A program made the position numbers and the translations under genes. Below the pieces are notes generated by a model, which ran no database searches, was not told the origin of the DNA, and saw nothing but the letters and a program-made list of their open reading frames with translations. DNA of 61,145 bases, filler included, from Basidioascus undulatus (taxonomy: Eukaryota): NCBI GenBank assembly GCA_000826855.1. It is 4 parts of 4 records of this genome, joined end to end, with 100 filler letters (N's around TTAATTAATTAA, not from the genome) between each part and the next. Parts side by side here need not be neighbours in the genome. Positions count along the whole stretch, not along the records: positions 30,660 to 45,839 come from JTLS01000656.1; 3 more parts are not named here. One strand, written 5' to 3'. Below are positions 1 to 61,145 of the stretch, piece after piece; the stretch's first letter is position 1, and each line of letters opens with the position of its first letter.

Positions 1-896
1 CAGCAATCAAGTCTTTTAAGCATCTCAGCGGCTCCGCCTTCACTTCGCTGTGTCCCATACAGCCGTTCTATGCCCCGGCCGGCCTGCTCAATTCCGGCCG
101 GTAATGTCAGCCTAACCAGCCCAAATAAGTCCAAACTAGAGCGTTAAAATCCAACCTGGTCAAGTAGTTCTTGACGGCGGCTATCGAAGCTCCATCAGCG
201 GACGCCGCTTCGTGTCGAACAGCTGGAACGTGTAGTGCAAGAGGAGCACGGGGATCCAGTCGTCCTGGCTGTTATTGACCTGTAAATGGATGATTAGAAT
301 GTGTAAGAGTGAAATATCGCTCCAATCCTGTTAATCCGGGGCGCACCATTCCTACAATGGATTGGGAAGAAGCGGAACAGAATGTCAATGGTGGCGCTCT
401 GCACCAGGAGGCTGAGTAATGGGAAAGTTAGGAGCTTGACGGGCGGCAATAACATTTTCATATATTTTGACTATAATAGTTAGGGCCCTATTATTCGACA
501 GCTCACAAGGAGTGCAGATGGCAGAACGTCCTCAAGATGATTGGCATGAAGCGCAGTGTCTTTTCGCCCTTCGTCTGTTCTGGCAAAGTGTTTGTCGACA
601 ATAAGTGTATATAATCTATCCACACATTTGTGATACAGCAGAAGACGGAAATTCAGGCACCTTGGGGAGAACATAATGGACGACGCAGTAGAACGCTGAG
701 TTGTCGAGCAACAAGTCAGTCTTTGGTTTCACTGACGCTTTGAGGATTTTATTTGTAAAGTGTCAAATTTTACCGCCGAAAAGACAACCATTGAGCTTGA
801 AAATCTGCAGCGTTCGCAGGTTTTGGCAGACGCAAGGCGCGCAGTCTCACAGCCTGCAGTTCACAATCAAGGGCCTGCATGTTTGTCTCGTCAAGT

Positions 897-3788
897 TCAT
901 TTCGGGCTTTGCGGCGCGCTGAAAGGAAGCATAGGAATGTCGAACCACGAATACAGTCCGTGCACCCAACCGTCAGTCAAGTCCCTCCTGGACGGATCGA
1001 AGTCCATCCCGAGTGCGCCCCCAACCCCTGCAGGCATGCCGCCCCCGACCCCCGCACTCATGTCGTTCAGGAGACCTTGCATCGACGGCGCTGGCGCGGG
1101 GACGAGCGCCGAGATAGAGCCGTTCGTGTCTGAACCCCCGGAGCTACCGCTTTGCATCGCCATCTCGACGCCATATGCTGTCCGGCCCATGTCCGTGAGG
1201 GTCTGCACAGCTGGCGAGGGTGCCGCGTTCGCGTCGAGCTGCCTTGCGGATTGGTCCGCCTCGTACGACTGCAGGGCATGCGTGAGGATCTCCGCGTAAC
1301 GTCCTGCAGAACAATTGGGGAAAAGCGGTTGATCAGCCTGAGTTTGATGGGAATGGGCGAAAGAGCGACGATGCGTGCCCACCTGCGGAATCCCAGTAGG
1401 TCGATATGGCACGTAGGTGCTGAACGATAGTCTGGAGCTCGAGGAACATAGGGTACCTTTTGAGATAAGAGTGTGCTGAAGGGCCATGGTCTGGTCAGTA
1501 AGTGCGAGTATTGCCACGTTTGCCAGGCAGACACACTGAAGAGGACGCGACCTGCCACCCAGTTTGACCATCCCAGCGTCGACGTGACGCTTGACATTCG
1601 GTCCGACTCGATTATTGGTCTGGAGAGCCCGACAATGGTGCGCGCTGCCGCGACGCAGCGCTCTGCGGCGCCGTCTACGGCGAAGAAGAGCGACGAGGTA
1701 AGCGGCGGAAAAGCCGCAGACGAGTGAAGACGGATTTGCGTGCTGAGGAGCAAGATCAGTGAAAAAGAAAAAGAAGCCCCAGAAAAAGGATGCGACGGAC
1801 GACTGGTACATGACGTGCACAATTAGTCTGAGATCGTCGAAGTCGCCGTTCGCCTCTTCCAACGTGCCCGTGTCGCACATCCAGTCCGGGAGGCTCGACC
1901 ACCAGCTTTGGCAAATCTGTAATATTAGAGTCCCGCTCAATACACCCTGCTATATAACGTGTGAAATCTGGGAAGATACGCACATCCTCGAGGCTCCGGT
2001 AGTGCGCCAACCACTCGACGACATCGGGAGTCGTGAGAATGTCGACCGGCGTGCGGAGGAAAGCGTGCACCCGGCCGAGGATATCGGTGATCTCGACAAG
2101 GAACGAGAAAGCGCCCAGGGTTGAAGCATCGTCGTCGACTCGGCGGACCGGTGGCGGCTTTGTATGCGGCGGCTGAGCCGGAGATGACGTATCGAAGAAG
2201 CGGGCGAAAACGTGCTCCTGCGAACAATCACAGTTTCAGTCAAGCCGAGACGCAAGATATTGAAAGACCATAAACGCACCTCGGAGTCCCAGAGGTCTTC
2301 CCTGCAAGGCAGACGCCGGACAAACTCCTGCTTGTCCAGTGCAAAGGACCAGCCGGTCGAGACGCTCGCATGCCGGTCGAGGAGGAAGACGGCCCAAGTC
2401 AGCCTCCTACGCGCCTCTTCCTCCTTCCAATCCCTCGGCGGCGCAAGAAGGATCGTACTCGCCGTCCCCACGCGCAGGGAAGGCAGAACGGGGCTGTCGA
2501 TGCCGCGCACCGTCTGGCCTGTCTCGACCGTCAGACCGAGATGCTGCATGCTGCGCGTGAGCAGCGCGAGGACGCCCCAAGAGCTCGGTCCGCGCCCGTC
2601 GCCGATCACGTCGATGGAGAGGATCGAGAGCGCTTGGAGGGCCTCAAACGTTGTGGACTCGATTGCTTGCAGGATGACGGACTGCTTGGCGGCGGTATGG
2701 AACGAGGCGCGGGACTGCGGCGTGAGACGAGGGTCGGAGGAGAAGCGGAGGGTGACGGCGATGATGGCGTGGACGATTATGGACGATGGGAGGCTGGAAT
2801 TGTGTACTGCGGTGAGGTCGATAAAGGAACGGAGGAGAATGGGGTTGGTGGGGTTGATGTAGCGAAAATACAGGTCGATGCTGTTGAGCGCTGTCGAGAC
2901 TTAGATTCATCCACGTCGTCACAGCAGGGGAAACTCACAGGCTGTATACCAGGTCGGGCGGTAGCATCGATGGAGGAAAGAGAGGAGAAGAAGAAAGTGC
3001 GGGCGTGGCGGCTGTGGTGTTGATTGGCGGTAACGGCTGCGGCTCCTTCGTTGGACTCAGCTGCAGATTCGCCGACGGAAACGACGCGTATGGCGACCGA
3101 TCGACGGGCAGAGCACTAGAAGACCCGGTATCTGTTCTCTCAAGGTAAATTTCAGTATGTGACCAAATATATGCCCTGGGAGATGCCCTACCCGATGGGC
3201 TGGAATCCAGTGGCCCGACTCTCAGCACCGAAGGCTGCGCAACCGAACTGCCCTGCAGTCGTTTGAGCAGCTCTGCGTGTTCCAAAAGTTGCTGCTCTAT
3301 TTGCTCTGCATCATACAATCCAAAACTCAGTAACGACAGCCAGAACCGCGACATGCGCAGAAAACGACTCACGGACGCGCCGCTCCAGCTCCTGCCCGGT
3401 CCCAGGCCTCAGACCCGGTTTGCGCTTAATCATGTAGACGCAGCTGAACAGGCGATGATGGGTGTTCCATGTCTCACAAGCACTTAACCGATAAAGCTCA
3501 TGAACCGGACGTACTCGCTTCCATTTTTGACGCAGTGGCTGCAAGGCTTTGCTCCATCGCACTTCACCTTGCGCGCACTGCCCTCCCACACATTCCCATT
3601 AGACATACGCAAGCACAGTATCGAACGGACGACTATACCGGCAGGTTGTACATCTGTTTTGGTTACAGCAAGGTCAGGTGCAAACATAAGGAGCTTCACA
3701 AGGGACACGCGTACGACGAAGCCAATGGCCGCGCGTTGGCCTCTGCAGCCGCAGCCCGCTCTGGCGGCCGTCGGATCGGGATCGACAT
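897..3788 (-). CDS. Zn(II)2Cys6 fungal transcription factor with Fungal_trans (middle homology) domain; multi-exon; possibly RhaR/TRC1-like
   Basis: Exon translations give ARKVKCDGAKPCSHCVKNGS / CVYMIKRKPGLRPGTGQELERRV (binuclear cluster plus linker) and EEEARRRLTWAVFLLDRHASVSTGWSFALDKQEFVRRLPCREDLWDSE (Fungal_trans). The likely ATG is at 3788 (MSIPIRR...YA). The first Cys pair is split over very small exons that I could not resolve. C-terminus ...LYSWFDIPMLPFSAPQSPK* ends at 897. Confidence 0.88.
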
Positions 3789-4248
3789 CACTCCGAGACC
3801 TGTGCGTATTTCCTGTGATTGAGCCGCTCGGTCGATTGCTCTGGCGAGGATGCGGGGTAGGCGAAGCGGGTAGAGATGAAGGTGCGGGACAAAGAGCAAG
3901 CGAGGCACACGAACGTCAAGTGGGAGCAAGAACGGGCCGAACACCCGGCGTTGGAAGCTGGCAGCCGACTTCCAAGTCAACTGACCGTGCCGCCTGCAGC
4001 GCGAGTACTACTTCGCGATGGTCCAGGAAATGTGAAGAAAATAGTACTGCTGTCAAAAATGCAACAGGTCTCGTCGATACAAGCAAAGCGAGTCGTAGCC
4101 TTCTGGGCTTTCTTAGGACGCGCCCAACGACTCGAGGTTCAAATGCTTCAGGTGCAGGCATTTTGACAAACAAGAGTAGCAAATGCATCGTTTCGTTCCA
4201 GTTCTTGGGCTTGACCTATCAACTCCTCATCACCCGCTCTACCCAGCC

Positions 4249-5878
4249 TCAAATCGCAGTCTGGAACGGCGCATTGACCGGCGGCGGCATCGGCTTGTCT
4301 GCGACGTACTCGGAGGAAGGTACGAGGTTTGCATGGGGGTTGAGCTCCAGGCCGAATCCAGGGGCGTCGGAGATATCGAGTTTGCCGCCATGCGGGACCG
4401 GCTCGTTGAGGAAGAGGTCGCCGAAGACGGGGTGGATGGACTTGCCGTCGGGAGAGTTGGCGATGTACTCGCCTGCGACGTATGGACGAGAGTGAGCATT
4501 CACCCTATTAGCACATAAATCAGAATCAAAGAGGATATAAAACTTACAGAAAGGCGAGTGAGTCTGCGACATGATGAAGTGGTAGGAGTACGGACCCGAG
4601 CCATGGGGCACGACAGGGATGTCGTATGCGGACGCCATCGCGCTCACGCGGAGAAGCTCGGTGAGGCCTCCTAGCCACATACAGTCCGGTTGAATTATAT
4701 CGACGGAGCGGCCCTCGACGAGTTTACGGAATCCGTAGCGGCTGTACTCGTGCTCGCCCGTCGTCCACTTGACCTGCGGCAGAGCGCGCTTGAGCAGCGC
4801 GTGCCCGTCGAAGTCGTCCGGGTGGAGAACTGCCGATAGAGACCAGAAAATGTCAGAAGAAAATGACGAAGGCCAGAGTAAAGCACCAAGGCACGCCTAC
4901 GTACCTTCTTCCCACCAGTTGATGTTGATGCCCTCGTCAAGACATTTCTGTGCGAGCTCGATCGCGTACTGGACGTTCAGCGACATACTACAGCCCCCCA
5001 TAAAATAATTGTCAGCATAACGTTGACAATTCTGCATCTGAACTTGACGTACTAGCAGTCAACCATAATTGGAAAGTCGGGTCTGCTTGCGCACATATCA
5101 GTAAATAAGGGAAAGGAGGGAACGATGTTTAAAAAGAATAACGCACCCGACAGCCTCGCGGTGCTTCCTCAAGAACTCGACGTTCTTCCGCATACCCTCA
5201 TGGCCCTCCCCAGGCCCATGCGGAAGCGGGACCTTCCCGCCCCAGAAGCCCATGCGCTTCGCTTCGCTCGGCAGCGGGCCGGTGCAGTAGAACGGGATCG
5301 ACTCCTTCGTCCTGCCGCCGATGAGCTTGTACACGGGCTCGCCCCGGATCTTGCCCTGGAGGTCCCAGAGCGCGAGGTCGACGACCGAGATGGCCGCGAG
5401 CGTGATGCCCTTGCGGCCGTAGAACATGCTCGCGCGGAAGAGCTGGTCCCAGATGCGGTTCGTGTCGCGCGGGTCCGAGCCGAGGACGAAGCGCGAGAAG
5501 TGCTGCTCGATCAGCCAGCACGCGGGCGGCCCGCCGAAGCCGGTCGCGAAGCCGACGGTCCCGTCCGACGCGGTGAGCTTGACGAAGATGCTGCCGAGGA
5601 CGCCGATGCCCCACGTCGTACGGGACGCGCGGTACTCCTCGTAGCCTGTTGAGCATTGCGTCGGCTTTCAGCCAGGACGTCTGGACAAGCGGATGTAGCT
5701 GAGACTCACCGGACATCGGGTTCGCAATAGAAGTGTCGATAATCCAGTGCCCTCCCTTCTGGTTGTGGTAGTCTCCGCCTGAGCCCTTGGCGGAAGGGAT
5801 GAAGGTCTCGATCTTGACGACCGTCGGGAAGCTCGCCGGCTTCGACGAGGATGTACCATTCGCTTGTGCGCCGGTCAT
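4249..5878 (-). CDS. LRA3: L-rhamnonate dehydratase (enolase superfamily; RhmD/YfaW, fungal LRA3/lraC type); multi-exon
   Basis: Spliced translation GGDYHNQKGGHWII...IANPMSGYEEYRASRTTWGIGVLG...VDLALWDLQGKIRGEPVYKLIGG...GFWGGKVPLPHGP...IMVDCYMSL...WWEE...TTGEHEYSRYGF...IQPDCMWLGG...VVPHGSG matches the RhmD signature motifs. Confidence 0.92.
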
Positions 5879-6393
5879 TGTAGCTGAGAGAATCCGAGAA
5901 TTGCACGTGACCAATCCCCTTTAATTAGTCAGAGATCATGAACTCACGGGGGACTTGAGCTGAAAATTACGAAGAACGCGACGGTAGGCGGGTTGAAGTC
6001 TCAGACAGAGGAGGGGGGAGCGTTACGCGTCGACGTTGAGAAGGGGTATGTGAAAGTGTGGTGATTGAAGAAAAGAGAGAGCTTAAGCTGGGGAAGGCAT
6101 TTTGGGCGCCTCAGGGTGGATGCTCGGGATAAAGAGAGCGCGACGACCGGGGAGAAGACGCAGCGAAGTCAAGTTGACAAGGCTGGGTTGGACTCGCAGG
6201 CGGGTCGCGTCCCGGCGCCCCGAGGTGCAGGCGGCTGCCGGCGAGCACGTTATCGCACTGCACACTTATTTTCAGACACTTTTAAACATTGGTTTTCATG
6301 AGATGTAACACTTTGCAAATCGACAAAGAGATGGACTTGGGATAGGCCAGCTGTGTGTTTAAATGTATATGTCAAAGGCGAAAATGGAGAATA

Positions 6394-6491
6394 GGCCTGA
6401 TGGTCTAGTCGTATGATTTTCCCTTCGGGTTGCAAAGCTCATGCGGTCGCATGTCTGGGAGAGGTCCCGGGTTCAATTCCCGGTCAGGCCC
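6394..6491 (+). tRNA. tRNA-Pro(CGG) with 26-nt intron (6430-6455)
   Basis: Acceptor stem GGCCTGA/TCAGGCC; anticodon stem TTCCC/GGGAG; anticodon CGG at 6426-6428; intron after G37; T-arm CCGGG-TTCAATT-CCCGG; TTTTT Pol III terminator at 6492-6496. Confidence 0.9.
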
Positions 6492-7573
6492 TTTTTGACC
6501 TTTTGGCACTCTCCCTCCATGATCTTCTTTATGATTACCGTCCTGTGTGTCGAAGACGCTCGATAAGATGTTATCGCGTACTCCAGCACCTGTAGAAGCT
6601 CTCCAAATGTACCAAGCACTATCAACATGCGGCTGCAGCTGCTCGTCCGCAGAGCTTCAAGATCGTCCGTTGCTTTGTGACAGACGCAGTCTGCGAGTGA
6701 CCAAACAAGGTATACAGCACCCCAACAAGTTAGTACATTCTCCTCAACCCCACCGCAGCGTCCAAATCACCTTCCCTGGATTCTCACCGCACCACAAAAA
6801 TACCCCTTCACAACACTCTCTGTAGGACTACGCAGCAGGATCTCCCGCCTCAGGTCTCAGAGAAGTTTCTGGATTGAATTTCGAAATCTCCTCAACGCTC
6901 GTGGTCCTGCTGATGCAGCCTGAAAGACCGTCCCTCTGGGTAGGGGGCGCAATGCGCTGCGTCGTCCCGCGCAGCCCGCACCAACGGATGAACAGAACGC
7001 GAAATGAACATGAATAGGTCCGAGCAAGATTGAAAGCCATAATTGATTGTCACATTCATTTTGAAGTCCCAGTGAATGGGGGAGGCCGATCAAGAACAGA
7101 CGTTCGCCCAAGGTCCGAACACCCGTTCCAACGGAGTCGGATCTTCAATGGAGCAGCTCCACTCACCGGTGTTCAGCACCGACAATCTGCCGACCGCCGT
7201 CGCCTGGGCGTGCATCTACCGTCATCTTATACCCTGGGCGACGCATCGTGGCTGTCGCCAGTCATAATGAGCAGGGGCGGAAAATTAAAGGAGGTCTTGA
7301 GTGCATTCAAGTGCAGTACGGCATTATCGACTGCAGTAAGGTGAGCACAGCTGGAATTCAGAGCCACGGCATTGAATCGGCGGAGCTTCACTGCGTGGCT
7401 TCTTCCTGATGAGAAGTGTCTCCTAGCCATTGCGATAGAAATGCATCGCCCGAGAAGCATCGTTCCGTTGCTACCGCCTTGCTGGGTTATCAGCGGTACG
7501 CGGGCGAAGCAGGAAGCTAGCGGCTGCTGGGATCTCAACAAGCAGCCACATTGTAAATCTACTCGCGACTTGC

Positions 7574-7641
7574 GCAACGTGATGCGATGAGCTGCAATGT
7601 GATGCAATAAGCGGCAACGTGATGCAAGCAATGTGGCGCAA
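7574..7641. repeat. Phased motif array GCAA(C/T)GTGATGC x3 at 20-bp period plus a degenerate fourth copy
   Basis: Copies start at 7574, 7594 and 7614; GCAATGTGGCGCAA starts at 7628. Confidence 0.75.
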
Positions 7642-8441
7642 CTGTCTCATGCATTTCGCCGTGATGGTTAGCGGTTAGCCAGCGCGCCAGCGCGCTGATC
7701 ACTGGCGCGCTGATCTTGAGCTCCGCTATCGGATTCGTTGAATGTAAAATTGAGCTGTCAGGGTTCACTTTGCGGGTAGACTGTCAAGCCCGTGTCCACA
7801 GTGTCAAGCTGCGACGGCTGGTCTGCTTTCAATTGGTCTGCTGCTGCCGGCGAAGCATGGGTGTAGTGGAAGGCATGAGGCGTGCATTCAAAAGCAAGCT
7901 AGGATTATGCGCGTGATCCAGCCATTTGTGTGGCTCTGCGCTGAGGGCAAGGGTGCGGTTGAAAGCGATGAGGCCGGTCGGCGGAGGGTGCCTTGCAGTG
8001 TGCACTGCGGACGATGCGTCATGCTTGCACTCCAAGTCGCAGCCGCTGAGATGACCGCAGGCCAAGGCCAACTCTGCCATTCCATCCTCGACCCTGGGCT
8101 GCAGATCATCCTCTCCACCGCCCCCGCCACTCTGCTGTATACCCCCATCTGTGCTATCCCCACGACGACCTACCCGCCACCGCTGATACCCGCCCCCTCG
8201 TCCTCCTCATCCACGGCCAAAGCGTACACGTTCTCTGAATCTGATAACCTCAGCTGCAGCACTCAGTAGCAGCGCTACATCTTGATCCCCCCCGGTTAGA
8301 TCGCACTTGGACCGATAGGATTCCCTAAAGGTGTGTCCGATGGTCGGAACCTCTAATCGATGCCTGGTGTCCCTTTCCCCCCCTCTCCCCCCTCCCTTCT
8401 GATCGCGGTAAGCTGAACATGCCTATAATTCGCATGACCGC

Positions 8442-11400
8442 ATGCAGGACTTCACGTGGATACCGACCGATCTGTCTCTTTCGAGCGAGCCAGTGAGGCA
8501 GCCCGCCGCGATGGACGATACCTATAGCGCGACTGGCGACCCCCCGCACATGGGGGGCGGCGGCGGGGCGGCAGGACAGCCCGCGCCGTACTCGCTCAAC
8601 GACAAGCGCCCATTCGACTACGAGCCGCGTCGGACAGGACTGACGCCCACGTACACGAGCGTTGATGATTGGAGCGCAGGCGGTGGTGCAGGACAAGAAG
8701 GGTTCGGGGTGGGGTTGGACGCGTACGGCGGTGGACCGTTGGCGGCGGCGCTCGACTTGGCTGCCGCCGGCTCAACGGGCGGTTACGCTCCGCCGCCCCC
8801 GCTGCCGCCCTCGTTCGACACCTATCCCGACCCTACATTCTCCTACCCTTATCCCTCCCCCCCGCAATCTCTATCCCCCGCCGCCGCGCCTACCACCTTC
8901 TCCCAACTACCCGCTCCTTCTCCCCGCCGGGACTACGCGTCGTTCGAGGACCTGCACTCGCTCGATCAGACCGTCCCGACCTCGTCCCCTCGCACAGTCC
9001 CAGCGCCCAGCGTGGGTCCGCTTGTGCATAACTCGCTCGGCCTCGCAGGCCTCGGCAGCGCCTATGCTTCTCGCCGGCGCGCGTCGCACATGCGGCCGAG
9101 GAGCTGGACAGCCGGCGCCGGAGCGAGCTTCGCCTCTGCCGATTCGATCCCGTCGTCCGAGCCCAGCCCATCCGACACGTTCTCCCCGACGCCTCCCTCG
9201 AACGGCTTCGAGCCGCCTCCCACGCCGCCTCAGCCGTGGAGAGGTAACCCTGGCGCGCTGTCCGCTCAACCGCCAGGGTCAATGTCGTTCATGTCCTCGC
9301 CGATCGTGCAGCCTTCCTCGCTCGCGGGCTCGTACGCGTCCATAACGCCTGCGTCGCCCGCGCGCTCGTACGCGTACACAACGCCTGCGTCGCCCGCGCG
9401 CTCGTTCACGGCCGTGCCGTCTGAGGCGTATGGCCACCATTCGAGGCGGAACAGCACGAGCAGCCTCGTCAGCTCCGTCGGGACCGGCGGCGTCTTCAGC
9501 CTCCAGCAGGTCTCCGCTGCTGCGCCTTCCGAGCTGCTAGTCCGGCAGGAGACACCCATCTCGCCTGTGCAATCAGAGCGCGGCTTCGCGCCCGTCGTCG
9601 AGCTTAACAACCTTGATCTCGAAGGCAATGTGGAGGCCTCATCTACGATGCTGAAGGACTTTTCGGCTATCATCCAGTGCGTTTGCTTTCGGAGCAGACA
9701 TCCACAAACTGCATTGTGCTGATCGTGCCTTCGGATAGACCCCACTTGACTGCCTACCTCTCCGCGCCGAACAGGCTGCAACACGGCGAGAGCGTGGTCG
9801 CGCTGCTGAACGTCAAGACCGCCCAAAAGTCGTACGGCTCGGAGAAACGGTACGTCGCCTTCTATCACTCCCACAAGTACTCGGCTCATTATTTTGTCTC
9901 TTCCTTTTTTGCGCATAGGTACATCGCCTCTCCGCCCCAAGTCATCCTCCTCGGCAAGCACTGGTACCCCGGACGCGGAGGCACGTCCGACTCGTCGGCG
10001 CCCCACCCGCCCGCCGTCGCACAACGCACGGCCGCTCCCGCGCGCGCGATCATTTCGCTCGGCGGGGACCTCGGAGCGTCCGAGTGCGCGCTGGAATGGA
10101 CGACCAAGTCGGGCGAGCAGTTCGACCCGGCGCGCGCGGAGATGGACCCGCCCGTCGAGGGTCGCGGCGTCGCGCGGCACCTCCACGTCTCGGACCCCAG
10201 CGACAGGCGGAAGACCGTCCAGCCCGTCGCGGAGATCGCGCTGCCCGGCCCTGCTCAGCCGGTCCTAGGCGCGTTCCTCTTCCCGCCGATCCACATCATC
10301 TCCAAGGCGAGCAAGCAACGCAAGCCGCGCAAGAACGAGGAGCGTACGTGGATGACCTTCGACTTCACACCGCTTCTTTGCTGCTCACTATGCGAGTCGT
10401 CGTAGTCTGCATCCACCATGGCTCGCTCGTCTCGCTCTTCAACCGCACGCGCTCCCAGACGTCCTCGACGCGCTACCTCTCCGTCTCGGGCACGAAGACG
10501 TGCTGGCCAGCCGGCTCGGACGGGCAGACGCTCACGAACGACCCGGCGCCGGATAACGCGCGCTTCGCACCGGAGACGAACTTCTGGGACGCGTTCATCA
10601 TCTGGCTGTACGACCCGCGCGCGACGGCGAACAACCCTCCTCTACCGCCGCCGCCCGGCTACCCCGCACCGCCGCAGCACGTTCTCCCGTTCGACCCCTC
10701 GGGCGCGCCCACCGTCCTGCGCCATAACCACGTCGTACTGCTCCAGTCCTTCGCCCACGGTGTCGTCAGCCCCCCGCTCATCCTCCGCCGCGCCGGGAAG
10801 GGCACGACGGTGCTCGGCGGCGGTACGCCGAGCGGACTCGCCCAACCTGGCGTGGCCGAGGTCGCGTGCTCCCCGGGAGAGGTGCTCGGCGAGGCGATTG
10901 TGCAGCTCAACAAGGTCGGCCTCGAGCTTCTCGACAGCCAGAGCGGCCAGAGCAGCTCGCCGGGCCGTTTCCTCTCGTGCCTGGACGAGGCGATCGGAAC
11001 GCACACGCCCCGGGGACGCAAGTCTTCTCTCCCGCGCCGTAACGACCGTCTCGACCACTCCGTGCTCTCTCCGACCTCGCCTACGGCACCGGGTTTCCCG
11101 CCCGACTTGGCCGGCCCGCCGCAGCCCCAGGGCTACTCGCCGCCCGACTTTGAGGCCATGTACGGCCAGTCGTATCCCTCCGTCGCTCCGGCTCCCCCCA
11201 TACCCGACCCTTCGCCTCCGTCAGACGGCAGCGGCCTGCAGAGGCGCAGGCGCAGGCTCTCGTCATCCGCCGCAGCTACGGGTTCGTCGGCCGCCAACGC
11301 CGTGCCCATAGCCAGCAAGGCCGCGGTTCGCACGCGTAGGCGTGTCAATAGCCTCGGCAGCGGCTCCCCGAACAAGTCTGCTGCGCAGGCGGTTCCGGTC

Positions 11401-12008
11401 GACCTGTACGCAGAGGCGGGCTCGACGTGGACGCTCGACGTGGGCGAGTCGGCGCTGTGGACGCTCTCGGGTGCTGGTACGTCCAAAATATGCGAGATTC
11501 CAATCCATGCGTCTCACTGTCAACCTTACCTGCCTGCTCGTAGACGTTGCGATCCACCGCTTTTTCATCCCGGACCTTGCTAGCGACGGCTCTGCTTCGA
11601 CTGTCCCGCTCGCACTCATGCCGTGCCCATCCATCCCGATCGCCCCGTTCCCCGTTGTCCTTGCCTGGCAGCCATCGCCGCTTCCGCCTCCGCCTACGGT
11701 CGGGGATAACGCTCGTATGATCGTCCTCGTCGGCCATGGCTTCGCGTACACCGACACGCGCCGGCCTTCGGACTACCTCGTCTTCTTCGGGACCGACACC
11801 CAGAGTCCCATGGTCGAGTTCCGCTCGTCCGGTACGTCAATTCCTGGGATGAGCGGATCGAGGAGCTTTGACTGAAGCAATGCCTGAATGTTTTCCAGAG
11901 GAGCTGCTTGTCGTCGCCCCGCGCTTGCACGCGGGCCAGAGCCTTCCCATCACGCTCGTTCGCCGGGACTGCTGCATATTTCCCACCGAACTGGAACTCA
12001 CCGCATGA
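8442..12008 (+). CDS. CSL (CBF1/Su(H)/LAG-1) family transcription factor, fungal Cbf11/Cbf12-like; multi-exon
   Basis: Long Pro/Ser-rich N-terminus, then VVALLNVKTAQKSYGSEKR|YIASPPQVILLG (LAG1 DNA-binding domain), IISKASKQRK, CIHHGSLVSLFNRTRSQTSSTRYL (beta-trefoil), and a C-terminal LPITLVRRDCCIFPTELELTA* ending at 12008. Confidence 0.9.
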
Positions 12009-12677
12009 TTCCCTCTCACTTCTCGCTTTGACACTCGAGACGCGCAATGTCGTCCTCTTCCCTGTCCATATCATACCTTCGATATCTCAATTTCCCGCCC
12101 ATCTTGATTTCATCCCCTCATCTTCATCTCTTCATCTCTTTGTCTCACGATCCACACATGTGGTATTTAACCCGCATCATCACAATATCCGTAGCAAGTA
12201 CATCGTATATCCTCTTTGTACCTCGCCACAAGGTCCCCACCCATTGCTTTGCGTCCTTGCACGCGGCATGGGCTTATCGGACTTTGCTATCACACGCCGT
12301 ACTGCCTATGCCAACCTCGTCACTCGTCATACGTCGCACACTATGCCAATCATTTGAACGACCACGGTGATGCTGGATCCCACGGGGGAGCCGCTGCTTT
12401 CCATGCACCCACCGCGAACGCTTTTACCTGCATCGGTTTCGTGACTGTAACGCCTACTTTCGCGCTGGTTGTACTTTCAATGTAACTCTCTTGGACATGT
12501 TTACGCATCACGGTTCTGCAGAACGCGATTTGCCGCGCTTCGCATTTACTGCTGTGCTGTCTGTGCTGTGCGTTCAGGATGTTGCGCAGCTGCTCGCCCG
12601 AAGAGTTTCAAGATTGCTCCTTCCTGACAGACGCGACCCTCGACCGTTCAAAAAGGATCTATGGTACACGAATAAAG

Positions 12678-14946
12678 CTAGTGGACTCTCCCCGCCTCGG
12701 AACCCAACGATCGCATGGCATACGCGTCCGACCCCTCTTCTCTCGAGTCCCTCCCTTCCCCACCACGTCCCTCCATGACGCTCTCTGTTGGACTCGGCAG
12801 CCGCCCGTACGCGTCGGGCTTCTCGCCTCCGAACAGCGGCGTGCGCACCGCGCCGCGCTCAACGTCTGTTGGGGTGTGGTAGGACGACAGTGAGTGCGAG
12901 CCTGTTCGGGAGGGCGCCTTCTTGGCTCCGGCCGGGGAAGGCAGGAAGACCGCATCGAAGTCGGTGTGGAAGTTCTTGTGCCCGCGGGCGCTTGGAGAGG
13001 GGCGAGAGAGAGGCGTGAGCGTGCGGTGAGGGCAAGGCTAGATCGAATGGACGGTCGACGCACTGCGGCTTGCCGGTCATGTAGTCGTAGAAGAACACGA
13101 GGCTGTACCACGAGTCGAGCACGAAGTCCCACATGTTCAGAGCGTGCAGAAACGCACGGAAAGCGCCCATCGGTGGCGGCACGCCCTTGGACTTGCGGAT
13201 CGATGTGTAATCGCGCCACTGGAATGCCCAACCCATGAAGATGGAGAAGATGACCATCTGCGCGATGGGAGGTCGTTCTTCGTTAGTTTAGAAGCACCGA
13301 GCTCCCACGGGAGACGGCAAGATGGCGGACCTCGATACATATGCACAGAGCATTCAAGCCGTCCGACACGTTTGTCGTTGTCCTGTCATTGCAGCAGAAA
13401 GTCAGGCGCTGCAGCAATCCGATGCGGCGGGCGAAAGCTGCGCGTACCAGTACTTCGAGGCTTTCAGCACGCCGTGATCGGCGAGGATGCCGAAGAGGAA
13501 CTGGTAGAAAACACATCCATAAGTGCTTCTTTCGTATCCGCCCACAGCAGAAAAGCTTACACTTTGGTCTGTCAAAACAGAAACTTCAGTAAGCGGCGCT
13601 GAAGGAAGGTGGGAAAATCTGGCGGGACTTACAGAACGTGAACATGACGATCAGCTTGATACTCAAGAACTTTGCGAGTGGTCGCCGGCCTTGCAGCTCC
13701 TGCTTTGTGAGCGAGTAGAAGACGATCTGCAGCGGCCTGTGTCAGACAGCGGCGCAACTGCATATACACGTCACGAGCACATACCAAGCCGTAGAGCGCT
13801 ATCGATATAGACACAAAGTCCTGCAATGCGGCCCGGCGTTTAGCGCGACTGGGAACTTCGTGGAAGCCTTGAAGCCACGCACGATTGCTACGATGTACAC
13901 TGTACTCGCCCGCGTACTTCAGCGGACTGCCGTGCGCATGGCGGAGAGAAGAGACACACACCTTCAGCGTAGTGCACCGAATACTCCTCCGTGCAGAGCA
14001 GTCCCCTCGCTTCGCAGATGATGGAAATGATCGACAGCACTGCGCAGGAGGGCGGATAAGCCGATGTGCTGCGGAACATCGTCCTGCCAGCGCGGTGACG
14101 CACGAGGTCGGAGAATAGCGTACTGAAGCACAGACCACTTGATCGTGTACATGAAGTACGGCTTGCTAGCTCGGAATCGCCAGCAGTTGAACTGGCCGCC
14201 CGAAAGCTCGGGTCAGACTTGCCTTGAACAGGCGGAGGCTGTCGCCTATGCGAAAACGCACCGGGAACGGTAGCTTGCGCTTGTCTTTCTCGGCGAGGAT
14301 TTCACGCTGCTCTTCGGGCGACTTGGCGACGTATTGGATGAGGAGCACGAGGAAGGCGGCCAGGGTGAACGCCTCCCAGATCGTCTCCGCCACCTCGTAG
14401 TAGGTATATTCTCTGTGCACGGCCCCAAGCCCTCGTCAGCTTTTCCTCAGATCTCCAGCCCAAGCGTTACCGCGTACCGGTAATACCGATACTGTGGAAA
14501 GATGTCAGTGAGTGACGACCGGCTGCAGCTCGGTTGCGCTGTACGCACTGAGAAGAACGAAATGATGGCGTAGACGACCGGCATCAAGAGGATGCGGACT
14601 ATTTGTCGTTGTTCGGAAGGGATGTCTGCAGGCATCCTCGAAGGCGTCAGACAAAGGTGAAAGGCGAATGGCGACGGACACATTGGACCGACACACAAAA
14701 GTTCCGGCAGTGCATAAAGATGGTGAATCCAGAGATTAGAGTGGCCTGTAAATAATCAGTCAGACTCCGCCTTCAATATAAACTGATGCACATAGTCGGC
14801 ACCCGCCATCTGCCTCCTCTGCCCTCTTCTGCACCTCCATGATGCCCATTCGCCCCAGCAGCCTCTCTGACACCTCATTCTTCATCGCAGAACTCACCAG
14901 TGCAGCACAACCACCCGCAACCGCCCACCCGATCCGATGCGCATCC
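12678..14946 (-). CDS. Organic solute transporter alpha / TMEM184 family membrane protein; 5' end not resolved, probably beyond the contig end
   Basis: Exons give DAHRIGWAVAGGCAAL, EQRQIVRILLMPVVYAIISFFS, IWEAFTLAAFLVLLIQYV, IKWSVLQYAILRP, PLAKFLSIKLIVMFTF, GLNALCICIE|MVIFSIFMGWAF; stop at 12678. Confidence 0.88.
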
Positions 14947-15235
14947 CTTCATCCCGACCGCCCCATCTCCGCCGCAATCAGCGCCCTGCTCCTCGCACCA
15001 CGACCCTCCCCCCCCCCCCCCGAAGAGACGAGGTAAGCAGCGCGGAGGTCGGCGTTGGTCCGCGCTCTTCGGGGTGGGGCGGGTCCGGGTGGGAGGGTGC
15101 GGGGATGCGGGAGCGGGTGAGGATGCGGGGGGAGGGAGAGGCCCGCTTCGAGGGAGAAAAAGCTATGTAGGGCTTCTAAGAGCAGAGCGCATCACTTCTT
15201 CTTCTCTGCTCCTTCCGCTCCGCTCCGCTCTTAGG

Positions 15236-15335
15236 NNNNNNNNNNNNNNNNNNNNNNNNNNNNNNNNNNNNNNNNNNNNTTAATTAATTAANNNNNNNNN
15301 NNNNNNNNNNNNNNNNNNNNNNNNNNNNNNNNNNN
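15236..15335. other. Artificial joining spacer N44-TTAATTAATTAA-N44
   Basis: Exactly 100 bp; the central 12-mer gives stop codons in all six frames. Confidence 0.97.
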
Positions 15336-18010
15336 TTCCGTATTCTGCCGTCCGTGAACACGCGCATCATGGATACGGCTAGACACCAAGCAGCGGGGCA
15401 AGGGGCTTGCCCGCTATACCATGCGGCGCGGCGCCCACGCGAATCCTTCAAATGGATAGGGGAAGTTTGCATCGGCGTGGGGGCGGCCCGCTTGAAAGGC
15501 GGACGGGATTCGAGACAAAAGGGGCGCTGCAGCAGCTGTCCTTTCAGAACGGTGTTGTTGAAAGCCTGTAAAGTTACTCCCGCACACCGTTGCACAGCCA
15601 AGACGCTTGTGAGTACCCGAGCAAGGGTGGAAAGCTACAAAAAGCTACCGGGCGTAGAGACATGCGCGCGCAAAGTCTACAGCCCAAGCTCACAGTAGAC
15701 GTTTGAATAGTACATCAAGACTACTCTTGCGCGGCGTAGACAAGTACACACGAATGTACACCGGCCGCCGTAGTGCGATGGGGTGGAAACTCCTCGATCG
15801 TCGTTCTTTCGACACGACGAGAGAAAGGAAACCTGTCTGGCAGTCCACACCGGTACCGGCGTCCGCCGCAACACACAGCCAAGGTGCCCAGCGACACTCG
15901 GCAATTTTGCAGTTCATTTCCTGTACTGCGGCCATTCACACGCAGCTGGAGACGGATTCAGTCGGACGTTCTGTACAGCCGGAGCAGAGCACGAGGTACA
16001 ACGCCACAGGTTTGCGACCAAAATTTTCAGACGTTTTCGCGCTGCGCGGCGGCCGACCATCTTCAAAGTCAGAAACAGCTTAGCCCGCAATAGTGGTTGC
16101 ATGAAGGGTGAGGAGGACAAGACAGGCACAGGCAGCTGGCTGCCCATCTGGCCTCGCTCAGGCACTGACAGCGTCGCACCCTCAACTGGCTCGTATGACC
16201 AACGCATGGTCGTTGCATGCTCAAGCTCAAGTGCATGTACAGCATCTTCCCGCATATGCCAGCTTAGGATATCGGCGCGCGAGGATGGCCGCTCCTGACC
16301 CTCGCCTCAGCTCCCGTCGGGTGAGCCTGCCGCGCTTGGGTCCTCGCCCTCTTGTTGGATCTTAGGAGGCCGGGCCGTGTCCTTGATGACTGAAAGGAAA
16401 CCCGTCCATGGACTCGGACTTTGAGCGAAACAAGACAAGGGGGCGGCAAATTCTCCTTGAGCGGAAATTGTCGCACCAGCTCCACGACATGGCCAGACGC
16501 GACGGCTTCGCGTCTGACGCTCATTTAAACTGTCATGCCTCAGAGCGTAAATTGGGGTCGCATCGCGGCGGCGGTCCAGGAACGGATTGACTTCTGGCAG
16601 CCGGTGGAGGTCGAAAGTCGGCAAGCGAGCTTGGACGCTTCGCGACCCAACAGTGCAGTCGTTCTTCTTCACCCTTTTCACACGAAGAATACAGTATTGA
16701 GATTACCCGGATGCTGGCGTTTTCACTTTAGATGGCAGTCCTGGGCCCGACGATTGCGTCAAAGCGGTCATACGTATTCCGATCCCGACAGCCGTCCATA
16801 TCCCCTGGAGGCTGGATAGGCCATGAAAGGAACCCAACCTCCTCCTCTTATTTTGAGACGTACTCATGAATAGAAAAATTCCAACAGCTTCGACTTCCTC
16901 ATTCATCAAAGCAAAGAGACTCACGAGTCAGCGATAGCAACCAAGTGCATTAGTCTACGCTTGGGCGGCTGCCCAAGATGCAGCTGTTGCTTTTTGTGCG
17001 GGTTCTTCGAATAAGAGCAGGGCTTCGAGTTGCCTGACAGGCGTTACCCCCACGAGAAAGGGTTCTAAACTAGATAAAACCCATCATTACCTGTGATTGG
17101 ACGCAGAGCGGGAACGCTTTCAGATGGACCTGACTTTGGTACGGCCTTGTCTCGTTTCTGTCATCGCTCTGGCAAGGCTGGGGATATACTACCCAGTGGA
17201 GGAACCTTTTGTCGAAGATTTGTTAACTGCGTAAATACCAGTTTCCCCAGAATGCTAGACTCGGGTGTCCATTCGCAGACGAGCCTACCGGACATGTCAC
17301 ACTCGCCAGGCTTCTTTGAGGTGCACACTACCGAAACAGCATCTGACGAGGTACAAAGAGTACTCCATGTTTTATTTAATCTTCGAAGCTCTCCTGGTAA
17401 TGGACTTCGGTAGTCCCGTCAAACATGCGGCTTGGGGGAGGGGGGGCGATACGATGCACGCAGAAAAGCATTCACTGATTCGGGTTGCAAACAGCGGTCA
17501 AGTCACCATTTATGTTTATGCAAAAGGACATTTGGGAAATTGTTATCCTGTAATGGAGCTATCGCTGAAAAGGTGGAAGTTTCATCGGAAAGAGCCCTGG
17601 GGCAGGCTTGCATGTGCGGCGCCAGAAGCAACCCCCAGTTGCAGATGTGCCTGCTTCCAACGCCAATCTCAAGTGGCCATTGGTTTTACTTGGTTTGTTA
17701 TCGAGAATTGTCTGAGCATCCGGTCGACATTATGCTTCCCGCAGGGCCGTGCCAAGAATCGCCAATTCACGCGCTATCCCGCAACCAGATTACAACTCGA
17801 GTATCCGTCCCGTCTTGCGCAATTCTTGTTCAGTTCTAGTTAGAAATGAGAATACTTCCAAACAGCTTCCTTGTTTTTTTTTCGACACATCCCGTGAGAC
17901 ACCACGTTCGCTTGGTGAACGCTGGCGGTAAGGCGACGCAGATCTCGCACGCTCCAGGATCGAGCATCTGCTGCGTCCTCCCAATATCCACTTTCGCTCC
18001 ATTCACAGCG

Positions 18011-20246
18011 ATGACCAGAGGTTTACTAGAGTACGACGAGCCCACCAAGCCTGGTCCTGCTCGGGGGCGTTCAAAACAACCGGGATGGGGCTTTGGCCTT
18101 CTCCTCGGCGTTGGAGCTCTTTGCGCTCTGTGGCTTTGGAATATCGGGGTCTGGTGGCCTTATCTGGGAGGAGAACCGGAACGCAAGCACCCGAAGCACA
18201 GAGATTTCGAGGATGTCAGTGTTTGCAGTCTTGCGATTTCCCTTGCGCCGCTGACCTGAGCGTACACAGATCGTCTTGAAGGGCGGGGTAACGGAGCAGT
18301 TCCCGACATCTTAATGGATAGACTAGCTGACACGGAAATCACCCTTGCTTCCTTGGTCCAGATCGGGCAGTATTCACCGCAATACGACGTGGACTGGGGG
18401 ATCCCTCGGGAGCTTCCCCGGGGCTGCGAGGTCACGCTTGCGAACCTTGTGCGTCTAAGTTCGCGCCTACTTTTTCTTGAATGGAGTTATGCAACATGTC
18501 TGTGCCCTCAAGCTTGAGCGTCACGGTGCTCGTTTCCCGACTACCCGACAGAACGCGGGCATCCGCCAGTCTGTCTCGAAGCTGTCCTCGCCGTCCTCCA
18601 TCACCGACCCGACCTTCCAGTTCGTTCAAGACTATGTCTACATGCTTGGGGAGAATGAACTGGTACCTTTGGGACGAAAGCAGTGCGTCCCTCCTGCCCC
18701 CCATCCTTGTCGGTGTAACGGCTTCTGAGTGTTGATAGAGCAGAGCTCACGAGTCCGGACGACACTTCATTGAGCAATACTCGGAGTTAGAAGAGAGGTC
18801 GCACGAGATCTTCGTTCGAGCTTCCGGAGGTAGCCGCGTAATAGAAACAGCGCAGATGTTCAAACTCGGGTACCGCGGTGGCAAGATTGGCGACGATATG
18901 CCGGAGCTTGACACGGTCATTCGCGAAGGGGATAGTGAGCACGAGATGTTTGGGTATACATTACCCCTGATATCTATGTTAACTCGGCCACGGCTCCATT
19001 GCGCAGCGTCTAACAACACTTTGGAGGTGCACTGCTGTCCGATGGAGCGCAATCAGTCCATCAACGTGCGGCACCCCTTTCTTGCCTTTTCGTAGCGGCT
19101 GGACGCCCCGACTGGACGATCAAGTTAACGAGAGTCAAAGGGATTTAATTCACAGATCGGGATTGTCATTGGGAAGATCTACACCACGCAGTGGGTACCG
19201 AGGCTCACGGCCAAGTGGAACAAGGTCTTTCCCGGCGTCAATCTTCAGGACGCCGATATCATCAACTTCTTCCATCTTTGCTCATTTGAAGTGTGTCGTT
19301 TTACTTAGCGGGTTCTATTTTATCTGTACTGAACCCCTCGCGCACCATAGACTGTTGCAAACGGTGGCGAACTTAGCGATTGGTGCAGAGTCTTCAGCAT
19401 CGACGATTTTATGCATGTGCGTCGCGTCCCGTTGTTGTCTCTTCCCTGAGGAAAGTCAATCTGAACTGCATGTTCAGTACTCATACTACTTGGACTTGGT
19501 GAAATACTACGGAGTACGCCCTTCTATCTCCCTTCTTCGCTGCCGAATTCGTTGACCGGTACAATGCGTTGCCACGTAAGGGGAGCTATGGCCATCCGTG
19601 AGATATTCTCCTACCCTGTCCCGCTCGTATGGCTTACTCAATCCTTTTAACGCGCTCGCCAGGCTTGGTCCAGCAAGGGGCGTTGGTTACGTCAACGAGC
19701 TCCTCGCCCGCCTGACGAGCACGCCTGTGCGCGACACGACGTCGACAAATGCCACGCTCGACTCCATGCCAGAAACCTTCCCCCTGCCTCCATTAGAGCG
19801 GAAACTCAAGGGACATCGACTGTTTGCCGACTTCAGGTTTGCAACACCGTCCACCATCTTCAAAGTTTCCTGCATTGTTCAACGTCTCTGCCTTTCACAG
19901 CCATGACACAACCATACTATCAATTCTTTCCACCCTTGGCATTGGCCGCCCGCCGAACGGGGACCTGCCCTTCCTCATCCGGACGCCCCCGCCGACTGAT
20001 CTTTGGGACGTATCGAAGTTCACGCCCTTCTCGGGGCGGATCGTCTTTGAGAAGCTGCACTGCCCATACCGCCGCGACGGGAGAGAGTTTGTGCGGATCC
20101 TGGTGAACGAAGGAGTTTACCCGCTGCCATGGAAGGAATGCGGGAGGGTAGGGATGAAGGAGGGGATGTGCGAGCTGGGGGCGTTTGTGAAGAGCCAGGA
20201 ATGGGCGAGGAAAGGGGGCAATTGGGGCGACTGCTTCGTCGAATAG
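18011..20246 (+). CDS. Histidine acid phosphatase / 3-phytase-like, with N-terminal membrane anchor; multi-exon
   Basis: RHGARFP (RHGxRxP) at ~18519, FADF|SHD (HD motif), SNNTL, GVGYVNELLARLT, PFSGRIVFEKLHC, VRILVNE; hydrophobic GFGLLLGVGALCALWLW near the N-terminus. Confidence 0.9.
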
Positions 20247-20380
20247 AGTCATTATGCAGACTTTGGGCAATGTGAAGGTGTGCATTGAGCATGAGAGGCT
20301 GGAGTCGATTGTTCTGCGCAAAAAAGCGTGTTTCCATCAAGCCGCACATCTGTGCTTGTGCATGGCCGGGGTCGCCCCCG

Positions 20381-20414
20381 GGACCACCAGAAGGACCACC
20401 AGAGGACCACCAGA
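20381..20414. repeat. Short tandem repeat GGACCACCAGA(A) x3
   Basis: Copies at 20381, 20393 and 20404, intergenic. Confidence 0.8.
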
Positions 20415-20541
20415 AGGAAGGTATCGTTGCTCAGCATCTGAACGGAAATTCGCATTTCCAGAATATACAAGTGCAGTCTTCCGAAGGTTGTGAGATGTTG
20501 ATTTTAAGGCAATCCGACTACAGTCTTCTTTCATGAAAGTT

Positions 20542-20568
20542 ACGCGTTTGGCACGCGTGAAGACGCGT
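20542..20568. promoter_or_regulatory. Cluster of three MCB (MluI cell-cycle box, ACGCGT) elements upstream of MCM5
   Basis: ACGCGT at 20542, 20553 and 20563, about 145-170 bp upstream of the MCM5 start. Confidence 0.7.
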
Positions 20569-20712
20569 CCGGAGTCTAACCAAAATGGGCAGCGCGTCCA
20601 TCCATCCTTCCCTCCCCCTTCTCCTCCCCTTCCCACCTCCCCCACACAACACACACTTAAAAATCCTCGCATTTCCCCGCTTCCTCTACACTCCTATATC
20701 TAGCGCCCGAAA

Positions 20713-23719
<3,007 letters not shown>

Positions 23720-24260
23720 GCCGCATCACTTCACGGTCTTGCTCGTTGTTGCTGTATACCTGCTCTCTTTCTCCTTGTTTTCGTTGTTGGATGACCGCCT
23801 GTACTTGTACTTCAGACATCTTATACCACATGCACTGAGCATTTTTATGCGCTGATCTAGCCTGAATGTCGCTGTGGCACTGGGCGGTACAGGGCAAGCG
23901 TGTGAGGAGTGCTGTGGTTTATAGGACACATTGCAGGCATGGCCGCCGCCTCTCTCGGGAGATGGCTTGCATATGCTCAGAGGAGTTGCGCGAATTTAGG
24001 CTGTTTGCGTGCTGTGAAGGAAGGAAAGGTCATGGGCGTGGGTAAGCCTGCAGACGTTTCACACAATATCATCCTCCGATTGAGACCATGTTGCATGTTA
24101 TGAGCGGACCTGTCGTTAGCGGACGCGGACGACGGAAGCTAGCAAAACCATTCTGCTGCGATGCCACACAGCCATGGTCGATTATGTCCAATTGCTTCGA
24201 ATAAATGCTCTTCATCATCACGGAGTCCCTCCTCTCCTGGTTCCACGCCCTAAACACAAT

Positions 24261-25581
24261 CTACGCATTGAGCTTCTCGGTCAGCTGCGGCACGGCCTCA
24301 TACAGGTCCGCCACAAGGCCGACGTCCGCGACCTGGAAGATGGGCGCCTCGGGGTCCTGGAACGCAGAGCAAGGGCAAGATTGAGCGAATGGCGGCTACG
24401 ACGAGCGTACAAACCATAACTGACCTTGTTGACGGCAACGATCAGCTTGGACTCCTTCATACCCGCCAAGTGCTGGATGGCACCCGAGATGCCGATGGCG
24501 ATGTAGAGTTCCTGTCGATCCGCATCCCTTTCCGCTCAGCACCATCCCCAGATCTCAAACTATACCTGGTTCGCGCAAACGCACCGGAGCGACGATCTTG
24601 CCCGTCTGCCCAACCTGCAAGCTGTTGTCGGCGTATCCGGCGTCGACAGCAGCGCGCGAGGCACCGACGGCAGCGCCGAGGGCGTCGGCGAGCGGGTCAA
24701 GGTACTTGTTGAAGTTCTCGGCGGACTTGAGCGCACGGCCGCCGGAGACGACCTTGGAAGCGGAGGCGAGATCCGGGCGGGAGGAGGTCGTAAGAGAGGA
24801 AGAGACGTGGGGCGCGTGGTCTGTCAAGCGGCGCGGGTCAGGGGGGACAGCTCTGGTTGGTGGGGAGTTCACAACGCTGGACGAACCCTCAGCCTCTACG
24901 GGCGCAACGTCCTCAACCTCCACCGCGGCATCGCCAGGCTTGGCAGCGTCAAACGCCGTCCCGCGGACGGTGACGACCTTCTTGTCCTCCGAGCTCTTGA
25001 CGGTCGCGACGGCGTTGCCGGCGTAGATGGGGCGCGTGAAGACCTCGCCGCCCTCCTCGACGGCGATGATGTCCGGGATGATGGACTTGTCGAGCAGCGC
25101 CGCGGCGCGCGGGAGGACGTTCTTGCCGACTGCGGTGTGGGCCGCGAAGAGGTGGGTGAGGTTCGAGCGGGAGGAGAGGAGGTCGGAGAGGAGCGGGGCG
25201 AGCGTGGACGGCGGGTGGTGGGCGTAGGAGGGGGAGCGGGAGACGAGCAGGGAGGTCAAGGGCAGCCTGCAGCCCTCACCCTCGACCTGATCAGCTCTCG
25301 GTGGTCCTCTGATTTCTACAGAGGAGAAACAAGACGCACTTCTTAGCCTCCTCCAGCACCGGGCCCACATCCGCCTCGTTTCCAGTGACGAGGCCGACGA
25401 CCTTGCCGTCGACCTTCTGCGCGGCGGTGAGCGCCGAGAGCGTGCCCGGGTTGATCTTGCCGTCGCGGTGCTCGATGAAGAGGAGCGCGTCCAGCCGGGC
25501 GGCGCTGCTGCTGAACGCGCGAGCGACGGACCGGCGGGGGATGGCGCGGCGGGCGGCGGCGGCGGCGGCGACGGTGATCAT
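24261..25581 (-). CDS. ETFA: Mitochondrial electron transfer flavoprotein alpha subunit; multi-exon
   Basis: Arg/Ala-rich presequence, [82 protein letters not shown]. Confidence 0.95.
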
Positions 25582-28500
25582 GGCGCGCGAATAGAAATAT
25601 AAGATCACTGAATTGAGGAGGGGAGGATCGAATGCGGCTGGGAGGAGTGATGAGGGCAGGAGCAAGGACAGCCGATGCGAGAGCCGGTTCGCAGAGCCGG
25701 TCGGCCGACGAGAACAGACTGCATCTCCGAAAGTTGCGCGTGATCGACAGCACGCTGAAAATCACAGTGAGTGCCAAACACTCAACCTTCTCTCCTCATA
25801 TTGAACAAAGAGTATTTTATGAGATTAACACTATTTTGGTCGATCAAAGTTGGGCTTGCTCACTGTAGGAGCGCAGCGACAGTCACGGTGTCAGGTCACT
25901 GCAGTCCGAGCACAAGTCCGCACCGATACACATGTCGGCAAGGAACCTTTTGAGACTTACGGAAATAAATTCCTAGAGGCAAAGAGAGGCAGTATATCCC
26001 TTATAATTCACCCTCTGATAAGGGTAGTTGCGCCCAAGCAGTTTGTAGATCTTCCGGAGCAGCGAGGTGCAGCTGAGGAGGGCCTGAGGCTGTAGCGAAA
26101 TCTTCAGTGTCGCCTTTCTGTTCCGCAGAAAATGTTTGTCGGGCTGAACCAGCGTTTCAGGAACGGCCTGTAACAAAAATACCCGCAGAATTCGCTACTA
26201 TCCGGTTTGACCTCAAAGGCCAAGCGAGCTGCGCGTTCAGCCACGGGAGTTGGCACTCGCAGACGCCGACAGCCAACCCTGCACCCGAAAACTATCGGCG
26301 TGGGTCGTGAGGTCAAGCTTTCCTCCTCTCAATGTCCAATACACAGAGTGTAAAAGCATTATGGGAACACATTTAGTCACGGGGATGTTGTATGTGGTAC
26401 TGTTTGTTCTCGTTTTTCCACTTCAACGTGCCTTTGAATACGACAAATCTCCGCATACCGACAAGCGCAGAGAAGACTGAGCTCTATATCCCACGCCTAT
26501 GCTTGCCGGAGCTAAGCTCTCTGATACGGGTTACATGCAGCGATGATTCCTGGATTGCTTTGATCAAGTCTTTCGTTGCGCGAGCCTGCCGTCCTTTCAT
26601 AAAGATTTTGGTTCCCTCAGCCCAAAAAGCCTTCTGGAGACTTGACCACCCTTCAGCACCGACTTGTCCCACCTAGCCATCATCTGCGAGGTCGAGGTTT
26701 TGCGCAACGTGCATCGACGTTTTCGCTGCATGCCCCCCTCGCCTCGGTGCTTTGTATTGTTGAAACAGTCATACATCGTCACAGCCCACACTTCCATCTG
26801 GAGCACGCTTCCTTATCGTATTTCAGTTTCTCCTTAAACCTCATGGATGATCTGTCTGAGGAACTGGAAGGGCGGCTGTTGCGCGAAACAGGCCGGGAGC
26901 AGCGCACCACCCCAACGCGGGAACTGGAATAACTTCGAATCCACATTATATTGCGGCTTGGAAAGGAAGACAGGGCAGCCCGACAGGGATTAGACTATGT
27001 TGGTGGTGATCGCGCAGGCAGGCACAGCAGGCGGGGTGCGAGGATCCGTCCACCGGCTTCAATAGGCAACCTCCATGAGCGCAGTGTTCCCACTCCACGG
27101 CTGTCTTCTTAATAAATATTATTCCTGTTCTACTGGAGTTGATCCGACCCATCCACAAGTCTATCCCCACCCCCCGCGCGGGGCCTACATGGTACAGAGC
27201 CAAAGCGAACAGGACGGCCGAGCGACTCACCTTGCGATCATCGTCCGCCCCGCCCCCAAGTGGACAAGATTTCAGAATCGCTTCCGCATAGCGGATGGGT
27301 AATTTACAGCATAGCGTCTACGGCATGGACAATAGTATACCGGTATTGACGTGTGTCGTCTGCCAAGTCAAATCCGAGGATGTGAAAGGGAGGGGGAGGC
27401 CCGGTGTACGGGCGGGACTGCCCAAGCGTGTTCGTGTACAGAGAGCCTCACTTCCAAGGCCCAAGATCCGCATCCACACGAAGACAGAACCAAAGCATGC
27501 CCTGGCGTTCAGCAGGATCGCCGACAGCCCTGCAGCATGATCGCCACACCGTCGCATAGACAAGACGAGATGCTTGGTGCGTCGGTCCCATCAATCTGCA
27601 GTGCGAAATTCGCCAGTTACATATATTGTTAGCATTGACTGACAGCCGAGGATTCTGTCCGACACGACCACACGATGCCGACTGAAGACGGACACTGCGC
27701 ACCGGTGAGCGGACAAGGGGCATGCCCGCAATGACACGCTCTTAGGCCATAAATATGAACATGAAAGGTTTGCACGGCCAGAGAGGGGTAACCGCTCGAT
27801 AAATCGAATGTGCACTGCACTGGACGGGTTTTGAGACAATTCGAGCCTACGCTGCTGTGGCTGTCCTTTTCACAGCTGTGTTTCAAAGCCAGTCAAGTTA
27901 CTCCCGCTTCGGTTTGGTACATGCTGATTGGCCCAGGCAAACTTGGAAAGCTATCGGACGTCAGATAGTCCAACATGACAGACATGTGTGCAGCAAAAGT
28001 CGCAGCCTAGGCTCACAGAGGACGTCTGAAGAGTGCGTCAACGCTTATGACGGCCGTGGCGTCGGGTCTTCGGTCTATCGAGCTGCTCAAATTGGGGCTG
28101 GAAAAAGCCGTACCCCCAGAGGCTGCAACGTGGTGTGAGAGCGGTCAGAAACCTTTCAGTGAAAAGGGAGCGGCTGGGCCTTTGGCGCCTCCGCTCAGCG
28201 GGTGAGCAATGGAGCAGTCGAGTGCTTTTTTGGTCGAGCTGCAGACTAATGTATGTACAATTACTGCGGCTGGCTTTAGAATTGCCTCGAAGCGCGTCTT
28301 GCTGGAAAGAGAGCAGCTTGCGACGAAACTGCAGTCGCAGTCACCTCACACTGCGTTTTTATACTCGGCTCACACGTCCCTCCAGCTCCAGACATTCAAT
28401 ATTTGTTGAGTCAGATTTGGGAGTGTGACCTCGAACGTCAGCTACCCACCGTCCTGCCAGCTGCCTCCGGCCCACAGCGCAAATGCCTCATGCAACCCTC

Positions 28501-30559
28501 TCGCACGGACGACCGCGTTAAGACCTCGCCCCCAAGCTCTGCAACCGAGAAGCACAAGAATAGCAGAAAGTAATCCGAGAACCGGGCTGCCAAACTCCTT
28601 TTCAAGAGCTCTCTGCCGATCCCAAGCGGCTTGAAAGCCTGGGCTTCCTGACGAATAAGCCGGGTAGAATATCAACACCCGCGTGGGCAAGCCGCAAGGT
28701 GAAGGCATGAGCTGACATTGCTCAGTACGGTCTTTCTTGAACAGGCTTTGAAAGTGTCTCCAACAGGTCATCTTATTTCTGCTGCCAATGTACCGGCATG
28801 GCGCAACACCCACCGCCGGAGATCTCTTTCCTTGCGCATGCGCTGCACTAACGCACGCGTCCTCCGGATCCACAGAGCAGAGGACATATATTCCAGCTGT
28901 GCTCCCAGTCTCAAGCGCGAATGAGCTCACCGATTGAAACTGTACCGGTTCCGGGCTCCTCCGCATTGGCTCGCAATCGGCGAGCAGTTCTGGCACCTCA
29001 GTGCACGAGACAGATCGGAGGGCTCTGTAAAACGTATTGCCTGCACACGCAGACCTCCGAGAGCGAGGATGCGAACGGGATCAAGCGAAGGGTTGCAAGC
29101 CAAGGCGAGCCTTGCTGTGGTCGGGACTCGGAGAACCGCTGCTTCTTACCACATCGTAGCCCAGCGCCCATCGTCCACTCCTGTGCAAATGCCCATGAAC
29201 TGATATTTTCCGAAGTTGTGCCGCCCAACAGAAAGCAGTCCGCCAATGTGTCCCAGTATGCGAAAGACGGAGAGTGCGATCACACGCGGCGAGGGTCCGC
29301 CCCTGCCCTCCTCCCGCAGGCCGCAGCCTCCGTGTTTCCGTTGCAAACGCCCAAACCTCCTCGGTGAGACGTCCCGATCCTTACGGGCAACACTGACAGT
29401 GCTGATCCCGACGCGAGATATACGAGCGCTGGGGCTTGCGTGTGTGTGCGCACGAGGACGGGAGCGCGGGAGTCACGGTGGAGGAGTGAGGTTGGGATCT
29501 TGGAGGACGGAACGAGTCGACCCGCCTTCCGCCTGGTCTATGCACCTCCATCCGTATCGTGTTTTATTCCATCGAAGACCCCCATATATACCGGCAGCAA
29601 CAACGTCGACTGTCGAGGTGAGTGAGGACAGCACACAGCAAGACGCAACTGCACCCTTGTGCTCCCACTTCTCCCCCACTTCTCACCGAATCAGCTTCCG
29701 TGCTTCCGGTATCCGGCCGGGCAAACGCGGGGCAAACAATAGACGATTAGCTGCGATCCGTTGACGGCCCGCGTACATGGGCCGCATCGCTCGCTCCACT
29801 ATGAAGAGGAGAGGACTGAGCGTGTTGGAATGGGACTGCATTTGAGAGGGCGGGTAGGACAGACAGGAGGAAGGCAGGAGGGTGTATTGAACTTGAAATG
29901 TATTGAATTTCATTTCACTTTAATGCGTCGGCATAGGATAGTTGAGATAAATAGGCCTCCCCCGCACGGACTCTTTGAGATCAAACTGGTGACGTCATGG
30001 AGCGGAGATTTGCCGCACCATCACCCCCATCCCGCTGCGGGCTTTCAGGGTCCTCTTTGCCTGTCTGCAGACAGCCCGCAAGTCCTGCACCAATCGCCTC
30101 ATGTCCCGGTACATTTTTCACACTCTCGTGGGCGGCCGATTGCTCACAAAAGAGTGAGTGACCTTGAGCTGCACAGTGCTGTATGGTCCGGTAAGGCTCA
30201 ATAAACCGAGACCAGCGCTATGAGGGTGATTGCGCAGCGCAATGTGAGTGCCGACAACCGTGCGGGCATCAGTTAGCGCCTTTTCAATGTCTTGAATCGA
30301 GGCTGATCAGAGACAGCCGGCAAGACAGACACACATCTCTCGCGCCTCTTGCCTCCGTCCGCTCACTCGCACCCGCTTCCTTCCTTTAGTCCTTTCCTTT
30401 CCCCTGCACACCCCCAGCCTCCCCGCCGCCTGTAAGCTCGTCCTCACCATTTTCTAGCCTTCTAGCGTCTTGCCAGCCAGCTAGCCGATCCTCGACACTC
30501 ACCCTCCGCGGCTGGCCCCGCGCTACAGGGCCCCCCTCGTTAGCCGGCGTCAAGCCCCG

Positions 30560-30659
30560 NNNNNNNNNNNNNNNNNNNNNNNNNNNNNNNNNNNNNNNNN
30601 NNNTTAATTAATTAANNNNNNNNNNNNNNNNNNNNNNNNNNNNNNNNNNNNNNNNNNNN
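30560..30659. other. Artificial joining spacer N44-TTAATTAATTAA-N44
   Basis: Identical 100-bp structure to the spacer at 15236-15335. Confidence 0.97.
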
Positions 30660-30882
30660 GTATTGAAGTAGGAGGAGGAGGCGGAGGTGAGGGGAGAATA
30701 GACAAGGAGAGAGAGGGACGGAGGGCAGGTGCGGGTTCGCGTGAAAGGACGGCTCCGACGCTCTTTTCGAATACACACATCAGTTTCATATCGCTCTGTT
30801 TCGGTGTCATCGATCACCGCGCGCCCGCGCGCTGTCGACCACCATCTTCCTTCCCGTTTAAGCCCCCTTACTCCCCGCGCGG

Positions 30883-30920
30883 CCTCTTACCTCGCAACAC
30901 ACCTCTTACCTCGCAACACA
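30883..30920. repeat. Perfect 19-bp tandem duplication CCTCTTACCTCGCAACACA x2
   Basis: Copies at 30883-30901 and 30902-30920. Confidence 0.85.
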
Positions 30921-31557
30921 ATCACCTCCTCTCTATCCAGCGCCCATCGATCGTGATAGATACTTGCGAGCCCTATAACCTCACATTATTCATCTGCCCG
31001 AGAAGATCAATTACATTGCCGAGCGACTCGATTGCGGCTTGCTACGGCCTCGTTCGAACTCGGACATGGCCGCCTTTGAAACCGAAGAGCGACTCTTTTG
31101 AAAGGTCACTTCGGAAGGTTTCAACCCGATCAAATTCGTCCAATAATTATTGACGAAGCATGGGCGACGCTACACTGTCCCTCTGCTCAATCACGGCACT
31201 GCCTCGCAAGCAGCGGTCTTCGTTGACTTTCGCCGCCGAGGGCGCATTCTCTTCTCTCGCATCGCTTTTAGTCCACTGTACACTCTACCCTTCTGCCCTC
31301 TTTCATGCTGATAGTGCAACGAGCGTGTAAGGCATCCAAGCGACTTTCACAGGCCGGACATTTGCCAACTTGAGAAGGCGTTAAGTAGTCGTCAACAGTG
31401 CGACACGCGTTTCATTTGCCGGCGGCGCGCGTTGGCCAAAGCAAGACGGTCCGATCTAGCCCACTCAACCCTTCACTCGACCACCACGCACACTTGCCCC
31501 TGCTCCTCATCTTACCTTCCATCTCTCTACTCACGAACTTCGCGTACGCCGCCGCCT

Positions 31558-34051
31558 ATGGCGATCTCGCAGCTCTGGAGCCGGCCGTGTGTCCACCGCC
31601 AGCTCAAGAACAAGAACAAGAAGCCTTCCTTGGATCTCGCACGCCTCAAGCTCACCGAAGATCAACTTCGCTGCGTCCTGTCGCGCAAGCTCATCACCAA
31701 CTGGGTCCCGCGCCCCGTCGTCCGATACCTCTCGCTGCGCGCCGTTCGGTGCCCGTACACGCGCTGCATCCGCCACTACCTCCGCTTCGCCGACAACAAG
31801 GCGACGCGCCTGCACCTCAGACACGTACACGGCAACATCCTCGTCGCTAAGCCACACCTCGTCGCGAAGCGTAAGGAGCAGTTGCGGGAAGCGCAGCAGG
31901 CGAAGTTTGAGGTGGAGAAGGGGTCCAGGAAAGAGCGGCGACGGACCGTCGCCGCCGGCCGGGATGGGTTTGCTGAGGCTGGCCCAAGCTCGACAAGGTG
32001 CGTCCCGATTGTTTTCGGTGTGGCTAGAAAGACAGGACAGGGCTGAAGGGAGCTATTCTGATGGTTGCAGACGTAATGCTACTACCCAGTCACTCGAGCG
32101 GAGTGGCCCTTTGATCGCTGAGGACATTGCTGATGAGTGCGTTCTTGGAAGCGCATATTTCTTTCCGTCCAATCTGACCTTCGCTTCCCATAGTCCCTCC
32201 GCACGCCCTACACGCTCGCTCCGCCGCTCTGCCCGTAACGCTCGTCCCGGTCATCATCCTGAGCCTGCCTCCGCGCCCGTGAAGAAGCCGTTCACCCAGC
32301 GCAGATCGCCAAAGTGCCCGTATGGCGCCATCCTCGAGGCTACGTGCGTGTCTATCTTATTGGTAGTCCGCATTCAGCGCGAGCCGGGAACTCACCTCGC
32401 TTCTTTAACAGTGCTATGAATTCCGACTCCGAGCTTTGGGGTGAAACCTGGCGGATGGCATGGTTTCATCAGGGTCGCGCGAGTCACCCGCAGAAGCGGT
32501 GGCCAAAGAGGTGGCGTGACGTGGCGAAGAAGCTTATCCAGCTGTCTGATATGGATGAGGAAGAGTACGTCAGCAGTCTTCTGCTTCACCTCTCCTCTTC
32601 CGGTGGCTTACTGGCGATCAGAGTCGCCCGAGAAGCTCAGGCCGTACGCGAAGCGTACCCAAAAGTTTTACATTCGACCGCCGCGGATGCCGACAACTCC
32701 GATCCGTGCGCTGCCGTTGTTAAGCTAACTAAAGAGATCGACGCGCTTACCCTTCAAGCATTGTAGTCCCGCCAACGACTGGCAGCGCGACATTCTCACC
32801 ATCTTACGCTGTATGCTGAAGCGCAAGCCTAAGAAGCCGGTGCTGAAACGGAAACGAGACCCGGAGCCGGAGATCAAGTCTGAGCCGCAGGACGAAGTGT
32901 ATGCCCTGTGCTGCTAGATCGATTCCGTCTCTCAAGTTTCTTACACAAATCTACCCGTTGATTCTGCAGTGCTTTCGCGCCTCAACATGAGGAAGTACCG
33001 GCCTCGCAGTCGGCCGGCACTGCGTAAGTCCTTCGCTTTGATCGTCGGGAAGGCGCTGACATATCCCCTGCGTTCGACACTCACCACCCGCAGCAATCGG
33101 GAATCTCGCCCAACCAAGCGGGCGCGGAAAGCAGCACCGATGCCGAAGCCAGAGCCTGCATCAAAGTCGACCCCGGCGGCGTACGTCGTGCTTGGTTCTC
33201 GTTCTCAAGAGGCCGGTGGATCGCTCATTCTGCTATTCAATTGTCCCACCCACAGCTCGAAGAAGAAGGCCCCTGCTTCGGCGAAGACGACCGACCGCAA
33301 GCCCAACGCGCTGTTCGAGGCGTACAACTCTTCAAAGCGTAAGCGTAACGGCCCCTCCACCTCTGCTGGCCCTATGCCGCAGGCCGACGTCCAGTCCACT
33401 GCGCACGTAGGTCAGCCTGCCGCAACGGAGCAGGACAACGTTCTCGTGCAAGGGTGCGTGCTCGAGAATCTTCTCTAATGGCTTTGGAGGCTAAACATTT
33501 CTCCTTGCTATAGCACATCGCCCGAGCCTGATCTATACGCTGGCCGAGAATGGACTGAGTGGCCGGAGGCAAAGATCCCTCGCTGGTGCGTCGTGCATCG
33601 ATCAAGTCCTGAGCACACATGCTAAGGCGCGCCGAGTGTCTGTACGGGGACTTGTGCAGGCTCGACACTTTCCCGGGAGCAAATGACTTTTGGTGAGTCT
33701 GTCATCCAACGACGCCCTCTCGTGCAGCGAGTGACACGGGTCCTGCCTGCTGTCCTTCCCAGCGCTCCTCCGTCTCCACCCCGCAACGCCGCCACGTCCC
33801 ATTTCGACAGCATCGTCGCGCGCGCTCGCGCTCGCAGCCTCACGCCGTACGTCGCACCGTTGGCGTCTGCGCAGGGAGACGACGAGAACGTGTTCATCGA
33901 ACACAAACCGCTGCCGAACGTGACACCCGGCCTTCACTGGAACCCGGCCTTTCACGATCTTCCGGCGTCCGACCCGCCCGAGATGCTTTCGGACGTTGAG
34001 GGCTTACAGGACGAGGAGGAGCTGTCGGAAGCTTTTTCTGATGATTCTTAG
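31558..34051 (+). CDS. Hypothetical ~585-aa, probably nuclear protein with an atypical C2H2-like finger; 12 exons
   Basis: Open frame after splicing 11 GT-AG introns (31998-32070, 32137-32193, 32344-32411, 32565-32621, 32706-32766, 32899-32969, 33024-33093, 33181-33255, 33454-33513, 33586-33659, 33693-33762). Contains CPYTRC-x15-H-x4-H, basic NLS-like runs (KRKPKKPVLKRKR, PTKRARK, KRKR) and an acidic tail. Confidence 0.75.
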
Positions 34052-34692
34052 CTTTACTTACCTTGATATGAGCGTTTCTTCTGTTGTCTGGTTTGATGTG
34101 TACCTCCGATCTGTCTGCTGCAAGGCATTCAGGTTCCTCAGTACGTCGTGCCTTCTTCAGGGGATGAAATCAACATCGGACCGTTCGTATAATGAACATT
34201 GTAATTCATGGCCCCCGATTCTTGCACCGTACAGTGACATCGAATACCTCACAGACGGTTTCCACGCTTGCGCACTGGATAACTGGCTGCCTCAACCTGT
34301 CCATGGCTTTGCTGGCGGCTGGATTCATTCTTTGCCCATTTCTCTCTTTTCGCGGGTCCTGAGCACCGCGTGAGTGCACGCAACATTATTAAGTGTCCAC
34401 AAACGATCCAGAGGCAAGAGCTAAGTACTCGAGTCGCCCTGACTTGGCTTTATGCTGCTTCAACGCACACGGCGCGCATGCCGCTTGACCTGTATCCTCG
34501 CAGGCAACCATACTGGATAGATTCATCCCTTCATGGAATGCTGGCAGCTTGGAATTGAGAAAAGTTCAGCGCTTGTCAATCCCCAGACGGCAGGACGGCT
34601 CTCAGCCGAAAAAGTCCAAGGCTGCGTTGAGCTGCGTTGCACGTCTGCAAAATATGTTATTAAAGCCTCGATCACACCTTATTCATTGTAGG

Positions 34693-36195
34693 CTACATAT
34701 CGAACGACAGCAACCCCCCGAGTTCGCGTTCCACGGCGTCCTTCCCTTCCACCAAATCGCTTTCCCACAACGCCATGCCCAGGTCGCCGTTGCGGGCCTC
34801 ATTGACTTACTGGCCCAAACAATGAGGCGAGCATTCGGAAACGAGCGAAAAAGCGCCTCGCAGAACTCCTGATTCTGCTCGCTGATCCGGTAACGAAGCG
34901 AGTTTCAGGAAGCGCAGACGGGTGAAGTTGAAGACGCCGGGGAATGCTTCAGCCTGTGTAGCATTCGAGGGCTTCAGCAAAACCACAGGTAAAATATATC
35001 ATATCACAATGGAGCCAACAGAAAACATACCTCCCGCACAGAGTCAAAGCAGTTGAGCACTTCGAGCGAGTCATGCAAGCAAGTGGCACGGGCTATTGCA
35101 CCTCATGTCTGGGCTCCGCTGGGACACCACCCTTGGTAAAATCTGAAGCCTTCGACCAGTTTGGCAATGACCCGAGGCGGGTCCTCGCTCGGATGACCCC
35201 ATTTAACAGGGAGCTTCGTCAGCGGCGGGTCAGCCGCGGAGCGGAGGAAGTCGGCTGGGTCGCCGGCACTGCACTTGAGGTGGCGGAGATGCCGGCAAGA
35301 GGAGGAGGGAAGGTCCTTGAAGTGTCGTTTGAAGATGAGCCCTCGCGTGGCGACGAGAGCCAGTGAGGTGAGCTCTGGATGGGCCGAGAGGAAAGCTTGG
35401 AATACTGGAACATCGCCAATGGACATGTCCTCCGCCGCAAGCATGACTAAACCTTGAAAGACGATCAATAATGGACATTTTTGGTCCAAAGTGAGAAACT
35501 GCCCAAAAAGTGCTGCCCCGTAGAGAGCGACATGCTGCGCAATGAACTCGCAGATGCGATGATCGAACGCTGCACCAGGCCGGCGAGGAACGGAGCGTCC
35601 GTCAACAACGTGCCTCTCACCGAGAGCGATTCGACTTGGAGGAGCGGCTGCGTATTAGGATCCGCCGGCCACTGAGCGGAAGATATTAGCGGACCACCTA
35701 CGACGCTGATGTGCAGGTCAAGGTGCGCGAGTTGAGGAAAACACGACAAGGCTTCGATGAGCCGCGCGGCGACATTGACGTTGGCCAGGCCCAGACGGGT
35801 GATATCAATCGAGTTGGCCTTCAGACAGGGCCTCGAAGCCAGACGCTCGAGCAGCTTCACTGCAGCCTTCAGTCTCCCGAGCACGAGACTTACTTTGCTC
35901 TCGGATTGGACCAGACAGTGCGGGAAGGGGGTCCGCAAGCGGCGACCTGATTTCTCCAGACTTCAAGACTAGCTTGGAAATGTACTGGTCGAAATTTTCG
36001 GAAAAGGCGGGCTCATAGCGGGCTGAGGTTGACGTGGACTATAGCATAGAGCGTCGGGAGCACAAGGACGTGGAGAGTGCGGGCTGTGAGCGCCAGGGAA
36101 GGGAGACCGCGGGTTTTGAGGGTCCCGATGCACTTTATGATGAGCTCGTAGGGCAGCGAGAGGATAGTTGTGTGACACGGTGTGTTGGGAGACAT
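34693..36195 (-). pseudogene. Decayed F-box-like / LRR-like gene
   Basis: ILSLPYELIIKCIGTL...LPSLALTARTLHVLVLPTLY (basidiomycete F-box-like start) ends at a stop at 36013. Downstream Leu-rich segments (FPQLAHLDLHI, HPELTSLAL, FTRLRFLKL) lie in different frames without matching introns. Confidence 0.5.
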
Positions 36196-37983
36196 GATGG
36201 TGATGGTGGTGCTGGGCAAGGCGCAGAACAAGGCGGACTCGCATGCCATATCGTCGGGTGCACAGGCACAGCCTCCGCGGCCCGTCATCATGCACTGGCC
36301 GAACGCAGCTGACAGATCCAGGTCTGGGCCTAAGCTGTGGTCAAAATGCTATATGTATGGGAACTATTGAAAACAAGTGGTTGGTCTGACCAGATTCATC
36401 GTCTGTCTTCCTGCACGGCTCTGAGCTCTGAGAAACCTGCATTATATCTTTCACCGCTGGATGTACCAAGCTCCAAACTGAGGTTCAGGCCAGCAGGGTT
36501 GCTCTGATATCAGAGCCATCTTGATTCTTCACCATCGACAACGGTGCAAATGTGCGGACAGCAACCCACACCTCCGTACCTCCGTTGCGTACCAAAGTGT
36601 TCAGCGTGCCACCACGCGCCAAATTCAACGCCGCCGCTCCAATCCCATTCTTGTTAATTAATTCTTAAAAGGCAGTACCTTGCTCCACGTTACGCAAACG
36701 AAGTGCCACGCAGTTTCATTGATGACCTGTGTGCGCATAAGCTTTACCCAATTCCGTACTGCAGACTATCCTGTGAGACGCGTAGATGTAGGGTGGTGTG
36801 ATGGAAGACAGAAACATCCATGGGCTCGGAATCTGCTCATCTGCTCGGCATGGCCGAAATTCACCGCTGAACGACTAATGACTACTCGACCGCTGGTCGC
36901 GGTTCGGACTAGAACAGAAACGCTGTCACAGAGCGAGTCTAACTTCTCCCTTTATACTATACCCCAATGTCCACTTGAAAGTCTGGGAATCTTGATGCTT
37001 GCTTCACCCATCCTCTGCAACAAAACAGCCGTCTGAAGATCACAATCCGCAACCGCAACCTTCAAAACGGTGCGTCTTGGTACACGTTCAGCATTGTCAA
37101 GCTGCCATTATCCATATTCAACCGAATTTCTCAAGCATGGGTTGAATTCCGGAAGTGTCAGCTCTTTCAGATCGTGGATTGCATTCTGCTGCAAGCAGTC
37201 ACTTACCGTCCACGCCTGGGGCCGTTGGGCCGCGCGTTCGAGCCTGCTAAAACATTTCTGGACAGACCATATGCCTTGAGAGACGCTTAGAGCTTAATAT
37301 TCAGGACCTCGCCCAAGGTTTTACTCAGTGTGAACGGCAGAATTCGGCCGGCATAGGCGCGGTCAATTCAGTTTCAAACCACGTACAGGCCAAGGTCAAC
37401 GATCCTGCTTCTACAACGGAAATCTGAGCCTGAACGCCTTAAGACTGAAAGTGAAAGAACCTCATCATCTTCACATGGCGCAGAAGGGTCTAAGCAACTT
37501 AACATGGACCGACTGCAGGGCATGACGGGTGCACTTTAACGTACGGAACGAATATCAACATGGATCCACTTGCCCTGTCACAGTGAGTACAGCTCTAGAT
37601 ACCCCAAGTCCAAGATGAGGCGCATAAGGAACTGTCTTCCGCCCAGCATACGAAACAGCCTGCCCAAACAACCGAGTCTTGCTGGTGCGAAAGCGCCCGG
37701 TTAGTAGGCTTGTGCCGGATATCTGAACCAAGGGTCCGTTTTTTGCCATGAAGCTTCAATGCTTTGAAGAACGGGTACATTGAAGCAGAAGTGCGACACT
37801 GCTCAACTTGGCGAAATTGGGCGAAACAGCGGGCGTTCTGTTCCGCGACACGACCACGGGCCGAGGACCCTTCGGGGATCCAAGTTCACATCGGGTAAGG
37901 CTCGCTCGTACTCGCCGCCGGACGCGTCGCTGTTGACTTCACTCTTGACGCCCATCTGCCCATCCCGCACCCGCCAGCCCGGC

Positions 37984-38937
37984 ATGTCTTCCGCCCCGCC
38001 GTCGCCCTCCCCGACGCCGCTCTCTCTCCTCCGTCCGCCCATCTCCCCTGCGCCAGCTCTCCGGCAGGGCGTCGCCCTCGCGCGGGCCAAAGCCAACGCG
38101 CTCGCGCTCATCGTCTACTTTTTCGCTTCGAACTCTGGCCTTTGGCGCGCAGTCTTTGTCCGGTGGGCGAGGGGTGCGGGGTGGGCGGGCGAGGGCGTCT
38201 CCGCTGTTGGTGAGTCAAATCCATCCCTTGCTTTGGTCTTGTACGCCCGGCTGACGCGACACGCCAACCCCAACAGCGACCCTCCTCCCGCTCTTACTCC
38301 TCTTCAACTTCTTCCAAGCGCTCCTCACAATTGTCTTCCCTCCCCAACCCACCCCTGCCAACGCGCCATCTACTCCCTCCACGCCCTTTAGCCCCACCGC
38401 GCCGCACACTCCGACCCCGCTCTCCCCAGCCCAGCGCCGCGCCCTCGGCTTCGCGAACCTCCAAAAGTCATCGCCCAAAACGCGCGGGAGCCCCGTCCTC
38501 TCCCCCGAGCTGCCCATCATGCCCTCCAGCCCTGGCGGACGCAGCGGCAGCCCGCTCAAGAAGGGTGGCGCTGGCGTGGGGACGCCGTCACCCGCGGGGG
38601 CGGTCGTCCAGGTCCCGCCTAATACGCCCAGCACGCCCCTCAGGAACTTCCTCCGGCAGAGCGCGGGCGTGGGTGCCGGGACGTCTGGAACGCCGCTGGA
38701 GGCTAGTGTGGGAGGAGGAAAGCGCGAGGGGGAGGAGCCGGGGCGGGAGCTGAGTCCGCAGAGGGTGTGGATGGAGAGGCATGCAATCCGACCTCGTGAG
38801 TCTTCTTCTGCTCTTGGTTGCAATGCTGTGAATGTATGGGGGAGGGCAAGACTAACAGAGACCATTGGTGGTACGCACTTTGGATAGGACGGATCGACGG
38901 GCCAGAGCTGGAAAGGCTGTTGAAGAACCTTCAATGA
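37984..38937 (+). CDS. Possible nuclear-envelope membrane protein, POM34/TMEM209-like; 3 exons
   Basis: Two N-terminal hydrophobic segments (ALALIVYFF; LLPLLLLFNFFQALL), the motif LSPAQRRALG, an S/T-P-rich tail, and a last exon RIDGPELERLLKNLQ*. The family call rests on one short motif plus topology. Confidence 0.5.
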
Positions 38938-39418
38938 GCGGGCGCGGTTCATTTCGATTGGTCTTGCATGCACATGATATCGCACAGAATGAACGATATG
39001 CATGGCTTTTGCATTCGCTTCCATGCTCGAGTGCGCGCGGGTGGCCGACCAGCGGCTGGGACTGACGCTGACGGACTCACGAATCGGAGTGCATCTTCCT
39101 GTGGGGTTTTTCATTCGGGAACTTGGGACCGATGCGGCGGTTGACCTCCTCGTGCAGTAGAACTCTGCCAAATTGTATGACCACGCAGGTCGGCCTCGAC
39201 CCTGCTTCCTTTCCGCGCGGGCACCAACAAGCGCGAACCGAAGGAAAGCGCAACTGAATTGATGCATGTTGCGACTGTGGTTGTAAACGCACTGATAAGC
39301 CGAGTGAGGCGTTGTAGAACGAAGGGCATACGAGCTTAAGTTGTTCTTCCCACCAAAGCAGACATTGATAAGCCTCGCATCACACTCGCCATCAGAAAGC
39401 GCCTTGCATGCATGCATC

Positions 39419-41070
39419 TCACAACCCAGCGCGCTTGAGCTGCTTCAAGCACCACTGCCCGACCCTCTCAGGGGTGTAGTTGACCTCGACCAGCCTGTCC
39501 ACTCCGCTCCAATCCGCGATCTCGTGCGCGAGCGCCCAGCTCATCTGCTCGAGCACGTCGCTCGGCTCGAGCCTGACGCGGACGCGCAAGTCGGGGAGCT
39601 TGACAACGCCGCCCTCGAACGACCCGAGCGCGGTGAGCATCCCGCGGAAGGCGCGCATGTCGTTCGGGTCGAGGTGGAGCTGCGTGATCGCGTCGAAGAG
39701 GAACGCGCGCGCGGTGCAGAGCGCGAGGGGGTCTGAGTTGTGCTGGAAGTACTGCGAGCACTGTGGGGGGAGGGTGGGCACGATGACTTCATCGAAGAGG
39801 TTGACGAGGCCGGGCTGGGACACGCAGCTGATGCCGTGCTGGAAGGCCGTGAGGAGGGAGAGGCGTTGGAGGAAGCGGTGGAAGAGAGCATGGTTCTCGA
39901 CAGGTTGGACGGCAGAACGGGAGGGCTGAGGGTCAGGGTCCTGCGCGAGGAGAAAGCACGTCAATGTCGAGCAGATCGGTGATGGCAGGGTGAACGGGAG
40001 GAGGCTGCACTCACTTTCTGACCGTCCCCGTACTTGGCGGACGCAAGGTAGAGCGCGGCGCCCTCCCCGCCCTCCTTGTTCTTACGAACGTCCGTCTCCT
40101 TCATCTTGAACTTTCCCAAACAGGCGCGCAACGCGCGGAGCACATCCGAGGCGTGCTTGACGATCTACAGTCGCTTCTGGATCCGTCAGCCTCGTTTCAA
40201 GCAGACACTGCTCGCCAGTTCTCCAAGAAAGTACCGTACTAACATCCTGTGGAACGATTCCCGGAAAGTAGCGCAAGAGAACCGTGCCCTCCTCTTCGCA
40301 GATCTCGCACGGCCAGTCGATGTACGGCCACGCCTCCTCGCCCTCCGCGACGCTGGACGGGTCGTGCCAGAGCTCGGCTGGGACAGGCCCACGCGCTCGC
40401 GGCGAAGCGCGTTCGCCGGAATTCGAGGAAGACGGCCATGATGAGCGCACGTAGGAGGAGAGCGTCGGCAGGGAGGCGTACCGCGAGCGCGATGTCTTCT
40501 TGTGCGGCGCGAGGGACCGAGGCGTCCTGCGTCTTTTGGCGTCTGACTTGTTGAACCGGACGTAAACTGATTCACGTAAAGCTTGAGGCTTGCCTATTGG
40601 AACTGAAGAAAGAAGAAAACTCACTCCTCGTCATGACCTCCATTTGCCTGTGCGCGAGCTCCGCACCGTACATCTGCGCCTCCCGCAAATGGACGCGGTC
40701 CTCCTTGCGCATGCCGTCGTGCCCATCCGCATCGTGCCCAGTCATGCCGAGTGACTCGAGGTCCTCTTTCGCGGCATTTTTGAGCCAGTTCCCCCGCTTC
40801 TTCTCGGTCAACCCTTGAGGTTCCCGCGGCTGCTGTTTCGGTGCCGGTTCCGACGACTCCGCATTCGAGGTCGGGGATGATCGCTTCCTTTTCGAGCGCG
40901 TACGCGAAGCATGGGGAAGCTGAGGACTCGCGGGGAGGGATAGCGGAGTAGGAGGACACGGGAATTGAGAGGCGGAAGGTGCGGAGCAAGGCAGGGGGGA
41001 CTGGGAGGAGGCCGTCGGCGTGCGGCTCTGTGGGGGCGTAGGCAGTGCTGTCAAAGGTAACTGCAGGTAA
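39419..41070 (-). CDS. TET/JBP-like 2-oxoglutarate/Fe(II) dioxygenase (candidate nucleic-acid base oxidase); 5' end uncertain
   Basis: Introns at 40165-40243 and 39941-40014, and probably 40567-40624. Translation ...PCEICEEEGTVLLRYFPGIVP...AALYLASAKY...ITQLHLDPND...LTALGSFEGGVVKLPDLRVRVRLEPSDVL...ALAHEIADWSGVDRLVEVNY. HxD at 39668-39676, distal His at 39524-39526, Arg at 39494-39496. Confidence 0.78.
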
Positions 41071-42558
41071 AAGTACAATTTTCTACACTTTTAATTGAGA
41101 TGCGGTGCGAAAGAGGTACTCGTTTGGGAACCGCCTGGTTTCCGGTTTGCGTTCCAGGACATGCGTATCTTTAAGTCCTCCATCGAGAATGTTCTGTGCG
41201 CAAACCACGACGGCGATCACTAATGTTAGTAAGCGTTCAGAAGGAACAATTTATATATGGACATACAGTAAGCTACTTGGAATGGATGCGTTGAAGTCTT
41301 TGAGCGAGATGATGGTTTTTGGCGAAGAAGCAACGCGTGCACCGCGCGTCGATCGTTGACCTCTTTCGCCCATCTTCGCTTCTGCCTTTTGTCTCGCCAA
41401 TTTGCTGTCGCCTGCAATATCAATCGACTCAAACTCACCCGATCGATAGAACCGCTGCTCATGCCCTCTCACTCTTTTGGTTTCACATCCCTCATTTCAA
41501 CGCCCACGATTTGCCTCTTTTACGTCCTCATCTCGAACATCCTCACCCTCGTCCTCCTCCTAGCTCCGCCATCGCCTCCCATAACGTTTCGTGCATAGGA
41601 AACTCTGGAGCCTGGCGGGCGACGCCGGGACGAGCGCACTGGGCATTACTGGGCTGGTGCATGTGCGTTGGCGACCAAGCCCGCGGAGAGAGGAGAGACA
41701 TGGAGGCGGGCGGGGTAAGTCGATGGACCTCTAGGTGTGGAAACGGTTGCATGGTGTATCGAGGTGTTTGCACTATCATGCACACCCTAAACCTAACTAA
41801 ACCTAACGCCACCCTTCCCTCCTGCGCAAAATTCGCGTCCGCAAACGCCTCGGTGCCGTTCGTGAGTGACGATTCAAGCTCTTCATTCCATGCTTCCGCG
41901 GCAGTCTTTTTATTCCCTGGCGCCTCGCGTGCTCGCGTCGTTGTGCACGCGCCCGCAATTCCAAGCGGCATCTGCACACCGGCGGAGGGCCTTGCGGCTG
42001 CACGACGGGCTGGCGCACCGTCACCGTCCAGGAGCTGCGCAAATCTCATCATATATATGAATTGCAAAGAGTTGCAGACGAGGAAACGACCGTCCTGTTG
42101 TTCCCATCTCAACTTCCCATTCTCGATCGCCTCGACTCTACTTTCTCGCTTTCAATCTCTTTCGCACCTCCGACATTTCCTTCCTAATTTTCGCCATCAA
42201 GTGTATAATTTCCATTATCTTACATTTTCCACGATAGAAGCCTATCTTTTGCTTGATTTAACGGCTAGCTTGCTTGGACTGCAGCGCCGTCTCGGCGTCG
42301 ATGGCGCAGGGTCACTGATGCGATTCATCAAAGAGAGTTATGTTCGCTCAGCCCCAAACAGGACCAGCACAACATTCCCAAGTTTCCCGTGCTGACAGAG
42401 AGGTCCCCACGACCACCTATTCTTCCGGGTCCCACAGCGTCCCTTCAACGATGCGATCAACGACTGAACGTAACTCCCCCTCGCCATACGTCAGGAGGAC
42501 CACCTTGACTTGGAAAGCTTCAGGCAAGGCCTTTCTTATCATGTCATGCACTTCCACT

Positions 42559-43211
42559 TCAATATATCCCCCTCCTGTAGCGCCTCACCGACGTCGACGC
42601 CAAGAATGAGCGTGCGCAGGGCAGGAGCGCCAACCAGGAATCGCGAGACGCCCAAAGACGCCGGGGAGGTATGGCTCGTAAAGCACGTCGCTGGAACAAA
42701 CAGCAACATGAGTGAGGGAAGGCATTCCGAGGACCTTGTCCAACTCGCGCGGACGATAGAAATCGATATCCGATACAACAAGGCGCTTGACGTCTCCGAC
42801 GCATGTTATGACACTTTGGAAAAGAAATAGAAGGGGAAGGAGCACTCTTCCAGAGCGAGAAATTGACCGACGGTTGATCGTGACTGCAGAGGCGCCGCAT
42901 ATTGTACATCCTTCGAAGAAGAACGTCACGCTCGCGATCGAAACTGTCGCCGTTTGGCAGGCGGGGGCGAGTCAACGCGAGTAGCTGCGGACTCCTTTCC
43001 GCGGTGTCGACGAGATTCAATATCTGCTTCTCTTGTGACAGGGCGATAGATCTGTAGAGCAGGGGCTTTGCAAGCGCATTGAAAGAACGCGATACGAGGC
43101 AGAGCGATTCAAGAGTGGCGGAGTCCCCGGTGTACGCGAGTGGATGCGACGGAGCGCCGGCTCGGCGATGATGAGCGAGTGAATCTCGGGGAAGAGGCGC
43201 GGGAAGACCAT
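42559..43211 (-). pseudogene. Frameshifted F-box-like gene
   Basis: MVFPRLFPEIHSLII in one frame continues as SATLESLCLVSRSFNALAKPLLYRSIAL in another frame, with no intron between them. The 3' limit is approximate. Confidence 0.55.
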
Positions 43212-44111
43212 TTGAATATATTTTGGCCGAATTGGAATGGCAATTGATATTGCTGGTGCAGAGAGCGACTTGGTGGCGAGGGGACGCGGAATGAGATGGT
43301 GCCAGTGATGGTTCAGAGACAAGGACGCCCTGGGAGCGTGCTGCGGTTGTGAACTGTCTTGCGCTAGCCCCATGTCGGTTCAAAGGTCAATTTCATGGGA
43401 GCATGCCATCGCGATTCTAAATGCTCACTACTTGCTTCTGAAAGTGAGCAGATTGTTGTGAGAGCCTCGCCAATACACATGCTCTCTCGGCGACGCTTTT
43501 TATCCGCAAGACGGAATGTTTGCGCGGATCGTTCGATTTGAACTCGTCCCACTTTGATTGTTCGAGTCTTTAACAGTACTTGCCAGTGCGTAGACGTAAT
43601 GTGCCCTGAGATCAGCTCACCCCGACAGGTAGACTCGCTCGAGAGAGCCACTTTGCACGGTGGGGACAACTTGCGATAGCACGCTGCTTCTAGGATGTAG
43701 CCATTAGTATTTTCACCTAGATTCCATTCACTCGATGAATCATCATGTGAAGGCGGACTTTGGCGCCACGATGCATGAACGTTCACCTCTGGACGAAAGC
43801 CAAAGTGCACCACTTACTATACGAAGGCTAAACATTGTATACATCGTTTTATTTCTCGGGTCTTGCCATCATGCCTCGAGAGCTCGGGCGGAAGCTGATG
43901 GCGTGACCGATCCGCTCTACACATGTCTTTCAACTCCAGAACATCCCCACTTCTGCATCCCTTGTCCTCTTTAATCCATGCCACCCCCAGCAAAATCCAC
44001 CAGCCCCTTATGATTCTCACAAAACGGGACGCCATGGCGATCTTGGTCCTGGGCCGGGATCTGAAGTGCGCGGCAGTCGTATTGCCATTCATAGTACCGG
44101 TCACAATTGGC

Positions 44112-45165
44112 ATGATCGCCTGGGATGCGGTTCAGTACTGCCATTGCTCCTGTCATCGCTCCTGCCATCGCTCCTGCCATCGTTCCCACATTCAGCTTCC
44201 GCGCGAAATTTTGACCCTCAGCATCAAGGACCCTCAACCTACCTGTTTCAAATGTGGCAACGAAAAGCGGACGCTGGCCGATCGGTGCAGAATGTTTGCA
44301 AACGTGGCCTTGACTTCTCGTCTATTTAACCAGGTGGGCAGTGCTCATGAATACATATCACAAGTTGTTATAACTTGAACTCAAGGTTTTTTACAGCTGG
44401 CCACAGCTTTCTCTACTCGTCTCCGGCGGTCGTCTCCGACTCCGCGGCGTCCCTCTTCGCCCGCATACTTGCGCGCTTGGAAAAATCGAAGCGTGGGCGC
44501 ACCCGGATGTCGCACTTATCCCACTAGGGTCGGGTCTCACAGCGGGCACAGGCAATTCAGTGGTGGTCACGTACGACCCCTCAATCCTCGAGCTGGTGAA
44601 CTCGAGTAGCGACGTGACCGCCTTCGACGATGTTGTGGCAGCGAAGTGGCACCCGAGGGCGCTGCTGCCCTCGGGGATGACTCCGGGCGAGCTATGCAGG
44701 CTCGTCCTTGCCTGCGACGGCTACTCCTTGAGGTATTCCAACTTCCCCAAGGTAGATGAATCTGCGGTGGTGGCCGCGTAGAGGAAGATAGGGACACTCA
44801 GTAAGGTACTGGCAACTCACGGCCAATGGATCGAGACGAGTGCCCAGCTCCGTACCGACACCGGCTCCACTAGGTGTCGACACAGCCCCTTGGTCCTCAG
44901 ACACACCCCTCCTCGCTCGAGATCTGGACTGTGTTGACCGCCCTTGTCCGGCCTTACGTTGTACTCGTGCATTCACGGAAGAGTTCAAAAAGAGGACGGA
45001 TCACTTTCATTAGAAGAGGAATGCAGTTTATGGCTGGAAAAATCTTTTGAGAGCGCCTTGGATGTGGGTGGTGGATGGAAGCAGGTTGATGATCAAGCGT
45101 TGCGTAGGATGCATGCCTTGAGTTGCGGAGCATGGATTTGGACTGAGAGTAGTTTTGTATGGTAA
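44112..45165 (+). pseudogene. Probably decayed F-box-like gene
   Basis: IQLPREILTLSI...MFANVALTSRLFNQ|LATAFLYSSP (F-box-like); later segments are broken by stops or frame changes. Limits are approximate. Confidence 0.4.
44138..44185. repeat. 12-bp minisatellite CTGCCATCGCTC x4 (imperfect)
   Basis: Units start at 44138, 44150, 44162 and 44174. Confidence 0.85.
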
Positions 45166-45735
45166 ACAACCAGCTTAGTGTTGTTTCTTCTCGGGCGTTG
45201 TCATGAACGAAGATGTAGGATCGAACCCCGAAGGCGGGGATCTCTCTGAAATTTTACAGCATCTCCGTGGCTCATCGGTAGTTGTGATTTCTTGATTACG
45301 GAGGGCAGCTGAAAGAGGCTCTTGAACTGATACTGTCGGCTAAAAAGAAATGGCAAAAGCCGAGCACGCTTTGAACATGGAGAGGGGCGAAAGGAAAAAT
45401 GACCACTGCAGGGCTTGATCCTACGACATTTTGCGTCTACCAACTGAGTTAAGCAGCCTTTGTAATAAGTTCAAATAAATAAGTAATTCTTAGTATCGCA
45501 GAGGCATACCAAGGAATGGGGACAGTTCAGCTTTACCGTACTCTAAACGTTTTGTGGTGTGTAAACGTCCATGGAGAGAAACAGACCTCGCCAGACTTCC
45601 ACGTCGAAACGTCGGCTGCAAGCGCCCCTTCCCCGTCGGCAATTCGGCCCGAACCTGCAACGGGCTTCTCCTGCAATCCCTTGCTCCTGCCCTTGCCTCT
45701 TCCATCCCCCGCCCTCCCAGCCTCCCAGATTCAGC

Positions 45736-45839
45736 ATGTCCGCCTACGGCCCGCCCGCCTCCCGGGTCCCCTCCGCGCAACTGCCCCCGCTCACTCTCCC
45801 GCTCACCACCACCACCTCCTCCCCGCACACGCACCTGAC
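45736..45839 (+). CDS. Possible start of a gene truncated by the contig end
   Basis: ATG after a pyrimidine-rich leader; MSAYGPPASRVPSAQLPPLTLP... with high GC3, open up to the gap. Confidence 0.3.
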
Positions 45840-45939
45840 NNNNNNNNNNNNNNNNNNNNNNNNNNNNNNNNNNNNNNNNNNNNTTAATTAATTAANNNNN
45901 NNNNNNNNNNNNNNNNNNNNNNNNNNNNNNNNNNNNNNN
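45840..45939. other. Artificial joining spacer N44-TTAATTAATTAA-N44
   Basis: Identical 100-bp structure to the other two spacers. Confidence 0.97.
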
Positions 45940-46236
45940 CATCTTCACACACGCCGAAGCGCTCATCCTCGTGCGTCTCCCCTCCCCTCCCTCTCTTCCC
46001 ACTCCACCCCTCCTCGCCTTCCTTCTCTTTCTCCCCTGCCTCAGGCTGATGAAGCACGGGCGCAAAAGGCAAAGAACCACGTCCTCGCGCTCATGGAGCG
46101 GTGGGACCTGCTCGCGTCTGCGCTCGAGAGCGCGAGCATGCTCGCGGACGACGACGTCCAGCCGCGCGGGGCGCAGGAGATCGAGGAGTTTGCGCGCTGG
46201 TCCGATGAGTATTTGGATGCGCTCGATGAGGTTTAG
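45940..46236 (+). CDS. 3' end of an unidentified gene (partial)
   Basis: IFTHAEALIL | intron (GTGCGT...CTCAG) | ADEARAQKAKNHVLALMERWDLLASALES...EYLDALDEV* with coding-like codon usage. Confidence 0.6.
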   Translation, partial: HLHTRRSAHPRASPLPSLSSHSTPPRLPSLSPLPQADEARAQKAKNHVLALMERWDLLASALESASMLADDDVQPRGAQEIEEFARWSDEYLDALDEV

Positions 46237-46444
46237 CGGTCGCGCTGGGTTGTTTTGTTGTATTGTTGTTTTCCATGTCCCCGGCTGCGCGGTTGCAGAT
46301 TTCCGTTGTGTTGCAGTTAGCAGACCCTTCATACCCCATGTGCAGATAAAACGCCACGCTTTTGCAAGCATCATTTCGTTTCGTTTCGTTCTTTGTGCAT
46401 TCGAGTCTATTTTATTGGGTTCGCAGATGCGCTTGCGGCTGTCT

Positions 46445-46478
46445 CATACCCGGAGAAGCGCCCATACCCGGAGAAGCG
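46445..46478. repeat. Tandem duplication CATACCCGGAGAAGCG x2 (18-bp period)
   Basis: Copies at 46445 and 46463, between convergent genes. Confidence 0.8.
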
Positions 46479-46645
46479 TCCGACCGATGGAAAGACGAGG
46501 TTCGACAGGTCTGATGTGCGCGCGGAACGGCTAGTAAGGGACCAGGGTCACGTCCGAACGCAATCACTGCCCCGCGCCAGTAGTAGGCAGCGCAAAGTGT
46601 TGGGGTATCATGCATGCAGCCCGATGTTCCTCCGTCCGACACCCA

Positions 46646-47661
46646 TCACTTGCCGGCGTCCGACCCCGCGCCGCTCACGCTCAGCGCCTCGACCTTTTCC
46701 CCGTCCGTCGAAAAGCCGTCGAGGTCCGTCTCGGTGTCGCCCGCGCGCGATCCGCCGTCCATGGAGGGCCGGCCGCGGCGCGCGAGCTCCTCGTAAAAGC
46801 TGTGTCTCCACACCGTCGGTGTAAGCGTGGGAACGGAAGGCTTCTTGAGGGAGAAGGGGTATGAAACAGGGTAAGGTAGAAGGGACGGACCGATTCGCGT
46901 CGTTCATCCTCTCCGCCTCCTCGTTCTTCAGATCCAGCCACCGTTGCAGCAGCGCAGCATTATCGTTCCTAAGCCCCAAATTGCGCTGCTCCATCTGGGC
47001 GAGCTCAAGGCGCGTCATCTCGAGCTCGTCCTCGATGGCCTGGATGCCCTTCTCGCGCTCGCGCCGGCCCTCGCGGTCCTCCTCGTGCTTGCGCTGCAGG
47101 CGCTCGACCTGCGTGCGCAGCGCCCCCAGCTCGCCATCTTGCGCCCGCACAAGCTCGTCCCGCTCCCGAAGCGTCTCGTTCATCGTGAGGAGACGCTGAG
47201 AGGACTGGGACTGCGTCTTGTAGAGCAGGGTGAGCTCGTCCCGTGCCGAGTGCAGCTGCGATTGCAGGGAGGAGACAAGCGCGGCTTGGAGGGGATTGCT
47301 GTTGGCCAGGGAGGACGTAAGAGGAAAGGAAGAGCGGTCGGGAAATTGAAAGCACCCACTCGGCCCCACCCTCCCCAGGCTTCCCTGATCCTGCCCGCGC
47401 GCCCGCTCGCAGCAGCGTCTGGTTCTGTTCCTTGAGGAGCAACGCCTGCTGCGCGAGTCTTCGGTCTGCACATCATATCCCCGCCCAGATCGAGCCAAAT
47501 GAGAATGCCACAGAAGGGGCAAAGAGCAAAGGAGGCGCCGCACATTGTGAGATGATGCCCTCGTACGAGCGCTGCTGCGCGTCGCGCTCGACGAGCCGCA
47601 GGCGGATGGTATCTTGCCAGTTGCAGGTGGACGTGGAGGGCGCGGAAGGCGAGGCCGCCAT
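46646..47661 (-). CDS. ATG16: Autophagy-related protein 16 (coiled coil); 4 exons
   Basis: N-terminal WQDTIRLRLVERD...IISQYRRL (Atg5-binding helix) and coiled coil ...DELTLLYKTQSQ...IEDELEMTRLEL...DNAALLQRWLDLKNEEAERMNDAN. Confidence 0.88.
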
Positions 47662-48264
47662 GGTGAAGGCGATGATGGATGAGGAAAAGGAAGCGAGGTG
47701 CGGGAGGTTGTCCGGTAGACAGACGAGCGTGGTCAATTCAAGTTGGCGCTGCACGAGGCAACGCGAAACGGAACGAGAATCCCAGAGGGGTGGTGAGACG
47801 ATCAGACGCGTCCACTGTGTGTGCACGGGTATGAGTGATGCTGCTGAGGGGGGCCGCGCGAGCGATGTGTTGGATGGGTGTGTGATGGGCAGACTGATAG
47901 ACGCGACGGCGAGGCGACTCGCGGCGGGCGGCCCGAGAGCGTAGGGGCGCGATGCGGCGAAGTGCCGATGCTAGCAATCGATTGTATGCTTTGGGGATAG
48001 AGCACTAGTATTCCGCACTATCGGTGCCGCATGCCCAGGGCGATCGCGCCTTGCCCGGAACCACATCCACTCTCAACGCCCTCCCACTCCTGACACACTC
48101 GCCTCGCTCAGGTGTGTGGGCGCATCTTTGTATTCCACAGTGCGTAGCACCGTGCTGAGCAGCGTCGGGACGCCTGTGCAGTCCGCTGCTGCATTGCAGG
48201 ACACCCCCAGCAGCACCTTCCCCACACGACCCAGCTTTCCCTCCCCACTGATACTAGATCCACC

Positions 48265-49453
<1,189 letters not shown>

Positions 49454-49891
49454 GCGCTCTGCCCTATCGTCCCTGTCCCCCGTCGACCTACCTCGCACCT
49501 CGCACCTCCCTCACACGGGCCGCCGTTTAATACCCTCCGCCTGCCCTCCTCCGACCGCGTTCCTCCCCTCCTTGTTCAGGTCTTCCGCCCGACCGCTCCT
49601 TGATCCTCAGCTCCCGCATCGCTCACTTGCTACGCTTGACTACGCCGCCCGATTCTGATGCGCTCTACGCCCTGCGCTCGTCGTTTGTTTGTTTTCGCAT
49701 GTACAACCTTGCGCGATACTTGATACAGGTTTCGAAAGACCCTTGTGGTCTGGACAGCGAGAGGCTGGCAGCAGGAAAACACGCGATTCAACTCATGTCG
49801 TATCATCATCTCGTGGTAACCCGCAGCGTTGTACAATAAACGTCAACTCCCAAGCGACCCCCCACACGCGACTGCGGCTCGCCGGCCGGGC

Positions 49892-50604
49892 TCAATCGCT
49901 ATCGGAACTGCTCGAGCTGCTTGAGCCGCTGTGGCTCTTCTTCTGTTGGACGGGGGGGAGGTCATATCAGTGTGCGCTGAAGATCCCCGGGCGACGAGGA
50001 CTGCCCACCTTATGCTTCTTATCTTTCTTCTCCTTCTTCTTATCTTTATACTTCTTTTCGTCCTTCCCATGCCCATGCCCACCTGCAACACCCGCCAGCG
50101 CGCCCACAACGCTTCCCAGACCGCCTGCACAGTACGCAGTTGACGTCAGCAACCGACGAACGACGACGATGACGATACGGATGACGACGAACCAGCGCCA
50201 TGTCCATGTCCGCCACCCAAAAAGTGTCCAGCCGCCGCGCCGAGGGCGGCGCTCCCGAGCCCGCGCTGGTCGCCGGCGCCCTGCCCATATCCCTGCGGCT
50301 GGGGAGGTGCGTAACCCCCACCGGGCGCGGGCGCAGAGTTGTAGTACTCCGCGGCGCTCCCGGTCTGGGGCACGCCTGGGCGGCCAGCATAGTCGTACGC
50401 GCCCGGCTGGGGCGTCCCGGTCTGGGAGTAGGGCGCGGCCGGCGCGTGGGCGCCGTACGGGCTCGCGTGGACGTTGTACGGGTACGGCTCGGAGGGCCGG
50501 TAGGTCGCTTGGTTGTAGAGGTTGGAGGAGGGCGCTTGGGGCGCGTTGCTGGGAGGTGGGTAGCCGTAGGGCGGCTGCTGCTGGTTGTAGGGATAGTTGG
50601 ACAT
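49892..50604 (-). CDS. Small low-complexity protein: Q/Y/P-rich N-terminus, glycine-zipper-like segment, Lys-rich and Ser-rich tail; 3 exons
   Basis: MSNYPYNQQQPPYGYPPP...DQRGLGSAALGAAAGHFLGGGHGHGA|GGLGSVVGALAGV...KKYKDKKKEKKDKKHK|KKSHSGSSSSSSSDSD*. Confidence 0.75.
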
Positions 50605-51211
50605 GGTAGATATTGGGGTGTGGCGGTGGAAGAAGAGAGGAGTCAAGATGGGGATGTGGGAAACAGCCCGGCACTTGTACGCTGCCACGCATGCAGGGCA
50701 GGGGCTGTGCTGCTTCCGTTGTGGACGGATTCGATTTCGATCTGGGAAACGGTCCTGTCTGGTGTTCTACAAACTGAAAAGAATTTCAACGCTGTCTGGC
50801 CCAGATGAAATCAACCGCTAGAAACGCGGAAGCACACCTTGCATTGTTTGGCGCTTTGCTGTCCCGAAGAGCCGAGTCAGCAGACCTCCTCTTACAAGGA
50901 GAAGTTGCACGCAAATGCAGCTTGCATGCGGTTGCAGTGCGAACGTGTGCAGGGCTACACAAACAATGAAGATGCCTGTGCGATTGGCGAGGGTGTGCGC
51001 TGATTGGCTGGAGGAGGGGAGTCGCATCAGACAAAACGACATCATCTTACGGCGGCGGCGAGGTCAGTCCGCCTCGCTCGCCCCTCAAGACTCAGTTCCT
51101 CGCCTTGCCTCACTGCACCTTCCGCACACGCCGTCCTCCCCCTGCCCCCTAACTCTCCTCACCGCCCATCCACCCACAAAAAGGAGAATCCCATCGACTT
51201 GTTAACGTATT

Positions 51212-52313
51212 ATGCCGTCCCACACCCCACACCAGCCCGTCCTGCACTCGTTCGCGCAGCCGGGCGAGCTGGCAGAGTCCGTCGCGGCCTTCATCGTCAA
51301 GGCGCAGAACGACGCGATCGCGAAGCGCGAAAAGTTCACCATCGCCGTCTCGGGCGGGAGCATGCCCAAGAACCTCGCGGGCCTCGCGAAGCGCGATGAT
51401 GTCAAGTGGGACAAGTGGTGCGTCGGTCGTCTTCGTGGAGATTGAGCGTGTTGGGGCGCACAGAGGCTGAAGAGAGAGGAGGGAACGCTCAGGGAGATCT
51501 TCTTTGCCGACGAGCGCATCGTGCCTCTCGACCACCCCGACTCCAACTACAAGCTCAACCACGAAGAGTTCTTCTCCAAGGTGCCTCTCAAGCGAGAGCA
51601 GATCCACACGATCAACGCGTCCTCGCCCGCGGTCGAGAAGTTCAAGCCCGAGAACTGCCCGAAGCCGGAGGAGATCAAGGACAACGACGAGCTCGAGAAC
51701 CTGCTCGAGGACGTCGCGGACGAGTACGAGAAGCAGCTCATCGCCGCCTTCGCCGCGCGCGAGGCCGCACGCTTCCCCACATTCGACCTCATCCTCCTCG
51801 GCATGGGCCCCGACGGCCACACCGCGAGCTTGTTCCCCGGCCACGAGCTCCTCAGCGAGAGCGACCGCTGGATCGCGTACATCGTCGACGCACCCAAACC
51901 CCCGCCCGCACGCATCACCTTTACCTTCCCCGTCATCAACCACGCCTGTGCGTTCGCCCGTTCCTGCCCTCGTGCTCCCTTCGCCCTCTCTCTCGCTCAC
52001 TCCGCTTCCCATTGACACAGACCGCGTCGCCTTCATCGCTACCGGCGAGGGCAAGCAGGACATCCTGCACCAGATTCTCGACAAGCCGGAGGAGGGCCTG
52101 CCGTGCAGCCGGGTGCGCCCTGCGCCCCCAGGGCGCGTCTTCTGGTTCACCGATGAAGTGCGTACTCTGTCCATCCCTCTTTCCCCTTCCCCAACTCCAC
52201 GAACACCTCTACCATCCGCGCCTTTTCGAAATCTGACGACGCCCTCCCCCCGATCGCAGGCCGCCTCCGCCAAGGTCCAGTACCCGCGCTCGTCTTTTCC
52301 ACACGAGCCCTGA
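51212..52313 (+). CDS. 6-phosphogluconolactonase (Sol/PGLS family); 4 exons
   Basis: [67 protein letters not shown]. Confidence 0.94.
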
Positions 52314-53290
52314 GCGCGGCGTCGGCTCCCGGCTCTAGACTCTAGGACTGCGGCGCTGGAGGGAAGTGAGGGTGGTGATACAAGGGTACCGATGGTGTCG
52401 CCTTTGATGGACGCCTTCTGAAACGTCCGTCCGTCCGGGTGCGCTTGTGCGTGTGTGTTGTGTCTGTCTTTCGGTTCCCTTGGGCGTTGGTCTGAGGCGT
52501 CGGAGGGGTTTCTTCCGCACTTCTTTCTACTTGGTCGTTCGCTTCTTGCCCACTCTTCTACCTTAACGTTTTCGATCTTGTCTTGCTGCTATGATAATGA
52601 CGCTCAATTGCTGTTCTTGATCTGCTTCTGCCAGCAGAGGGACTCCGTCTCTGGTACGCTCAACTTCGACAGAAAAGCTCATTTTTTACCTTACGCATTT
52701 CTCGGTTTCCAAGCTGCACTGGCGGTTGCCTTTCCGTTCCAGCTAGTCTTGAAAATGTTCCCTACTTGCAATTTGATATGAGATTCTTGATTTTTTCCCA
52801 TCACGGGGCAGCAGCAAGAGCTGCTGTATCGCTGGCAACACCTGTTGAAAGCGCACTGCACAGCTACCAAAGTCGAACGCCGCGATGAAACCTTTCTTCT
52901 TTATTAAAATTCCTCGGGGCCCTTTACTTCCCCATAACAACCAAAACCCAGCCACACGACAAGCGTTCAGACCTGATCACTTTTCCTGCCCACACCGCCG
53001 CTCAGGACTTGTTTGGGAGGAACCCAAGATCCAGCAGTTGCCTATTGCGGCGGAAGAACATATCACCTGAACACCACAGCAGACAGAACTCCGGTAATGC
53101 AAACAGAGAGAAATACCAGCCGAAAGCCAATGGCGTGCATGGACGCGAAGGAGATTGTGCAGCGATTGAACAGGGCATGCAATGCTTGTGCAGTGTGCTT
53201 GTTGAATTCGCGCGGCCAGTAAGACTGACGACCCACACGCAATGCAATTAGCTGATTTAAACATCTATCCAATCCATGCGACCGAACCGT

Positions 53291-55158
53291 CTACTGGCGC
53301 CCAAAGCCCTTGCCCAGCGTGTACTCCGCCCGCTTCCCACCGTCGAGTGTGCGGATGTAAGTGTACACCTCACGGTCCACCTTCTGGAGGTCAAACTCGA
53401 ACACGCGGCCGCCACGGCCCCACGCCTCCTCGCCGTACCCGCCGTAACCGGTGCGCTTGTTCTGGCAGAGCGTCGGGCCGTTCTGGACGGTCGTGTCTTT
53501 GGCGCACCATTCTGTTTGGCGAGCGGTGGATGAGTATAATATTGAGGAGAGAGAAGGATGAATGGGGTGGAGGAGGGGGGATGAGGAAACGAAAACGGAC
53601 CGAGACCGTGCTGGTGGCCGGAGACGATGGCATGCAGGTTCTTCACGCGCGAGGTAAGGGCGTTGTAGAAGGGCAAGTCACCTGCAGACACGTGCACAGT
53701 ATCAGTCAAAGGAACGATACTGTCATCATGCCAGAGAAAACAACAACGCACGACGGGGACCGGCAGCCTTGTTGTTGTCCGACTGCGTCTGCAGAGGGTT
53801 GTCCTCGTTGAGGCCCGGGTTGCGAGCGGGGTCGAGCTGCTTCTGCACCTCGCGGGCAGCGGACCTGTATCCACCACCATACATCAAAGTCAGCCTACCC
53901 AAAACACAGAAAGTGAAGGAACAATAACGCACACCGGGATGTGCACGAACGCAATCGTCGGGATGCGGTCGCCCCACCCGTAGCGCTCGAATGCGTCAAT
54001 CGTCTCATCCAGCCAGGTGGCAACCGAGTCGTCGACCCAGTCCTCGACCTGCTCGCCGGAGTTGCCGAATTGTTTCTGATAGAGAAATGAAGGTGAAAGG
54101 GGATTGAGCGTTATTGTGGAGGGTAGAGCCTGAGGGTAAATGTGGAAGGCGTACGCCACCGCGAGAGTCGAAGAAGAAAAGAATGGTAGAGGGCTTGGTG
54201 TCTGAAAAGGAAATTGAGGGGATGTGATATTTCAGATCCAGGACGCTTGGGAGATGCCAAGCCAAGGGACGGAAGACGAACCGTCGTCCTTAGCGAAAAC
54301 TGGAGAAAAGAAACGCGGTACCGTAAGCCGCGTGCACAGCAAGGTACAGTAGATTCCTCGGGATCCTCACCAGGGACAAAGTAGTTGGATTCCCCACCGT
54401 ACCCGCCGACGCCGTGGCTCTGGCCAGTGTAGGAAAGGTTGTACGAAACAGCACGCTCGCGAGCGACGATCATCGAGTGAGTGATCTGCGGATGTATTCA
54501 TCATTTTGTCTGCGTCAGAGGGCGCCCCGGACATTTGAAACGATCAATGTGACCCACGTTGGGCTGGTTGTCGTGGTTGCTATGTGCTCGGAGAGCGTCA
54601 GCGGGCGGCAGAAATGGTAATGAGAGGGAATATGATGGACGGACCCTTGGGTGGTAGCGAACGGTAAGCCAGCCTCGACGAAAGGCGCGACATAGGCGTC
54701 AACATAGGCCGTTGAATTCTCGAGAGAGAGCACTATGCACCGGCGACAAGTCAGACATTGCCCTGCAGTCGGAAAACGTTGACACTCAACAGTCCGCAGT
54801 TATCTACCTCGGAATCACTAGTCAGCCAACGTTCGCACAGTGCAGCCACAGTAGCCGCACGCACCAGGTCTCCATTGACGACACCGAAGTTAGCAGGCTC
54901 GTTCTCCAAGAGCCACTTCATCGCCTTCGTCGTGTTGGCGTCCTTCTCGACGCCGCCCTTAGCCGCCGGCTCGCCGAAGTGCAAGTCAGACATGACGAGC
55001 ACGCGGAACTTGCCCGACGCGTCGTACGTGATGCGCTTTTGGAAGGGGTACGGGTTCAGGGCTGTCGGGACGTCGGAGTTCTTGTGGTGGTCCCAGCCCC
55101 AGTTGAATGGCCGCGCGGCCGCGAGCGGGAGGAGCGGAAGGAGGAGCGCGGGAAGCAT
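53291..55158 (-). CDS. Secreted calcineurin-like metallophosphoesterase (Dcr2/PAP-like); multi-exon
   Basis: Signal peptide MLPALLLPLLPLAAA, followed by SDLHFGE, NGDL, G|NHD, AFVHIP, SGHQHG|N and TGYGGYG...RGGRVF. Confidence 0.88.
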
Positions 55159-55822
55159 GATGCGCGAGGTTAGAGATGAGAGAAGGAGTGTGAAGAAGCG
55201 GAACAGCGGTGGTCCCGAAAGAGAGCGAAAGCGATGGGCCTAAGGTCGCGAAAGGGTCAGACGAGCGACACAAGGGGACATGAGCGGATTTTATACCGTC
55301 TGAAGCCATGGTTCGAAGGCGTCTTCATCGAGAATGATCTTGTAGGGCTGGCGATGGATGAGTCGGCACGCTCACGAAGGACGCGTACAGACTGGTCAGT
55401 GTGGGCCATGGGCCCGGAAATACAGGCGGGCAGGGCGGGCGCTTGGCCCTGACTAGTCAGGTAGCAGAGCTTGGTGCAACGCACGGACATGTCAGTGATG
55501 AACAGCTTGATGGGGAGGACGCCAAGAAGAACGGCCGCGGAAGATTGAAGGGAGTTGTGGACATATATTGCTGTTGCGAGAGCCGGTCAATCTCAAGCTG
55601 GGATAAAGAACGTGCACAGGCAACGGAGAAACGAAGACGCTTAAAAACGCCCTGTGGAGGTTTCTGGCAGGCAAGTCTTGCGCCTGCATACAGCGCCAAA
55701 TAAACCGCCGAACGAGCAGTTTGGCGATCGGTGCGTCATCTCAGCCACCCCTTATCGCCATCAAGCTTGGCGGTTCCTCGTCTCAAACTCAAATCTCCAT
55801 CTTTCTTTCCTCTACCATCATC

Positions 55823-56938
55823 ATGTCCAACACGAATCAGAACCAAGCGCTTCCTAACACCTCCGGGCCACCCCCGGACTACTCCAGCTCAGCTGCCGAT
55901 CCCTCGCGCAACCCGTACGCGGCCCACATGATGCCCACCAACACCGGCGGGACGCCACAGCCGCAGGGGCAGAACCAGCTCCAGGTGCCCCAGATGGACG
56001 ATAATGCGCGGAGGAGCATGGAGGACGAAGAGCGGCCAGTAGGTGGCATGTTCTACTCGCCCAGGAAACCGCATCTCACGGAAAGGGCGGCGTAGCTGCC
56101 TGAGGGCTGGATTCGGGATTGGGATGCCTCTTCGTGCGTCTATTGCCTTGATCATCGTTCGGCAGCTTCTAACCGTAAAAATACAAAGCCGTCACCATTT
56201 TTATGTAAATAGTAAGCTTCTAATGTCTTCTGTTCAGCTGTAGTGATCAACTGAACGCGGTTCATCGCCAAATCGCCTACCAGCGCGCGCAAACCCGCCT
56301 CGCTCGATCTGGCACCACCCATACGACGACCCCGAGTATATCGCTTCCATACCCGACACCCAGCAACAGCCGCCCGCGCCGGTCTCCGCATCCCGCCCGG
56401 CATCAGCGCAGCCGCAGACCACCCCCGCCGGCGCGCCCGTCGGCGCGGGCACGGACGCCAAGAAAAAGGAAGAGAAGCGGTCCTTCGGCGGGCGGATCAA
56501 GGACAAGCTGATTGGGACGAAGGAGGAGCGCGAGGCGGCCAAGCGGCGGCGCGAGCAGCTGGAGCGCGAGGCCGCGCAGCGGTACATTATGCGGCGGCAG
56601 CAGATGATGCAGAGCGGGTACGGGCAGCCGGGCTACGGGTACAGCCAGGGCACGCACTACGGCCCGCCTTCCATGGCGTACGGCCGCCCGCAGCGGCGGT
56701 TCGGCGGCGCCGGCGGCGGAATGGGCATGGGACTACCGCTTATGGGCGGTCTGGCGGGCGGGATGCTGCTCGGCTCGGCGATGGGAGGCTTGTATGACGG
56801 GTATGATGGTACGTGTGGTGGTTTTTGGAAGCCTGGTCGGCTTGTGGCAGCTACTCACGAAGCGTGCTGGGGCGGCTAGACTACGGCGGAGGCGACTTCG
56901 ACGGCGGCGACATGGGCAACATGGGTGGAGACTTCTGA
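55823..56938 (+). CDS. WW-domain protein with Gly-rich C-terminus (Wwm1-like); 5 exons
   Basis: Spliced RP|LPEGWIRDWDAS|SRHHFYVN|TRANPPRSIWHHP (WW domain), then a charged helix and GLPLMGGLAGGMLLG...GGDF*. Confidence 0.85.
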
Positions 56939-57789
56939 GCGTAGGACTGCCCCTCGCGGGATGCGGTGCGTAACATGAAATATAGGAAGTTATTCTTCAA
57001 TTTAGTGCCCGATGTGCTGCTCTACGGTTGCCAAGGCCGGATTGCAGTCGGCTGCACTTCCTTGTTGCCGAGACACAACCCTTCCAGTGCTCGCTGCCAT
57101 TCGCTCAATCCGCCCTTTGCTGCCCTGTGGAAGTCGTTGACAGCAATTTTCAGTATGCCATCTAGACCCTGATGTTGGGGATGCGCAAGACGCGAAACTG
57201 AACCGGATTTCACTCACTCACGTCGTTGCATGATGCACCGCTGGGCTTCCTTCGATGCGCGACTAAGTTACGAGCAGCTATCCCTATTACGAAAGTTTGC
57301 AAATATACAAATACACATCTCCAACTCATCCCTTGGGGATTGGCGTTGCAGCTGGTGCTTGAAGCAACCACAGGAGCAGCTGTAGAGGAGACAGCTTCGG
57401 TGCAGGCTCAAATGGCTCCGTGTTCTGCACAGATTCCCCCAACCAGAAAACTGTACGGCGCTGACTCTTTGCGGTCGACAATCACAGTTTACAGAGGGAG
57501 AATGAGGTCTCGGGCAGGGCTCAGAACAATTCAGACCAAGCCTACCCACGGTCCCGCCGTCTAGTTAGTGCTGTGGGGACTCTTTGCCGCACACCTCGCC
57601 CGCATCCAAACACAAGACTGTTCGGCTTTTCTCCGTTAGCCCGTCTTACTAGCGGGGCCTACGCCACTCGAAGGGCGAAATGCAGTCTTTACATTGCTTC
57701 GTTTGCCATGTTCTCGTGGGTAACATCCAGGGCGCTCCCCACCTGCACGCCTCTTCACGCCAGACGATTCGCTGTAGACCACTGCCAAC

Positions 57790-59064
57790 CGCATTCCAAA
57801 TAAGCTATAATCTTTGCTAATTGTACTCACCTCCTTGTGGTTCGGCCAATCTTCACGCTGGTGCTGGACAGAGCAGTACGTCGCGCCCTTGTAACGCGGC
57901 TGGCACGCTGATTTGCACGGCTTGCCACAGACCTCGCACCAGAACACCCTTGTTTCGGAGGTTCGCTCCAGCTCTTTGCAGAGGTTCTAGATAATTCGCA
58001 TGGGAAGATCTACCTTCCCGGCGGCAGCGCATGCGCGAGAAATGAGATCAACCGCTCTGAGGACGGTTCGTCGACGCGCGCTGCGCAAGACGAAGCGTGT
58101 GAGGTTGTCGGGCGGCGTCGGCATGCTGAATGTGCCTCGATCGAAATGTATCCATGTTTTAGGGACCTCGTCGACCTGTGTCATGGTCATTGCGCTCAAG
58201 TGAGCGCGCAGGCGTGCGTAGATGCGGCGGAGCTTGCTGAAGCGTCTACGTTCTGGCCACGGTTAAGTAGCCTCGTGCAGAAGTCGTCCGAATCGGAGAA
58301 TAACGTGATGATGACGTCCTCGTAGCTAAAGAGTAGAGCTGCGGTTGAAGATATACGTTGCGGTGGTCCAAGGAGAACGGGCACGTTCAGGCCCACGACT
58401 TCGATCATTTCGTTGACGAGGGCCGCCTGGAACAGGTCGGCATATTAATCTAACAAGGACGGTCTCTGATTGGGGTGGCCCTGGATGCGGAAAATAATGG
58501 CTCGGGGGGTATCAGGAGGCTCTTCGCTGCGCTGAAAGCGTCTTGAGATCGGGGGGCTGTGACGTGAAGGACTCCCGTATCAACAGCATGCGATCTTCGA
58601 AGCGGATGACTGCCACGATCTCGTCGGTTCCAAGCTTAGAGGCATATGCCCCCGTGAACTTGCCCTGACCGTCGAGCACCGCAGCGCAGAACGGAAGAAG
58701 TTCGAAAGAATGGGCGTCGGAAAGGTTGAGGAAGATAGTGTGGTGCGGATGGGGAACAACTGGTCGGTTGTGTTGGTTTCTGCACTACGAGCCTTCCTGA
58801 CGCTCCACGGGAAATAGGAACTTCGCCAAAGAACTGGTACTGGGGGCCGGTCAGCGGACAGTGTTACTCGATCCGAGAGGAATCACGCGAACGATGCGAG
58901 GGTAGTTTTGAGTAATGACTTTGCTTTTGACGAGATGTTATGGAGGAAGTGTGGTGCGGATGGGGAACAACTGGTCGGTTGTGTTAGTTTCTGCATTACG
59001 AGCCTTCCTGACGCTCCACGGGAAATAGGAACTTCGCCAAAGAACGGGTACTGGGGGCCGGTCA
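57790..59064 (-). pseudogene. Disrupted MYND zinc-finger gene
   Basis: CEVCGKPCKSACQPRYKGATYCSVQHQREDWPNHKE (MYND with one ligand Cys position occupied by Tyr); in-frame TAG at 57987-57989; frame change near 58198. Limits are approximate. Confidence 0.6.
58738..59064. repeat. 116-bp direct repeat x2 (58738-58853 and 58949-59064), 3 mismatches
   Basis: GTGTGGTGCGGATGGGGAACAAC...GGGGGCCGGTCA repeated at a 211-bp offset. Confidence 0.92.
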
Positions 59065-60676
59065 CCGGCATACCGGCGTGAAATCTTCCTTATGCGCTGT
59101 TCGCCCTGCAGTTGCATGAATCTTGGTGCCGTAAACGACGACATTTGCCATATGCATGCATTTGTGAGAAGTAAAGCGCCTCTAATCGGAGATATGGACA
59201 TAGAGAATCGGGGCGGGTGCTGCACTGTCTACCCAGGTTCTGTTTCGGATCCAGTAAGAAGCCTCGTGTGTGAGTCCTCAGGAGCTATGGATTAGACCTC
59301 AAGCACTGGTGCTTTTATGCATGCACATGGGACCTTGAAATCCATTGCCTTCCCCATCGGATGAAGCAGTATCGAGGGATGCCTCACTCTCGCACGACAA
59401 GGACGGACAGCGACTCGAATCTTGTTTCTGTCCCCTTCTTCACAGACATACTCGTGGCCTTGCATGACAGGTACTACCCCTCCTTTCCAACGACCGAAGC
59501 GTACACCTGATGTCACGCCCACGCAAACGTGAAGGGGGAAGCGACTGCGAACGGTTGTTGTGTGGACCTCGACAGCGGTGGTGGAAAGTATCCGCTCGCC
59601 CAGCTTCTTGTCGGTGTACCTACTCCCGGCCTTGCTAGTACGGTCATTGACGGTAGGTTTTACCCGACAAGGCAGTATTGGGCGTGAATGGGGAGGTCAG
59701 GGCTTCTGGACAACCTTAAAGCTGGGCAGGCGTGCCAGATTCAGCTGCCTAGGTAGCGATGAGCATGAGCAGGCTCCTTGCAGCTCAAACACATATGGAA
59801 GAGTTTAGGTTTAGGAGGAAAGGGACCTGGTACTTCCATGTACCTGTCGCTGCCTTTTCTAACCTGACCCTTTTTGCACAGCACAGCCAGCGCATTCCAA
59901 TGAAACTCGCACAACAGCAGTCCGCCCGCATCGAATGCGAGTAAGCCCTCTACAACACTACATAGGAACAAACTGACTTATACAGCCCAAGAATAAAAAA
60001 CCCCGCATAGCAAGATCAAGGAGCAGGCGGTCGGTCGTCGTGAACGTGTCTGACGCGAAGCCGCGCCGCCAGCGGAAGTGCATCATTGCTGCTTGCGCGA
60101 GCGATGGGGAGTCCAGCGAGGTGGTGCTGGGTGGGAGTGGGCATGGTTGGGGTGGACGGCCTTGGGCTTTAAGAGGAGAAAGGGGGAGCGAGAGTGGTGG
60201 GTGCGGACGAGGGAGGTGAGAAGACGGGTGGTCAGGTGGTGAGGGAGGCGGATCGTGTGTGTCGAGCCTGACGGGGTTCCGACCGTTTGTGGCTGCGAGA
60301 CATCTGCCGACGGTCAGGAGACTGTCTTATCTGTGCCACCAGCAGGAAGATGACCTTCGACATACCAGTTCAGTGATCGCTGGTCCAACCCAGCATCAGG
60401 CGAGTCCTGCAGGAAGCCCTGCGCCCTGCTGCACTCGATGACTGGCCTCCAATCACCAAGATTTCTGGCCCGAGAAACCCATGACAGATCAGCAGAGTCC
60501 ACGGACCCTAATCGAGTACCGTTCCAGCTTCTTCCGCTAAGCACCCTGTCCGAGGCAGGTAAGAGACGGAGAAAGGCACCCGCGTCCTCCACAACCGAGT
60601 TGCACATCTATTTCCCCTCCCACCCCATCAAGTCGGAGCGCACATCGACCAAGCATTTATCGCTCTACTTCTACTT

Positions 60677-61145
60677 CTATTGCTCTCCCTGTCCCCCCTC
60701 CTGCGCCCTTGCAGACAACCACGCCCTCACCGCCGTGCTGCTCATCTTTGCCTGCTTCAATCGCTTGGCGTCGCCGCCAACGTCCGCGTCCGCACTCGAG
60801 ATGACGTCGATCGTGTATGTTTTTAGGGGGGGGAGGTTGCGCTCTGTGCGGAGCTTGTGGACTGCGCGGAACGCAGGAAGAGTCGTGAGCGGGTGGGGAA
60901 GGGGAATGAGGGAAACCAACGCACTAGCCTCTGCCCCCGCCGCCGTCTCCTTCGAGATAACGAGCGCCTGGATGTCCGACTCTGTCGCGGTCGGGCCGTA
61001 CACGTCCGAGATGGGCAGCACGTCGAGGGAGAGGGAGGGCTTGATGCGACGGGAGAGGAAGGAGGAGACTGCATAGAGCCGGGAGGGGAGGGGCTCGAGT
61101 TGGGGGGCGTGCGACTTTGAGGCGAGGAGGGCATCATCTGGGGTG
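60677..61145 (-). CDS. CAB4: 3' part of phosphopantetheine adenylyltransferase (cytidylyltransferase-like, CAB4/COASY-type); truncated by the window end
   Basis: PISDVYGPT...DIQALVISKETAAGA..RTERNLPPLKTYTIDVI...KMSSTAVR. Confidence 0.8.
   Translation of the reverse strand, partial: TPDDALLASKSHAPQLEPLPSRLYAVSSFLSRRIKPSLSLDVLPISDVYGPTATESDIQALVISKETAAGAEASALVSLIPLPHPLTTLPAFRAVHKLRTERNLPPLKTYTIDVISSADADVGGDAKRLKQAKMSSTAVRAWLSARAQEGGQGEQ

Follow-up and report, generated by a model that had tools for sequence, protein, structure and literature searches.

The window, by which we mean the whole 61,145-nt stretch of Basidioascus undulatus DNA analysed here (four parts joined end to end), carries in its JTLS01000656.1 part a TET/JBP-like gene that occupies positions 39419-40745 on the minus strand, with four exons and 371 codons (Table 1). 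Two introns, at 39941-40014 and 40165-40243, were predicted with GT..AG borders from the sequence alone, and the prediction for the first intron allowed two acceptors in frame, giving either 40567-40624 or 40543-40624. A contig from one public run, X3 (record 20, 1372 nt), omits 74, 79 and 58 bases exactly at the predicted borders and chooses the 40567-40624 acceptor for intron 1; its three joints read CT..AC on the plus strand, as GT..AG introns of a minus-strand gene should. In the genomic runs X1 and X2 the introns of this gene are still present. Run X3 is recorded as 'DNA?', and its patchy cover, together with five GT..AG skips in two genes, points to an RNA origin. The spliced reading frame proposed in a preliminary description of this DNA is thus borne out by a spliced, transcript-like contig that lacks all three introns. 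Across the 371 codons and four exons the frame contains no stop or frameshift, and third-position GC content (GC3) is 0.85 in frame vs 0.64 and 0.46 out of frame, above the 0.61-0.79 of five housekeeping frames in the window. The TET/JBP-like gene is spliced and transcribed, and it is a genuine gene.

Table 1. Features of the TET/JBP-like gene, with positions counted along the whole window.
Feature	Position	Strand	Basis
Spliced transcript-like contig (X3)	39465..41047	-	pieces 39465-39939, 40014-40164, 40244-40566, 40625-41047
5' leader, probably untranslated, holding the RTRSKRKRS frame	40746..41047	-	no in-frame ATG upstream of 40745; flat GC3
Exon 1, coding from the ATG at 40745 (residues 1-40 and one further base)	40625..40745	-	sequence and X3 contig
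Intron 1, 58 nt, GTGAGT..CAG	40567..40624	-	X3 joint 40566->40625
Exon 2, basic, Ser-rich linker that includes KRRR, then CEICEEEGTVLLRYFPGIVPQD strand region	40244..40566	-	colinear with family HMM positions 56-92
Intron 2, 79 nt, GTTAGT..TAG	40165..40243	-	X3 joint 40164->40244
Exon 3, 50 codons, contains ALYLASAKYGDGQK	40015..40164	-	sequence, family HMM, X3 contig
Intron 3, 74 nt, GTGAGT..CAG	39941..40014	-	X3 joint 39939->40014 (cut +1)
Exon 4, C-terminal 173 residues plus stop: helical insert and core double-stranded beta-helix	39419..39940	-	relatives, AF2 fold
HLDPND: putative Fe(II) ligands His287 and Asp289; Asp292 at the position that reads 5mC N4	39659..39676	-	alignment columns H89, D91, D94
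His337 in ALAHEI, putative distal Fe(II) ligand	39524..39526	-	column H139
Arg347 in DRLVEV, aligned with the 2-oxoglutarate-binding Arg	39494..39496	-	family alignment

The basic stretch RTRSKRKRS had been taken as the N-terminus of the protein, and this part of the earlier account probably does not hold. In its frame no ATG occurs from the 5' end of the contig (41047) down to 40745, and the leader has no frame-specific GC3, the values being similar across the three frames (0.60, 0.65 and 0.68); for these two reasons the stretch is probably untranslated leader. The most likely coding start is the ATG at 40745, not one near 41070. Upstream ATGs lie within the leader at 40912 (34 codons), 40864 and 40777 (11 codons, with a TGA that overlaps the main ATG). 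Two short, speculative ATG-to-donor candidates for an upstream coding exon in the RTRSKRKRS frame (41462 and 41582) were dismissed because the X3 contig stops at 41047 with no loose end and the leader is devoid of codon bias. An AT-rich, TATA-like stretch, read by eye, is found at about 41067-41096, directly upstream of the leader. A separate basic run, KRRR, falls inside the confirmed coding sequence of exon 2 (residues 51-54), and the N-terminal region of the protein, approximately 120 residues in length, is basic and of low complexity.

The sequence motifs listed in the preliminary description are all present in minus-strand frames where it had placed them: HLDPND at 39676-39659, with GGVVKLPDLRVRVRLEPSDV, ALAHEI, DRLVEVNY and AFLFDAITQLH also encoded by the last exon, while exon 2 contains PCEICEEEGTVLLRYFPG and exon 3 contains ALYLASAKY. 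When the last exon (173 aa) was compared with 1.84 billion proteins by phmmer, 39 relatives were recovered at E<=1e-3 (best E 1.3e-8), and 37 of them contain the Pfam domain Tet_JBP; in the ESM Atlas, 27 of 30 matches are Tet_JBP clusters from Basidiomycota. The nearest relatives belong to the Agaricomycetes and include proteins of Schizophyllum, Rickenella and Ceratobasidium. Even these are distant: identity to the closest among the 1.84 billion cluster representatives searched is at most 43%, core included, and alignment of the last exon with its relatives gives 19-26%. The organism is a basidiomycete that has no close annotated relative. ATG16 matches Wallemia (62%) and Tilletiaria (57%) best, with 36-39% of the query covered. 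The MCM5 exon is too conserved to separate taxa; when those of at least 120 listed MCM5 proteins that reach 680 aa were aligned to the window, Trichosporonales came first at no more than 66-67% identity, in a set without Agaricomycetes or Wallemia. Pfam Tet_JBP (PF12851) matches the last exon alone with an E value of 6e-4 over profile positions 86-147 of 164, its 19.5 bits falling below the 34.9 cut-off. A family HMM, from whose construction the window row was excluded, assigns the spliced protein 97.8 bits over exons 2-4, exons 2-3 being colinear with HMM positions 56-139 within that alignment; taken by themselves, exons 2-3 give a marginal match (3.9 bits vs at most 3.0 in 200 shuffles). The same family profile matches CcTet at 1e-24 and NgTet1 at 1e-12, and NgTet1 carries the same N-terminal strand motif (the 'DG..l.YLP' / 'G...l...W..G' strands preceding the core). 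Among the sequences of solved structures in the PDB, the best phmmer match to the last exon alone was an unrelated pentatricopeptide protein (E 0.45), so that CcTet is connected with the last exon transitively or through structure. Homologous proteins of greater length were not found for the last exon at E<=1e-3, which is weak evidence. As judged by these profile comparisons, the match to the TET/JBP family appears to be far above chance.

The predicted fold agrees with the sequence relationships. Modelling by AF2 covered the C-terminal 173 residues, with TET/JBP relatives as the input alignment, and returned a pLDDT of 84.8. Foldseek placed CcTet first (E 5e-7, TMq 0.67) and NgTET1 next (E 3e-4, TMq 0.66), and ranks 1-15 were all CcTet or NgTET1; the VIA wide search, which is independent of Foldseek, gave Z values of 11.5 for CcTet, 11.2 for NgTET1, 8.6 for TET2 and 8.1 for AlkB, with the rest lower. 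The modelled domain is thus a double-stranded beta-helix whose closest counterparts among solved structures are TET enzymes rather than other 2OG oxygenases. With the Tet_JBP domains of the relatives, the family profile and two fold searches in agreement, the assignment made in the preliminary description stands: the protein is a TET/JBP-type 2OG-Fe(II) dioxygenase, a divergent addition to a known family.

The claim that the catalytic residues are intact is upheld by the alignment, where the columns for H, D, H and R are all conserved. Columns H89, D91 and D94 are at least 90% conserved in 28 aligned rows, and the distal column H139 is invariant (28/28). Through the family profile, HLDPND aligns with the CcTet HRD at 326-328 (His326, Asp328) and with HKDNLD of NgTet1, and Arg347, within DRLVEVNYT, pairs with the Arg of the family consensus qRisivhFT and of ERYCMAHF in CcTet. 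On this reading of the alignment, the HxD...H facial triad and the 2-oxoglutarate Arg are intact. Other positions are altered. The divergence described earlier is real, in that the Asn found six residues before the HxD His in at least 90% of the 28 rows is an Asp in this protein; in addition, the near-invariant PGD of the family reads PSD (Gly to Ser), and Gly stands at the equivalent of CcTet Asp337, a position where conventional TETs have Thr or Ser.

Asp292 occupies the position of NgTet1 Asp234, hTet2 Asn1387 and CMD1 Asp350. According to PMC11040006, that residue forms a hydrogen bond with N4 of 5mC and clashes with 6mA; conventional TETs have an N4 reader of the Asp/Asn type, and CcTet has Gly331 instead. 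Gly331 and Asp337 of CcTet are tied to its 6mA activity (PMC11040006; section 3.4 of PMC12730594). The CcTet-like 5mC/6mA (AG) type has Gly or Ser at position 331 and Asp at 337; in the profile alignment the window protein carries Asp at the first of these positions and Gly at the second. The HxE that replaces HxD as the hallmark of PE-type TET/JBP proteins (section 3.4 of PMC12730594) is absent too, the motif being HLD. Since Asp stands at the N4-reading position, as in NgTet1, we predict a pocket that is canonical for 5mC rather than CcTet-like for 6mA. The altered specificity suggested earlier for this enzyme is not what such a residue would lead one to expect: in the account given in PMC11040006, an Asp after HxD is the conventional 5mC arrangement of NgTet1 and CMD1, not the Gly331 of CcTet.

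CcTet of Coprinopsis cinerea (PDB 7vpn, 7w5p, 8jkk), the top structural match (VIA alignment over 161 residues), shares the fungal architecture of a helical insert, HxD, distal His and Arg, preceded by what may be an N-terminal 'YLP'-type strand, but identity in structural alignments is only 13-16%, and the Gly331-to-Asp and Asp337-to-Gly differences separate the two. CcTet also belongs to a 46-copy, Kyakuja-associated family (section 4.2 of PMC12730594), whereas for the gene described here neither a further copy at >=80% identity nor a nearby transposase was found. NgTet1 of Naegleria (PDB 4lt5, 5cg8) ranks second by fold, shares the HxDxxD pattern (HKDNLD vs HLDPND), and is likewise compact, without Cys-rich or CXXC domains; it differs in sequence (16-19% identity) and in that the window protein has the basic N-terminal region of about 120 residues and a longer helical insert. 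Metazoan TET1-3, represented by TET2 as the third-ranked fold, have the same metal and 2OG residues and a polar residue at the N4-reading position (Asn1387 in TET2 vs Asp here), although the window protein is far shorter and lacks the Cys-rich domain, the large low-complexity insert and the CXXC domain. Transposon-encoded fungal TET/JBP genes were reportedly described by Iyer et al. in 2014, as cited in Kojima 2025. The PU, AG and PE types of such genes treated in PMC12730594 share enzyme family and phylum with the window gene; unlike them, it has no transposase or terminal repeats within its 15-kb piece and no second copy at >=80% identity, and its product has neither the HxE of the PE type nor the Asp337 of the AG type.

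Fungal TET/JBP enzymes are known mainly as multi-copy transposon cargo. In the genomic runs X1 and X2, no second contig at >=80% identity to the gene region was found; one genomic contig per run covers 30670-44598, and depth is level at baseline over 39262-41791. The four parts of the window contain no second TET copy. The flanks inspected extend 5.1 kb on the transcript side and 8.8 kb on the 3' side. Among 110 stop-to-stop frames of at least 60 aa at 30660-45839, none has a transposase-type Pfam domain, and a search for terminal inverted repeats in this 15-kb piece produced four pairs only, of 21-28 nt and 74-81% complementary, none of which brackets the gene sensibly. These findings agree with the earlier statement that no transposase is visible in the piece. 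Two of the outcomes which that account had named as able to overturn it did not materialise: a spliced, transcript-like contig exists, and the gene region is single-copy at >=80% identity in both genomic runs. The neighbours named in the same account fared less well: no Pfam match at E<=0.1 was obtained for a POM34-like gene, and for the decayed F-box genes said to lie nearby, a single weak F-box match (E 0.025) was all that was found. Few host genes are recognisable in the piece. Multi-copy sequence is present at 42298-43309 and 44322-45839, 1.3-4.8 kb upstream of the transcript; the block at 44322-45839 is a coding family, and its repeated portion at 44322-44931 has no match in Pfam or Atlas. 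Further transcribed units lie between the TET/JBP-like gene and the repeats. The fungal copies catalogued so far are transposon-borne; here, by contrast, a single copy is seen at >=80% identity in X1 and X2, and the 15-kb piece shows no transposase close to the gene.

We consider it probable that the locus is a functional, transcribed, single-copy basidiomycete gene for a 371-residue TET/JBP Fe(II)/2-oxoglutarate dioxygenase, host-gene-like rather than an active transposon passenger. The gene might instead be a passenger still, carried by a DNA transposon (of the KDZ, Plavaka, hAT, Harbinger, EnSpm, IS3EU or Helitron type) that is old or large and whose transposase lies beyond the 15-kb piece or has decayed past recognition, the enzyme erasing silencing marks on behalf of the element. 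Fungal TET/JBP genes are placed in 11 DNA-transposon lineages, and CcTET is considered transposon-derived, in Kojima 2025 (PMC12730594); the closest relatives come from the Agaricomycetes, a group with expanded TET/JBP genes; and the upstream multi-copy blocks and the scarcity of recognisable host genes would suit such a setting. Nevertheless, we think this unlikely in view of the 110 frames without a transposase domain, inverted repeats no better than 81% over 21-28 nt, a depth that fits one copy and the lack of a further contig at >=80% identity, a codon bias equal to or above that of housekeeping genes, and the other transcribed units that separate the gene from the repeats.

Two further alternatives concern the protein itself. 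An enzyme of TET/JBP fold could have another substrate or chemistry, such as JBP-like hydroxylation of T, CcTet-like demethylation of 6mA, oxidation of m5C in RNA or formation of a CMD1-like adduct, and the strong divergence of the last exon, the two changed near-invariant positions and the Gly at the Asp337 equivalent give this some purchase. Diverged fungal types may exceed canonical TET chemistry, as section 4.2 of Kojima 2025 (PMC12730594) allows, and CMD1 likewise has Asp as its N4 reader, according to PMC11040006. That paper, however, is also the source for the view that the Asp of HLDPND (cf. NgTet1 HKDNLD) favours 5mC and clashes with 6mA; both CcTet 6mA determinants are missing, the counterpart of the 2-oxoglutarate-anchoring Arg is retained, and the top structural matches are 5mC oxidases, which together make a different substrate distinctly improbable. 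Least probable is that the gene, although transcribed, is a relic without catalytic activity. The replacement of two near-invariant residues (Asn by Asp, Gly by Ser) might signal a pseudo-enzyme, and the upstream ATGs of the leader could limit translation, but none of the four residues for metal and co-substrate is lost, the four exons are open throughout, the in-frame GC3 is very strong, and the predicted fold is confident.

If the gene is, as we favour, a functional host-like one, Fe(II) would be held by His287, Asp289 and His337, and 2-oxoglutarate would be anchored by Arg347. A 5-methylcytosine flipped out of DNA would have its N4 amino group read by Asp292 and would be converted to 5hmC, possibly with further oxidation, and the KRRR of the basic linker could target the protein to the nucleus. 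It is in this sense that we infer a substrate, a nuclear localisation and a host function for the protein. Domestication by the host is plausible. A fuller version of this history, in which a transposon-derived TET/JBP gene was captured by its host in a lineage without a close sequenced relative and now serves as a single-copy, uORF-regulated nuclear 5mC oxidase, is possible, although we offer it tentatively and regard it as somewhat doubtful.

A literature search of titles and the starts of abstracts, with a word search of PMC12730594, found no published transposon-free fungal TET. Should a transposase stand next door, or should many diverged copies exist, the gene would be merely another passenger. 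Its sequence widens the known range of the family, there being no relative above 43% identity among the cluster representatives searched. A single-copy, expressed gene with a predicted 5mC-type pocket and no linked transposase would offer a simpler genetic handle, since there is one gene to delete, and it could reveal whether the fungus uses TET oxidation to regulate its own genome and not for the benefit of a transposon. If host capture did occur, the gene would represent a host-encoded pathway of active DNA demethylation in a fungus, outside the transposon families of Pucciniomycetes, Agaricomycetes and Pezizomycetes catalogued so far.

The TET/JBP gene of the window is real, intact, expressed and very divergent. 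The motifs from which the preliminary description had recognized a dioxygenase all lie in minus-strand frames where it placed them, and a model of four exons with canonical borders was drawn from the sequence alone before contigs of three public sequencing runs (X1, X2 and X3) were aligned to the piece at 30660-45839 as an independent test of the predicted introns. X1 and X2 each provide one unspliced genomic contig spanning 30670-44598; the sole difference between these long contigs and the window is at 38195, where the window has G and both runs have T. X3, which shares its sample with X2, provides a contig of 1372 nt that omits 74, 79 and 58 bases with minus-strand GT..AG ends, and the omitted bases are exactly the predicted introns, intron 1 using the second of its acceptor options (40567). 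The record labels X3 "DNA?"; since its cover of the piece is patchy and it also lacks two GT..AG introns from a gene on the plus strand around 32 kb, we read this run as RNA-derived. On that reading, the gene has a spliced transcript, the absence of which the preliminary description had named as a refutation.

Predicted introns of the TET/JBP gene and the X3 contig aligned to it
Feature	Coordinates	Strand	Ends or basis
Predicted intron 1	40624..40543, alternatively ..40567	-	GTGAGT..AG, from sequence
Predicted intron 2	40243..40165	-	GTTAGT..AG, from sequence
Predicted intron 3	40014..39941	-	GTGAGT..AG, from sequence
X3 contig, 1372 nt	39465-39939, 40014-40164, 40244-40566, 40625-41047	-	alignment to piece

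The first in-frame ATG, at 40745, opens 371 codons (~41.7 kDa, pI 8.1) with a GC3 of 0.85 in frame vs 0.64 and 0.46 in the other two frames; five housekeeping frames of the window have lower in-frame values (0.61-0.79). The 5′ end of the X3 contig, at 41047, falls immediately downstream of an AT-rich stretch. In the 302-nt leader (40746-41047, minus strand), GC3 is flat across frames (0.60/0.65/0.68) and there is no in-frame ATG upstream of 40745, so the RTRSKRKRS stretch situated there, earlier taken for a basic N terminus, is probably untranslated; another basic run, KRRR (residues 51-54), falls within the confirmed coding sequence. Upstream ATGs occur at 40912 (34 codons), 40864 and 40777 (11 codons), and the stop of the short frame from 40777 overlaps the main ATG as ATGA, an arrangement that could permit termination-reinitiation control of translation.

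The last exon alone (39419-39940, the C-terminal 173 residues) matches Pfam Tet_JBP with E 6e-4 over the C-terminal half of the model only, its 19.5 bits falling short of the 34.9 cut-off. When this exon was run with HMMER against all of 1.84 billion cluster representatives, 39 proteins scored at E<=1e-3 (best 1.3e-8, none at E<1e-10), with 27-43% identity over ~90 core residues; 37 of them match Tet_JBP at E<=0.01, and the relatives named among the 10 looked up are from Schizophyllum, Rickenella and Ceratobasidium. Tet_JBP clusters account for 27 of 30 matches in the ESM Atlas, mostly from Basidiomycota. Searched against the PDB, a profile of 27 of these relatives plus the present protein finds the Coprinopsis cinerea enzyme CcTet (1e-24) and Naegleria NgTet1 (1e-12). 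Against an HMM of the 27 relatives that leaves this protein out, the spliced product reaches 97.8 bits, in a single colinear alignment over exons 2-4, and the last exon alone 91.4 bits; exons 2-3 alone score weakly (3.9 bits vs <=3.0 in 200 shuffles).

The fold model, which covers the last exon only and was built from the 28-row alignment of these relatives and the present protein, has a pLDDT of 84.8 and a pTM of 0.79. Foldseek places CcTet chains first in the PDB (E 5e-7, TMq 0.67) and NgTET1 next (E 3e-4, TMq 0.66), and CMD1 is among its matches; in a search independent of Foldseek the top scores go to CcTet (Z 11.5 over 161 aligned residues, rmsd 3.6), NgTET1 (Z 11.2) and TET2 (Z 8.6), ahead of AlkB, FTO and prolyl hydroxylases (Z<=8.1). 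TET structures top both searches, so the outcome that the preliminary description had named as refuting, a best match to a non-TET oxygenase, did not occur.

All 28 rows of the alignment share His at column 139, and at least 90% of them agree at H89, D91 and D94; the window protein keeps these four residues, together with the last-strand Arg, and its HLDPND has the spacing of NgTet1 HKDNLD. Three family positions are changed: an Asn six residues ahead of the His is Asp, PGD has become PSD, and Gly stands where CcTet has Asp337. Metazoan TETs likewise have Asp six residues before the His. According to PMC11040006, the position of CcTet Gly331 corresponds to Asn1387 of hTet2, Asp234 of NgTet1 and Asp350 of CMD1; this residue forms a hydrogen bond with N4 of 5mC, and the N6-methyl group of 6mA clashes with it. 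With Asp in place of this Gly, the pocket of the window protein looks conventional for 5mC, not CcTet-like for 6mA; the altered specificity suggested earlier finds no positive support, the N4-reading position being Asp as in NgTet1.

Fungal TET/JBP genes occur in 11 DNA-transposon lineages from Pucciniomycetes, Agaricomycetes and Pezizomycetes, as described by Kojima 2025 (PMC12730594). In the 15-kb piece, none of 110 stop-to-stop frames of at least 60 aa (4, plus 38 at E<=0.1 and 68 at E<=0.05, the last set excluding six 60-99-aa frames overlapping the TET/JBP gene itself) has a transposase-type Pfam match, and to that extent the report of no visible transposase is borne out. No convincing pair of inverted repeats flanks the gene in the piece, the window has no second TET copy, and depth over 39262-41791 in the genomic runs is that of a single contig at >=80% likeness. 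The gene behaves like a host gene. The visible flank is just 5.1 kb + 8.8 kb, so a transposase may sit beyond it. Domestication by the host is plausible, if less likely than not.

Repeated sequence lies upstream of the gene, at 42298-43309 (~1.4-3x baseline; several contigs with differing joins in the genomic runs) and 44322-45839 (up to ~25x). Over 44322-44931, summed depth in the genomic runs reaches 481 vs a baseline of 18, in 8-12 contigs, and the repeat signal continues to 45839; variation is almost confined to every third base, a pattern that points to a multi-copy family of coding sequences kept under purifying selection. Neither frame 44374-44781(+) nor frame 44391-44720(-) has a match in Pfam or the Atlas. 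The piece, earlier said to hold decayed F-box genes, has one weak F-box match in Pfam (36016-36348(-), E 0.025) and no other; frame 42562-43386(-), of 275 aa, looks F-box-like by eye and has no Pfam match at E<=0.1. Nor does the supposed POM34-like neighbour at 37768-38887 (+) match Pfam at E<=0.1; an X3 contig on 38342-38796 points to some transcription there, if X3 is RNA. A second gene spliced in X3, 31482-32194 (+), has GT..AG introns at ~31996-32068 and 32137-32193 and no Pfam family in its frames. Upstream of the TET transcript, X3 has a separate 574-nt contig (41267-41766, depth 20.9) with no frame assigned to a family, which could represent either a divergent transcript or a gene of its own.

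The gene is in the third (30660-45839) of the four ~15-kb pieces, separated by N runs, that make up the 61-kb window; other pieces carry housekeeping-type fungal genes (MCM5, ETF-alpha, ATG16 and a fungal transcription factor). ATG16 is nearest to Wallemia (62%) and Tilletiaria (57%), in alignments covering 36-39% of the query, and among the full-length MCM5 matches listed the best are from Trichosporonales, at only 66-67% identity. Judged by these identities, the source is a basidiomycete that lacks close annotated relatives. The gene product is most likely a nuclear 5mC-DNA oxidase, and within the known TET/JBP family it is a new, divergent member.
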